Part shown: piece by piece, positions 1 through 64,000 of the stretch
How the letters are laid out: every line of letters starts with the position of its first letter
Position numbering within the stretch: the stretch's first letter is position 1
Assembly (NCBI RefSeq): GCF_963921235.1
Contig: NC_086108.1
Coordinates: 86,306,001-86,370,000, forward strand
Reading direction: 5' to 3'
From: Mobula hypostoma
Taxonomy: Eukaryota
Length of the DNA: 64,000 nt
Notes under the pieces: generated by a model
The model's database searches: none
The model's input: only the letters and a program-made list of their open reading frames with translations
Told to the model about the DNA's origin: nothing
Position numbers and translations under genes: made by a program

Positions 1-295
1 GATATATTTCCAGATACAGAGTAAACAAGGTAAATAATTAAACATGAATAAGAGTGTAAGTTGTGTGCCCAGCAGAGTGCTTCACTCTTTATAGTAACAC
101 CTACTATTATGCTGAAATTAACAGATAGAGGAGAATTTAATTACATATTCTTTCACACAGTCGAGCTTGGTAATTCTTGAAACTGAATTCTTGACAATCT
201 CATTACTCATCACTGCTTGAGTTAAAATATTCTGAAATATCAACTAAAGTAGGATGAAAAATAAGACAAATGAGAATGTTAATTATCATATAAAA

Positions 296-426
296 GCAAA
301 AAAAAATGCTGATACTGGAAACCTGGAAAACACATAAAAAACACGAGAAATAAATATCAGGTTAGGTAGTATCTGTGATGTGAAAAACATCATCAGAATG
401 TCAGATCAGTGACCTTTCATCAGATC
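296..426 (-). repeat. Degenerate Penelope-like element terminus with hammerhead-like remnant
   Basis: Minus strand reads CTGATGAaaggtcactgatctGACA, followed by a degenerate version of the 'gatgctgcc...ccagcat' terminus seen at 16635, 57340 and 60885. Confidence 0.4.
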
Positions 427-2037
427 AATATGATTGCAGATACTGTATGGTGGAAAGGAGTGAAATTATTATATTCTGTGGTAGTAAAGAATGAAGTTCT
501 GTGGTGTGAGAGGGTGAAAATGTATTGATTCAAAGTGGAGGCATTTGAACTCATACAGAATCCCAGCTCCATTATTCTTTGCAAACAATTGTCCACTTTG
601 TTGATCAGGTTAATTACCATTTTTGACTGGAAATTTATAGTTCAGCAGAATGCACCTTAGTTTATCAAGCCTTTTGTTAGATCTTTGAAAGAACCACTCA
701 CTTAGTCCTAGTTTCCTGCTCTTCACTTGTTCTGCCTTAATTTCTTGTCTCCAGATATTATCTTCACCTTTAAAATTGATTATTACAAAACTGATTTCAC
801 TGATTAATTTCTGCTTCTGGAATGACTTAGTTGGAAGCAATTCTCATGAGCCTTCTCTGATCTTTGAATTATCTGCATAGTCAATAATGGCAACTGGTAC
901 CAGTGTAAGAGCAGTAAAGAGATACCGAGACTCAGGGCTAGGATGAAGACCCTGAATTGCAGATGAATGTCAAGAATGAAGAATGATATCCCAGTTCACA
1001 GCCTTCTCCTAGAGGGGAATTGCTTATATAAGATGTAAGCAGTTCCTTGAAAGATAGATAATTCTCAGAATAAGCCTGTGAAATCATAGACCCTAGAACA
1101 AACTAAGTGACCTTTACAAACTCTTGTGTTTGTGAGCAACATTGTACACTGAGATCTGGTCAGCTACATAACAATAAATAAATCTTCACATCCTGCTGTT
1201 CAGCAGTGATTGTTGCAATGATTGGAACATATCGAACTAATCCTTGTAACTAATAGCAAAAACAGCTCACTTTAAGGTGGGGGGGGGCGCTTAGTGAAAT
1301 TCCTTGCTGGGCTCTTCAAATATTGGTTCCAATGGATCTCCTTCTGCACCAATACCACAGGGATTGTCCAGGTCTCATTCACTATATTCAGGGATTCCCC
1401 CCTTTGCTGCCTCTCCTCTCCATGGCAAGCAGGTTCCGTGGTGCAGGTGTATCGCTGCTGGTGGGATAGTGTGCTTTTAAGGGATGCTGTCCCTTCCCAG
1501 ACTGAGGCACATCAATGTCTGAACCCATGTTAAATTGAATGTGGCTCCTTTGGGTACAATTCAGCTTTGTTATAACATGTCTGAGATATTCCGCACGGTT
1601 TTAAATGTCTTTATGGACAATTTCATGATTCTGTATTTTTGTGTGGGCATCAACACTAAATGCAGTGGAAAGTTTAACTCATCACAAAGAATAATCCAAT
1701 ATTTGGGCTAGTGTTTTTTTGGATAAGATGTTGGAAAGGGAACTCATCTCCTTCTTTGCCTACACTGCTCTGGTCAGTATTTGCCCTTCAACATGTGCCA
1801 ACGCTCAGACTAGATATTCTGGCTATTTGGTCACCTGCAGTAACTAGTACCTTCCTGTAGGTAAATAAGCAGCCGCATAGATTTGCTTAATGACTGTGAA
1901 TACAATTGAATATATACCATGTTCTTTGTGAAATAAGATGCGGATTGCCAGTATCACAGGAATGTTCAAAGCTGAGATCAATAGATAGTTGGACCACAAA
2001 GGATAAAGGAATGGGGTATAACAATAGAGTTGAGGTC

Positions 2038-2227
2038 TGTAATATATGGATCTATTTCTTTTAGAGCAATGACTCCTCTTAACACTATGTATGGATCTGT
2101 TATCTGCCCATGCGCATTGTGCTCGGTCTCTCTCTCTATCTTGCTAGAATATGAATACACCAGTTAAAGCCATCTCCTGTGTGCATGCTTTTATTTAATT
2201 GATATGTAGTTGTGCACAGACACAACA
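2038..2227 (+). repeat. 5' LTR of the Gypsy element
   Basis: Direct repeat of 5870-6073; starts TG, ends CA; followed by the PBS. Confidence 0.9.
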
Positions 2228-2409
2228 AATTGGTAACGAGTATGAACCTGAATGTCAGAGAATATCGCCACGTGCACCGACAGTGATGGGATGAAACAGC
2301 AAGAGTTAAACAGTACGGAAGGTCACAGACGCTAACAACGGGACATGTGAGTAACGCTGCATAGTGAAAGATAGGTAACCAGCAAAGTTAAAATGAAAAT
2401 AACGTGGCA

Positions 2410-3050
2410 ATGGCTTCAGTCAGGAAAGTACACAAATTTGATAACACTAATAAAGGCTGGGAGTTGTATATCAAGAGGGTGCAACTGTATTGTAATGCAA
2501 ACAATGTGGAGGAGCAAAAGAAAGCCCCTACACTTCTTACCATAATGGGTCCTTGGATGTACGTTTTCTTACATTGGTAACCCCTGAAAAGCCAGCAAAC
2601 AAGACATTCGACAAAATTGTTACAATTTTACCAAATTTCTTGAACCCTAACCTGCTGGCAATAACCAAGAGATATAGATTTTACAAAAGAATCCAGTCTA
2701 AGGATGAAAGCATTTCTGAATATATTGCAGAACTGCGCAGACTTTTCCAGTACTGTGACTTCAGAGATAGACTTTCTGATGTATTAAGGGACAGGCTTGT
2801 ATGTGACATGCATAGTCAAAGCACACAGAAGAGACTATTGTCAGAAAGAGACCTAATCTTAGAATGGGCATTGACCATTGCAATATCGTTAGGGACTGCA
2901 GCAAAGGATACAACAGAACTACAGAAAAAGAGTTTAGAATGGGAAATCCACAAAATATCCGTGAATGGTACAAAAATCCAAAAAGATTGATTTGGCAAAT
3001 CCACCCATGATGCAAATGACTGTTGGTTTAAAGAAAAAGTTTGCAGAAAG
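2410..3050 (+). pseudogene. gag: Gypsy gag remnant
   Basis: MASVRKVHKFD...WELYIKRVQLY, then RFYKRIQSKDESISEYIAELRRL...LRDRLVC (ORF 2553-2990); frameshifted. Confidence 0.85.
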
Positions 3051-5550
3051 TGAATCTGGATACAGGGTCAGCTTTGTCTATAATCCCAGAGGCTGACTAC
3101 AACAGACTGTTTTCTAACCTATTGTTAGAGAAGACCTCAGTGATGCTAAAGACCTACAGAGATTGAAAAGTGTCTCCCAAAGGCAAACTGAAAGTGAATG
3201 TGACATATGGAGGCCAAATTTAGCAGTTAGAGCTTTATATGTTGAAAAGTGGAGTGCCAGCACTTTTTGGATGCAAATGGTTGAGAAAAATCCAACAAGA
3301 CTGGCACATAATGAAAGATCTCAATGTGTCATCAACAGGCAACTGCAGCCCAAATGGTAGCACTAATCAGAGACGGTCACAATTGCTTAATGCAAATAAG
3401 AAGGTGCTTGAGAAGGACATTGGTAAACTCAAAGGCATGAAAGCCAGAATTAAACTGAATTAAGCAGCAATACCAAGATTCCATAAAGTGTGTCCAGTGC
3501 CTTATGCACTACGTCCCATAGTGGATTCTGAGCTTCAGAGCTTGAAGGCGTCTGGAACTCTCTCCAAGGTTGAATGGAGCAATTGGGCCATGTCCATTAT
3601 CCCGGTGATCAAGAAAGGGAAGGCTGGAGCCATTTGTATATGTAGGGATTTCAAAGTGTGCATTAATCTGGTGCTGTGTTCTATGCAGTATGATCTGCCA
3701 CAAATAGAAGACACCTTTGCATCTTTGGCAGGCAGGGAGAGATTTTCAAAGATTGACTTGTCACAAGCCTATTTGCAAATGGGAGATTGGGGAGCCCAGC
3801 AGAAAGTTCCCCATCAACACTCACAATATAAATTTTTAAGAATGAAATCTCATATCGTGGCTATGTCATTGACAAGCATGGCTTACGTAAGTCATAAGAG
3901 AAGATTGAAGCACGTATACAGACACCCAAAACGGAAAACGTGTCACAACTCAGGTCATACTTGGGCCTTGTAAACTATCAAGATCAGTTTCTCCCAAACG
4001 TTGCTACAATGCTGCATCCATTGAATACACTGTTACAGACAGGAGCAAAGTGGGACTGGTCAGAAGGATGTGAAAGAGCATTCAAGGGAACAAAGAGACT
4101 AACAACATCTGCACAACCACGCACAGATCAACCGAGAGGGCATTCATCTAGTATGGGGAATAAAGAAATTCCACCACCACCTCTATGGACAAAAGTTTAT
4201 GCTAGTCACCAGCCCCTTGTGTCCATTTTCAATCCCAGGAAAGGATTTCCGCTGATGACTGCTACCCGCTTACAATGTTGGGCACTGTTTCTAGGAGCTC
4301 ACTCTTATGACATACAGTTTAAGGGCACCAAACAAGGGCACAGCAACACTGATGGCTTGCCACGTCTTCCACTACTAGCAACTAAAACAGAAAAGTCTTC
4401 AAACTGTGATCCAGTAGAAGTGTTCCACACAGCATTCATGGACCAGTTGCTGGTAGCAAATTCTGAAATACAAAGAGAAACAAGGAATGATCCAGCATTG
4501 TCAAAAGTCTATGACATCACCATGCAAGGATGGCCAGCTCATGGTAATCCTGTGTTCCAAGAGTTCTCAGTGTGACCAGACCAACTGTCTGTGTATCAAA
4601 GAATGCTAATGTGTTGATCTAATGCTGTGTTTCCAACTAACTGCGCACCAGAATGTTAGAGAATCTGCATGAAGGATACTTGCGTACAGACAAGATGAAG
4701 CGTTTCGCCCTGCAGTTCATGTGGTGGCCAGGAATAGATAAAAAGATTAAAGACTTGGCCAAAAGCTGTTCGGGATGCCAAGAAGTTCAAAATGCACCCC
4801 CACAGGTACTGTTCCAACCATGGACGTGCTCGTTTTCACCATGGCAAAGAGTCCATATTGACTTTGCTGGGCCATTCATGGACTCCATATTTCTGATTGC
4901 TGTGGATGCTCATTCAAAGTGGCCAGAAGTTATACCAATGAAGTCAACCACCTCAGCTAAGTGACTCTGCTCTGATGACTAACTTAGCCAGAAATAGCCT
5001 ACCAGAAGAAATTGTGAGTGACAACAGACCACAATACTGGTCAGAGGAATTCCAACTGTTCATGAGCGAAAATGTCATCATGCATTTTAAGTCAGCTCCT
5101 CACCAGCCAGCAATGAATGGGTTAGTTGGTTTATCCAAACTTTCAAAAAGTCCAATAAAGTGATGGACAAGGAGGACATTTCTCTACAGCACAAGGTGGA
5201 CAACTTCCTTTTGGTATATCGACATTCTGTTCATGCAATAACAACTCAAACACCTTCAATACTGCCCATGAATAGGAATCTGAGATCTCACATAGACCTC
5301 CTGAAACCAGATCTACAGAGGGAAGTACAGAATAAACAGTTCAGCCAGTTGCCAAATGAAGCAGCAAGGAGCTTCGAGAATGGACAGGGAGTCCTAGTGT
5401 GTGATTACTGAGAAGATAAGTGGGCACCCAGTAGGAGAGCTACAAGAACTGGACCTGTGATGTGCACAGTTGATGCTGGAGACCAGACACGGAGATGTCA
5501 TGTGGACCAGATAGTGGAGCTCAATCAAAGAACAGACGTCAGTCGACTGT
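3050..5550 (+). pseudogene. pol: Gypsy pol remnant (RT with core deleted, RNase H, integrase)
   Basis: PVPYALRP...WAMSIIPVIKK...FSKIDLSQAYLQ; QLRSYLGLVNY; ATRLQCWALFL; LHEGY...WWPGID...CSGCQ; PWQRVHIDFAGP...VDAHSKWPEV; IVSDN. Confidence 0.9.
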
Positions 5551-5869
5551 ATCCAACAAGATGGGTACATTATAGTCACTGGACTTGCCTCTCAACGATG
5601 ACTACTTCACTGACAGCAGCGTGGCACCAGCAACCGAGAATGTTGTCTTAGACAAGACACTTACTAAACCTAATGCCACTCCACAGGTCCAGAGCGCTAT
5701 CCTGAAAGAAGCAGAGTGCCACCCAAAAGACTGGATCTTTAGAACTATGAAGTTAGTTATGGACCGTTATTATGAAAGCATGTTTATTTGGAATATGGTT
5801 TGTGCAAAGGAAATTGAATGTTTTGAACCTATTCAGTTTTATGTTACATTCATCTAAAGGGGGAGGAAG

Positions 5870-6073
5870 TGTAATGTATGGATCTATTTCTTTTAGAACA
5901 ATGACTCCCCTCAGCACTACATATTAATCTGTTGTCTACACATGTGCATTGTGCTCTCTCCCTCTCCTTCTCTCTCTCTCTTTCTCTTGCTCCAATGTGA
6001 ATACACGAGTTGAAGCCATCTCCTGTGTGCGTGCTTTTATTTAATTGATATATAGTTGTGCACAGACACAGCA
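5870..6073 (+). repeat. 3' LTR of the Gypsy element
   Basis: Direct repeat of 2038-2227, preceded by the polypurine tract. Confidence 0.9.
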
Positions 6074-6185
6074 AGGACAATTCATCCTTAATCATAATGA
6101 ATGGCTGAGTAGGTTTGGTAGGGCATATGCCCCATTCTTTCACCCAAGTCATATAAACAGAATAAGAGAACTATTCTTCTTGTAC

Positions 6186-6713
6186 TGTAACATAAAGGGT
6201 TAACTTTACTGCCAATCTAAAGTTGCTTCTACGTACCGGTCACTGATTGGTCCATTCAAAGGATGAGTCAGCTCTCTTCCATTGGCTGGCTTTCACACTA
6301 TTGCACTGGCTTCCAGCTTTGAGTACCCCAAAGGTATATGAATAGTGCATGAAAGAGCCTTGTTCTCTTTTTGACTAAGGGCTCTCCTTCAGACTGGGTC
6401 ACAAACAGGGCTGAAGGACCTCTAGGAAAATGTGCTGCAGAAAGGAGGCACACTTGGGTAAGTACCTGCTTGTTGAATGTTTAGTGCTGTAGTTGTGTAA
6501 TTTGTGGGAATAACAAAGTACCTGGTGGAGTTAGAAGTGTTTTTGAAAGTTTAGTGTCATAGTTTTGTAAATTAGTGGGCTTGGATAAGTCTTCTTTGAC
6601 TGAGATGTCTGAGTGTTTCACTGCTTGTCTGTAGATAAATAGTTAATATGCTTAATCAAAATCAGTGCCTTCTGTTCCACTTACTGAATCTGCCAATCTG
6701 TTTCTGTGTAACA
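6186..6713 (+). repeat. ERV 5' LTR
   Basis: Starts TGTAAC; colinear with 14881-15391 through shared blocks such as cttcagactgggtca, ctgcagaaaggagg, tgttgaatgtttagtg, tgtcatagttttgtaa, ctgagtgtttcactg and aatcagtgccttct. Confidence 0.85.
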
Positions 6714-6779
6714 TTACATATTGATAGTGACAGCCCGTCAGAGGATTCTGAACCAACCCCCACTATTTGGTTTTAACAA

Positions 6780-7050
6780 CAGCTCTCCACTTGAAAGTGA
6801 TGGTGCTACCTTTAATAGAACTGGCAGTAGGGGATACTGTAAATGCAGCCATTCAGTTGCTAGAAGAGTTGGAGTACATGGCGGAAGGTACATGTAGCCT
6901 GGAAATTGGATAGGCGGACAGAGAGTGAGGGATCCCACGTGACCTGTAAGGAGAGATTTTTTGGGCTGCTTAGGGCAGGGCTGCTGAAGTAGCGGATCAG
7001 TGGGGTTCCCACGCCCTCTCTCTATGCAATGTAGAGGAAACACTGAGTGG
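6780..7050 (+). pseudogene. gag: ERV gag C-terminal remnant
   Basis: DTVNAAIQLLEELE and VTCKERFFGLLRAGLLK*RISGVPTPSLYAM*RK resemble the recalled ERV-L Gag C-terminal motif (T..dLw..Li.hGv...eIdg.pT..Ll.ly). Confidence 0.55.
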
Positions 7051-7598
7051 AAGTCGGGCAAAGTAACTGTTCAGAGAGGGGACTTATCTTCCAAGCCCTC
7101 CTGAATAAAGGTTTGTTTGATCCCTTGCCAGATTCCTCCACCCGCGATCCAGGTTCCCTATATCCTTCACTGAACGTCCTACGAGGGGCACTGGCGGGCC
7201 TCTAGTGGCTGCAGGTGGTGCCCTGCCACCCCACTCACATGGGGGTGAGGTCAGGGCCCTTGGCTGATATGCTCAGCCATCCTTTCCCAGCCGGGACACC
7301 CAGGGCCTTTGGTACGCATTGTGAAGTATTGGGGGAAAGGGTATTTGCAGCGATAGATGACGCTGATGCCGAGCAAGTAACTCCAACAGTTGGTGGGGTC
7401 CCCGGGCTACAATACAGGGATTTAGAGGGTTTCCTTCTTCCTGCTTGAGGGGTTACCCTGCAGTTGCTCGAGACCAGGACATTCAAGCTCCCCAATACCA
7501 AGCAGTACCGGATCCTGAGAGATGCCAAAAAGACTGGAGAGGCTATAGATGCCCTGTTGTGGGAGGGAATCATTTGCCCTGCCACCTTCCCCTATAAC

Positions 7599-8020
7599 TA
7601 TCACCAGGTGCAGATATGGCCCAAGTGTGGAGTGAGAGACACTGAAGCAGGGCGATAGTTCACAGACTTTAATGCGAATAATGTTAAAGGGAAAAGAGAA
7701 CATAAACACTAGGCCAAAACAGGGCTGTTAACTAAAGCTCTCAAGTGGAAAATGAAGCCTACACTGCGGCTAAAAAGAACAACTAAGGATAAAACGAATA
7801 CCGCTAGTCTTCAGAGTCAGTTGACTCAACAGTCCAATTTCTCAGGCAAGGTGAAATGCAAACAGACAGCAAAGCGTTGCTGTGTCCAAGTCTCGGCAAG
7901 CACTACAATGAAAAGTATAGAGTTAAATACTATCACAATGAAATAATAATTAGCTGACACGTGCATATTCACAAGCTCAATTGCCGTATCTACTGCAATG
8001 CTGAATCCGTGGTTGTGGCA
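7599..8020 (-). repeat. Chromovirus 3' LTR
   Basis: Close direct repeat of 12183-12580; adjacent to the PPT. Confidence 0.93.
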
Positions 8021-8059
8021 GGGACCCCCTCTCTAGGCGCAGCCCCTGAGGCACCACAG

Positions 8060-11000
8060 ACCTGTCCCGGATCAGCATCTTGTCCAAGATGTCCTTCGCT
8101 GGGATCCAAGTATGTTCTTCTGGGCCATACCCTTCCCAGTCCACAAGGTACTGTACCTTACCACGTACCCGGTGAGATGCCAGGAGGCGCCACACCGTAT
8201 AGACAAGGGAACCATCTACCAGGCGGGGAGGAGGGGAGTTGGGGTGACTGGGGCCAAGGGAGAGGTAGTAACTGGCTTGAGCTGGAAAACATGGAATACT
8301 GGGTGGATCTTCAGTGATGCTGGTAGACGCAATCTATAGGACACCTTGTTGACAGCCTTTTCCACTACAAATGGTCCCACATAGCGCGATGCCAATTTCC
8401 AGCTCTCGACTTTCAGGGGAAGATCCATTGATGCCAACCAGACCTCCTCTCCTGGCTTGAATGGCCTTAGCTGTTAATGGAGCCAATCAGCCTGCCGGGA
8501 ATGTTGTTTCTGGGCACACAGCAGAGAAGCCCTGGCTCGTCTCCAGGTGTGCTTGTAGCGCCTGGATCAGCTGTTCAGCAGCAGAAGCTCCTATGTCAAC
8601 CTCCTGATCAGGGAAGAGCGGGGGCTAGAATCCCTTCTGGTATTCAGAGGGAGGATAACTGGAGGTTATTGTGGGCGATCTCTGCTCAAACCAATTGGGA
8701 GCTCCAGGATGTGGGGTTGGAAGAGGCAAGACAGTACAGGGTTGTCTCCAACTCCTTGTTCACTCTCTCAGCATGGCCATTAGATTAGGGGTGGAACCCA
8801 GATGAGAGGCTGGCCATGGCTCCTACAAGACAGCAGAAAGCCTTCCAAAAGCGGGAAATGAACTGTGGTCCACGATCAGACACTATGTTTGAGGAAACCC
8901 ATGGAGCCTGAACGCATGCTGAACCATGAGTGTGACAGTCTCACGAGCCGATGGGAGCTTGGAGAGGGCAATGAAGAGGACAGTCTTGGAAAATCGATCC
9001 ACAATGACCAAAATGGTTGTGTTTCCATTAGATGGGGGCAGACCAGTGATGAAATCTACTGAGGAGTGGTGGGGCACAGGCAGTGGACATAACAGACCCA
9101 CAGAATGCTGGCGTGATGTCTTCTTCCGAGCGCGGGTGGGATAGGCAGATACAAAGTTGTGGACATCCTGAGACATAATTGGCCATCAAAATTGTCTCTT
9201 TATAAACTCCTGAGTCCGTTGAATTCCCAGATGTCCAGCCAGACAGGAGAAATGACCCCATTCCAACACTTTGGAATGCACCGCAGCAGGGACAAACAGC
9301 CGGTTGGGAAGTCCTTCATCTGGGACTAGATCTGATTGTTGGGCGGCCTTCACCTCTGCCCCTATTCCCCAGATCACTGGAGCAGCGATACACGAGCGAG
9401 GGAGAATGGGCTCTGGGTCAGCATTGTCCTCAGATCTGTCGAACTGCCGGGAGAGAGCATCGGCCTTTGTATTTTTGCTGCCGGGATGATAAGTGAGGAT
9501 GAAATTGAACTGTGTGAAGAAGAAAGCCCACTGGGCTTGATGAGAGTTGAGTCTCTTAGCTTCCTGGATATAGGAGAGGTTCTTGTGATCTGACCAGACC
9601 AAGAATGGATGCTCTGCCGCCTCCAGCCAGTGTCGCCATTCCTCCAGGGGTTCCTTGACAGCCAGAAGCTCCCGGCTCCCAACATCGTAATTCCTCTTAG
9701 CTGGAGTCAAGCAACGGGAAAGAAAGACACAAGGGTGCAGCCAGCTATCCTCCGATGAGCGCTGAGAGAGGACAGCTGCAATGCCTACATCGGATGCATG
9801 CACCTCGACAATGAATGGCTGAGATGGGTCTGGGTGTTGCAGCAGCGGGGCGGTGGTGAAAGGTCGCTTTAGCTCGGAAAATGCTAGGTCGGCATCATCC
9901 ATCCAATGGAATCCTGCCGAGGTCTTCTTGGTGAGTGCATTAATTGGAGCCGCGATAGAGCCGAAATTCCGGATGAAATGGCGATAAAAATTCGGAAATC
10001 CCATGAAGCGCCATATCTGTTTGACTGTAGACAGTTTGGGCCACTCTGAAACTGCCTGAATTTTACTAGGGTCCATTTGAACACTGGATGGGGTAAGTAT
10101 ATAGTCCAAAAATGACACCAGGTCTTTATGAAATTCACATTTTGCAGGCATGGTTTACAGGTTATTTTCAAGAAGCCATCCGTACTCTCCAGACATGCTG
10201 AATGTGCTCCTGATGAGTCTAAATACACAAACACAAACTGGCTCAACATGTCCCTGAGCACATTGTTAATCAAGGCCTGGAATACAGATCAGAAGCATCA
10301 CCAGATATTCATAGTGGCCATTAGAGGCGTTGAAAGCTGTTTCCCACTCATCCTTTCTTCTTAAGCGAATCAGATTGTAAGCATTGTGCAGATCAATTTT
10401 GGAAAATATGGTTGCTCCCTGGAGATGTTCAAACACAGACACCAGCAAGGGAAGAGGGTAGCAGTTGTTCAGGGACCGATAATCAATGCTGGGATGGAGC
10501 TTGCCATCTTTCTTGCTCACAAAAGAAGGAGCCTGCTCCTGCACGAGGTTGACTGATGGATATACCCCATGGCCAGTGCCTCCTTGACGTATTCCTCCAC
10601 GACCACTGTTTCAGGACGAAAGATGGAAAAGGGGTGGCCCCGGGGAGGACTAGTGCCAGGTAGGAGGTCTATTGCACAGTCATATGGCTAATGTGGGGGC
10701 AGGATGTTGGCCTTTCTTTTACTGAAAACCTCAGGGAGATCCGCATATTCAGCCAGAATCTCAAACAAGTCCACATCCTTAGCTGACACGAGGGGATTCA
10801 TGGAACGGAACTTGAGCTGGACCCAGACAGGTAGACAGGCATGCCAGTCCCCACTCTTGGATTACCGTCAGAGACCAATCAATCCGTGGGTTATATCGGG
10901 ATAACCAGTGGAGACCAAGTACCAGTGGCAGATCAGGTGAATTAACCAGATGGAAAGATATTTCTTCATGATGGTTGCCTTCAAACACCATTTAGAGCGG

Positions 11001-11300
11001 TTGGGTGGAAAGGTGGATCAGGCTGGTTCCCAGAGGTCAACCATCCAGTGCCTTGACGTTGATCCTGAGTTTCCTTTTAATTCCTGAGTTGGATCTCCCC
11101 ACCTTTGAGTGAGAGAGATGTCCATAAGATTCCCAGTTGCATTAGAGTCGATAAACACTTTAAGTTCATGGGTCTGAGACCTCCACGACAAGGAAGCTGC
11201 AAGCATTACAGAATTAGAGGAAGCTGACTGAAGAGAGAACCGACTCGTCAGGATTCCACTCCCTGCTGACGGGTGTTCTCTTTTACTGGACGCTTGGAAC
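8060..11300 (-). pseudogene. pol: Chromovirus pol remnant with C-terminal chromodomain
   Basis: [36 protein letters not shown]...FSKIDL, VFVYLD; RH FIVEVHASDVG...RELLAVK...[17 protein letters not shown]...[18 protein letters not shown]...IHPVFHV; chromodomain VQYLVDWEGYGPEEHTWIP. Confidence 0.93.
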
Positions 11301-12161
11301 ATGCCGCCCAGAAGTGTCTTGGATCACCACAATAGAGGCACGAACCTGTTCTCTGGCACCGCGCTCATTCCTCCTGAGACAGGCGCATGCGCCCCACTTG
11401 CATAGGCTCCTCTGTGGGCTGGGAGTGAGGGGGAGAGGGCGAGGAGAGACGGTGATCAGGCAGTGCGTAGGAAGTTTGAAACATTCTTTCCCTGTGCCAC
11501 TCAGTTACCCAGCTGTCAACTCGAACACCCAGATTAATCAGGACATCCAGACTATCCTGCTCGTCTCAGACAACGATCTCATGCTGGACCCCTGCGTTCA
11601 GTACATGCTGGAAGGCAGTGATGAGAGATCTCTCATTCCCTCCCGTCTGTACCGCAAGGGTACAGAATTTAACTGCATAGGCTCTCACTATTCCTCTGCC
11701 TTAGCGCGGGTCCAAGAGTCAGTGAGCAGCCTCCTGACCCTGTACTGGAAGATCACAAACCCTCCTTAACTCCACCATGAAATGTCGGAATGACTTGGAT
11801 GCAGGATATCCTTGCTCCCATGAGGCGTTGAGCAAGCTGAGTTGAGGTCCGTCAAGAAAATTGACCATGTAAGCCAATTTTCGCGCATCATCACCAAAAC
11901 GACCAGGCTGGGCTTGGAATGTCAGCTTGCATTGGGTAATAAAATTCTTACAACCATCAGGATCACCAGAATATCTGCCTGAGTCCGATTGTCTGTGGTG
12001 AGCTGTTGAACTGTTGCAGCTAGGGCTTGTTGGCACGAGATTATCTGCCTCATTACCTCCGTTACTTCACTGAGAACAGATTCCATTGCCTGTAGCTTGT
12101 CTCCTACCTGACCAAAGAATCTCACAGCCAAGGTCAGCTGCTCTCTCTCTGCTGGGTCCAT
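11270..12161 (-). pseudogene. gag: Chromovirus gag remnant with CCHC zinc knuckle
   Basis: MDPAEREQ...; RYSGDPDGCKNFITQCKLTFQAQPGRF (Sushi/PEG10-like capsid); CLYCGDPRHFWAAC near 11300-11342. Confidence 0.88.
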
Positions 12162-12182
12162 CTTTGTGTGGTTGAGACTTGC

Positions 12183-12580
12183 TGTCACTAGGTTCGGATA
12201 TGGCCCAAGTGCAGAGTGAGAGACATTGAAGCAGGTCGGTAGTTCACAGACTTTAATGTGAATAATGTTAAAGGGAAAAGAAAACAATAAATGCTAGGCC
12301 AAAACAGGGCTGTTAACTAAAACTCTCAAATGGAAAACGATGCCTACACTACGGCTGAAAAGAACAACTGAAAATAAAACGAATACCACTAGTCTTCAGA
12401 GTCAGTTGACTCAACGGATCAATTTCTCAGGCAAGGCAGAAAACAGGCAGTGAAGCGTTGCTGTGTCCAAGTCTCAACAAGCACTACAACAATCACAATG
12501 AAATGATAATGAGCTGACACATGCATATTCACAAGCGCAATTGCTGTATCTACTGCAATGCCGAATCCGTGGTTGTGACA
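12183..12580 (-). repeat. Chromovirus 5' LTR
   Basis: TGTCAC...GTGACA termini; 24 bp shorter than the 3' LTR. Confidence 0.93.
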
Positions 12581-14299
12581 ATAACAGCTTAGTATGGCTT
12601 GTGCGGAAGAACGATGAGACATGGCATATGATGGTTGACTGTTGACAGTTGAACAAAGATACACCGCTTTTCACAGCGGCTGTCCTGGATGTAAGACCAT
12701 AAGATCATAAGATATAAGACCAGATACAGGCAAGTGGTTACCTTCCTGAGGGAGTAGGGTTGTTCTATCAACACTGACAAGATACAAGGCCCCAATTAAA
12801 ATGTTCTATTCCTGGGCAGAAAGTGGCATTCTAGGCAGCAGGAGAAACATGAAAGGGCCGAGTAGGAGATCTTGAATGCTGCAGACCCCTACTCCAGGGA
12901 GGAGATGTTGTGCTTTGTTAGGGCTCCTTTGGTACTGGGGCCAACATATCCCCCACCTGACTATCATATTACTCCCCCTATACTGGGACTTCCACAAAAA
13001 GATCGCTTTCCAGTGGGGCCCCAAACAGCAAGCGGCCAAGCAGGCAGGGGAACAAGCTGTCCCATTATCCCCTAAACAGAGTGGAGTACCCTTTGAGCTG
13101 CAAGTTTCAGCTGCCCCTGGAGTGGCTGAGTGGAACCTGTGACAGGTGTTGAGGGGTGTCACATCCCCTTGGAGTTTTGGACAAAGGCTTTACCCGAGAC
13201 AGTGACCCAATGCAACCCCTTCGAGAGGCAGTTGTTGGCTTGCTGTTGGGCCCTCCTGGCCACTGAGCACCACACAGCCTCTGAGCCAGTCATGCTGTGA
13301 CTGCATCTCCCTATCATACAGTGGATTAAGTCAGACAATGCAACTCCAAAGAAGGCCATTTCCAATGGTCTTCAATTGTTGAATAGAAATGGTGTATTAC
13401 AGGTAGGGCAGTGTAAGGTCCTAATGAGGTGAGCTGTCTTCATGAACAGGTTTTGTCCCTGTCCGACAATGACCTCTGCATCCATGACAAAGTCCCTACA
13501 ATTAATCCCTCACCTGTACAATGAGGTAAGCCATATGACAATTTGACCCTTGAGGAGAAACAACAAGTCTTGTTCACCGATGGCTCCAGCCTTTGGCAGG
13601 GCTGCAAGCAGTGGTGGAAGGCTATTGCTATCCACCCTATGATGAGTAAAGTCGTTACACAGGAGTAGGTTTGTGGGGTGGGGGGGGGGGGTGGAGGTGC
13701 TGTCAACTGGCTCCGTTGATGGCTGTGACCATGCCCTCTGAGAGGCCACTGGACCTGTTAGTATTAGAGTCCATATTGACTCCTGGGCAGTGACCAGTGG
13801 CATGGTGGTCTGGATGCTCAGTGACACGAGCAAACCTAGGAGGTGCAGGAGCGACCTCTTTCCCTGTTTGGAACAAAGCTAGAAGGAAGCACACTGGCAG
13901 AAGTTTATGGTCCACCATGTAGATGCTCACACCACTCGGGACACTGAGGAGCCCACACATAATGCTGCAGCAGACAGAGCGGCACAGGTCAGGATGGTCA
14001 CCGCGTGTTCCAAGGTCACCTGGCAGTCTAGGCACTCCAGAAGATTGGACACTTAGGGGTGGATGGGACAAAGAAATGGATGGAGACTTGACGGGTGGTG
14101 ATAATATACGACAAAGCCTAAACATTGGTCATAAGCTGTCCGACCTGCCAACATGTGAAGCCCAGGGGATGGCTGGAAGTTTAGTCGGGACACATCCTGA
14201 GGGTATGAGAGCTGGATATGCGGATCCTGGGCCTACTGCTGCTATCCAGGGTCTATGATGCTGTATGTACACCACCTCATTGCCCTGGATGAGCACCAC

Positions 14300-14811
14300 A
14301 CCCATGATGGCCAGCATAGTATGAGGTTTATCACAGAGGGAGAAGAGTTTTGGACAATAGCCTTTCCCCAGTATGGTATGGCCAGACCGCCCCAGGAACT
14401 GAATCGTATGACTTCTATGACAAACACTGACAAGCAAGATAGCCATTGCTCTCAAACACGTGGATTATGCGATCTTCTGAATATTGGCCAAAATAATGGC
14501 TATTTGAATGGTTGCCTTGCAGAAGCAGATGGCCTAAAGCTAACTGCTTGCAGAGAAAGGAAGTACTTGTGTTGCTATTGGTCAAGAATGCTTCACCTAC
14601 GTTCCTAATGAGTCAGGGAACATTAATAACCTGGTTGATTGTATCTGACAGCCAGTGGGTGTGCTTAAGTAAGAGGGGGACCATTTACATAGCTATTACA
14701 CTCTGGGGGAAGCTGGTAGCTTTTTGGGGCACTAAGAGGTTGGTGGACTATCGTAGTACACTGGTAGTGACTATTGGGATTATAGTACTGGTTCTTGCTA
14801 TTTTTATGTGA
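14300..14811 (+). pseudogene. env: ERV env transmembrane subunit remnant
   Basis: Degenerate furin site HSMR, then FITEGEEFWTIAFPQYGMA; at 14508 MVALQKQMA*S*LLAEKGSTCVAIGQECFTYVPNE (ISD plus CX6CC-like); anchor TLVVTIGIIVLVLAIFM; spread over three frames. Confidence 0.85.
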
Positions 14812-14880
14812 GGCATTTGCAGAGGTTACACTAGCCTGAAGGTCGAATTGTCGCGAGGTTGGGTCTTTCAAAGGGTGCAA

Positions 14881-15391
14881 TCTAACGTGGTATTAACATA
14901 CCTGCCTGTTCAAAGTCACTTATGCCATGCCAGTCGTTGATTAGCCCATGTGAAGGATGTGGCAGCTCTCTCCAATTGGCTGGGTTTCACACCAGTGCAC
15001 GGGCTTCCAGTTTCGGGCACCCCAGGTGTATACAAATAACGCATGCAAGGTGCTCTGGGGCTTCCCTTCAGACTGGGTCATGGCCAAGGCTAAAGGACCA
15101 CTGGGGAAGTGTTCTGCAGAAAGGAGGGCCCACACGCGCACTTGGATAAGTATCTGTTGAATGTTTAGTGTTGTCGCTGTGTAACTTGGGGAAACTTAAT
15201 AAAGTACCTGTTTGAGTTAGATGTGTTATTTAATGTTTATTGTCATAGTTTTGTAAGTTAGGGAGCTTGGATAAATACTTGTCTGACTTAGATACTTGGC
15301 TGAGTGTTTCACTGTTTGTAAATAAATAGTTAACATGCTTACTCACAATCAGTGCCTTCTAACCCACCTCCTGAACCTGCTCCACGTAATA
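14881..15391 (+). repeat. ERV 3' LTR
   Basis: Colinear with 6186-6713; followed by the TSD TGTAC. Confidence 0.85.
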
Positions 15392-15884
15392 TGTACTCAC
15401 ATCCAAACTAGGAATCTTTTTATTAAAAGGAAATGCCAATCTTTAACTCTATTTAATAAAGAGGGTTAAAATGGAATTAATAGAGATCTTTTAATATTAA
15501 TTCTTATTTCAGATTCATTGTCACTATCCTGTCAAAATGCACCAATTTTTGTAACATTGAATAGTTCATGTAACAGAAATACTCAATTATATTTTTATAC
15601 AGCTATGAGTTGTGAAACATTTAAAATCTTTACTAATAAGTTTCTCCTGTTGAGAATTAAATATTCCCTAAAATCATAATATTTTAGCTTCAGGCTGCTG
15701 ATACTTCAATTATAATTCTATTGTCGCCTCGTGTTAAATCTAATTTAAAATATTCTCAGGTTGCAAATAGACATTGAAATAAACCTATCTGAGGCTCTCA
15801 GATACATTAACAAAGTAGCCTTGAGAGCCAAAATCATTTTAAATACAATACCTAATGTTAACTATCCAGAGATGCCTGTCTTCC

Positions 15885-16580
15885 TGTATGTGGACTTTAG
15901 GAAGGGGAAGTCAGCAGTAAACACATCAGCCCTCATTGAATGGTGGAAAGGGTGAGCAGCTTCAAGTTCCTGGGCATCAGCATCTTAAAGGAACCTGTGC
16001 TGGGCCAATATATAGTAATGCAATCGTGTAAAAGGGACTCCAGTGGCCCTATCCCATTAAGAGTTTCAGGGGATTCTGTATACCTCCAAAGACAATTACA
16101 AGTTTCTATAGATGTACTGTGGAAAACATTTTGACTGGCTGCATCACAGCCTGGCACAGAGGCTCCAATACACAGGATTAGGAGGGTGAAGAGGGTTGAA
16201 GATTCAAACGAGACTGAAGAGGATTATAAATTCAGCCAACTCTGCCACTGGCACGGTGCTCCCCACAATCAAAGACATCTTCAAGCGATGGTGCCTCAAA
16301 AAGATGGCGTTCATCGCTGTGGACCCTCACCATTAGGACATAACCTCTTCTCATAACTTCAGTGAGGAGGTAGAGAAACTTGAAGATTCACGCACTTCAG
16401 GTTGTCCCACTCCAGCATCAGATTTCTGAATGATTCACGAACCCAGGAACCACCCCATTATACTCTATTTCTGCACCATTTATTTATTTTGTAATTTTAT
16501 GTACTGCACTGTACCATTGCCACAAAACAAGAAATTTCATATAACCCAAGACAGTGATAATAACGTTGATTCTGATTCTT
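15885..16580 (+). mobile_element. Rex1/Babar-type LINE 3' fragment
   Basis: VDFRKGK...VERVSSFKFLGI; ends in a GATTCT-repeat tail. Confidence 0.75.
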
Positions 16581-16634
16581 CTGCAAGCTATTCACAGATT
16601 GAATGTCTCCTAACAAGTGAGCTATATATCTTCC

Positions 16635-16720
16635 TAGAGATGCTGTCTGGCCTGCTGCGTTCACCAGCAACTTTGATGTGTGTTGCTTGAATTTCCAGCA
16701 TCTGCAGAATTCCTGTTGTT
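16635..16720 (+). repeat. Penelope-like terminal repeat fragment
   Basis: gatgctgtctggcctgctgcgttcaccagcaactttgatgtgtgttgctt is near-identical to 57342-57391. Confidence 0.55.
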
Positions 16721-16779
16721 AGCTATATATCTTCCATCAGGACTTCAAAGCTGTCTGTACCCCATCTCCCATCATGAAT

Positions 16780-18885
16780 CTGGAGGAGTCTGGAGGCAGA
16801 GGAGCAGATATAGGATTACCTTGAGTCCATGGATTGAGCCATCTTCAAGGACTCATCAGAGGATCTGAATGAATATGCCATGATTGTCATGGACTTTATT
16901 AAATCAATCATGGATGAGTGCATCCCCACAATTATTCAGAAGCACTGGATGAACCAAGAGCACCATGATCTTCTGAGGGCCAGATCCATGGTCTTCAAGT
17001 CTGGTGACCAAGCTAAGTACAGGAAGTCCAGCACGGCTTCAAAAACCCATCTCACGTGTGAATTGGCAATTCTGGACCAAGCCTAAATCACAAAAGGTTG
17101 CTCAAAAGCTGCGGCAGAGTTTAAATGCTTTTACCTCCTACAACATAAAACCAAACAACATATGTGACAACAGGGTTTCACTCTCAGATGAGCTCAATGT
17201 CTTTTACCCTTGCTTTGACTGACAAAACATGGAGGCATCTTCACGAATTCCCATAGCCCCAGGTAATTTCAGTCTCTGAAGCTGGCATGAGAGCATTCTT
17301 AAGGAGGATAAACCCACAGAAAGCATCTGGTCCAGATAGGGTACCTGACCAAGCTCTCAAGGCCTATATTAATCAACTGGCTGGAGTGTAATCTCTCGTT
17401 TTGCCAGTCTGAGATACTCACCTGCTTCAAGTAGCTTTCAGTTATACTGTTGCCAAACAAAAACATTGTAACCTGCCTCAATGACTATTGTCCAGTAACA
17501 CTTATATCTACTGCGATGAAGTTCTTTGAGAGGTTAGTGAGAAAACCTATCAACTCCTCCTGAGAAATGACTTAGGTCCACTCTAATTTGTCTACCAAGT
17601 CCACAGCAGATGCTATTTCATGGGCCCCTAACTCAACCCTGGAACATCTGGACAGTGAAGATGCATACATTACTTCTTCATTGATTACAGCTTCGCATTT
17701 AACACTATCATCCCCTCAAAACTGATCAATGAGCTCCAGGACCTAGGTCTTGTCACCACCTTGTGCAACTGGATCCTCAAATTCTTCATTTGCAAATCCC
17801 AGCCAGTTCAGATTGGCAATGAAATCTCCTCCACAATCATCATCAACACAGGTACAGTGCAAGGCTCTGTGCTTAGCCCTTTGCTCTACTCACTTTCTAC
17901 TTATGACCGTGAGACTAAGCACAACTTCAATGCCATATCTAAGTTTCCTGACAACACCATTGTTGTAGGCCAAATCAAAGATGGTGATAAAACAGCATGT
18001 AGGAGGGAAATAGAAAATCTGGCTGAATGTTTCCACAACAACAATCTCTCACTCAATGTCAGCAAAATCAAATTGATTACAGGTGTTGGTAACACGAGGT
18101 CCATGAGCTAGTCCTCATCAGCAGATCAGAGGTGGTGAGGGTAAGTAACTTTCAAGTCCTCAGCGTCATCATTTCAGATGATCTGTCTGGGTTCAACACA
18201 AGAGTGCCATTATAAAGAAAGGACAGCAGTGTCTCTATTTCTTTGGAAGTTTATGAAGATTCAGCATGTCATTTGAAACTTAGACCAACTTCTGTAGGTG
18301 CACATGGAGAGTATACTGATTGGTTTCATTATGGCCCGATATGGAAACACCAATGATCTTGAATGGTAAAGCCTACAGAAAGTATTAGATACAGCCCAGT
18401 CCATCACGGATAAAACCCTCCCCACCAATGAGCATTTCTACAAGCCCACCACTCTCTTCTCGCAGTTAATATCGGGAAGGAGGTCAAAGAGCCTCAGGTT
18501 CCACACCACTAGGTTCGGGAACAGTTATCATTCCTCACCAATCAGGCTCTTGACCAGAGGGGAAAACCTTCACTCAACTCCACATGCCCCAACACTAAAA
18601 TGATTTCACAACCATTCGACTTGCTTTCAAGGACTCTTACCATTGGTGTTCTTGATATTTATTACTATTTTTAAAAATTTATTATAATTTTTTTTAAATA
18701 TTCATTATATAATATACACTATTCATTGTCTTTTGCACATTGGTTATTTGTCTGTCTTTGTCTTTTCAGTTTTCGTTGATTCTGTTGAGTTGTTTTGTAT
18801 TTACCATGAATGCTCACAAGATGATGAATTTCGGGGTTGTATATGGTGACATGTATGTACTTCGATAATCGATGTACTTTGAACT
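16780..18885 (+). mobile_element. Rex1/Babar-type LINE, 5' truncated and decayed
   Basis: SLSDELNVFY; CNWILKF...GTVQGSVLSPLLYSL...KFPDNT...LSLNVSK; 3' tail tgtactttgaactt. Confidence 0.85.
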
Positions 18886-21800
18886 TCTCCTACCACCATT
18901 TCCCGGCTCTCTGTACCCATATTCCATTGTGAATTCAGAACAGTTCCTACACGCCTTCCCAGCGAGTAGAGGCCTATCGGTATACACTTCTCCTACCACA
19001 ATGGCAGCCATAATGGCATTCCCGCCAGGGAGTGGAGAAAAAACTGAAGATCGTCCATTATCAACCCTGTTCTGTTTTCCTCATACCTTTCAAAAATATC
19101 TGATGGTGGAGTTCCAGCCTCATGTCAAAGCCATATTCAAAGTTCAAGGTGGGGGGGGGGGGTGGTGTGTGGTGTGAAGGACACGAATCATGTGCTGTCA
19201 GAAGAGATTTAGTTTAATTTCGCATCGTGTTCAGTATAGACATTGTGGGCAGAAAAACCTATTCCTGTGCTGTACTGTTCTACATTCCTGCCCCTTTAAG
19301 GCTATCAAATTCAATTTTATTCAATAATTCTCCTGCAAGCTACGTTCCTATTTAATGAATAGTTCTTGTGTATAAGGTTCTTCAGTGGACAATAATGGAC
19401 TTTCCAGACACAAAGATGAATCTGCAAGCCTCTTGCTTAATCGACCAGACAGCGGAGTTTAAAAGCTGCTGCTTGATGTCCAATCAACTGACATTATTGC
19501 CACTTAATTGTACATTCCTCTTCTTTCCTGTTTTAATGAAATGATATGCATGCTGTGTGTGGAGAAATATATCGGAGCGTGTATCTGCTTCTGTGTTTTC
19601 TATCCCCAGCTGAGTTCCCATTGATAGAAAAGCCAATCAGTCTGGTTCAAGTGCACTGCATTAATATTCATATTTTCTTTTCACTGAATCATTTTCCAGA
19701 TATGGAAGATATTAATGCTGGAAGAAGACTTATTTTCTTTAAAAAACTAATTACCAGTCACTATACAGTTATTAATGGATAATAAAAATCCACCTTGTTT
19801 ATAAGCCTTAGAGAGAGGTGACTCACTCATGGTTAAGACAAATAATTTCTTATAGCCATTCCCTGATAGCCAGTAGTGCTAAACATACAATATTGAAGTA
19901 TCAGCTTGTTATGCGTTGTCTTGGAAATACATCCCAGTGAAATTAATGAACTTAGGAGGCAGACTGCAAAATATTGATGCTACTACATTGTGCATTTGGA
20001 GCTACTGAGGAGAGATGAAATTTGATGCAATTTTTTAATTTCAGTTTTTGCACAGCTTATTTTAACTATTGAATATACATGTATATAATTGCTGTAATTC
20101 AGCTTTTTTCTATAATTATCATAAATTGCATTGTACTGCTTCTGTAAAATTAACAAATTTGACACTATACGCCAGTGATATTAAACCTGATTCTTATTCT
20201 GAATTAACATCTGTGTGGAAATGTCAATAGCTTTCAGACATTTTTATGTAATGTGGAACTGCAGATCACAGGACAGCACCGCTCAGTGCATTATGCTGTG
20301 CTGGAAAGATGATAGAATAATCCAAATCCAGTCTCTGCCTTGCTTTCTCCTTTCAGCCTTGTATGCTTTATGTATTTATTCTACTTCTACTTACTGCTCC
20401 ATGAAAAAATCTATATTCCAGAATTTGACCTTTTGTTACCAAGTCGGTAGAGGGAATTTGAATTTGCTAAAATAGACGTATAACCTACAGAAGTCAAAAA
20501 GATTGGGTGACCCAGTTCACTTCAAGAATGTTGCTCAATCAGTGAAAAACTTCTGAAATGACAGCACATCTGTAAATCTACGTCTTAATTTTATTGTACT
20601 TATTCTGGTCATTTATCTCGTGAAATCAGGCGTTTGGAGGAAGAACTGCATCAAAAGGGTTTATCCATAGTGAAGATTCTGCCCATAGACTTCTTTCCAG
20701 TCCTGATTTATTAGTTTGTAATCAAACAATTTTCCAATTGCACAGTCTCCAGTTACTCTTCAATTCTGCAATGTGGAGTTAGATATCTGCAGTGTTGAGA
20801 GTTTTTGTCAAACAGCTTCTCAAACTGAGAACCTAACTGATAGACTTAACTGCATAATGCCAGAAAATAAGACCATACGATCTGGGAGCACAACTAGGCC
20901 ATTTGGCCGATTGAATCTGCTTTCTCATTTCATCATGCCTGATCCATTTACCTCTCAGCCCAAATCTCCTGCCTTCCCCCTATATCACCTCATGCCCTGA
21001 CTAATCAAGAATCTCTCAACCTCTGGTTTGAAAATACCCAATGACTTAGCCTCCACAGATACCTGTGGTAATAAATTCCACAGATTCACCTGGCTGAAGA
21101 AATTCCTCTCCTCTCCATTCTAAATGGACATTCCTCTATTTTGAGGCTGTGCCCTCTGGTCCTAGACTCCCCCACCATAGGATGCATCCTCCCCACATCC
21201 TCTCTATCAAAGTCTTTCAACATTTGATGGGTTTCAATGCGATCACCCCTTCATTCTTCTGAATTCCAGGGAGTGTAAGTCCAGGACCTCTACTGGTCAT
21301 CATATGTTAACCCCTTCATTCCCAGAATCATTCTTATGAACCTCTTCTGAACCCTCTCCAACAGCAGCACATCCTTTCTTAGATAAAGGGCCAAATCTGC
21401 TCACAATACTCCCAGTGAGGTCACACCAGTGCTTTATAAAGTCTTAACATTACATCCTTGCTTTTATATTCTAGTCCACTAGAAATGAATAAAATCATTC
21501 CTTGCCACTGACTCAACCTGCAAATTAACCTTTAGGGAATCGTGCACAAGAACTCCCAAGCCTCAATGGACCTTGGGCTTTGAATTTTCTCTCCACTTAG
21601 AAAATTCTCTATGCTTTTATTTCTTTCTACCAAAGTGCTTGACTATACAATTTCTAACACATTATTCGATGTGCCATTTCTTTGCCCATTCTCCTAATCT
21701 GTCTAAGTCCTTCTGCAGATTCCCTGCTTCCTCAACATTACCTACCCCTCCACTTATTTTTGTATCATCCACAAACTTGGCCAAAGCCATCAAATCTGTC

Positions 21801-23453
21801 ATCCAAATCATTGATATTTAACATAAAAAGAAATGGTCTCAGCACAGACCCCTGTGGAACACCACTAGTCACCAGCAGCCAACCAGAAAAGGCTCCCTTT
21901 ATTCCCACCCTCTGCCTCCTGCCAATCAGCCAATGCTCTCTCAATGCTAGTATCTTTCCTGTAATGCCATGGTCTCTAATCTTGCTAAGCAGCCTCATGT
22001 ATGGCACCTTGTCAAAGGCCTTCTGAAAATCCAAGTACACTACATCCACTGATTCTCCTTTGTCCACCTTTCTTGTTATTTCTTCAAAGAATTCCAACAC
22101 ATTTTCCAGGCAAGATTTTGCCTTAAGCAAACCATGCTGACTTTGACCTCTTTTATCATGCACCTCCAAGAACCCCAAAATCAGATCCTTAACAATTAAC
22201 TCCAAAATCTTCCAACCACACTTGATAAGGTACCCCATGCAAGGCTTATTGAGAAAGTAAGGAGGCATGGGATCCAAGGCGGAATTGCGTTGTGGATCCA
22301 GAACTGGCTTGTCCACAGAAGGCAAAGAGTGGTTGTAGGCAGGTCATATTCTGCATGGAGGCCGGTGACCAGTGGTATGCCTCAGGGATGTGTTCTGGGA
22401 TCCCTACTCTTTGTGATTTTTATAAATAACCTGAATGAGGAAGTGGAGGGTTGGGCTAGTAAATTTGCTGATGACACAAAGGTTGGGTGTGTTGTGGATA
22501 GTGTGGAGGGCTGTCAGAGGTTACAACAGGACATTGATAGGATGCAGAACTGGGCTGAGAAGTGGGAGATGGAGTTCAACCCAGATAAGTGTGAGGTGGT
22601 TCATTTTGGTAGGTCAAATATGATGGCAGAATATAGTATTAATGGTAAGACTCTTGGCAATGTGGAGGATCAGAGGGATCTTGGGGTCCAAGTCCATAAG
22701 ACACTCAAAGCTGCTACGCAGGTTGACTCTGTGGTTAAGAAGGCATACGGCGCATTGGCCTTCATCAATCGTAGGATTGAGTTTAAGAGCCAAGAGATAA
22801 TGTTGCAGCTATATAAGACCCTGGTCAGACCCCACTTGGAGTACTGTGCTCAGTTCTGGTCACCTCACTATTGGAAGGACTTGAAACCATAAAAAGGGTG
22901 TGGAGGAGATTTACAAAGATGTTACCTAGATTGGGGAGCATGCTTTATGAGAATAGGTTGAGTGAACTTCTCCTTGGAGCGACGGAGGATGACAGATGAC
23001 TTGATAGAGGTGTACAAGATAATGATAAGCATTGATCGTGTGGATAGTCAGAGGCATTTCCCCAGGGCTGAAATGGCTAGCACGAGAAGGTATAGTTTTA
23101 AGGTGCTTGAAAGTAGGTACAGAGGAGATGTCGGGTAAGTTTTTTACGCAGAGAGTGGTGAGTGCATGGAATGGGCTGCCGGCAGTGGTGGTGGAGGTGG
23201 AAACGATAGGGTCTTTTAAGACAGGGGTCCCCAACCTTTTTTGCACCGCGGACCAGTTTAATATTGACAATATTCTTGCGGACTGGCCGACGGGGGGGGT
23301 GGGGGGGTGGGGGTGCGCAGGGGTGGTGTGGGTGGTGGGTGTTGATCACAACCGGAATACAGGTGATAAGTCACTTATAAGTGGCGAATACACTCAATTT
23401 TGTTTCTAAAGGTCTTTACCTAACGAATTTAATATTAAACACACAGCCATATT

Positions 23454-23700
23454 GGGCACAGGAGTACATTTAGCCGGAGACTCATTCCACCGAGATGCAA
23501 CACAGAGCGTCATAGGAAGCCATTCCTACCTGTGGCCATCAAACTTTACAACTCCTCCCTTGGAGGGTCAGACACCCTGAGCCAATAGGCTGGTCCTTGG
23601 CTTATTTCCTGGCATAATTTACATATTACTATTTAATTATTTATGGTGCAACTGAAACAAAAACCAATTTCCCCCGGGATCAGTAAACTATGACTATGAC
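23454..23700 (+). mobile_element. Rex1 3' end fragment nested in the hAT
   Basis: RSTFSRRLIPPRCNTERHRKPFLPVAIKLYN and a (TATGAC)n tail. Confidence 0.75.
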
Positions 23701-23741
23701 TATATTTTCCTCGCATGAATGTAGTGATAAGTCAATCATAA

Positions 23742-24013
23742 CAGTGTTCCCAAACCTCCGGGCCGCGAAGCATGCAGCAGTACAGCGGTAGCCGGAACAC
23801 ACCCAACACATCTTTAAGAAAAAATGCTGAAATAAACAAGCTAATTAATTAGTTAGGTTGCAATCGGCAATCGCCTCTAATCTGGGCTGACATTTACGTG
23901 CCGGGCGGCACCTAATTAATTAGCTTGTTTATTTCGGCTTTTTTCTTAAAGATGTGCTGGGTGCGTTTTGGCCACCGCTGCATTCTTCGCAGCCTGGAGG
24001 TTGGGGACAACTG
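23742..24013. mobile_element. Palindromic hAT MITE nested in the hAT
   Basis: CAGTGTTCCCAAACC...GGTTGGGGACAACTG; TSD AATCATAA/AATTATAA; long inverted arms. Confidence 0.85.
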
Positions 24014-25925
24014 AATTATAAGTCACTTATAAGTCAATGCATCATAACATTTTAAGTAAAGTTTGGATATTAAACACACCGCGCATATTTTCTCCGTATG
24101 AACATATAAAATCATTGCAACACACCAATATCGCTGAATGAGTGGGAGCCCTGGGCTTGTTTCCCTGCAACAAGATGGTCCCATTGAGGGGTGATGGGAG
24201 ACAGCGATACTTGAAGGGGGTTCCTTATGTCCAGTCTATTCCGCAATTTAGTTTCCATTGCAATCATTGAGAAAACTCCACTTCGCAGAGGTATGTTGGA
24301 AATGGAAGCAACGTTTTCAGTGCTTTCGAGGCTGTCTCAGGATATTCAGCCTTGACTTTGATCCAGAATGCCGGCGGAGATGTTGTATCAAACATACTTT
24401 TCAGCCTGCCGTCATTTGCAAGCTCGAGGAGTTGATCTTTTTCCTGCGCTGACATGGAAGATTCACCGGAAACGTTCACAAATGGGTCACAGACCCATTC
24501 CTTTGCACGTCTTGGGTCATTTGCGCCTTGGGTCACTGATGACCTCTCGTGCGTTAAAGTTCAACAGTGGGTGTGACAGGGAATGAGGAAAGGTGCAGCT
24601 GACTCATATCATTTCATATCGCCAAATCGTATTGTTTCCTTGTGGCTTGCAGCTCGTGGCCCGGTCGCACATGCTTTGCGGCCCAGTATCAGTCCACGGC
24701 CTGGTGGTTGGGGACCACTGTTTTAAGGAACTCCTGGATGGCTGCATGGAGCTTAGTAAAATAGAGGGCTATGGGTAAAGCCTAGGTAGTTCTAAGGTAG
24801 GGACATGTTCAGCACAGCTTTGTGGACCGAAGGGCCTGTATTGTGCTGTAGGCTTTCTATGTTTCACTGAGGGCCGACCAACTGGCCTATAAATTCCTTT
24901 CTTCTTCCCCTCTCCATTCTTGAGAAGTGGTATGATATTTGCAGTTTTCCAGTCAAGGAAACTTGCCAGAATCTATTAATTCTTGATAGATCGTTATTAA
25001 TGCCTCCACAATCTCTCCAGCCACCTCTTTCAGAACCATGGTCCTGTTGCTTTATTTACCTTCAAACCTTTCAGTTTCCCAAGCACCTTCTGCCCAGTAA
25101 TGGCAACTTCACTCACTTCTGCCTGCCCCCTGACACTCTCAAACGTCTAGCATATTGCTGGTACCTGATACAATGAAGATTGATTGCTGCAAAATTCTTA
25201 TTCAGTTCATCTGCCATTTCCTTGTCCCCCATTCTGACCACTTCAGCATAACTTTCCAATGGTTCAATATCTACTCTCAGCTCTCCTTTACTCATTATGT
25301 ATATGAAGAAATTTTTGGTATCCTCTTCAATATTATTGCCGAGCTTACTTTTGTATTCCATCTTTTCCCTCTTTATGATTTTTTTAGTTACATTTGGAAG
25401 GTTTTTAAAAACTTCCTAATACCCTATCACCTCACTATTTTGTACCCTATTATATGCCCTCTTTTCGCTTTTATGTTGGCTTTGATTTTCCTTGTCATCC
25501 ATGATTGCATCATCGTGCCTTTAGAATACTTCCTCTTCTTTGGGATGCTTCTATCTTGTGTCTTTCAAAGTGCTCTCTGAAATTCCATTGCCATTCTGCC
25601 ATCATCCCTGCTGATGTCCTCTTCCAATCAACTTTGGCCAGCTTCTCTCTCATGCCTCTGTAATTCCCTTTATTCCATTGTAATACTGATACATCTAAGT
25701 TTAGCTACGCCCTCTCAAATTGCAGGATGAATTCTATCATACTTTGATCTCTCTCTCTCTCCTAAGGGTTCTCTTACCTTAAGCTCTCAAATCAATTCTG
25801 GTTCATTGCACAACACCCAATCCAGAATATCTGTCTGCTTGTAGGCTCAACCATCAGCTGCTCTGAAAAGCCATTTGTAGGCATTCTACAAATACCCCCT
25901 CTTTGAATCTGACACCAATCTAATT

Positions 25926-27978
25926 GAAAGAAATTTTCAAAGGGAAGAAGGACGCTACCGTGGCTGACAAGTGAATTCAGAGTCAAAATAAAAGCAAAAG
26001 AGAGTGCATACAAGGAAGCCAGGGCTAGTGGGAAGATAGAGGATTGGGGAGCTTTTAAAAACTTGCAGAAGGAAACTGAGAAAGTCAGTCGGAAGGAAAA
26101 GATGAATTATGAGAGGAAGCTGGTGACTAATATCAAAGAAGATACTGAAAGCTTTCTTAAGTATATAGAGGGTAAAAGAGAATCGAGGGTATATAGGACC
26201 AATACTAAATGACGCTGGAGATATTGTAATGAAAGATGCAGAGGTGGCAGAGGAAATGAATACATATTCTGCATCAGTCTTCACAGTGGAATACGTCTGC
26301 AGTGAACTGGATATTCAAGAGTGTCAGGGAAGTGATATTTGTGCAGAGAAAATTACGACTGAGAAGGTGCTCAGGAAGCTTAATGGTCTGAGGTTGGATA
26401 AATCTCCCGAACCTGACGGAATGCACCTCGGGTTCTGAAGAAAGTAGCTGGAGAGATTGCAGAGGCATTAACAATGATCTTTCAAGAATCAATAGATTCT
26501 GGCATTGTACCGGATGACTGGAAAATTGCAAATGTTAATCCACTATTTAAGAAGGGTAGGAGGCAGCAGAAAGGAAATTATAAACCTGTTAGCCTGACAT
26601 CAGTGGTTGGGAAGTTGTTGGAATCGATTGTTAGGGATGAGATTACGGCATACCTGGAGACACATGACAAGATAGGCCAAAGCCAGTATTGTTTCCTGAA
26701 AAGAAGATCCTGCCTGACAAACCTACTGAAATTCTTTGAGGAAATTACAAGCAGGGTGGACCAAGGGGATGCAGTAGATGTGGTGTACTTGGATTTTCAG
26801 AAGGCCTTTGACAAGGTGCCACACATGAGGCTGCTTAGCAAGATAAGAGCCCACGGAATTACAGGGAAGTTACTAGTGTGGGTGTAGCATTGACTGATTG
26901 GCAGAAAACAGTGGGAATAAAGGGATCCTATTCTGGCTGGCTGCCAGTTACCAGTTGAGTTCTGCAGGGGTCGGTGTTGGGACCGTTACTTTTTACAATG
27001 AATGTTAATGATTTAGACTATGGTATTAATGGATTTGTGGCTAAATTTGCCAATGCTACAAAGATAGATGGAGGAGCAGGTAGTGTTGAGGAAACAGAGA
27101 CCCTGCAGAGAGACCTAAATAGTTTAGGGGAATGGGCAAAGAAGTGGCAAATGAAATACAATGTTAGAAAATGTATGGTCATGCACTTTGGTGGAAGAAA
27201 TAAGCAGGCAGACTATTATTAAGATGAGAAGAGAATTCAAAATGCAGAGATGCAAAGAGACTTGGGAGTCCTTGTGCAAGATACCCTAAAGGTTAACCTG
27301 CAGGTTGAGTCAGTTGTGAAGAAGGAAAATGTAATGTTGGCATTCATTTCTAGAGGTATATAATATAAGAGCCAGAATGTAATGTTGAGGCTCTATAAGG
27401 CACTCATGAGACCACACTTGGAGTATTGTGTGCAGTTTTGGGCTCCTTATTTTAGAAAGGATACACTGACATTGGAGAGGGTTCAGAGAAGATTCATGAG
27501 AATGATTCCAGGAATGAGAGGGTTACCATATGAGGAACGTCTGGCAGCTCTTGGGCTGTATTCCCTGGAGTTCAGGAGAATGAGGGGGGATCTCATAGAA
27601 ACATTCCAAACGTTAAAAGGCCTGAACAGATTAGATATGGCAAAGTTATTTCCCATGGTAGGGGATTCTAGGACAAGAGGGCATGACTTCAGGATTGAAG
27701 GACGTCCTTTTAGAACTGAGATGTGGAGAAATTACTTTAGTCAGAGGGTGATAAATCTGTGGAATTTGTTGCCATGAGCGGCTGTGGAGGCCAAGTCATT
27801 TGGTGTATTTAAGGCAGAGATAGATAGGATCTTGATTAGCCTGAGCATCAAAGGGTATGGGATGAAAGCAGGGGAGTGGGGATGACTGGATGAAGTGAAA
27901 CAGCCCATGATTGAATGACGGAGCAGACTCGATGGGCCGAATAGCCTACTTCTGCTTCTAAATCTTATGGTCTTATGG
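25926..27978 (+). mobile_element. 5'-truncated CR1 inserted in the minus-strand CR1
   Basis: ORFs 26474-26887, 26974-27222 and 27382-27777 carry CR1 RT motifs; tail TCTTATGGTCTTATGG; flanked by a TCTAATT duplication. Confidence 0.9.
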
Positions 27979-29710
27979 TCTAATTTTCCCAAATCACCAT
28001 GACTATCATACCATTTCCCTTTTGACATGTCTTTTCTATCTCCTGTTGTAATTTGCAGACCTATCTTTGCTACAGTTTGGAGGCCTTAACATAACATCCA
28101 TCAGAGTCATTTTACCTTTGCAGTTACTTATCTCTACCTACAAGTATTCGATATATTCCAATCCTATGTCATCTCTTTCTAAGAATTTGATTTCATTTTT
28201 TACCAACTGAGCCTCCCCATCCCCTCTGCCTACCTGCCTGTCCTTTGATACAATGTGTATCGTTGGATGTTAATCTCCAAAAATATAATCTACTTACAGC
28301 CACGACTCAGTGCTGCCCACAATGTTATACCTGCCAATCTCTAACTGTGCTACAGCTCCATATACTGCATGCATTCAATTATAACATCTTCAGTACTGTA
28401 TTCATGACCCTTGTCAATTTAGTCCCCCGTTTACATTGCCACTCATCCCACTGACTGCAATTTTGCCTTATCATCAGTCTCTCCTTGCTTGCAGTCTCAC
28501 TACATACTGCCTCCGTTAGTTAAGCAACTGCCCCATCCTCAGCCCTATCGCTCTAGTTCCCATCCCTCTGCCTAATTAGTTTAAACCCTCCCAAACTGCT
28601 CTAGTAAACCTGCTCTCAAGGACATTAGGCCCCCTCAGATTCAGGTGTAACCCATGCCTTTTGTACAGGCCATATCATCCTCAGACGTGATTGCAACAAT
28701 CTAGAAATCTGAACCCTTGCCCTTGCACCAATTCCTCAGCCATGTATTTACCTGACAAATGCTCCTATTCTTATTCTCACTGGCACATGGCACAGGCAGT
28801 AACCCCTAGAAATCCTGCTTTTCGGCTTTGTACCTAACTTCCTAAAATCTCTCCTCAGGACCTCCTCACCTTCCCTAGTTATGTCATTGGTGCCAATATG
28901 TACCAAGACTTCTGGCTGCTCACCCTCCCCCTTTAGAATGCTATGGGCCCGATCTGAAACATCCCTGACCCTGGCACCTGGGAGGTAATATATACCATCT
29001 GGGTGTCCCTATCACGTTCACAGAATCCCATCTCTATTCCTCTAACTATGGAATCTCTTTTCACTACTGCAATCCTCTTCACTTCTCTTCTCTCCTAAAC
29101 CACAGTGCCAGACTTCGAGCTAGAAAACCAATCACTACAGCTCCCCCCAGTATGTCGTCCCCCTCAACAATATCCAAAATGGTATACTTATTATTGAGGG
29201 GAACAACCACAGGATACTCTGTACTGGCTGCCTCTTTCCTTTCCTTCATCTTGACAGTCACCCAGTTACTTGTCTCCTACAACCTAGGGGTTACTACCTC
29301 TCTGGAGCTCATATTTGTCATTTCCTCAGTCTCCCATACGAGCCGAATGTCATTGAATTGCAGCTCCAGTTTCTTAACACGTTCTTTGAGGAGCTGCAGC
29401 TTGGTGCACCTGATGCAGATGTGGTTATCTAGGAAACTGTATGTCTCATAGAATTCCCATATCTTACACAATGAACATATCACTGCTGCTGAAGTAATTC
29501 TGTCTGCTCTAATTATGCCCTAACAGATTGGGAATGAAGAATAAAGAAGAAGGGGGAACTTACCAGATACTTACTTCTCCCAAGCCTGATCTTGCCTAAG
29601 CCTGATGGGCCAAAGCCAAAACCTCCCCACTCTAACACTGGCCCAATTGCACAAAGGCTGTTTTGCTTGTCCCTGCGTTAGTTTTATTCACCTTGCTAGT
29701 GAATCCCATA

Positions 29711-30055
29711 CACTGACTGACTGCAGTTCAAACTCTAATAACTGCCACAAAATGTTACTTTTTAAATTGTCAATCATGGACCAGAGTGAAGCCACCCCTT
29801 CTTATGCTCCTGTCCACTGATTGGCTACAGTTCAAACTCTGAAGATATCTGCAAAACTCTACTTTTTTAATCTTCAGTTGAGGATCTGTGTGAAGCTGCC
29901 TTCTTTCCCCACATCCCCATTCCACTGACATGCCATGGTCCAAACTCTGAACAAGCTGCAAAGCAGTGTATTTTAATCTTCAATTGTGGACCTGTGTGAA
30001 GTTATCTCTTCTTCTCACAGGCCTGTCCACTGATTGGCAGCAGTTCAGACTGAAC
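29711..30055. repeat. Diverged tandem array of ~105-bp monomers at the CR1 5' end
   Basis: CACTGA...(cagttca)aactct anchors recur at 29711, 29815, 29923 and 30028. Confidence 0.7.
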
Positions 30056-31129
30056 AATTTGGTGAAAATTGTAGCCAAAATGTGACGTCTAAGCTGAGAG
30101 AAAAGAAGTAAAGTGCGCAGAAATAAGATGGATTCTTGACCTCACTATCTACCTCATTATGATCTTGTATCTCACTTGCATTTTCTAGCCGTTCTATTAT
30201 TGTTTTGGATTGTTCTACCTCAATGCACTGTGTAATGGTTTGATATGAAAGATATGCTTTTCATGGTATTTCAATGTATGGGACTATAATAAGCCAATTC
30301 CATTCCAATTTCAGGAGTAAAATGCATGGTACAGTCAGCTATGAAATCATGAATGATAATGACACTGTGTCTGACAAAGACCAGACAATATCCATTTCCA
30401 AGAAAGGATACTGCTGCCTTCCTGTGATATGCAAAACAATTACTGCCGTTGAGACCTCTATGTTTCAGGGTTTCCAAATGTTCAAACCTACCTGATAAAT
30501 CTTCTGCTTATATGAGCAAAGAGATGTAATTAGTAACTGGAAAAGACTGGATGACATGCCGATGAAGCAGACATAATGGAAGCTTTCAGAGGGAATTGGA
30601 TATATATCTGAGAAAAGAAAATTACTGTGGACAAGTGTGGGGAAATGATGCATTGCTCAGTGGCTGAGATAGTGAAGTTAATTATGGAAAAAGATGAATG
30701 ATTGCAAATTGTCAGAGGGAGTTCGGATGAACGTCGGAGATCTGGGAAGAGATAGGTGTCTGAGATCGAGGGAGAGATGTTTTTTGTGATGTTGGTGGGA
30801 GATGAACTTAGACAGAGAAAGGTAAGCAGCTAGGGATGTTTAAAGGTAAGTTTGATGGATCTGAAGGGAACAATCTCGTTGCTTCTGACCCACAATCATT
30901 GCCTTAAGAACTTGCACCTATCTTCTCCTGAAAAAAGGTTTATAATGAACACTAGCATGGTTCCAAGCTAAGTTAGTCCTTTTGTAGGATCCATACTATA
31001 AAATCCGCAGCATTAGAAACATGTGGACCAGGAAAGGAGAATGACTAGCAACTTGAGGAATCTGCTAGGGTTCTTCAGTACTAATTTATCGCCTTTTGTT
31101 GCATCCTGAACTTGGAAACTGGTGTAATA

Positions 31130-31545
31130 GGTAATATTATTGTCAAATCTACTGAGGTATAGGGAAAAGTTTTGTTTGCATGCCATATAAAACGAGTACA
31201 CTGAGGTAATGAGAAAGGAAAGCAAAGACAAAATGTACAGAGAAAGTGCAATGCGGGTAGATCGACAAGTAGCCAGGCATGGTGAGGTAGATTGAAAGAA
31301 TCAAGAGTTCATCTTTATTGTACAAGAAGTATATTCAAGTAACTTATATCAGCAAGAAAAAAACTGTCCTTGAGCCTGGCTGTTGTGTTCTCAAGTTTTT
31401 GTTTCTCAGTGTGATAGGAGGGGACGGGGAGGGGTAGAAGTGAGAAGGACTGGGTGGAAAGGGTCTTGGTTATGTTGATTGCTTTCCCAATCGAGTAAGA
31501 AATGTAGACAGTGTGAATGGACAGGAGGCTGGATTTCATGATGGA
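31130..31545 (-). mobile_element. Rex1-type 3' fragment
   Basis: TARLKDSFF motif and a Rex-like 3' UTR. Confidence 0.55.
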
Positions 31546-32977
31546 CTATATTTTCTTTACATGCAGTCAGCAACAAAACTTGTTAAGGTCACCTGTTCCA
31601 TATTTGATAAATAGTTGAAATCTTTTGGACCCATCAAAACTCGTACGTTGTATTTGGAATTTGAAACAGATGGATGCCAGCTTTTCCATTCTTGACACAG
31701 TTTGCTTACACGCTTAGTTTGCAACCCAGTTTGAAATGTGTGTATGCAGAGCTAACAATGGAAGATATTTGTGTTAAATGGTGTCAGTTATGGTTCAATT
31801 ATTCTCGTTCACATATGTCAGGTACTAGCATAGGAATTAGAATTCGAACTATGCAACCTGCATAGCATCAGAGGAGAGCAAATTGCCAGTTTTAACCAGA
31901 TGTTCACTGCACATGTATTCTCATTATAACAAATAAATGTTAAAGTTTTTCACTGGGGAAGTATTTCCCCAGTTTGTGCAGAATATTGTTATTGTCAAAG
32001 AGGGCATTGACGTTTTGCTAAAGTAAAACCTCCATATGGAGGATGTTGCTGGGTTTCATTAAAACATGGTCTGAGTGCATGAGGAATTTAGATATAGTCC
32101 AAATCAATCAACAGGCACAGCTCTGAGTCTGTTTATCAATTGAGATTCTTAGCCAATTTGCAGTGCTAAGTACAATAATCACACTTTATTATCTGTCTAT
32201 AGCATCTGCTTTGTAAGATATTACACTACAAGCTTTAAATTAGCCCTGGGTCAGATAACATTGCAACAAACAGATCTGTGGATAATAAGGTTGTTTACTA
32301 TAGCACATTAGATGAGTAACTGACTGATGATGTGGCAGAATAATTTGATGTGAATGATCACACTGTGAAACTGGTTATGTGTGTGTCCAGTGTCAATATC
32401 GCACAGATATTGTTCATCAAATTGATTCTGTAATGAACAGAATGACTTCTTTCCATGCTGTAATGCTGTGAATGTGTATAATCCATTTTGTTTTTTTTCT
32501 GGACATATAAACACCTAATGCTTCAGTTCCATAATGGGAGTGAGTGCCTCGCTGTGAACCAGCTTGTTACAATTATCAACTGTATGCCTTTGTTCTCTGT
32601 TGCATGTTGGATGGATGTACTTTGTAATGGTTGTTGATAATGTCTCCAGGATGTAACAAGAGCTTCAGTAACATTAGTTGCTCAGTGGTTTGGAAAAGAA
32701 TGATCACATGGCAATGCAGATGTGCAAAAATGCTTTGAATACTCAGTATTTCCCTTAGGATTCTTGGAGGTGGGGAGATGGGGGGAGGGCTCAACAGGCT
32801 TAGCCATTGAGTGGACTATATTCTTTTACTCCAGACTTCCCCCACATTAGCTATCTAGTCATAGAACACTACAGCACTGAAACTACAGCATCATCATAGG
32901 CATGTCGTAAATGGTCAGCATATTTGGAGTGAGCCACCAGAGAAAGTAATTAAGGCAAGTACAACTTCAAAAATACA

Positions 32978-35790
32978 TTCAAAGTAAATTTATTATCAAA
33001 GTACATATATGTCACCATATACAGCCCTGAGTCTCATTTTCTTGTGGGCATACAGAGTAAGTCCAAGAAACACAATGGTATCAATGAAAGACCATGCTCA
33101 GTTGGACAGACAAACAACCAATGTGCAATAGTCAACAAATTTTTCAAATAAAAATGTGGAATAATATTAATAATAGATAAATAATAAATATCAAGAACAT
33201 GAGAGGAAGAGTCCTTGAAAGTGAGTCCATAGGTTGCGGGAAAAGTTCGGAGATAGGGAGAGTGAAGTTATCCCCTTGGGTTCAAGAGCCTGATAGTTGA
33301 AGGATAATAACTCTTCTTGAAACTGGTGGTGTGGGACCCGAGTTTCAGTACCTTCTTCCTGATGGCAGCTGCAAGAGAAGAGCATGGCCTGGGTGGTAGG
33401 GTCCTTGACGATAGATGCTGCTTTCCTGTGACAGTGCACTGTGGAGGGATCCACCCATGATGGAATGAGCTGTATCCACTACTTTTTGGAGGATTTTCCA
33501 TTCAAGGGCATTGGTGTTTCCATACCAGGTCATGATACAACCAGTTAATGTACTCTCCACTACACATCTATAGAAGTTTGTCAAAGTTTTAAATGTCATG
33601 CTGAATCTTTATATTTCCAAGGAAGTAGAGGCACTACTGAGCTTTCTTTGTAATTGTACTTATGTGCTAGGCCTAAGAAAGGTCTTCTAAAATTATAAAT
33701 TTGAAGTTGCCGACCCTCTTCACCTCTGATCCCCTGATGAGGATTGGCTGATAGACCTCCAGCTTCCTCCTCCTGAAGTGAATAATCAGCTCCTTGGTCC
33801 TGATGACATTGACTGAGAAGTTGTTGTTGGGGTTCCACTCAGCCAGATTTTCGATCTCCCTCTTATATGCTGATTTGTCACCACTTTTGATTCAGCCAAC
33901 AACAGTGGTGCTGTCAGCAAACTTCAAAGGTTTCAAAGGTACATTTAATGTCAGAGAAATGTATAAAAAATACATCCTGAAATGCTTTTTCTTTGCAACT
34001 ATCCACAAAAAACAGTGTGCCCCCAAAGAATGAATGACAGTTAAATGTTAGAACCCCAAATTACCCCCCAGCTCCCCTCCCCCCTGAATGTAAGCGGCAG
34101 CAAGCAACGATCCCCCATCCCTCCACCGGCAAAAAAAAGCATTGGCAGCCACCACTGAGCACTCAACTGTGCAGCAAAGCAACAGCAAAGACACAGACTT
34201 GCAGTTCCCCAAAGGCTACTCGTTCACCTAGTATTCGACATACCACAGGCTCTCTCTCCCTCCCTAATAAGGGAGAGAGAGGTATTTCTGTTTCACAGCG
34301 AAAGGGGAGACATAGCAAACAACTCGCTGGTTTACGATGTTAAAAGTCTGTTGCGTAATTTTTTTTCCAAGCTCCGTGCCAAAAGATCACAGGTCTCCGT
34401 GCACACATCCTCACAACACAACTCTCACGACACACCGATCTCCTGACCGGGCACCAACCTCTGATCCCCCTGTCTTCAGAGCCAACAAATCTGGGACCTC
34501 TGAAGACGAGCAAAGCTCTTCGGCCATGCCTTGGTGTGCTGAATAACAGCCTGAGACCGGGTCCCATTTCCACAAAGAACTGTAGTCAGCATGTAACTCC
34601 AGGTCAGGGCCTTCAAAAGAACCCTGAAAGGGAACAATAGAGATATTAGAGATAGAAATATATCTGTTTCTGACAGTGCAAGGAAAGGAGGCGCCATTGA
34701 TTCTCCTGAGCTCCTCCTCTTAAATATGGCATTGAAGCTGTGCTTAGCCTCACAGTCATAAGGATAAAGTGAATAGAGCAGGGGGCTAAGCTCACTGCCT
34801 TGTGGTGCACCCGTACTGATGGAGATTGTGAAGGAGATTTTGTCAATCCAAGCTGACTGGGGTTTCCAATTGAGGAAATTAAGGATCCAATTGCACAAGG
34901 AGGTATTGAGGCCAAGTTCTTGAAGCGTGATTAGTATTGAATGCCAAGCAGCAGTCAATAGAAAGATTTTTGCACCTTTGCTGCCCAGATGTTTCAAGGT
35001 TGAGTGAAGAACCAATGAAATGACATGTGGTTTGGACCTGTTGTGCCCATAGGCAAGTTGGAGTGGATCCAATTCACTTCTCAGGCAGGAGTTGATATAT
35101 TTCATCACCAACTTCCCAAAGCACTTCATAACAGTGGATGCAAGTACTGTAAGTGCTACTGGGAAATAGTCATTAAGGCAGGTTACCACTTTCTTCTTAT
35201 GCACCCGTATGATTGAAGCCTACCTGAAGCAGGTGGTACCTCAGACTGCCGAAACATGATGTTAAATATCTCAGTGAACACTCCAGCCAGTTGATCAGCA
35301 CAGGTCTTTAGTACTCAGGCAGGTACCCCGTTTGAGCTGGTGCTTTCTGTGGGATGTTCTCACCTCAGTTTCAGACACTGGAATCATGGGGTCATTGGGA
35401 ACTGTGGGAGTCCATGCTGTGACAGTCAAGACGAGCATAGAAAGCATTGAGCTCATCTGGGAGCAAAGTCTTGTTGTTACATATGTCACTTGGCTTCACT
35501 TTGTAAGAGCTGATGGCATTCAAGTCCTGTCACAGCTGTCGAGCATCCTTGAGAAATTCAAGTTTGCTCTGGAATTGCCACTTCGCACATGAGATGGCTT
35601 TCCAGAGATTGTACCTGAAACCCTTGGTCACCAGACCTGAATGCCACTGATCTGGCCTCAGCAGATTCGGGATCTCGTGGTTCATCCAGGGCTTCTGGTT
35701 GGGGAAGGCTCATCTATGACTGTTTTGTATAAAGTCCATGACAACCCTGATGCATTCATTCAGATCTTCTGAGTCATTGAATATGTTTGA
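32978..35790 (-). mobile_element. Rex1/Babar LINE, decayed, interrupted at ~33924-34720
   Basis: VTCLNDYFPVALT...VMKCF...LDPLQLAY...LCNWILNFL...GAPQG.LSPLLYSLY; TLTNFYRCVVESTLTGCI; tail at 32978. Confidence 0.85.
33924..34720 (-). mobile_element. Non-coding Rex1-tailed element inserted in Rex1
   Basis: Host 'cagcaaac|ttaaatatggc' is split; element has a Rex-like 3' tail (ttcaaaggtttcaaaggtacatttaatg on +) and a 5' end with caatggcgcc. Confidence 0.65.
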
Positions 35791-35869
35791 GTCTCTATCC
35801 CACATCAACTTATTTGGGTAGCATCAGTACCACTCCTCATCATCATCATTAAGAAGCTGATAATAACAT

Positions 35870-37027
35870 TTCCAACGTAAAAACAACAAGATCTCAGGAA
35901 CAGACATCATTCTCACTGAAATCCCAAAACAATGAAGAAGAGGATTTACCAGGGGACCTCGGATTTGTTATAATTCTGACCACCTTTGAGAAGGAAGACA
36001 AGGCAAGCTGTGATAAACCAAAGAAAGGCCTCCCTTCTGCCTGTTAGAGGGAAAATAATCACCAGAATCATCTTCAGCTATCTCCTTCTAGTGTTCAAAG
36101 TGTTGCTCCACAAATGACAATGTGCATTCTATCCATCTAGAGCCAGATTGGACATAATCTCTTCATGCAGCACCTCCAACAAAATGCAAGACACATTATA
36201 TGGTCTTCTTGAAACTCATGAAAGCTTTGATATCATTAATCAAGAGGGACTGTGAAATTTCCCAAATTCGGTTCCCTACATACATTCATTGCTATCCATC
36301 ATTGGCTCCACAATGACATGCAAGCCCTGAAACTGGTCTAATGCAGAAGCAATCCCAGTGAAGGCAGATTGACCACCACCTCAATGCACCAGTGCAACCT
36401 TTGGCCAATAGAGGAAAATGGCATTCCAAAATAAGGATCTCAGACTTGACATATAAGTCATAGCCTACACTACATCAATGACCCCTGCCTTTCTGTATGT
36501 TGCTGAGACCTGCGCTACCAACAGCAGGCATCCCAAGTCACTGGAAGAATACCAACCCTTTCCATGCAAATCCTCCAAATTCATTGCAAGGATTAAAAAA
36601 AAACAATGGCAGTGCCATCTCCTTGCCAATGTGCCAGCAATGAGGGCTTGGCTAGTCTCAGTTGGCAGCACTGTACAGACCACATTATTTCCATGCCCAA
36701 TACCAGAAGGTGGAAACAGATATTGTGTTCCAAATTTTTCTGTGGGAACAGATGACAAGGATACAGACAAAACGATTCAAGTCAATGCTCAAAGTTTCCT
36801 GGAAGAACTGTAAGGTCATCACTGATATTGAGAATCTCAAAGTACGGGAAAAGCATGCTAGACGATATTGTGAATGTTAAGGATATGAATTACAGACCAG
36901 TATCCAACTTGTGCAGTCATCCATCTCCTTCCCCTATGTCACATTACTCTTATTTGCCACTTTAGAACCCACAAAGCCAAAACAAAAGAAAATGATCCTT
37001 AACCCCAAGGGACTGCCTTAGAAGAAG
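35870..37027 (+). mobile_element. RTE-clade LINE fragment, old
   Basis: KNNKISGTD; TPAFLYVAETCATNSRHPKSLEEYQ (RTE LLYG.ETW motif); 3' end gggactgccttagaagaag. Confidence 0.7.
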
Positions 37028-38714
37028 TGCACATAAGGCTCTTGTCAAATTCTCTCCATTATAAGAGTCAGACTAACATCACTCATTTTTATCACAAGGT
37101 TAAGCAAACAACAACTTCTGGTATCTGTGAACACAGTTAAATATGGAATGTTAAAAGTTGCAATAAGAGATGAGATTTGTTATCCTCCCATTTATTATGA
37201 ATTTATGGATTCATAGAGTTTTACGGTGCAGAAACTGGCCCTTCTATGCAAATCCCTTTTTTGCCCGTATCCATTTAAAGTATTCCTTTGTGTACATGTT
37301 CAAATGTCTTTCAAAAGTTGTCACCTCCTCTGGCAGCCCATTCCATTGTCTGACTCTCTGATGTAATTCCCTTTAAACTTTCCACTCTCACTTTAAGCCT
37401 ATGCCCTCTAGATTTAGGCTCCCCACCTTTGAGAGAGATTGTGACTATCTACCTTATCTATGGCTCTCATAGCTTGACAACAGTTCCAAAATTTCACCTT
37501 TAATTATATATTAACAGCTATCTGTGATCTCCCTATTTGCTCTTTTAGTTCCTGCTGACTATTGAGGAGCATGTCGTACAATTCCATCAAAGTGCTCCAC
37601 ACATATTTCATTCAAAGCACCTCCCTTGCTGTATATTCTCTTGGGGATATCCTCTCCAAGGGCTGCTGCAATGTTATCCCTAATTAATAGTGCAAATGCC
37701 CTCTTCTTGCTTCCACCTCTATCACCTCTGTTATATATGCAACAAATTAATTGGTTAAATAATGCCTATGTACCTTTACTGTGATAAAATATAACGTAAT
37801 TATCTTAGTTGATTTGGCTGCTTAGTGTAGCTTACTATGTAGATCACTATGAGCACTTCATTACCATTCATTATGAGTTCTTAGCTGACCTTCCACAGCG
37901 TTGATTCACTCTCTTTTCTCACACCAACTGCTAATGAGTATCAGTTCAAGTTGAAAAGGTAAATAGAGAGCTGCTTAGGCAAGTGAAAGAGGCTGTAAGA
38001 AATTGTAATGCAATAATCATACAGAACTTCAAGTGCACTGATTAGGGACAACCAGAATGGAGGACTGAAAGTAAATTTTATTCAGGTTTCTAATAAAATC
38101 TATGAAGTAGAGGACCAGAGCTGATATAATATTAGATTGAGTTTTACCAGACCATCAGAACTGCGCTGGAAATGGATGAAGATTTGGATTGCAGTAATCT
38201 TTATCCAGCTAGCTTTCATGCTGCATTGAAAGATAAGGGCAGAATTTAACAATACAGAGGTATATGATTTAAGATGAAGTTTTGAAGATATGATTAGAGC
38301 TCTGGGGATGATTATGTTAGCAACTGAATTTTAAAAAATGTGACAGCTGCAGAAAATTGAGAAGTGAACCAAAATTGCAATGCATTCTCTTTAATTGGAT
38401 CTGGTCCCTAATTAACATAGCTAATTTGTATGTTTTACACAATTGCCATGTCAGAAACTGCTGATACCTATCCACAACAAATGGCATGACAAAAGCCAAA
38501 TACTGTGCAGACTGGAAACCTGTAACATGAACAGAACGTTCTGAAATTACCTATTAGGTCAGGATCAATCAGAGAGAGTAGCAGAATTAACATCTGAGGT
38601 CTGTCAAAAACACAAGAAGTTAGAGATTTAACTACTTTTAAGCCAGTGCCAAGCCAAAGAAGGGGAGGAAGGAATAAAAAGGAAGGTGTGTGAATACCCA
38701 TACAGCTCACAGAT

Positions 38715-41700
38715 TCATAGAGTCATAAAAAACTTATAGGACAGAAATGTGCCCTTCAGCCTATCTAGTCTGTGCTAAACCATTTAGACTGCCTAGTCCC
38801 ATCGACCTGCACCTGGATCATAAGCCTCCATACTCTTCCCATCCATATACCTATCCAAGCTTCTCTTAGATGTTGAAATCGAAATCGCATCCACCACTTG
38901 TGTTGGCAGCTTGTTCCACACTCTCACCACCCTCTGAGAGAAGTTTCCCTCATGTTCCCCTTAAACATTTTACCTTTCACCCTTAACTGAAGACCTCTAG
39001 TTGTAATCTCACCAAAGCTCAGCGGAAAAAGGATGCTTGCATTTACCCTATCTATACCCTTCATAATTTCATAACCTCTATCAAATTGCCCCTCAATCTT
39101 AGAGGGAATAAAGCTCTAGAGAATGAAGTTCTAATCTATTCAATCTTTCCTTATAACTAAGGTCCTTCAGTCCCAGCAACATCCTTGTAAATTTTCTTTG
39201 TACTCTTTCAATCTTATTAACATCTTCCCTGTCGGTGGGTGTCCAAAATTGCTTAGTGCCCCTCCACATTAGGCCTCATCAATGTCTTTTGCAACTTCAA
39301 CATAGCATAAGATATAAAAGCAGAATTAGGCCATTTGCCCATCACGTCTGCCCTGCCATTTCATGATGGCTGATTCAATTTTTCTCTCAGCCCCGATCTC
39401 CTGCCTCCACCCCTCCCCTCCACAACCTCCCTGTATCCCTTCATGCCCTGATCAATCAAGAATCTATCAACCTCTGCCTTAAATATACATAAAAACTTGG
39501 GCTCCACAGCCTGTGGCAAAGAATTCCACAGATTCACCACTCTCTGGCAGAGGGAATTCCTCCTCACCTCCATTCTAAAAGGACTCTCCTCTATTCCGAG
39601 GCTGTGACCTCTGGCCTTAGACTCTCCCACCATGGGAAGCATCCTCTCCACATCCACTCTATCAAGGCCTTTCACTATTCTATAGGTTTCAATGAGGTCA
39701 GCCCTCATTCTGAATTCCAGTGAATACAGGCCCAGAGCCATCAAACGCTCTTCATATGACAGCCATTCAATATTGGAATCATTTTTGTGAACCTCCATTG
39801 AACCCTCTCCAGTTTCTGCACATCCTTTCTAAAATAAGGGGCCCAATTCGTCAATCAATACTCCAAGAGAGGCCTCACTAGTGTTTTATAAAGTCTCAAC
39901 ATTACATCCTTACATTTATATTCTAGCGCTCTTGAAATGAACGCTAACATTGCATTGCCTTCCTCACCACAGACTCAAACTGCAAATTAACCTTTAGAAA
40001 ACCCTGTACAAGGACACCCAAGTCCAATTTCTCCTCTGTTTTTGTAGTTTCTCTCCACTTGGAAATTAGTTAGCATTTTATTTCTTCTACCAAAGTGCAT
40101 GACCATACACTTCACAACACTGTATTCCATCTGCCATTTCTTTGCCCATTGTCATAATCTGTCTAAGTCCTTCTCTATCTTCTCTAGTCCTCAAAACTAC
40201 CTGCTCCTGAACCTATCTTCATATCTCCGAAATCTTTGCAACAAAGCCATCAATTCCATTATCTAAATCATTGACATATAATGTAAAAAGAATTGGTCCC
40301 AACTCAGACCCATGTGGAACACCAGTAGTCAGCAGCAGCCAACCAGAAAAGGCTCCTTTCATTGGCCTCCTGCCAATCAGCTACTGTTTTATTCATGCTA
40401 AAATATTTCCTGTAATACCATGGGCTCATAGCTTGTTAAGCAGCCTCACGGGAGGCACCTTGTCAAAAGCCTTCTGAACATTCAAGTACACAACATCAAC
40501 CAATTCCTCTTTGTCTATCCTACTTGTTATTTCTTCAAAGTATTACCAACATGTTTGTCAGGCAAGATTTCCCCTTGAGGAAACATGCTGACTATGGCCT
40601 ATTTTATTATGTGCCTCCAAGTACCCTGAGCCCCTCATCCTTAATAACCGACACCAACATCTTCCCTACTACTGAGGTCAGAGTAACTAGCCTATAGTTT
40701 CCCTTCATCTGCCTCTCTCCCTTCTTGAAGATGGAGTGACACTTGCAATTTTTCAGTCTTCCAGAACCATTCCAGAATCTAGTGATTCTTGAAAGATCAT
40801 TACTAATGCCTCCATGATCTCTTCAGCCACTTCTTTCAGAACTCTGGTGGTGTACACCATCTGGTCCAGGTGACTTATCTATCTTCAGATCTTTCAGAAC
40901 CTTCTGCTTGTTATGGTACCTTCACACACTTCATGCCCCCAAAACCTGGAACTTCCAACATACTGCTAGTGTCTTCCACAGTGAAGACTGATGCAAAATG
41001 CTTATTCAGTTTGTCTGCCCTTTCATTGTCCCCCATTACCACCTCTCCAGCATCGTTTTTCAGTGGTCCAATAACCACTCTCACCCCTTTTTTATACTTT
41101 ATGTATCTGAAGAAACTTTTGGTATTCTCCTTAATACTATTGGCTTGTATACTTTTGTATTCCATCTTTATCTCCATAATGACTTTTTTAGTTGCCTTCT
41201 GTTGGTTTTTAAGAGTTTTCCAATCCTCTAACTACTCACAAGGTTTTGCTCTATTATGTGCCCTCTTTTTGGCTTTTTAGTTGGCTTTGACTTCACTTGT
41301 TAGCCATGGTTCTGTCATCTTTCCTTTAGAATACTTCTTCCTCTTTGGGATGAATATATCCTGTAGCTTCCAAATTGTTTCCAGAAGTTCCAGCCATTAC
41401 TGCTCTGCTGTCATCCCCGCCAGTGTTCTGTTTCAATTAATTCTGGCTAACTACTCCCTCATGGCTCTGTAATTCCCTTTACTGATACATCTGACTTTAG
41501 CTTCTTCTTCTCAAATTTCAGGGTGAATTCAATCATATTATGATCACTCTCCCCTAAGGGTTCTTTTACCTTAAGGTCTCTAATCAATTCTGCTGGGTAA
41601 TCTATAATATAGACACATGAACGTGGTCATACTGTACCTTACTCATTCCTCAGTTCCACCCATAAAGCTCAGCTAGACAAGATTTTCAGTTTATCCTGAC

Positions 41701-42980
41701 TGAGAACTGATGTGTCATTTTTCCTGACTCCTCTCCCCCTTTAATCCCTCCTGCTCTGTCACATCTAAAACAACAGAACCCCTGAATATTGAGCTGCCAG
41801 TCCCTCCCCTCCTACAACCATCTCCTAATGACTACAATATCATAATTCCATATGCTGATCCATGCCATGAGCTCATCTGCTTTTCCTACAATACTTCTTT
41901 CATTGAGGTTCAGCCAGCATACATTTGTCTAGGGTAAGACGGCCTCTGGCCCAGCCAGACTGAGAAATCTCATTTGTGTGGATGCTCTGTGATGTGTTGC
42001 CCGGTTACAAATCTGAACTGCTAGATATCAGACAGTACACCATATGCAATTAAACGATTGAACTTTATAAATCTTAATCTGACTATAGGGTTAGTAAAGA
42101 AAATTTAAAGAAAAAGGGCTCGTTTTAATGAAATGATCTAAAGTGCACGTAGGAGCTCATGGAATCATCTATTCAACCCAACTGACCTCCTCCAAGCGTT
42201 ACTGATCAGACCCTCGCTCCGAGTCCACTCCGTCCTGCGGTCTACCTACTGTTTCCATTCACATCTTCTCTCTTCATCTCTTGCCGACAAAAGACTACAA
42301 AATCCCTGCTCCCAGACCCACAAGAAAGAACAGCATGCCTCTCATTGGCTAGCATACATTCCAAAGCCACCGTTATCTCTAGTCATAACCCAGACGTTGC
42401 TGCTATAGAGAAACTATTACCTTAGCAGTGAAACATTACAGAGAGACCATTACATTAGCAGTGAAACCTTACATCATGTTACATATGCAACTCAGAACAT
42501 TAGTCCCACCATGTTCAACCTTTTGCCTTCCGACTTTGCTGAGGTCTTAACAATATGTGTGTCTACAACCCCTCTACTAAATGTTCTGGGACTCTGATTC
42601 CCATCCAAACACAACTCTAGTTTTAACACCCCACCCCTGTGCTCCCCCCCCACCCCCACTCGTCCAGTTGTCCAGTACTAGCAAACTCTCCTGTTAGGAT
42701 ATTAGTCACCCTTCAGTTTAGGTGCAATCTGTATCTTCTGTAGAGGTCCCTCCCTCTGTGGAAGGGAGCCCAATGTTCCAAAAATGTTATGCCCTGCCTC
42801 CTACAGCAAGTCCTTAGCCGGGAATTAAACTGTATAATCTTCCTATTTCTGACCTCACTAGCACATGGCACAAGTAGCAATCCTGAGATCACAACCCTGG
42901 AGTGATCCTTCAACTTAGCTCCTAACTCCCTGAACTCACTTTTCAGAATCTCGTCCCTCTTGCTGCCTATGTTGTTGGTT
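38715..42980 (-). mobile_element. Stacked CR1 fragments (tails at ~38715 and ~39303; ORF2 and ORF1 remnants)
   Basis: LSYEERLMALGLYSLEFR...; NTKSFFRYIK...LNKHFASVFT; esterase-region SRVVISGLL...LHLN. Confidence 0.8.
41904..42483 (-). repeat. Probable solo or partial LTR inserted in CR1
   Basis: Non-CR1 block of ~580 bp ending GTTACA (TGTAAC on minus) with internal duplicated 'ttagcagtgaaac' motifs; no clean TSD seen. Confidence 0.45.
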
Positions 42981-43244
42981 CATTAAAAAAAGACAGTTCA
43001 GCAGTTTTGCGTACCAAAGTGCAAAGTAAATTTAATATCAGAGTACTTTAAGTCACCATACACAACCCTGAGATTTGTTTTCTTGTGGGTATACTCAGTA
43101 AATCCAAGACACATAATAGAGTCAATGAAAGATCACACCCCACGGGATGGACAAACAACCAAACTGCAAACGGCAACAAGCCATACAGATACAAAAGAAA
43201 AAGAAGAGAAGAATGATAAATAAATAAATAAGCAATTAATATCG

Positions 43245-43502
43245 GCGCTTGGCCAAGCGATTAAGGCGTCGGTCTAGTGATCTGAAGGTTGCTAGTTTGA
43301 GCGTGTTGTGTCACTTAACCACACATTTCTCTGTGACGACACCGGTGCCAAGCTGTATCGGCCCTCGTGCCCTTCCCTTGGACAACATCGGTGGCGTGGA
43401 GAGGGGAGACTTGTAGCATGGGAAACTGCCAGTCTTCCATAAAACCTTGCCCAGGCCTGCGCCCTGGAAACCTTCTCACAAGACTAACGGATGTCTATTA
43501 TT
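43245..43502 (+). mobile_element. tRNA-derived SINE with 11-bp TSD
   Basis: A-box TGGCCAAGCGATTAAGG, degenerate B-box AGTTTGAGC, TAT tail; TSD AATTAATATCG at 43234-43244 and 43503-43513. Confidence 0.8.
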
Positions 43503-44431
43503 AATTAATATCGAAAACTTGATGTGAAGAGTCCATCGGTTAAGGGAATAATTCAGTGATGAAGTGAGTGAAGTTATCCCCACTGGTTCAAGAGCTTAAT
43601 GGTTGAGGGGTAATAATTATTCCTGAACCTGGTGGTGTGAGTCCTGAGACCCTTGTACTGTACCTGCTTCCTGAAGGCAGTGAGAAGAAAGGAAGGCCTG
43701 GGTAGTGGTGGTCCTTAATGATGGATGCTGTTTTCCTACTACAGTGCTCTGTATAGATATGCTCAATGGACAGGAGGCCATATCCATTACTTTTTGTAAG
43801 ATATTCTGTTCAAGAGCATTGGTGTTTCCATACAAAGCAGTAATGCAGCAGTCAATATACTCTCCACCACATACCAATAGAATTAGATCAATGTTTTAGA
43901 TGACATGTGAAATCTTCATACACTTCTAAGGAAGAAGATGCTCTACCATGCCTTCTTCATAATGGCACTTATCTGCTGGGTGTGGATCCTCTGAAATGAA
44001 AGCATTGAAGAACTGAAAGCTGCTGACTCTCTCCACATCTAATCCCCTGGTGAGGACTGCCTCCGATTTCCTCCTACTGAAGTCAATAATTGGCTCCTTG
44101 ATCTTGCTGACATTGCATGAGAGGTTGTTGTGACATCATTCAGTCAGATTTTCAGATTCCCTCCTATATACTGAATCATCACCATCTTTGATGTGGCCAA
44201 AGACAGTAGTGTCATCAGCAAACTTAAATATGACATCGGAGCTGTATTTAGCCTCACATCATGCAAGTAGAACAGGGAACTAAGCATGCATCCTTCAGGG
44301 AACTAAGCATGCATCCTTCTGGTGCACCTGTGCTGATAGAGGTTGAAGAGGAGATGCTGTTGCCAATGAGATGGCATCTGTTGTGGACCTGTTTTGCCGA
44401 TAGTCATTGAAGCAGGTTACCATTTTCTTCT

Positions 44432-45335
44432 GAGGCTCTCTCTCCTGCGGTCCAGCAGGCTGACTCGAATATCCCGACCCAATGGCCCAATTTGATATCC
44501 TCGGCCCCATGGGCTGATTCAACCTCCTCCCTGGCCTGACCGGCCAACTCTCCTTCTCCGAGCCGCTGGCCGGCCACTCCGAACGGTGAGCAGCTCACTG
44601 ATGTGATAGACCTGCTGTATAAGTAGTTACTGGAATAAAGAACAGTCTTACTATGTTAAAATTACACATTTAACAAGGAAAAAAGCACCTTTGGTTGGCC
44701 CCCGAGAGGCTGGTGTGTGTGTGTGTGTGTGTGTGTACATGTGCCGCATCTTGCTGGAAGTCGAGAAGTCGGATTGGGCTCGGAAGAGCCGGCCTGGGTG
44801 GAGACCGTGCTGCTGCCTGCTACTCAGAGGCACCGGAGTAGGTGCCTTCAAGTTGGCGCGAAGGCAGCGTGTAGTGAAACTGTGAGTGACTGTCTTGGAC
44901 ATTTCTTTCGCGATCGCACGGCCCTGTTGGACATCAATTGCTGCAAGTCTATTTCCCTTGTTTGGTGGGGGAATCAGGCGGTGAGGAGGCAGTGTAGGCA
45001 TGATTGTAACAAGGACTAAACCTGAGTCCTTATGCTTGTATTGTAGAGTGGCGTCTGGGCTTGGTTGGGGGCGGCCTCTCCTGTTGGTGCTGCCCCCAGT
45101 GGTGGATTGGTGAAATTACAGCCTGGATTGCTGTGAACCATTAATTTGCAGGACTTGGAACGTGGAACTCAGGAACTTGGTCTAAACTTTGTTTTCTTGC
45201 GTAACTCTTTTTCTTGTCATTTTGAATGCGCCGGTATGTTTTTCTGCATCTTGGCTCCTGAGGAATGCTGTTTCACTCAGCTGTATCCATGTATGATCTG
45301 AATGACAATTAAACCTGATTTAATTTGATATGATT
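44432..45335 (+). mobile_element. Non-coding Rex1-partner element with an inverted 5' part
   Basis: 44432-44762 resembles the 5' half of 55812-56620 in the same (minus) orientation; 44765-45335 resembles its 3' half in the opposite (plus) orientation. Confidence 0.7.
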
Positions 45336-47139
45336 TGCTTGAATCAGGTGGGTACCTTAGTCTGTCAAAGCAAAAGGTTCAAGATATTGGTGAACACTCC
45401 AGTAAATTGATCAGCACGGCTCTTTGGTAGTCAGCCAGGTACCCCAACGTGCCTAAATGCTTTCTGTGGGTTCATCCTCCTGAAGGATGCTCTCACTGGG
45501 GGCTTTGGGAGTTGGTGAAGGTTCTTCCATGTTTTGATGATCAAAGAGAGCATTGAGCTCATCTGGAAGTGAAGCCTTGTTGTCACCTATGTCGCTGGGT
45601 TTCACTTTGTAAGGGGTAATGATATTCAAGCACTTCTAGAGCTGTCGAGCATCCTTCAGTGGTCCAGACATGAGATGGCTTTCCGGAGGTCATGCCTGGA
45701 CCTCCACTCTCTTACCTGGTTGCCAGACCTGAATACCACAGATCTGGCCTACAGCAGATTGTGGGTTTCATGGTTCATCTAGGGCTTCTGGTTGGGGAGG
45801 ACTCTAAATAATTTTGTGGGAACACACTTGTCCACAACTGTTTTTACAAATTCTGTGAATGAAAATACAGTGGTGTATTCATTCAAAACCTCTGCGTCCT
45901 TGAACATGGCCCGGCCCACCAACTCAAAGCAATCCCATAGCTGCTCTTCTACTTCCTGTAACCACCTCTTTGTTGATCTTGTCTCTGGAGCCTTGTTCTT
46001 TAGCCTCCACCTGTATACAGGTAGGAGAAGGATAGCCGGGTAATCAGGTTTCCCAAAATGCAATCTAGGCATGGAATGGTAGGCATTCTTTATCATTGTA
46101 TAGCAGTGGTTAAGTGCGTTCAACCCTCTAGTGCTGCAGATTTTATGCTGATGATAATTAGGCAAAGATTTTTTTAAACAAGCCTGATTGAAGTCCCCGA
46201 ATATAATTTGAAACGTGTCAGTGTGGTCAGTTTCTTGTTCGGTGAGAGCAACATTCAATGTCTCAAGTGCCTGACTGACATCGGCTTTTGGGGGTATGCA
46301 GACTGCAGTCAGGGTGACAGAAGAGTACTCTCTTGGTAAGTAGAATGGTCAGCCGCAATCATTAGATGTTCTAGGTCAGGGGAACAAGAGTAAAATAAAA
46401 CCACCATGTCTGAGCTCCACAAAGAGTTTATGATGAAACACAGAGCCCCCAGCTTTTGCCCTCTCCAGATCAGCAGCTTGATCCATCCTGTGTATTGAGA
46501 AGCCTTTGGGTCTTTCTAACACATCCAGCGTGTTTAGAGTGAGCCATGTTTCTGTGAAACAGAATACAACAATTCCTCATTTCCCTCTGATACAGCAATC
46601 CTACCCTTAGGTCCTCAACCTTGTTCTCCACCGACTGTTAGATTTGCTGACAAGATGCCTGACAGAGTTTCGTTCCTCTGTGTTTCAGCATGTCTTGGAG
46701 TCCTCCCCTCCCCCCCCCTCTTTCAGCCATGGCAATATATTTTCACTCATTTAAAGATGGCATACCTGCATGGTGAGAGTTAAGTCTATCGAGTCCTTCA
46801 AAAGATTGTGAAATCCCTAATTCATTAAGACGGTTCAGAAGTACTTTGCTTACAGGGAAATTACAAGCTGCAGAGTTCAGTAGGAGTAATTCAGAAGAGG
46901 CATATTTTCTCAGCAGCCTGCAGCACACCATTGTGAGAACCATTACCGATGCCAAATTTATAAACTATTTTTTCTCCAATCACTTGAACTGAAATTTCCA
47001 AATTGCTTTGTTAGATTCTATACACCTAAGGGTCTTTGGATCAGTGCTCAAGGCTTCTGCATGCAACACCAGTAACTTAGTCTTTGAGCTCTTAGAAGTG
47101 AGTGTGGAAGCTGGTCTGATGCAATAGATTTTTGGTATG

Positions 47140-47865
47140 TCACTAACGACGCTCGCAAATTTCTACAGATGTACCCTGGAGAGCATCACCACCTGGTATG
47201 GAGACTCCAATGAATAGGAATGAAAAAGCTGCAGAGGGTTGTAGACTCAGGCAGATCCATCATGGGCTCTAGTCTCTTGAGGAGATGGTGCCCAAGAACG
47301 TGGCATCAAACATTGTGGACACTCACCATCCAGGGTATGCTCTCTGCTCATTACTGCATTTAGGAAGGGGGTACAGGAGCCTTAAGGTGCACACTCAACA
47401 TTTTAGGAACAGCTTCTTCCCCTCCACCATCAGATTTCTGAACAGTCCGTGAATGCTACCTCACTATTTTTTTTGCACTACTTATTTAAGAACATAAGAA
47501 ATAGGAGCAGGAGTAGGCCATCTGGCCCATCGAACTGCTCCACTATTCAATAAGATCATGGCTGATCTGTCCATGGACTCATCTCCACCCACCTGCCTTT
47601 TCCCCATAACCCTTAATCCCCCTACTATGCAAAGATCTATCCAACCTTGTCTTAAATATATTTACTGAGGTAGCCTCCACTGCTTCATTGGGCAGAGAAT
47701 TCCACAGATTCACCACTCTGAGAGAACCAGTTCCTCCTCATCTCCATCCTAAGTTTATTCTTAATATATTTCTTATTGTAACTTACAGTCATTACACAGT
47801 ATGGTTGCTGCAAAACAACAAATTTCATGATATATGCTAGTGATAATAAATGTGAATATGATTCT
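47140..47865 (+). mobile_element. Rex1 3' fragment with a minus-strand CR1 tail nested at ~47490-47752
   Basis: TLANFYRC...FRNSFFPSTIRFLN; CR1 tail aagaacataagaaataggagc. Confidence 0.7.
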
Positions 47866-48269
47866 GAAAAATTGGAACAAATGAGATCCCATTGTAGTTC
47901 CAGAAGAGGAGGAAAAGAGCTTGAAAAGATGAGAGGAACTTCGAACAGATACAACCAAGAACCCTGTCACATACAGTGGCAGAGAATCCTCAAGAGAAAA
48001 CAAAGTTATCTTGGATCTAGTAGACATGGAGAAAGGGGGCTGAACGAAATGATTAAACATAGCTAAATCAGTCGGTAAGTCCACGTGAATATTGTTCCCA
48101 GCCTAGCCTCAGACATGCAAGTAGAGATATCAGTAAGAAGAATAGTCACTGACACAACGCACAAAGGTGAACAGGGCATGGAAACTGAAATCAGAGACAA
48201 AATTTCCAGTAAACTTGCGTGGAGGAAGCAGAAAGGCACTGTCATTTATGTGCAAAAAAAGTGTAATTA

Positions 48270-48550
48270 TTGTTTTTTTTCCAAGAGATTTAGGGAGATT
48301 GGAGGAAAGCATAGGGTGAATGTCAGAGGTACAGTAAGTTCTTTACACAGAATAGTAGGTGCATGGAATGCCCTGCCGGAGGGTGGTAGTGGCAGAGACA
48401 TTTAAGAAACTCTTAGATAAGCACATGGATGATAGAGATACTGTATAGAGGGTTATGAAGGAGGGAAGGCTTGAATCACTCTTTGAGTAGATTAACAGGT
48501 CAGCACAGTCATAGGCTGAAGGGACTATACTGTACTGTAATGTGCTATAG
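48270..48550 (+). mobile_element. CR1 3' fragment
   Basis: RIVGAWNALPE motif and CR1 3' UTR. Confidence 0.6.
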
Positions 48551-49539
48551 CCTATAAAATGTGATCATACCAGTTAAGCCCACAGGATCACAACACTGCA
48601 ATTAGTTAGTTTGTTTCATTTGGGAGAAATTGAACCTCTGGGTCAAAGGGCTGTGACTTTAAAATGTATCACTGAACGCTAGGGTTTAACACACAAGTTC
48701 AGTAACAGTGAGCATTAGTTTATCAGAAGGGCACCTGTTCATGGAAAGGTTGTAAAGATAAGGTCCTGGCCACCTGTTCTAATTGTTCACACGTTTGTTA
48801 AAAGTCACTTGAAGATATTTGAAGAATTGTGCAGCTTGGGGTCTGCAAACTTGCATTTTATTCCACTCCCAGGTACATTATAGAATTATGGAGGTTGTGA
48901 CAAATGGTGTAGTGGTAAGGAGCATATGATTTGTGATGAAACATCATGAAGGTTATAAGTATATAGAGATTATCTGTTGTAATGAAACATACCCCTAAAA
49001 TAACCATTGAGATGTGTTCAGTTGAGTGAGAAGCTGATTGAAATTAGTAAAGCAGTTCAATAAACTGTAAATCTGTTTTCTACTTAATTTATCTCAATGC
49101 CAATTAGACTTTGCACATATGGAACTAATTAAGATTGGTTTAATATGAAGATTGAACAGTTTGGTAGGACTTGGGAATAAGTTCAGTAATTGTTCTAAGA
49201 ATTAGTTTTATGCTCAGAAACTATCACTAACAATGTCACTATTATTGGTTGATTGAAACAGAATACGTGAAGTCAATTATTTTCCAAAAACAATTGTTTT
49301 AAAACACTATAATATGCATAAGTTTATTTACGGCTAAATATTAAAGATTAAGGAGAAGCTTAGTTAAATTGAGCTTACGGAATTGTGGCTATCTTACCTG
49401 TGATGAGTAATGCAACCAATTAGAAATTATATTCCTGACATGTTCTGCAGATGATGAAATGGATCTGGGGAGTCATAGAACACTAGAACACTACAGCATA
49501 GAAATAGGCCCTTCAGCCCATCTAGGCCATCAAACCTGT

Positions 49540-50155
49540 GGCATGATCATCTCTATTAGTATAGGCATTGAGTTCAAAAGACAGGAAGATATGTTGCGGC
49601 TTTACGAAACTCTAGTTAGGCTGCATCTGGAGTATGGCATACCGTTCAGTTCACCCCATTATAGGAAGGATGTCGAGACTGTGGAAAGCGTGCAGAGGAG
49701 GTTTACAAGGATGCTTCCTGGATTAGAGGGCATGTGCTGTAACGAGAGGTTGGACAAATTTGAGCGGCAGCAGTTGAGGGGATGGCTGATGGGTGTTTAT
49801 AAGATTATGAGAAGCATAGATAGAGCAAACAGACAGTAGCTTTTTTCCCCAGTGCTGAAATGTCAAATACCAGAGTGCATGGATTTAAGGTAGGAGGGGG
49901 TAATTTGAAAGGAGATGTGAGGGGCAAGTTTTTTTTAAGAGTGGTTGGTGATTGGAATGCACAGCCTGGGGTGGTGGAGGGACAGATACATTAGAGACTT
50001 TTAAGAGATGTCTAGATAGGCACTTGAGTGTAAGGAAAATAGAAGGAGATGGATATTGTGTAGGCAGAAGGGAATAGTTTAGTTGGCCATTTGGTTGGTT
50101 CAGCATGACATTGTTGGATTTAGGACCTGTTCCTGTGCTGTGCTGTTCCATGTTC
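49540..50155 (+). mobile_element. CR1 3' fragment
   Basis: GIEFKRQEDMLRLYETLVRLHLEYG...SPHYRKDVETVESVQRRFTRM. Confidence 0.8.
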
Positions 50156-51733
50156 TAGTCCATACCAAACTATTATTCAGCCTCGTTCTACCAGCCTACA
50201 ACTGAACCATTGCCCTCCACATCCCTCCCATCCATATCCCTATCCAAATTCCTCTTCAATATTTATATTTATTCAAAGTCAGAAAGCAGGTAGCTGATAT
50301 GTCAAATGTATGTCAATAGATAAGTTATTGCAAGTTTAAAGTAAAATTAGTATGAAAGTAGATGTATGTTACCTTGAGATTCATTTTCTTGTAGGCATTT
50401 TCAGGAATTAATAAATATAGTGGCGTATAATGAAAAAGCTACATAAACAAAGATTCAAAGATTCGAAAGGTTCATGGAAAAAGACTGATAGCCAAAGAAG
50501 ACAAGTGGTAACTGAAAGATAATGCTGAGAAAATGAGTTGTAAATACTCCTTAGAAGTGAATATGTAGTTTGTAGAATTAGTTCAGAGTAGTGAACATAG
50601 AACATAGAACAGTACATGATGTTGTGTTGGCATTTTAATCTAGTCCAAGATCTATCTAAAGCTTCCCTCCCACATAGTGCTCCATTTTCCTTTCATCCAT
50701 GTGCCTAGCCAAGAGTCCCTCTAATGTAGTTGCCTCAGCCAGCATCTCTGACAACGTGTCTCAGTGCACCCTCCATTCTCTGTGTACTAAAAACAAAATA
50801 AATGAATAAATAATATACTTTTAAACCTATCCCTGACACTCCCTCCACACTTTCCTTGAAATTATGCCCTCTCATATTAGCCATTTTTCCCCCGGTAAGA
50901 GGGAAAGGTGCTGGCTGTCCATTCTATCAATGCCTCTTATCATCTTGTACACCTTCATCAAGTCACCTCTCATCATCTTCTATTCTAAAGAGAAACGCCC
51001 TAGCATACTAACCTTTCCTCATAAGTCCTGTTCTCTAATCCAGGCAGCATCCTGGTAAGTCACCTCAGCACCCTCTCTAAAGCTTCCAAATCCTTCCTAT
51101 AATCAAGCAACCAGACCTAAATAGAATACTCCAGGTGTGATCTAATCAGCTTTGTGGAGCTGCGACATTACCTTGCAGCATTTGAACTCAATCCCCTGAT
51201 TAATAAAGACCAACACAACGTGCAACTTCTTAATCACCCTATTTTGGGCAATTTTGAATCGGGATGGCCTACAGATAACAAACATTGAGTAGAGCTGAAT
51301 ATACCTGAACTCTTTCAATTTTTGTGTTTTATATTCTGTATTTTTTGCTTTTTTTGGTTTTGTTTTGCACATGGGGGAGGGGTTAATGTTTTCTTTTGAA
51401 TGGGTTCCATGGTTTTCTTTGTTTCGGGGTAGTCTGTTGGGGAGACAAATCCCAGGGTCATATACTGCATACATACTTTGATAGTAAATGTACTTTGAAT
51501 CCTTGGATCTTTGAACCACACTATAATCTTGCATGGCAACTTTGATGTGGCCCCCAGGATCCCTCTGTTTTTCCATATTGCTAGGAATTCTGCTATTGTC
51601 CTTGTATTCTGCCTTCAAGTTCAACCCTCCAAAGTGTATCACTTCACACTTTCCCAGAATGAACTCCATCTACTTCTCAGCCAAGCTCTGCATTCTATCA
51701 TTGTCCTATTTTAACCCACCACAGCCTCTATAC

Positions 51734-51814
51734 CAGAGTTTCCCAACCTGGCTTCCACGGACCCCTCGGTTAAATAATAGGGGTCCATGGCAGAGGAAAG
51801 ATTGGGAAACCCTG
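51734..51814. mobile_element. 81-bp hAT MITE
   Basis: CAGAGTTTCCCAACC / GATTGGGAAACCCTG termini; 8-bp TSD CTCTATAC/TTCTACAC. Confidence 0.75.
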
Positions 51815-52216
51815 TTCTACACAATCCACAACTCCACTAACCTTCATGTCATATGCAAGCTTACTTACTCATCCAAGTCTGTTATGAAGATCACAAAGAG
51901 CTGGAGTCCCTGGACAGATTTCTGCAGAACAGCCCTCATCACCAACCTCCAGGCAGCATGCCTTGCATCTACAAAAATCCTTTGCCTTCTATGGGCCAAG
52001 CCAATTCTGAATTCATGTAGCCAAGTTTCCCTGACTACCTATATGAGTCTACCATGAGGAACAATGTCAAATGCCTTACTAAAATCCATCTACAATATAT
52101 CCACTGCTCTATCTACATCAATTTGTTTTGACAGTTCCTTGAAGAATATAATCAGACGTGTGAGGCGTGACCTGCCCCTCTCAAAGCCATGCTGACTAAT
52201 TCTGATCAACCTATAT

Positions 52217-52983
52217 TTCTGGTTTAAGATGGTGCTACCAAATGCATGTGACAGCTTACTTATGAAGTAAATTATCACTGCATACAACGCAGCGGCGAGT
52301 GAAGGCAAAACAAACTCAAGGGATGAACTTTGCTAGTATGTTGTAGAATCAGCATAGATTCAGTGGGCCACTTGGAGAGAAATTAAGGCAGCGGAGCTTC
52401 GATGCCCATATAACTGGCCCCAGTGTGAGGTTGGATCACTCTGGGCACCGAGCCAATTTGGAGAAAGCGAGAGTGGTTTTGGAATGGGTGATGAAAGCTG
52501 GGCCCGGAGCAAGTCGCTGAGCAGCGTGGTCTAAGCCCTGAGCCTTCTGCTGCAGCAGTGCTCAGGTCCTAGTGTGAGATATGATACCCTGTTTGGACAA
52601 TTTAAATGCCGCCCCAGATAGACTGGAAAGTCAGGGCGTCAGGATCGGAGGTGAGAGATGATTTTACTCACACTCTTACGATGTTCATTCCTCTTCCCAT
52701 GGTGCTGAGGCTATGAAGACTGCCCCATCTGCCGTGCTCTGTGCCTGCTAATATGATGATCGGTTACAAAGGCTTTGGGTCTACTCTGGGCTGCTCCGGG
52801 GTTCGGGTTGTTGTTGCTCGCTTCTATTGTTTGCATGATTTGCGAATTTTTTCCCTTTCTCTGTGCATCAGGTATTGGTCTTTATTTTTTGTTTAATTGT
52901 GTTCTTTCTGGTTTCTTGCTTTGTGGCTGCCTGTAAGCAAACAAATCTCAAGGTTGTATAATTTATACGTACTTTGATAATAA
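52217..52983 (+). mobile_element. Non-coding Rex1-tailed element
   Basis: 5' AAGATGGTGC; 3' 'aatctcaaggttgtata...tactttgataataa' shared with Rex1 tails and with 53760-54382. Confidence 0.65.
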
Positions 52984-53759
52984 TGCTCCAACTTTGCTCA
53001 TAATGCTCCAGATGCTCATAAATCCTATCTCTAAGAATCTTCTCCAATAATTTGCCACCACTGGCGTAATACTTGCTGGTCTATAATTCCCAGGATTATC
53101 CCATTATCTCTCTTGAGCGTAACATTTGCCATGATCCAATCTTCTGGTACTACAGCTGTGGCTAGAGTGGACGCACGGATCATCGCCAAAGGTGGAGCAA
53201 TCTCTTCCCTCGCTTTCCGCAGCAACCTGGGATATATCCCATCCAGCTGCAGGGACCAGGGACTTACCTATTCTCAAAAGTTCCAGCACATCCTCTTGCT
53301 TGGTATCAACGTGCTTCAGCATATTAGCCTGACCTTACATTTGTCAAGGTCTCTTTCACTGGTGAAAACTGAAGCGAGAATCCTGATCTTCTCCAATGCC
53401 AGGCACATGATTCTGCTTTTATTTCTGATCAGTCCTACCCTTACTCAACTTATCCTCCTGTTCTTCATGTACACATAGAATGTTAATTTGATCCTACTTG
53501 CCAAGGCCTTCTCGTGTCCCTTCAAGCTTTCATAACTAGCTTCTTAAGCTCCTTCCTGGCTACCTTATAACTCTCCTCTCAAGAGCCCTGCTGATCCTTG
53601 CTTCCTGTACTTTAAATAAGCTTTCTTACTCTTGACTATGTATTCCACATCTCTCATCAACCATGGTACCTTCATCCTACCATCTTTCCCTGCCTCAATG
53701 GGACAAACCTATCCAGAACTCCATGCATGTTATCCCTGAGCAGCCTCCATATTTTTAAG

Positions 53760-54382
53760 CACTGGGCCAGATTGGAACGGTCTGGTATGGGCTGAATCAA
53801 GGTGGTGGACTTAGGCCCGAATCGAGGTGGTAGGCTTAGGGCAGAATCAAGGTAGTGGGCTTGGGGCTGAATCGAGGTGGTGGGCTTGGAACTGAATCGA
53901 GGTGGTGGGCTTAGGGCCGAATCAAGGTGGTGGGCTTAGGCCCGAGAGTGTATCAAATCTGCAGGGCCTGGGTCCAAAAGCGAGGAACAACCTGAGGTTC
54001 AGCCAGTTTAAATGTTGGGCCAGCTTGAAAAGGTCAGGGTGTCGGAGCCAGAGGAGAAAGATAGGCTGGTGGAATGCCTGATGAGGATTACTTGTCGCTG
54101 CATTGAACTGAGGCTGTTGCTTGCAATAATTGGGCTCCTGGATCGACTACAGTGATGACTTGCTTCATAGCTGTGGACTCACTTTCGTGAACTTCAGTTC
54201 TGAATGGTATTTGCTTACTTATATTGTTAGCACAATTTGTTTTTTTTCTGCATATTGGGTGTATGACAGTCTTGTTTTATTAATAGATTTTATTGAGTTT
54301 GTTTTGTGGCTGCCTATAAGGAGACAAATATCAAGGTTGTATATACCTCACATACTTTGATAATAAATGTACTTTGAACTTC
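53760..54382 (+). mobile_element. 5'-truncated non-coding Rex1-tailed element containing a minisatellite
   Basis: Similar to 52500-52983; tail tactttgataataaatgtactttgaacttc. Confidence 0.6.
53794..53943 (+). repeat. Minisatellite, 6 x 25 bp (GAATCRAGGTGGTGGGCTTAGGGCC consensus)
   Basis: Six contiguous 25-bp units counted directly. Confidence 0.9.
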
Positions 54383-54639
54383 AAACATTTTGGTGTGTAT
54401 TTCCTGGGAATATCTGTTCCCAATTCACACTTCCAAATTCCTGCCTAATAACATCATAATTGGCTATTCTCCCATTAAGAACTTTCCCATACTAATTCTC
54501 CTGACCCTGTCCAAGGCCATGGTAACAGTGAGGGAGCTGTGGTCACTCTCTCTGAGCTGCTCACTCACTGGGAGATCTGTCATCTCACCGGGTTCATTGC
54601 CTACTACTAGCTAATGTAGTGTAGTTCAATCTCTGGTAC

Positions 54640-55807
54640 TAGTACAGCGTAGGCTTAGAAGTGGTGAATGGATTTATCCATGCTGGTTGTAAGGTAATAA
54701 CTGTTCCTGAACCTGATGGCTTGGGACCTCCAGCCCGATGGTAGTAGTGAGGAGAGATCATGGTAGGGGTCCTTGATGATGGATGCTGCTTTCTTGTGGC
54801 AGCGTTCCATATAAACATACTCAATAGTAGGGATGGCTTTGCCTATGATGGGCTGAGATACATTCACCACTTTCCGTAGCTGTTTTTGTTCCTGAGCATT
54901 GATGTTTCCATGCCAGGCGATGGTGCATCCCATTGGGATACCCTCCACCATACATCCGCAGAAATTTGTCAGTGTTTTTGGGGACGTGTTAAATCTATGT
55001 AAACTTAGAAGGAAGTAGATATTTGCTGTCATGACTTCTTTGTGATTACATTTATGTGCTATTGCCAGGACAGACCTCTGATATGTTAACACTGAGGAAT
55101 TTAAAACTATTGACTCTCTCTCTACCTTCGTTCTCCTAATGAGGACTGGCTTGTGGAACTCCAGCTTCTTCCTCTTGTAGTCGATCACCAGCTCTTTGGT
55201 TTTACTGCTGCTGAGTGAGGAATTGTTCTGGCACCACTCAACCAGGTATTCAATCTTCCTCCTCTATACTAATTCATCGCCACCTTTATTCTGGTGAACA
55301 ACAGTGGTGTTGTCATCAAATTAAAGTTTGGCATTGGAGCTGTACTTAGCCACAAAATCATTAGTATAAAGTGAGTAGAGCAGAGGGCAAAGCACATAGC
55401 CCTGTGGTGCAGCTACTCTGATGATGAATGTGGAGGAAATGTTGTCATTCTTTACCAACTGGGGCCTGCCAGTGAGGAAATGGAGGACCCAGTTGCACAG
55501 TGAGGTAGGCAGACCCAGGTTTTGGAGCTTAGTCATGAGTTTCGTGGGGTTGATAGTATTGAATACCGATCTGTAGTCAATGAAGGGCTTCCTGATGTAT
55601 GCATCCTCATTATCCAGGGTGTTCTATAGCTGAGTTAAGTGCCTGTAAAATGGCAACTGCTGTTGACCTGTTGTTACGGTGGGCAAATTGGAACAAATCC
55701 AGGTCACTCCTCAAGCAGGAGTTGCTATGACCAACCCTTTGAAGCATTTCATCACTGTGGATATAAGTACTATAGTTTATAATAGTTGAGGCAGGTTACT
55801 ATGTTCT
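54640..55807 (-). mobile_element. Rex1 LINE fragment
   Basis: LCNWVLHFLTGRPQ...APQGYVLCPLLYSLYTND; TLTNFCGCMVEGI. Confidence 0.82.
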
Positions 55808-55811
55808 GCAA

Positions 55812-56620
55812 CTTTAAGTTTAATTATCATTCAACCATACATGAATATCCAAAGTGCAGCCAAACAAAATGGTGTTCCTCTGGGGCCAAGGTGCAAAATA
55901 CACTACCAGCAGTCATACACAGCATGAGGCACATAGAGCACATATAAAGAAGCACGTTAAAATATATATACAGAGCCTAAGTCTCAGAGTGACATGTCCT
56001 GTAAATTGGAGGTGCATAGATATAATCAGAAAGAACGAGCAGTTCTTAGCAGTCTGCAGATGTATCACGCATGCAATCCAGCTCGTCTTCCACTAAGTGA
56101 ACACTGACAGGCAGCACTGACGGAAGGGGCCAGGCCCAATCCCTGCATGGACTCCATGCTACAGTACCTCTGGCATCTGCTCTCCTGGACTGCCGCAACA
56201 GGCAACCTGTGGCTGGAGGCCTAGTCCTCGCTACAACTGAGGCCACGCAGCTCCCCTGCCATCTGTCTCTCCAATAGACAAGGGAAAGGGATTTGCAGTA
56301 TTTTACATTACCAAGTGTCCAACAGGGTCTTGAAATCACAAGAGAAGCATCCAAGATAGTCACCACCGTTATAATGCACAGCGCCTTCATTCACACAGAC
56401 TCCGATGCCTTTCTGTGACAGTCACACCAAGTCCAGTTCCTCCAGCTCCTCTGCCAATGAGCAGCTCACTGATGGGGTAGATCTGCAACACTTGAAGTTC
56501 ATAGTGTCCAGCATTGTCTTGTAATTGTAAAAATAAAACCTTAAAAAAAAAAGACTAAAACAGCTTTAGTTGGTACTGGAGAGAACTCTGCATCCAAACA
56601 AGCTACCATCTTACTGGAAG
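55812..56620 (-). mobile_element. Non-coding Rex1-partner element, apparently full length
   Basis: Minus strand starts CTTCCAGTAAGATGG and ends 'atgtatggttgaatgataattaaacttaaag'; homologous to 44432-45335. Confidence 0.65.
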
Positions 56621-57092
56621 CTTGGTCTTGGTAACAATCTCTTTTTATTGATAATCTTTTTTTTTGAAGATGGATATTGTGTGTCAGTTATAAAGCACAA
56701 ATGTTATTTGCTATTTTTCAGCTAATGCCTGAATGTTGTCCAGGTCAGCCTTCATTTGCTATAGAGTTGTGAACAGAACTGAGCATTGTGCACTCACTTG
56801 TATTCCTGTAATGAGGTTCTGGGACTGAGATAATTGATCTCTAAGAATATGATCAACTTCCTTTGTGAAAACTGACTTCTGCCTACACTTCATCACACAA
56901 CAGATACCAATATGGACAAAAGAACTGAATTCTCAAGTAAACACCAAGTCAAGTTAGGAATGGCATCAGAGTGTATTGCCAACTCTGAAGTCAGTGCGAA
57001 TTAATGGCAGATATCTCAAGAATTCAGTTATTTTGTAGAGCTGAGTGATCCTACATAAACCCAAACTAAGCAATGGTTGGTGATAAGGTGTC

Positions 57093-57392
57093 AAAACCTG
57101 CAAACACAATGCTGGAAATCCAGTACAACACACACACAAAATTCTGGAGGAACTCAGTACATCAGACAGCATCAATGGGGAGGAATAGACATTCGGCTTA
57201 TTAGGCTGAGATGTGGACTGTTTATTCCTCTCCGTTGATGCTACCTGATCCCTTGCATTCATCCAGTATTCTGTGTGTTAAACAAAACCTGGTTATGACG
57301 AAGGGTCTCGGCCTGAAACGTCGACTGCACCTCTTCCTATAGATGCTGCCTGGCCTGCTGCGTTCACCAGCAACTTTGATGTATGTTGCTTA
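57093..57392. repeat. Penelope-like terminal repeats: inverted pair plus a hammerhead-bearing end
   Basis: 57126-57190 is an inverted copy of 57219-57279; 57296-57327 reads TGACGA-agggtctcggcct-GAAAC-GTC-gactg. Confidence 0.6.
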
Positions 57393-59569
57393 ATTTACTA
57401 CAAGCATTCTCTATTCTCTTCATCTATCCCCTCCTCTCCACAACACGTTGATATCTAACTCTTCTCATTTCTGATGAAACATTTCTCTCTTCACGGATGC
57501 TGCCTGCCCAGTTGAGTATTTCCATCAGATCTCCATCACTGCTGATTTGCATTTTGGTTATTGATTCTTGTTCAATTCACTGCCACTTCTGGGAATAGTT
57601 CCATTCCTCTCTTTGACAGGATCTCCATTCACCTCTTTTGTCTTGTTCACTCTCAATGAATTCTGTTTCCCTCTTTATTTCTTGATAAGGCATTAATCTA
57701 ACCTTGCTTCCATTATCACATAACAGACTTTCCTCTGTCCACCTCACTGTTCTCCCTACTCTGGGATCTTGAGGCATGTCTGACTTCCAACTTGTTTCAG
57801 TTCTGATGAAAAGCTGTTTACTGAAGCTGTTAACTGATTCTCTCCGCCCTGATGCTGTCGGAGCTGCTAGGTATTTCCAGCTTTTTCTGTCTTCATTTCA
57901 CAGCAAGATGATGCTGAATAAGCTATGTCACCCGATAACAAGGTTGATGACCCTTTCCATCACTGTGCTGATGACCAAGCCTGTAGGCTGATAGGATGAT
58001 AGCTATCCAGATTCAATTTTAGCCTGTTTCCTGTGGATATGTACTTTATCTTGTACTACTTGTGTGCTTAGCTACCTTCACATAACTGAGAGAATGCCTG
58101 TATTCTCTGTCCTTCCCAATAATACTTTTCCCTCTGGTAAAATGTTCAGCCCATTCACATATTACTCACATTTATTGTGACAAATATATGACAAAAAATG
58201 AAAAATCTTGACCATTATTTACGAGTCTGCTCTCTTCATCTGATTTTTAAAAAATATGCTACTCTCAAAATGTATTTTCATACTGCCTCCAGAGATAAAA
58301 TATTTCTGTTTGCCACTACATATAGTATTCAATATATTCCAGTGTAATCAATGAGCAATATAACATGTACCAAAATAAAAAAGAAAACTGCTGGAGACCT
58401 ATAATATTATTAGATTCAAGAGTCCAACATATGTATATATCTTCATTTCTTTAAAAGGGGAACATGTTTAGTAATTGTTCTTATCAGTTTTATATGCTTT
58501 TGATGCCAGTCATTGCAATTCTGTGGAGGTATGGTACTACACTGAGTGATTTTTTTTTGTATTTTCCGAGTTAGAAGCAAAATTAACTCATGAACGAATA
58601 TGAAAACAAAACCTATTCATTACATGGGGATAGCCTGTACAAAAAACTAATGGGAACTACTGCATTATTAATAATTGTCTATAAGTAGCTTGTATATCAT
58701 GTGCTTTTAATGTTTTAAATTAAAATAAATGAGAGAAATGAGTGGACATGTTGCTACACTCCACCACACTCACCCCCACTCTCAAATCTTCAGCAATTAA
58801 AAAAAATATCGATGATAGACTTTTTCATTCTAAACAATAGTGAAGAAAACCTGAAATCAGTCAAAACAGCACAGCACAATTGGTAATGTGACAGGCTTCC
58901 ATTTATGGAATCTCCATCAGTATTAAACAGAGTGCCTTGATTATTTTTAAATTTTTGTTTTTGTTTCCAATCCTAGATATTTACCTGCACTCATGATGGT
59001 AGGATTATATTTTTTATGAGTTTATATCGAGGGGAATACTTGCAATCTTGTTTTCAGTAAACAGAATCTTGACATGCAATCTAAATCAATGTTTGATTAA
59101 TGGCATGTCTTCAGGGAACTATTAGTGTGGCAACTGTTGTCAGTTTACTACTGTCCTTGTTCCAGAACTAACTAGAGAATGACAAACTAACATTTGGAGC
59201 AGTAGAAAGAATGCAGTTCTTCATATAGTTCTTCAGGCAAGGACCTAAAGAAGATCCATGTTCTTGTATAAAATCTAATTTGCACAGCCGTCGTTTCTTC
59301 TTTGTTATAAATCAGATTCTGCTCATGCACGCACATCAGCTCTGTGGCATTAGCACAGCTGTCACAGCATACACGTCAGAAGTTCCTAACTCCATCTGGG
59401 TCTGTTCATGGAGGGTAAATCTCATGGATCTCTCTCTCTCTATTAATCAATGCACATAGTCGATTATCCCCGTACACCTAGAACACAAACAAATAAGAAG
59501 ACTTCAACAACTTTCTCATATTTTCTTGTGACACAGGACATATTGCCTATTAAGTCTTCTTCAATTGTC

Positions 59570-59830
59570 CAAATGCATCCCTGTAAATCCCATTCCCCGA
59601 TTTATTTCTGTGTGAGTGGTTCTCTCACGTATGTCTGTCAATTGCACTGAATCTTTACACCACGGAGAATAATTTAGAATAGCCAGCTGACCTATTAGCA
59701 TGTCCTTGGGATATGGGAGGAAACTGGAACATTGGAAGGAATCCACACAGTCAAAGGGAGAATGAGCAAACTCCACACAGACAGGGCCCGAGGTCGATAC
59801 AGAACAAGCTGCTCCAATATTCTGCATCAC
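59570..59830 (-). mobile_element. V-domain SINE (HE1-like), decayed
   Basis: Minus strand tctgtgtggagtttgctcattctccc...tgtgtggattcc...ccagtttcctcccatatcccaaggacatg matches the V-SINE core. Confidence 0.8.
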
Positions 59831-60828
59831 TGCGTGTTTTGGCTTTATTTGCCCGAGACTCCACCAGGCTGATAACCCCTCACAGCATAAGTGCTGATGC
59901 TATTGTTCAAATAAAAAAGCTGAAACTTCATACCAATTTTTTTTAAAGGAAATGATAAGAAATGTTATTGTGGTGGGGCAGAGAATGGTGTGTGAATGAG
60001 AACTGGTTTGCTTGAGGATCCATTTTCAGTGTTTTAGCACTAGGATTTTATTCAGGTAATTTGGTAAAAATAACGCTTGAAAGTACAGTGATCTCAGGAG
60101 ATTGGAAAATGTTTCACAGCTGCTTGAATAACATTGGCTATTAATGTCATGCCAGGCAAGGTCTCCATTAAAACATGCTGCAGGATTAGCTGGCATAGGA
60201 AGATGGGGAAATAAGATAGGAGGAAGTTAGGCCCCTCAGACTTCATCAGCCATTCAGTGTGATGGCTGCTCAGTTGTGACCCACAGTGATTGACCTCTTT
60301 TGTTTAGTGAAGTTTTCTTCCTTGCCGATTGTTTTAGTTTATGGATAACAGATTCCAGCTGTTTGCCTGAACTACTGCTGACCTGATTTCAAAAGATGTG
60401 GAGGGAAGATATATGTAATAATGTGATATTTGGTGGATTCACATGTTTACATTTTGATTTTTTACAGTTGTTAAGTCATGTGGATTATCAGAATCATTCA
60501 GAGAAACAAGTAGTAGTACTCAAAAAAACCATTGCTTGCTCAGTAAGTGAGCCGATGAACAAATATGATGTTTAACAGTTTTTACTCTATTGAAAATCTA
60601 TAGTTTGGCTGCACTTAATCACCTTTTGAAGCTGTATAAGTCTAATTGGTCTTCACATATTTATTTCCCTCACAAGGCCTCTGCAGTTCACATGACCTCC
60701 CTCTGGGAGCAAACTATTGTTCGGAACTTTTCATGATATCCTTTTGGACCTGGTGAAATATTTTATCAGCTAATTCAAACCCACCTCCTTCTTTTATTTC
60801 ACAATTGTCCCAAAGTGAGACATACGGG

Positions 60829-60928
60829 CAGTCCTGAAAAAGGGTTGTGGCCTGAAACGTCGACTGTTTATTCCTTTCCAGAGTTGCTGCCTGGCCAATT
60901 GAGTTCCTCCAGCATTCTGTGTGTGTTA
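60829..60928 (+). repeat. Penelope-like terminus with minimal hammerhead ribozyme-like fold (core mutated)
   Basis: cagtc-CTGAAAA-agg gttgtgg cct-GAAAC-GTC-gactg, with a perfect 5-bp stem I. Confidence 0.6.
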
Positions 60929-62189
60929 TATGAGCGGTTGATTCTTATTTCCATTTCACTGGTAATTTGCTTCATTCATAATTGAGCTCACTTCTCTGGC
61001 TAATTCAAGTCAAGGAACTCTTGACTGGAGACAGTGTGAAAGAATAAGGATGGAACTTTTCACAGGCAGATGCAATTTCCTCCAATGATAATCACACTGT
61101 CCTGCTGTTTTCTGATCAGAGGTTCTATAATAATAGGGCAATTCCTTTGATAACATCTTCAGGACCCTGTTTAAAATTCTGATCCTTTATCAGTGTGATC
61201 TGAACAGCAGATTGTAGATTGTATAGACTGTAGATAGCGTGTGATTAAGATTCAGCTTGTCAGAACATATTAGTTCTTCCTCATTTGAATATGAAATAAA
61301 GCAAATGAGGTTGAAATAAATTAATGAAACGCATATGACGCACTGCTAGGCTGGAGCTGCATTTTAACATTGCTTAGATACAAATCACTATTGTACACAT
61401 GCACAGACTGTATAAGTGACTTTCACATTTTATAGAGGTCTCGCTATCAGGAGTTAAGCAGTATTTTTTAATTCATTGTATATATGTGCTTGTCAAAGTG
61501 AGGAATGACTGTACTGGGAAATGAAGCATTTGTTCCACTTTCTGCTTACTGACAGTATCTATTAGCATTTGGGAGAGACACCATCTTCAGAGTTGTGTGT
61601 ATGGTAGCTGATACTTTGTGGTAGACGTGTGATATTCAAATCTTTGCAATAGAACCATTTGAGCACTGGTTCTGCACCCATATCTTATAAATACACAATT
61701 TCACCATTGTACCTCATTTATAGTTAGCTTTACGATAGAAGTGAACATTTGGAAACTTGCCTTTTATGTATATTAGTGTATTGATAGCAAATAAATAAAA
61801 TTTTATCTTGCAGTATATTCTTTACTTTTATCAGCCCTACACGGCTGCCTTGAACAGAGGCTTCTTTTATAAGACAACTGAGGATTTAGTTTATATGACT
61901 TCTCTATTTCTTTATCTCCATCCAGACAACAAAATGGTCTTAAAAGATATGTGGTGTACAGGTCCAAGTCAAGGTTATGTCCTGAGGCTTCTGTTAATGC
62001 TAAAGTATCAATCAGCTCCATTACTGTGTCACTGAGCAGACAACATTTGAGAGTGTCTGTGGCAAAACTGACATGTAGCAAAGCCTAATATGTTGGCTTT
62101 ATATTATCACTCAATGTCAAAGTCAAAGTTAGTTTCCTATCATATGTACAAGTGCATATCTGCAGAGGTGCAATGAAATACATACTTGC

Positions 62190-63180
62190 ACAAGGCATAT
62201 GTGGTAGGGAATTCAGAGTATTGGAGACTACGTCTACCTTGCGCATTGGTGACGAGGATGCTTCACTCCCTGAGAGGCTGCATGTCTTCTACACCCGGTT
62301 TGATGAGTAGAACAAAGAGCTGGCGAAGAAGGAACGAATACCACCCCCCCCGCCCCCTAAGGGGATCAGGCGCTGCATCTGGCTGAAGCTGAGGTGAGGA
62401 AGACCCTGGCCAGAGCCAACCCATGCGAAGCTGTGGGGCCCAATAATATACCAGGTCGGGTTCTGAAAGACTGCACAGCCCAGCTGATGGGGGGTGCTCC
62501 AGGTATCGTCTGGTGGCATTAACCTCAACCATTATGAAATGCTTTGAGCGGCTGGTCATGGAGCACATTAAAGCCCTTCTCCCGACTACACGGGACCCTT
62601 TCCAGTTCGTTTATCACTCAAATCAATTCACTGACAATCCAATAACCTCTGCCCAGCCCCACTCGGAAAGTGGGATCTCATATGCTAGGCTGCCGTTTAT
62701 TTACTGCAGTTCAGTGCCCAGCACCATCTTACCCCAAAAACTAGTGGGGAAACTGTCCTTGCTGGGTCTCAACAACCCCCTCTGCAACTGGATACTGGAT
62801 TTCTTAACAGTAACGCCACAGTCAGTCCGTGCGAGCAGCAAAGTCTCCAGTCACATTACGCTGAACATCGGCACTGCCCCAGGGCTGTGTGCTCAGCCCA
62901 CTGCTGTTCACACTGTTGACAAATGACTGTGTCGCAGGATATAGCTCAAACTGTGTCATCAAGTTTGTGGATGTCACAACAGTAGATGGCCTTTTCGAGA
63001 ATAATGATGAGGTGAAGTATAGAGGGGATGTGGAGCTACAGGTGAATTGGTTAAGAAGAACATCCTAAGCCTGAACATGGAGGAGACAAAGGAAATCATT
63101 GTGGACTTCAGGAAGGTGTAGATGAACCACCCCTTTCTGTGAATACATGGCCTCTCTATAGAGAGAGTTAAGAGCACAGG
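62190..63180 (+). mobile_element. Rex1 LINE RT fragment
   Basis: VALTSTIMKCFERLVMEHIKALLP...DPFQFVY...LCNWILDFLT. Confidence 0.82.
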
Positions 63181-63183
63181 GTT

Positions 63184-64000
63184 AGACCATAAGACATAGG
63201 AGCAGAATTAGGCCATTTGGCCCTTCAAGTCTGCTCCACTATTCAATCATGGCTGATCCATTTTTCCCCTCCTCAGCCCCGCTCCCTGGCCTTCTCCCGT
63301 AACCTTTGATGCCATGTCCAATCAAGAACCTATCAATCTCTGCCTTAAAAACATTCAATGACCTGGCCTCCACAGCTGCCTGGGGCAACAAATTCCACAA
63401 ATTCACCACCCTCTGGCTGAAGAAACTTCTCCGCATCTCTGTTTTAAATGGATGCCCTTCTATCCTGAGGCTGTGTCCTGTTGTCCTAGACTCCCCCATC
63501 ATGGGAAACATCATTTCCATATCTGATCTGTCTAGGCCTTTCAACATTCAAAAGGGTTCAATGAGATCACCCCTCATCCTTCTAATTTCCAGTGAGTACA
63601 AAGCCAAAGCCATCAAACATTCCTTGTATGATAACAGTTTCATTCCCAGAATCATCTTTGTGAACCTCCTCTGAACCCTCGCCAATTACAGCACAACTTT
63701 TCTTAGATGCAGAACCCAAAACTGTTTACAATACTCAAGGTGAGGCCTCACCAGTGCCTTATAAAGCCACAACATCATATCCCTGCCCTTGTACTCTAGA
63801 CCTCTTGAAATGAATGCTAACATTGCATTTGCCTTCCTCACCATTGACTCTAACTGCAAGTTAACCTTTAGGGTGTTCTGCACAAGGACTCCAAAGTTCT
63901 TTTGCATCACAGATTTTTGGATTTTCTACCTGTTTAGAAAATAGTCTGCACATTTATTTCTACAACCAAAGTGCATGACCATGTATTTTCCAACATTGTA
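63184..64000 (-). mobile_element. CR1 3' portion running off the window end
   Basis: Tail agaccataagacatagg; SRTTGHSLRIEG...FFSQRVVNLWNLLP; LYKALVRPHLEYC. Confidence 0.88.

Follow-up and report, generated by a model that had tools for sequence, protein, structure and literature searches.

The window, the whole 64,000-nt stretch of DNA that was analysed, holds a plus-strand ERV whose two LTRs are 79.6% identical over 496 aligned columns (K2P 0.241) and lie between copies of a TGTAC target-site duplication (TSD), a pair and a duplication already proposed in a first-pass annotation of this DNA and borne out here (Table 1). Identical 5-mers occurred at random window positions in 0.13% of 200,000 draws, or in 1.4% when a slip of ±5 nt was allowed. 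The LTRs differ by block indels of 9–15 nt on top of ~20% substitutions. TGT...ACA termini are present in the 5' LTR; the ends of the 3' LTR are decayed, without a clear counterpart of the last five bases of the 5' LTR, and, given this decay, the right TGTAC could in part be LTR terminus. Internal ERV sequence between the LTRs amounts to 3,175 nt (nested element not counted), in which remnants follow one another in the order gag, protease, RT/connection/RNase H, integrase zinc finger and env. Four separate large deletions were found inside the ERV; neither the catalytic core of RT nor that of integrase is left, and gag, protease and env SU are mostly gone. As had been claimed, env motifs precede a polypurine tract, the TM remnant lying 5' of a purine tract that we take to resemble the ERV-L polypurine tract. 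By eye, no primer-binding site for tRNA-Ser or any other tRNA could be assigned in the tract 3' of the 5' LTR, and tRNA and Rfam searches of the window gave no match.

Table 1. Features of the ERV and of the element nested in it, in window coordinates.
Feature	Position	Strand	Remarks
Left TSD TGTAC	6181-6185	.	
5' LTR	6186-6718	+	termini TGTAA...TTACA
Gag C-terminal remnant	6924-7061	+	weak, E 8e-5 against 3 frames; corresponds to stingray Gag residues 458-507
Protease start remnant	7291-7377	+	weak, E 5e-4 against 3 frames
RT N-terminal piece, interrupted by nested element	7494-7598	+	
Chromovirus TSD ATAAC	7594-7598 and 12581-12585		
Ty3/Gypsy chromovirus, nested	7599-12580	-	LTRs 7599-8020 and 12183-12580
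RT N-terminal piece, resumed beyond nested element	12586-12693	+	
CATAAGA-type tandem, ~40 nt	12694-12733	.	where RT catalytic core was deleted
RT thumb and connection domain	12734-13540	+	frameshifts near 12878, 13152, 13350
RNase H remnant	13541-14011	+	Pfam RNase_H E 0.03; frameshifted around G-run 13670-13750
Integrase HHCC zinc-finger remnant	14014-14166	+	Pfam Integrase_H2C2 E 0.0035
Probable SU C-terminus, cleavage site and fusion peptide	14201-14416	+	by eye, from position and motifs
Env TM ectodomain remnant	14406-14696	+	heptad, immunosuppressive domain, CX6C without third Cys
Predicted env membrane anchor	14761-14817	+	Kyte-Doolittle 19-mer mean 2.93
Polypurine-tract-like sequence	14869-14880	+	
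3' LTR	14881-15391	+	start 14876 or 14881 (5 nt uncertainty); end decayed
Right TSD TGTAC	15392-15396	.	

The 5' two-thirds of gag is gone, and the short remnant that escaped deletion resembles a stingray Gag from a cluster named Fv1-like, an Fv1-like Gag lacking a Cys-His box being typical of the ERV-L/S-related clade; an Atlas search with the stingray Gag returned only leads under 0.9. Beyond its start, the remainder of the protease was not recognisable. All six pol motifs quoted in the first-pass annotation were found, spread over three frames, and the remnants are co-linear with the order that it gave (RT, connection, RNase H, IN), but the series is incomplete, as the RT core is absent and IN ends after its zinc finger. 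The missing RT catalytic core (YIDD-type region) leaves residues 379–482 of reference P0001 without a counterpart; the integrase core is deleted together with everything 3' of it in pol, including the region where a dUTPase would be read. In other parts of the window, the CATAAGA motif recurs at LINE-type repeat ends. A word-indexed protein search with the connection piece, which is too decayed for the index, yielded 16 candidates with none at E ≤ 0.001, and no relatives of P0001 were found among viral contigs.

Against 177,635 PDB sequences, the env TM remnant matched syncytin-1 (E 3.8e-6), and its best matches among 640 collected protein targets were gamma-type TMs. The preceding stretch with the probable SU C-terminus had no significant match in PDB, Pfam or the collected proteins, no Pfam env family matched in the env region, and the word-indexed protein search with the env piece, again too decayed for the index, gave zero candidates. 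As to the SU CXXC motif and the heptad-stutter glycosylation site of ERV-S elements, the SU N-terminus is deleted, and no intact sequon was seen in the decayed heptad. Because the env segment is also matched by other contigs in all four sequencing runs (10–15 at position 14525 and 6–8 at 14328), we regard env as a feature of the family.

The ERV had been described as split by a ~5-kb chromovirus, and this was confirmed by the minus-strand orientation of the nested element, its ATAAC duplication and its Pfam domains (RT_RNaseH, Integrase_H2C2, Chromo and SH3_Tf2-1). The chromovirus LTRs are 89.4% identical, and their divergence (0.116) is lower than that of the host ERV LTRs (0.241), as nesting requires. 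The ages of both elements are given as relative only; absolute dating was dropped, with the rate of 2.2e-10 assumed by Han 2015 leading to ~550 My and a mammalian rate to ~55 My.

The window Pol groups with ERV-L in the class III ERV-L/S-related clade (within clade Huo), and the assignment to class III made at first pass is upheld by profile scores, two trees and approximately unbiased (AU) tests alike. With single-sequence profiles scored on unjoined frames, the red stingray family reached 288 bits, mouse ERV-L 179 and gamma 16.5, and foamy, snakehead-like and the nested Gypsy element scored 0. Across eight pol pieces, identity was 43%–44% to stingray, 37% to mouse ERV-L and 16%–23% to 18 outgroup rows; L058, a reference taken to be snakehead-like from its PBS and length, stood at 17.8%. 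The placement rests on non-core RT, connection, RNase H and the IN zinc finger, the standard RT core being missing. In a careful tree (29 rows, 473 columns), the window Pol, on a long branch (1.26), fell inside the ERV-L-like clade with support of 100/100, as sister to the red stingray Gag-Pol family (95/91), and a quick tree of 53 rows agreed (stingray sister support 94). The ERV-L-like panel was collected by similarity to the window, with mouse ERV-L entering via a second-step search, and Gypsy was represented by one row. Among the rival groups named at first pass, AU tests rejected gamma (p 3e-65), foamy (0.002), snakehead-like (0.010) and Gypsy (0.017), epsilon being absent from the tree panel along with HERV-S and XtERV-S references. 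Searches for epsilon references by two PBS motifs turned up a single metagenomic locus, which was unrelated. The separate connection domain of the window Pol also speaks against Ty3/Gypsy, where RT, RNase H and IN follow one another without one. A basal position (p 0.33), a sister position to mouse ERV-L (0.21) and one to white shark plus killifish (0.058) were retained; in the best trees, the window element is nested within the ERV-L-like clade.

We therefore read the locus, with high confidence, as an ERV-L/ERV-S provirus that has suffered deletions, is likely inert and retains a gamma-type env remnant; it likely goes back to an infectious retrovirus that colonised the germ line in a ray ancestor. 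Its integrase would have made the 5-bp duplication, and the lineage would have spread by infection because of its env. The copy would later have lost gag, protease, the RT core, the integrase core and SU while gathering stops and frameshifts. The chromovirus inserted into the ERV later than the ERV itself integrated. Judging from the LINE-tail-like patch at its junction, the RT core was likely lost only after integration. No working viral protein comes from the locus, and its only remaining role, if any, would be a putative LTR-derived regulation.

Copies and junctions were examined in contigs from the four runs, including organisms B, C and D. Contigs of organism B, a second species, bridge both host-LTR junctions at 97%–99% identity, and both chromovirus junctions are bridged likewise; the ERV insertion site is common to the window and this species, and the shared nested insertion could mark relationships among related species. 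The gag-pol and integrase-env junctions are crossed by contigs of organisms C and D, which raises the question of whether the copy was a non-autonomous derivative, internally deleted before it integrated, which an intact family helper had copied in trans. The four large deletions, which leave so little sequence between the LTRs, would fit such a history, as would the 3–7 times deeper coverage of LTR and env bins than of gag/pol bins (a summed contig depth, not a copy number), and deleted multicopy derivatives have been described for XtERV-S (PMC8278194). However, the C and D contigs are ~91%–95% identical and extend into the nested LTR by only 28–29 nt, which makes them probable orthologues rather than paralogues, and the patch at the RT-core junction fits a genomic event. 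We consider integration in an already deleted state possible but rather doubtful, and it would alter the history of this copy, not of its family.

The divergence and block indels of the LTRs and the ambiguous 3' LTR end could also mean that the two halves are different family members that recombined, in which case LTR divergence would overstate age and env, joined to integrase at a deletion point, might be foreign to pol. We regard this as quite unlikely, since the matching 5-bp duplication favours a single insertion, both LTRs belong to one family, and contigs of B, C and D are co-linear with the window across the integrase-env junction. It is extremely improbable that the ERV is instead snakehead-retrovirus-like, foamy-like, gamma/epsilon or Ty3/Gypsy in nature: among solved structures, MLV RT is the best match of the connection piece (E 0.005), the TM is gamma-type, and elephant shark carries snakehead-like and epsilon-like ERVs, yet the structure search returned no ERV-L structure for comparison with MLV RT, identity to outgroups is far below that to ERV-L-like rows, and four of these placements are AU-rejected, epsilon being addressed only as class I together with gamma.

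The proposal of an env-bearing class III relic thus stands as to the ERV-L-like pol with its gamma-type TM, but the architecture has already been published from frogs and mammals, and the locus adds a further example of the known env-bearing ERV-L/S type, not a new kind. It extends this architecture to a likely cartilaginous-fish host, as judged from a stingray family as nearest relative and from LINE tails that look like those of rays; we found no report in the open literature of env in an elasmobranch ERV-L-like element. The weight given at first pass to the element as relevant to the origin of ERV-L/S was not sustained, as the basal place is only unrejected, the element is nested in the best trees and its RT core is lost. 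What it offers is one data point on whether the ERV-L/S clade had env from the start or acquired it repeatedly, the latter being argued in an anuran preprint. It is unlikely, on present evidence, that rays hold their own old env-bearing ERV-L/S lineage (the family of the present ERV plus that of the red stingray) branching before tetrapod ERV-L and ERV-S; if they did, the ancestor of the entire clade would have had env, and mammalian and bird ERV-L would have lost it, contrary to the proposal of separate env gains in frogs and HERV-S. This copy is a poor witness, with its RT core, integrase core, dUTPase site, PBS and SU lost or unreadable. Public annotations for stingrays, sharks and amphibians already contain better-kept relatives.

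Among known systems, the top scorer on the window is the Gag-Pol family of the red stingray Hemitrygon akajei (XP_072891825.1 and cluster P0105, P0246–P0248), to which the remnants of gag and protease are similar as well. It is only 43%–44% identical to the window Pol and hence a different family, and it keeps long open gene models in which Pfam finds no dUTPase. Several members of the stingray cluster are named "Friend virus susceptibility protein 1-like." MuERV-L and HERV-L Pol belong to the same clade as the window Pol, and these elements share the 5-bp TSD; the mouse protein P0100, which we take to be MuERV-L, is 37% identical, and its cluster has Mus musculus members and a dUTPase after integrase. 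MuERV-L and HERV-L are without env, whereas the window ERV carries an env remnant, which sets it apart from ERV-L in the strict sense. ERV-L-related database proteins were found from white shark, stingray, seahorse, bichir and lungfish.

Most chondrichthyan ERV RTs belong to clade III. ERV-L-related elements have been published from whale shark and killifish, and S2 Fig of that source places whale shark Rh_ty_ERV3 beside HERVL, Murine_ERVL and HERV-S (Xu et al. 2018, PMC6001957). As judged by eye from the first 400 letters of this shark consensus of ~5.7 kb (PMC6001957), the Rh_ty_ERV3 Gag has the same C-terminal stretch as the window gag remnant. The closest architectural parallels are the env-bearing ERV-L/S elements HERV-S, XtERV-S (PMC8278194), AnERV6/AnERV8 (bioRxiv 2024.07.05.601823) and ERV-S.1-Dbi (bioRxiv 2024.03.17.585361), which, like the window ERV, combine an ERV-L-like pol with a gamma-type TM (ISD, CX6CC). 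In the window, this TM motif is decayed and its third Cys absent. Compared by description rather than by sequence, these elements reside in tetrapod hosts and some are intact and recent, but old, deleted and interrupted copies are known in the group, as in the window, and XtERV-S and ERV-S.1-Dbi share its 5-bp TSD.

The ERV is real, and the first-pass annotation assigned its class correctly when it called it class III (ERV-L-like); all six of the pol motifs quoted there are found in the window. One ERV frame (stops written as X) was run with HMMER against 1.84 billion proteins in full and gave 61 matches at E <= 0.001; ten were looked up and nine of these were named, all nine from vertebrates (caecilian, white shark, seahorse, koala, Komodo dragon, wall lizard, toadfish, bichir and spadefoot). 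A second search, with the best HMMER match as query, returned 154 proteins, and the best 120 of the 154 were examined. Among the matches listed were a mouse cluster (P0100) with a dUTPase after the integrase, which we take to be MuERV-L, and a red-stingray family with Gag members annotated as Fv1-like. Single-sequence profiles scored 288 bits (stingray), 179 bits (mouse ERV-L) and 16.5 bits (one gamma) against the unjoined ERV frames, and foamy, snakehead-like and nested Gypsy profiles each scored 0. Identity to the ERV pol was 43–44% for stingray, 37% for mouse ERV-L and 16–23% for 18 outgroup rows, which were drawn from IMG/VR through PBS motifs and carry virus names that we presume from PBS and length.

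A quick tree of 53 rows (34 ERV-L-like rows picked from the matches, most swallow and stork gene models omitted) and a careful mixture tree (29 rows, the 473 columns filled by the ERV), both from a panel without epsilon, HERV-S or XtERV-S sequences, place the ERV inside the ERV-L-like clade (support 100 and 100/100) and as sister to stingray (94 and 95/91). Compatible with the AU test were a basal position in that clade (0.33) and a sister relationship to mouse ERV-L (0.21) or to white shark plus killifish (0.058). Gypsy (p 0.017), snakehead-like (p 0.010), foamy (p 0.002) and gamma (p 3e-65) placements were rejected; profile scores, both trees and AU tests agree on an ERV-L-like pol. The Hemitrygon akajei cluster (P0105, P0246–P0257) comprises 13 gene models of ERV-L-like Gag or Gag-Pol type (90% identity), of which some exceed 1,500 aa, and Pfam detects no dUTPase; its size, identity and long models suggest that the family spread recently in red stingray. 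A second ERV-L-like lineage, distinct from that of stingray, joins white shark (P0002, P0071, P0109) with the teleosts seahorse (P0003) and killifish (P0097) on short branches (98/96, careful tree), a grouping that hints at host switching.

Features of the ERV and its nested chromovirus
Feature	Position	Strand	Observation
5' LTR	6186-6718		starts TGTAA, ends TTACA
Gag C-terminal remnant	6924-7061		weak match to stingray Gag-Pol
Protease-start remnant	7291-7377		weak match to stingray Gag-Pol
Nested chromovirus	7599-12580	minus	own ATAAC duplication
Env remnant	about 14201-14826		
Hydrophobic 19-mer of env	start 14761		
3' LTR	14876 or 14881 to 15391		by alignment to 5' LTR

Once the chromovirus is removed, the internal region measures 3,175 nt. 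The RT start is present and interrupted by the chromovirus; a gap follows, and residues 379–482 of the ERV-L-like reference protein P0001, including the RT catalytic motifs, have no equivalent in the ERV. The place of the deleted RT core is occupied by a CATAAGA tandem of ~40 nt (12694–12733), possibly a LINE-linked deletion or repair patch; similar tandems at 27963, 39306, 47493 and 63188 are LINE-type repeat ends. Thumb, connection and RNase H then follow in shifting frames, succeeded by the integrase zinc finger, which runs to 14166; the integrase core is absent, and 12 stops fall across the eight pol pieces.

The proposed env is supported by an ectodomain piece that matched syncytin-1 (E 3.8e-6) in a search of 177,635 PDB sequences, in which other gamma-type TMs also matched, filovirus GP2 weakly; gamma-type TMs likewise ranked top among 640 further targets. 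The putative SU end and fusion peptide, read by eye, had no significant match in the PDB, Pfam or 640-target searches, and no env family appeared in the Pfam search of the window.

Both ends of the ERV are flanked by TGTAC (chance of a match 0.13% at exact placement, 1.4% allowing a slip of ±5 nt), and its LTRs are 79.6% identical over 496 columns of a pairwise alignment (K2P 0.241, several block indels). The LTR pair and perfect duplication described at first pass are thus both present, but the right boundary is less certain than implied because the terminal bases of the 3' LTR have decayed. No PBS was assignable after the 5' LTR. A chromovirus inserted into the ERV, as its duplication, LTR pair (89.4% identical, K2P 0.116) and Pfam domains (RT_RNaseH, Integrase_H2C2, Chromo, SH3_Tf2-1) confirm. 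A second, plus-strand Gypsy-type retrotransposon with decayed gag and pol frames (2038–6074; LTRs 2038–2228 and 5870–6074, 81% identical) ends ~110 nt upstream of the 5' LTR. Downstream, a short repeat at 16629–16720, which we take to resemble a CR1/HER1-type tail of rays, is covered by contigs to an extreme depth (in run X1 its bin averages 1.8 million). The region 16800–64000 is densely filled with decayed LINEs, whose frames point to at least two kinds, presumably CR1-like and Rex1-like, and no host gene was seen there among ORFs of at least 150 aa.

Part of 12586–15400 occurs in 11 of the 17 listed sequencing runs: four of organism A (probable source sample), four of B (share 0.35–0.37) and one each of C (0.13), D (0.09) and E (0.06). 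When contigs of one run each from A, B, C and D were aligned to the window, those of B spanned flank and 5' LTR (6013–6639), 3' LTR and flank (15324–15961) and both chromovirus junctions (6617–7642, 12522–14520) at 97–99% identity; both insertions therefore predate the A–B split. Contigs of C and D are co-linear with the ERV across the gag-pol and integrase-env junctions (about 91–95% identity) and stop 28–29 nt into the chromovirus LTR, where the bridging threshold was 31 nt; none of their listed pieces bridges the host-flank junction. Their loci are likely orthologous, in which case the LTR divergence (0.24) would be about three to four times the A–C/D distance. Each run gave 10–15 contigs at 14525 (env) against 3–4 at 13192 (pol), a depth that is not copy number; given several contigs per run over this segment, env is therefore present in other family members. 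The stingray sister family and LINE tails of a ray-like kind point to a ray as the probable host.

We take PMC11089739 to be Blanco-Melo 2024. Across six chondrichthyan genomes that study counts 2,843 RT loci of clade III, which form the majority in these hosts; the clade as used there also takes in foamy-like and snakehead-like elements (PMC11089739). Class III ERVs, as clade Huo, occur across all major vertebrate lineages, and in the S2 Fig text Rh_ty_ERV3 of whale shark and No_fu_ERV1 of killifish stand next to HERVL, Murine_ERVL and HERV-S, as judged from label order and support values (Xu 2018, PMC6001957). Because our comparison covered the first 400 letters of its consensus, Rh_ty_ERV3 may or may not contain env, which bears on the novelty of the ERV. 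Elephant shark has snakehead-like and epsilon-like ERVs with env, in the portion available (Han 2015, PMC4422223); no statement of env in an elasmobranch ERV-L-like element was found in the open literature, which takes in neither paywalled journals nor the Repbase and Dfam libraries nor the supplements of bioRxiv preprints.

The likeliest history is a germ-line infection by an ERV-L/S-group retrovirus that carried env and integrated with a 5-bp duplication; the provirus would then have decayed. The anatomy, the grouping and the order of the two insertions, with the chromovirus second, are shown. We infer an infectious ancestor from the presence of env, which also means that the ERV is not a strict ERV-L; it may belong to ERV-S proper. 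A bolder reading, in which an elasmobranch lineage branches first and env is ancestral, appears improbable. The ERV is a further example of an already published architecture, ERV-L-like pol with gamma-type env. In the accessible parts of the sources, XtERV-S of frogs combines a gag-pol of ERV-L-like type with a gamma-type TM and has 5-bp duplications, its relatives including old, interrupted and deleted copies (PMC8278194); AnERV6 and AnERV8 of other anurans (bioRxiv 2024.07.05.601823) and ERV-S.1-Dbi of black rhinoceros share the pairing, and HERV-S possesses the full set of three genes (bioRxiv 2024.03.17.585361). The ERV works like HERV-S and XtERV-S.
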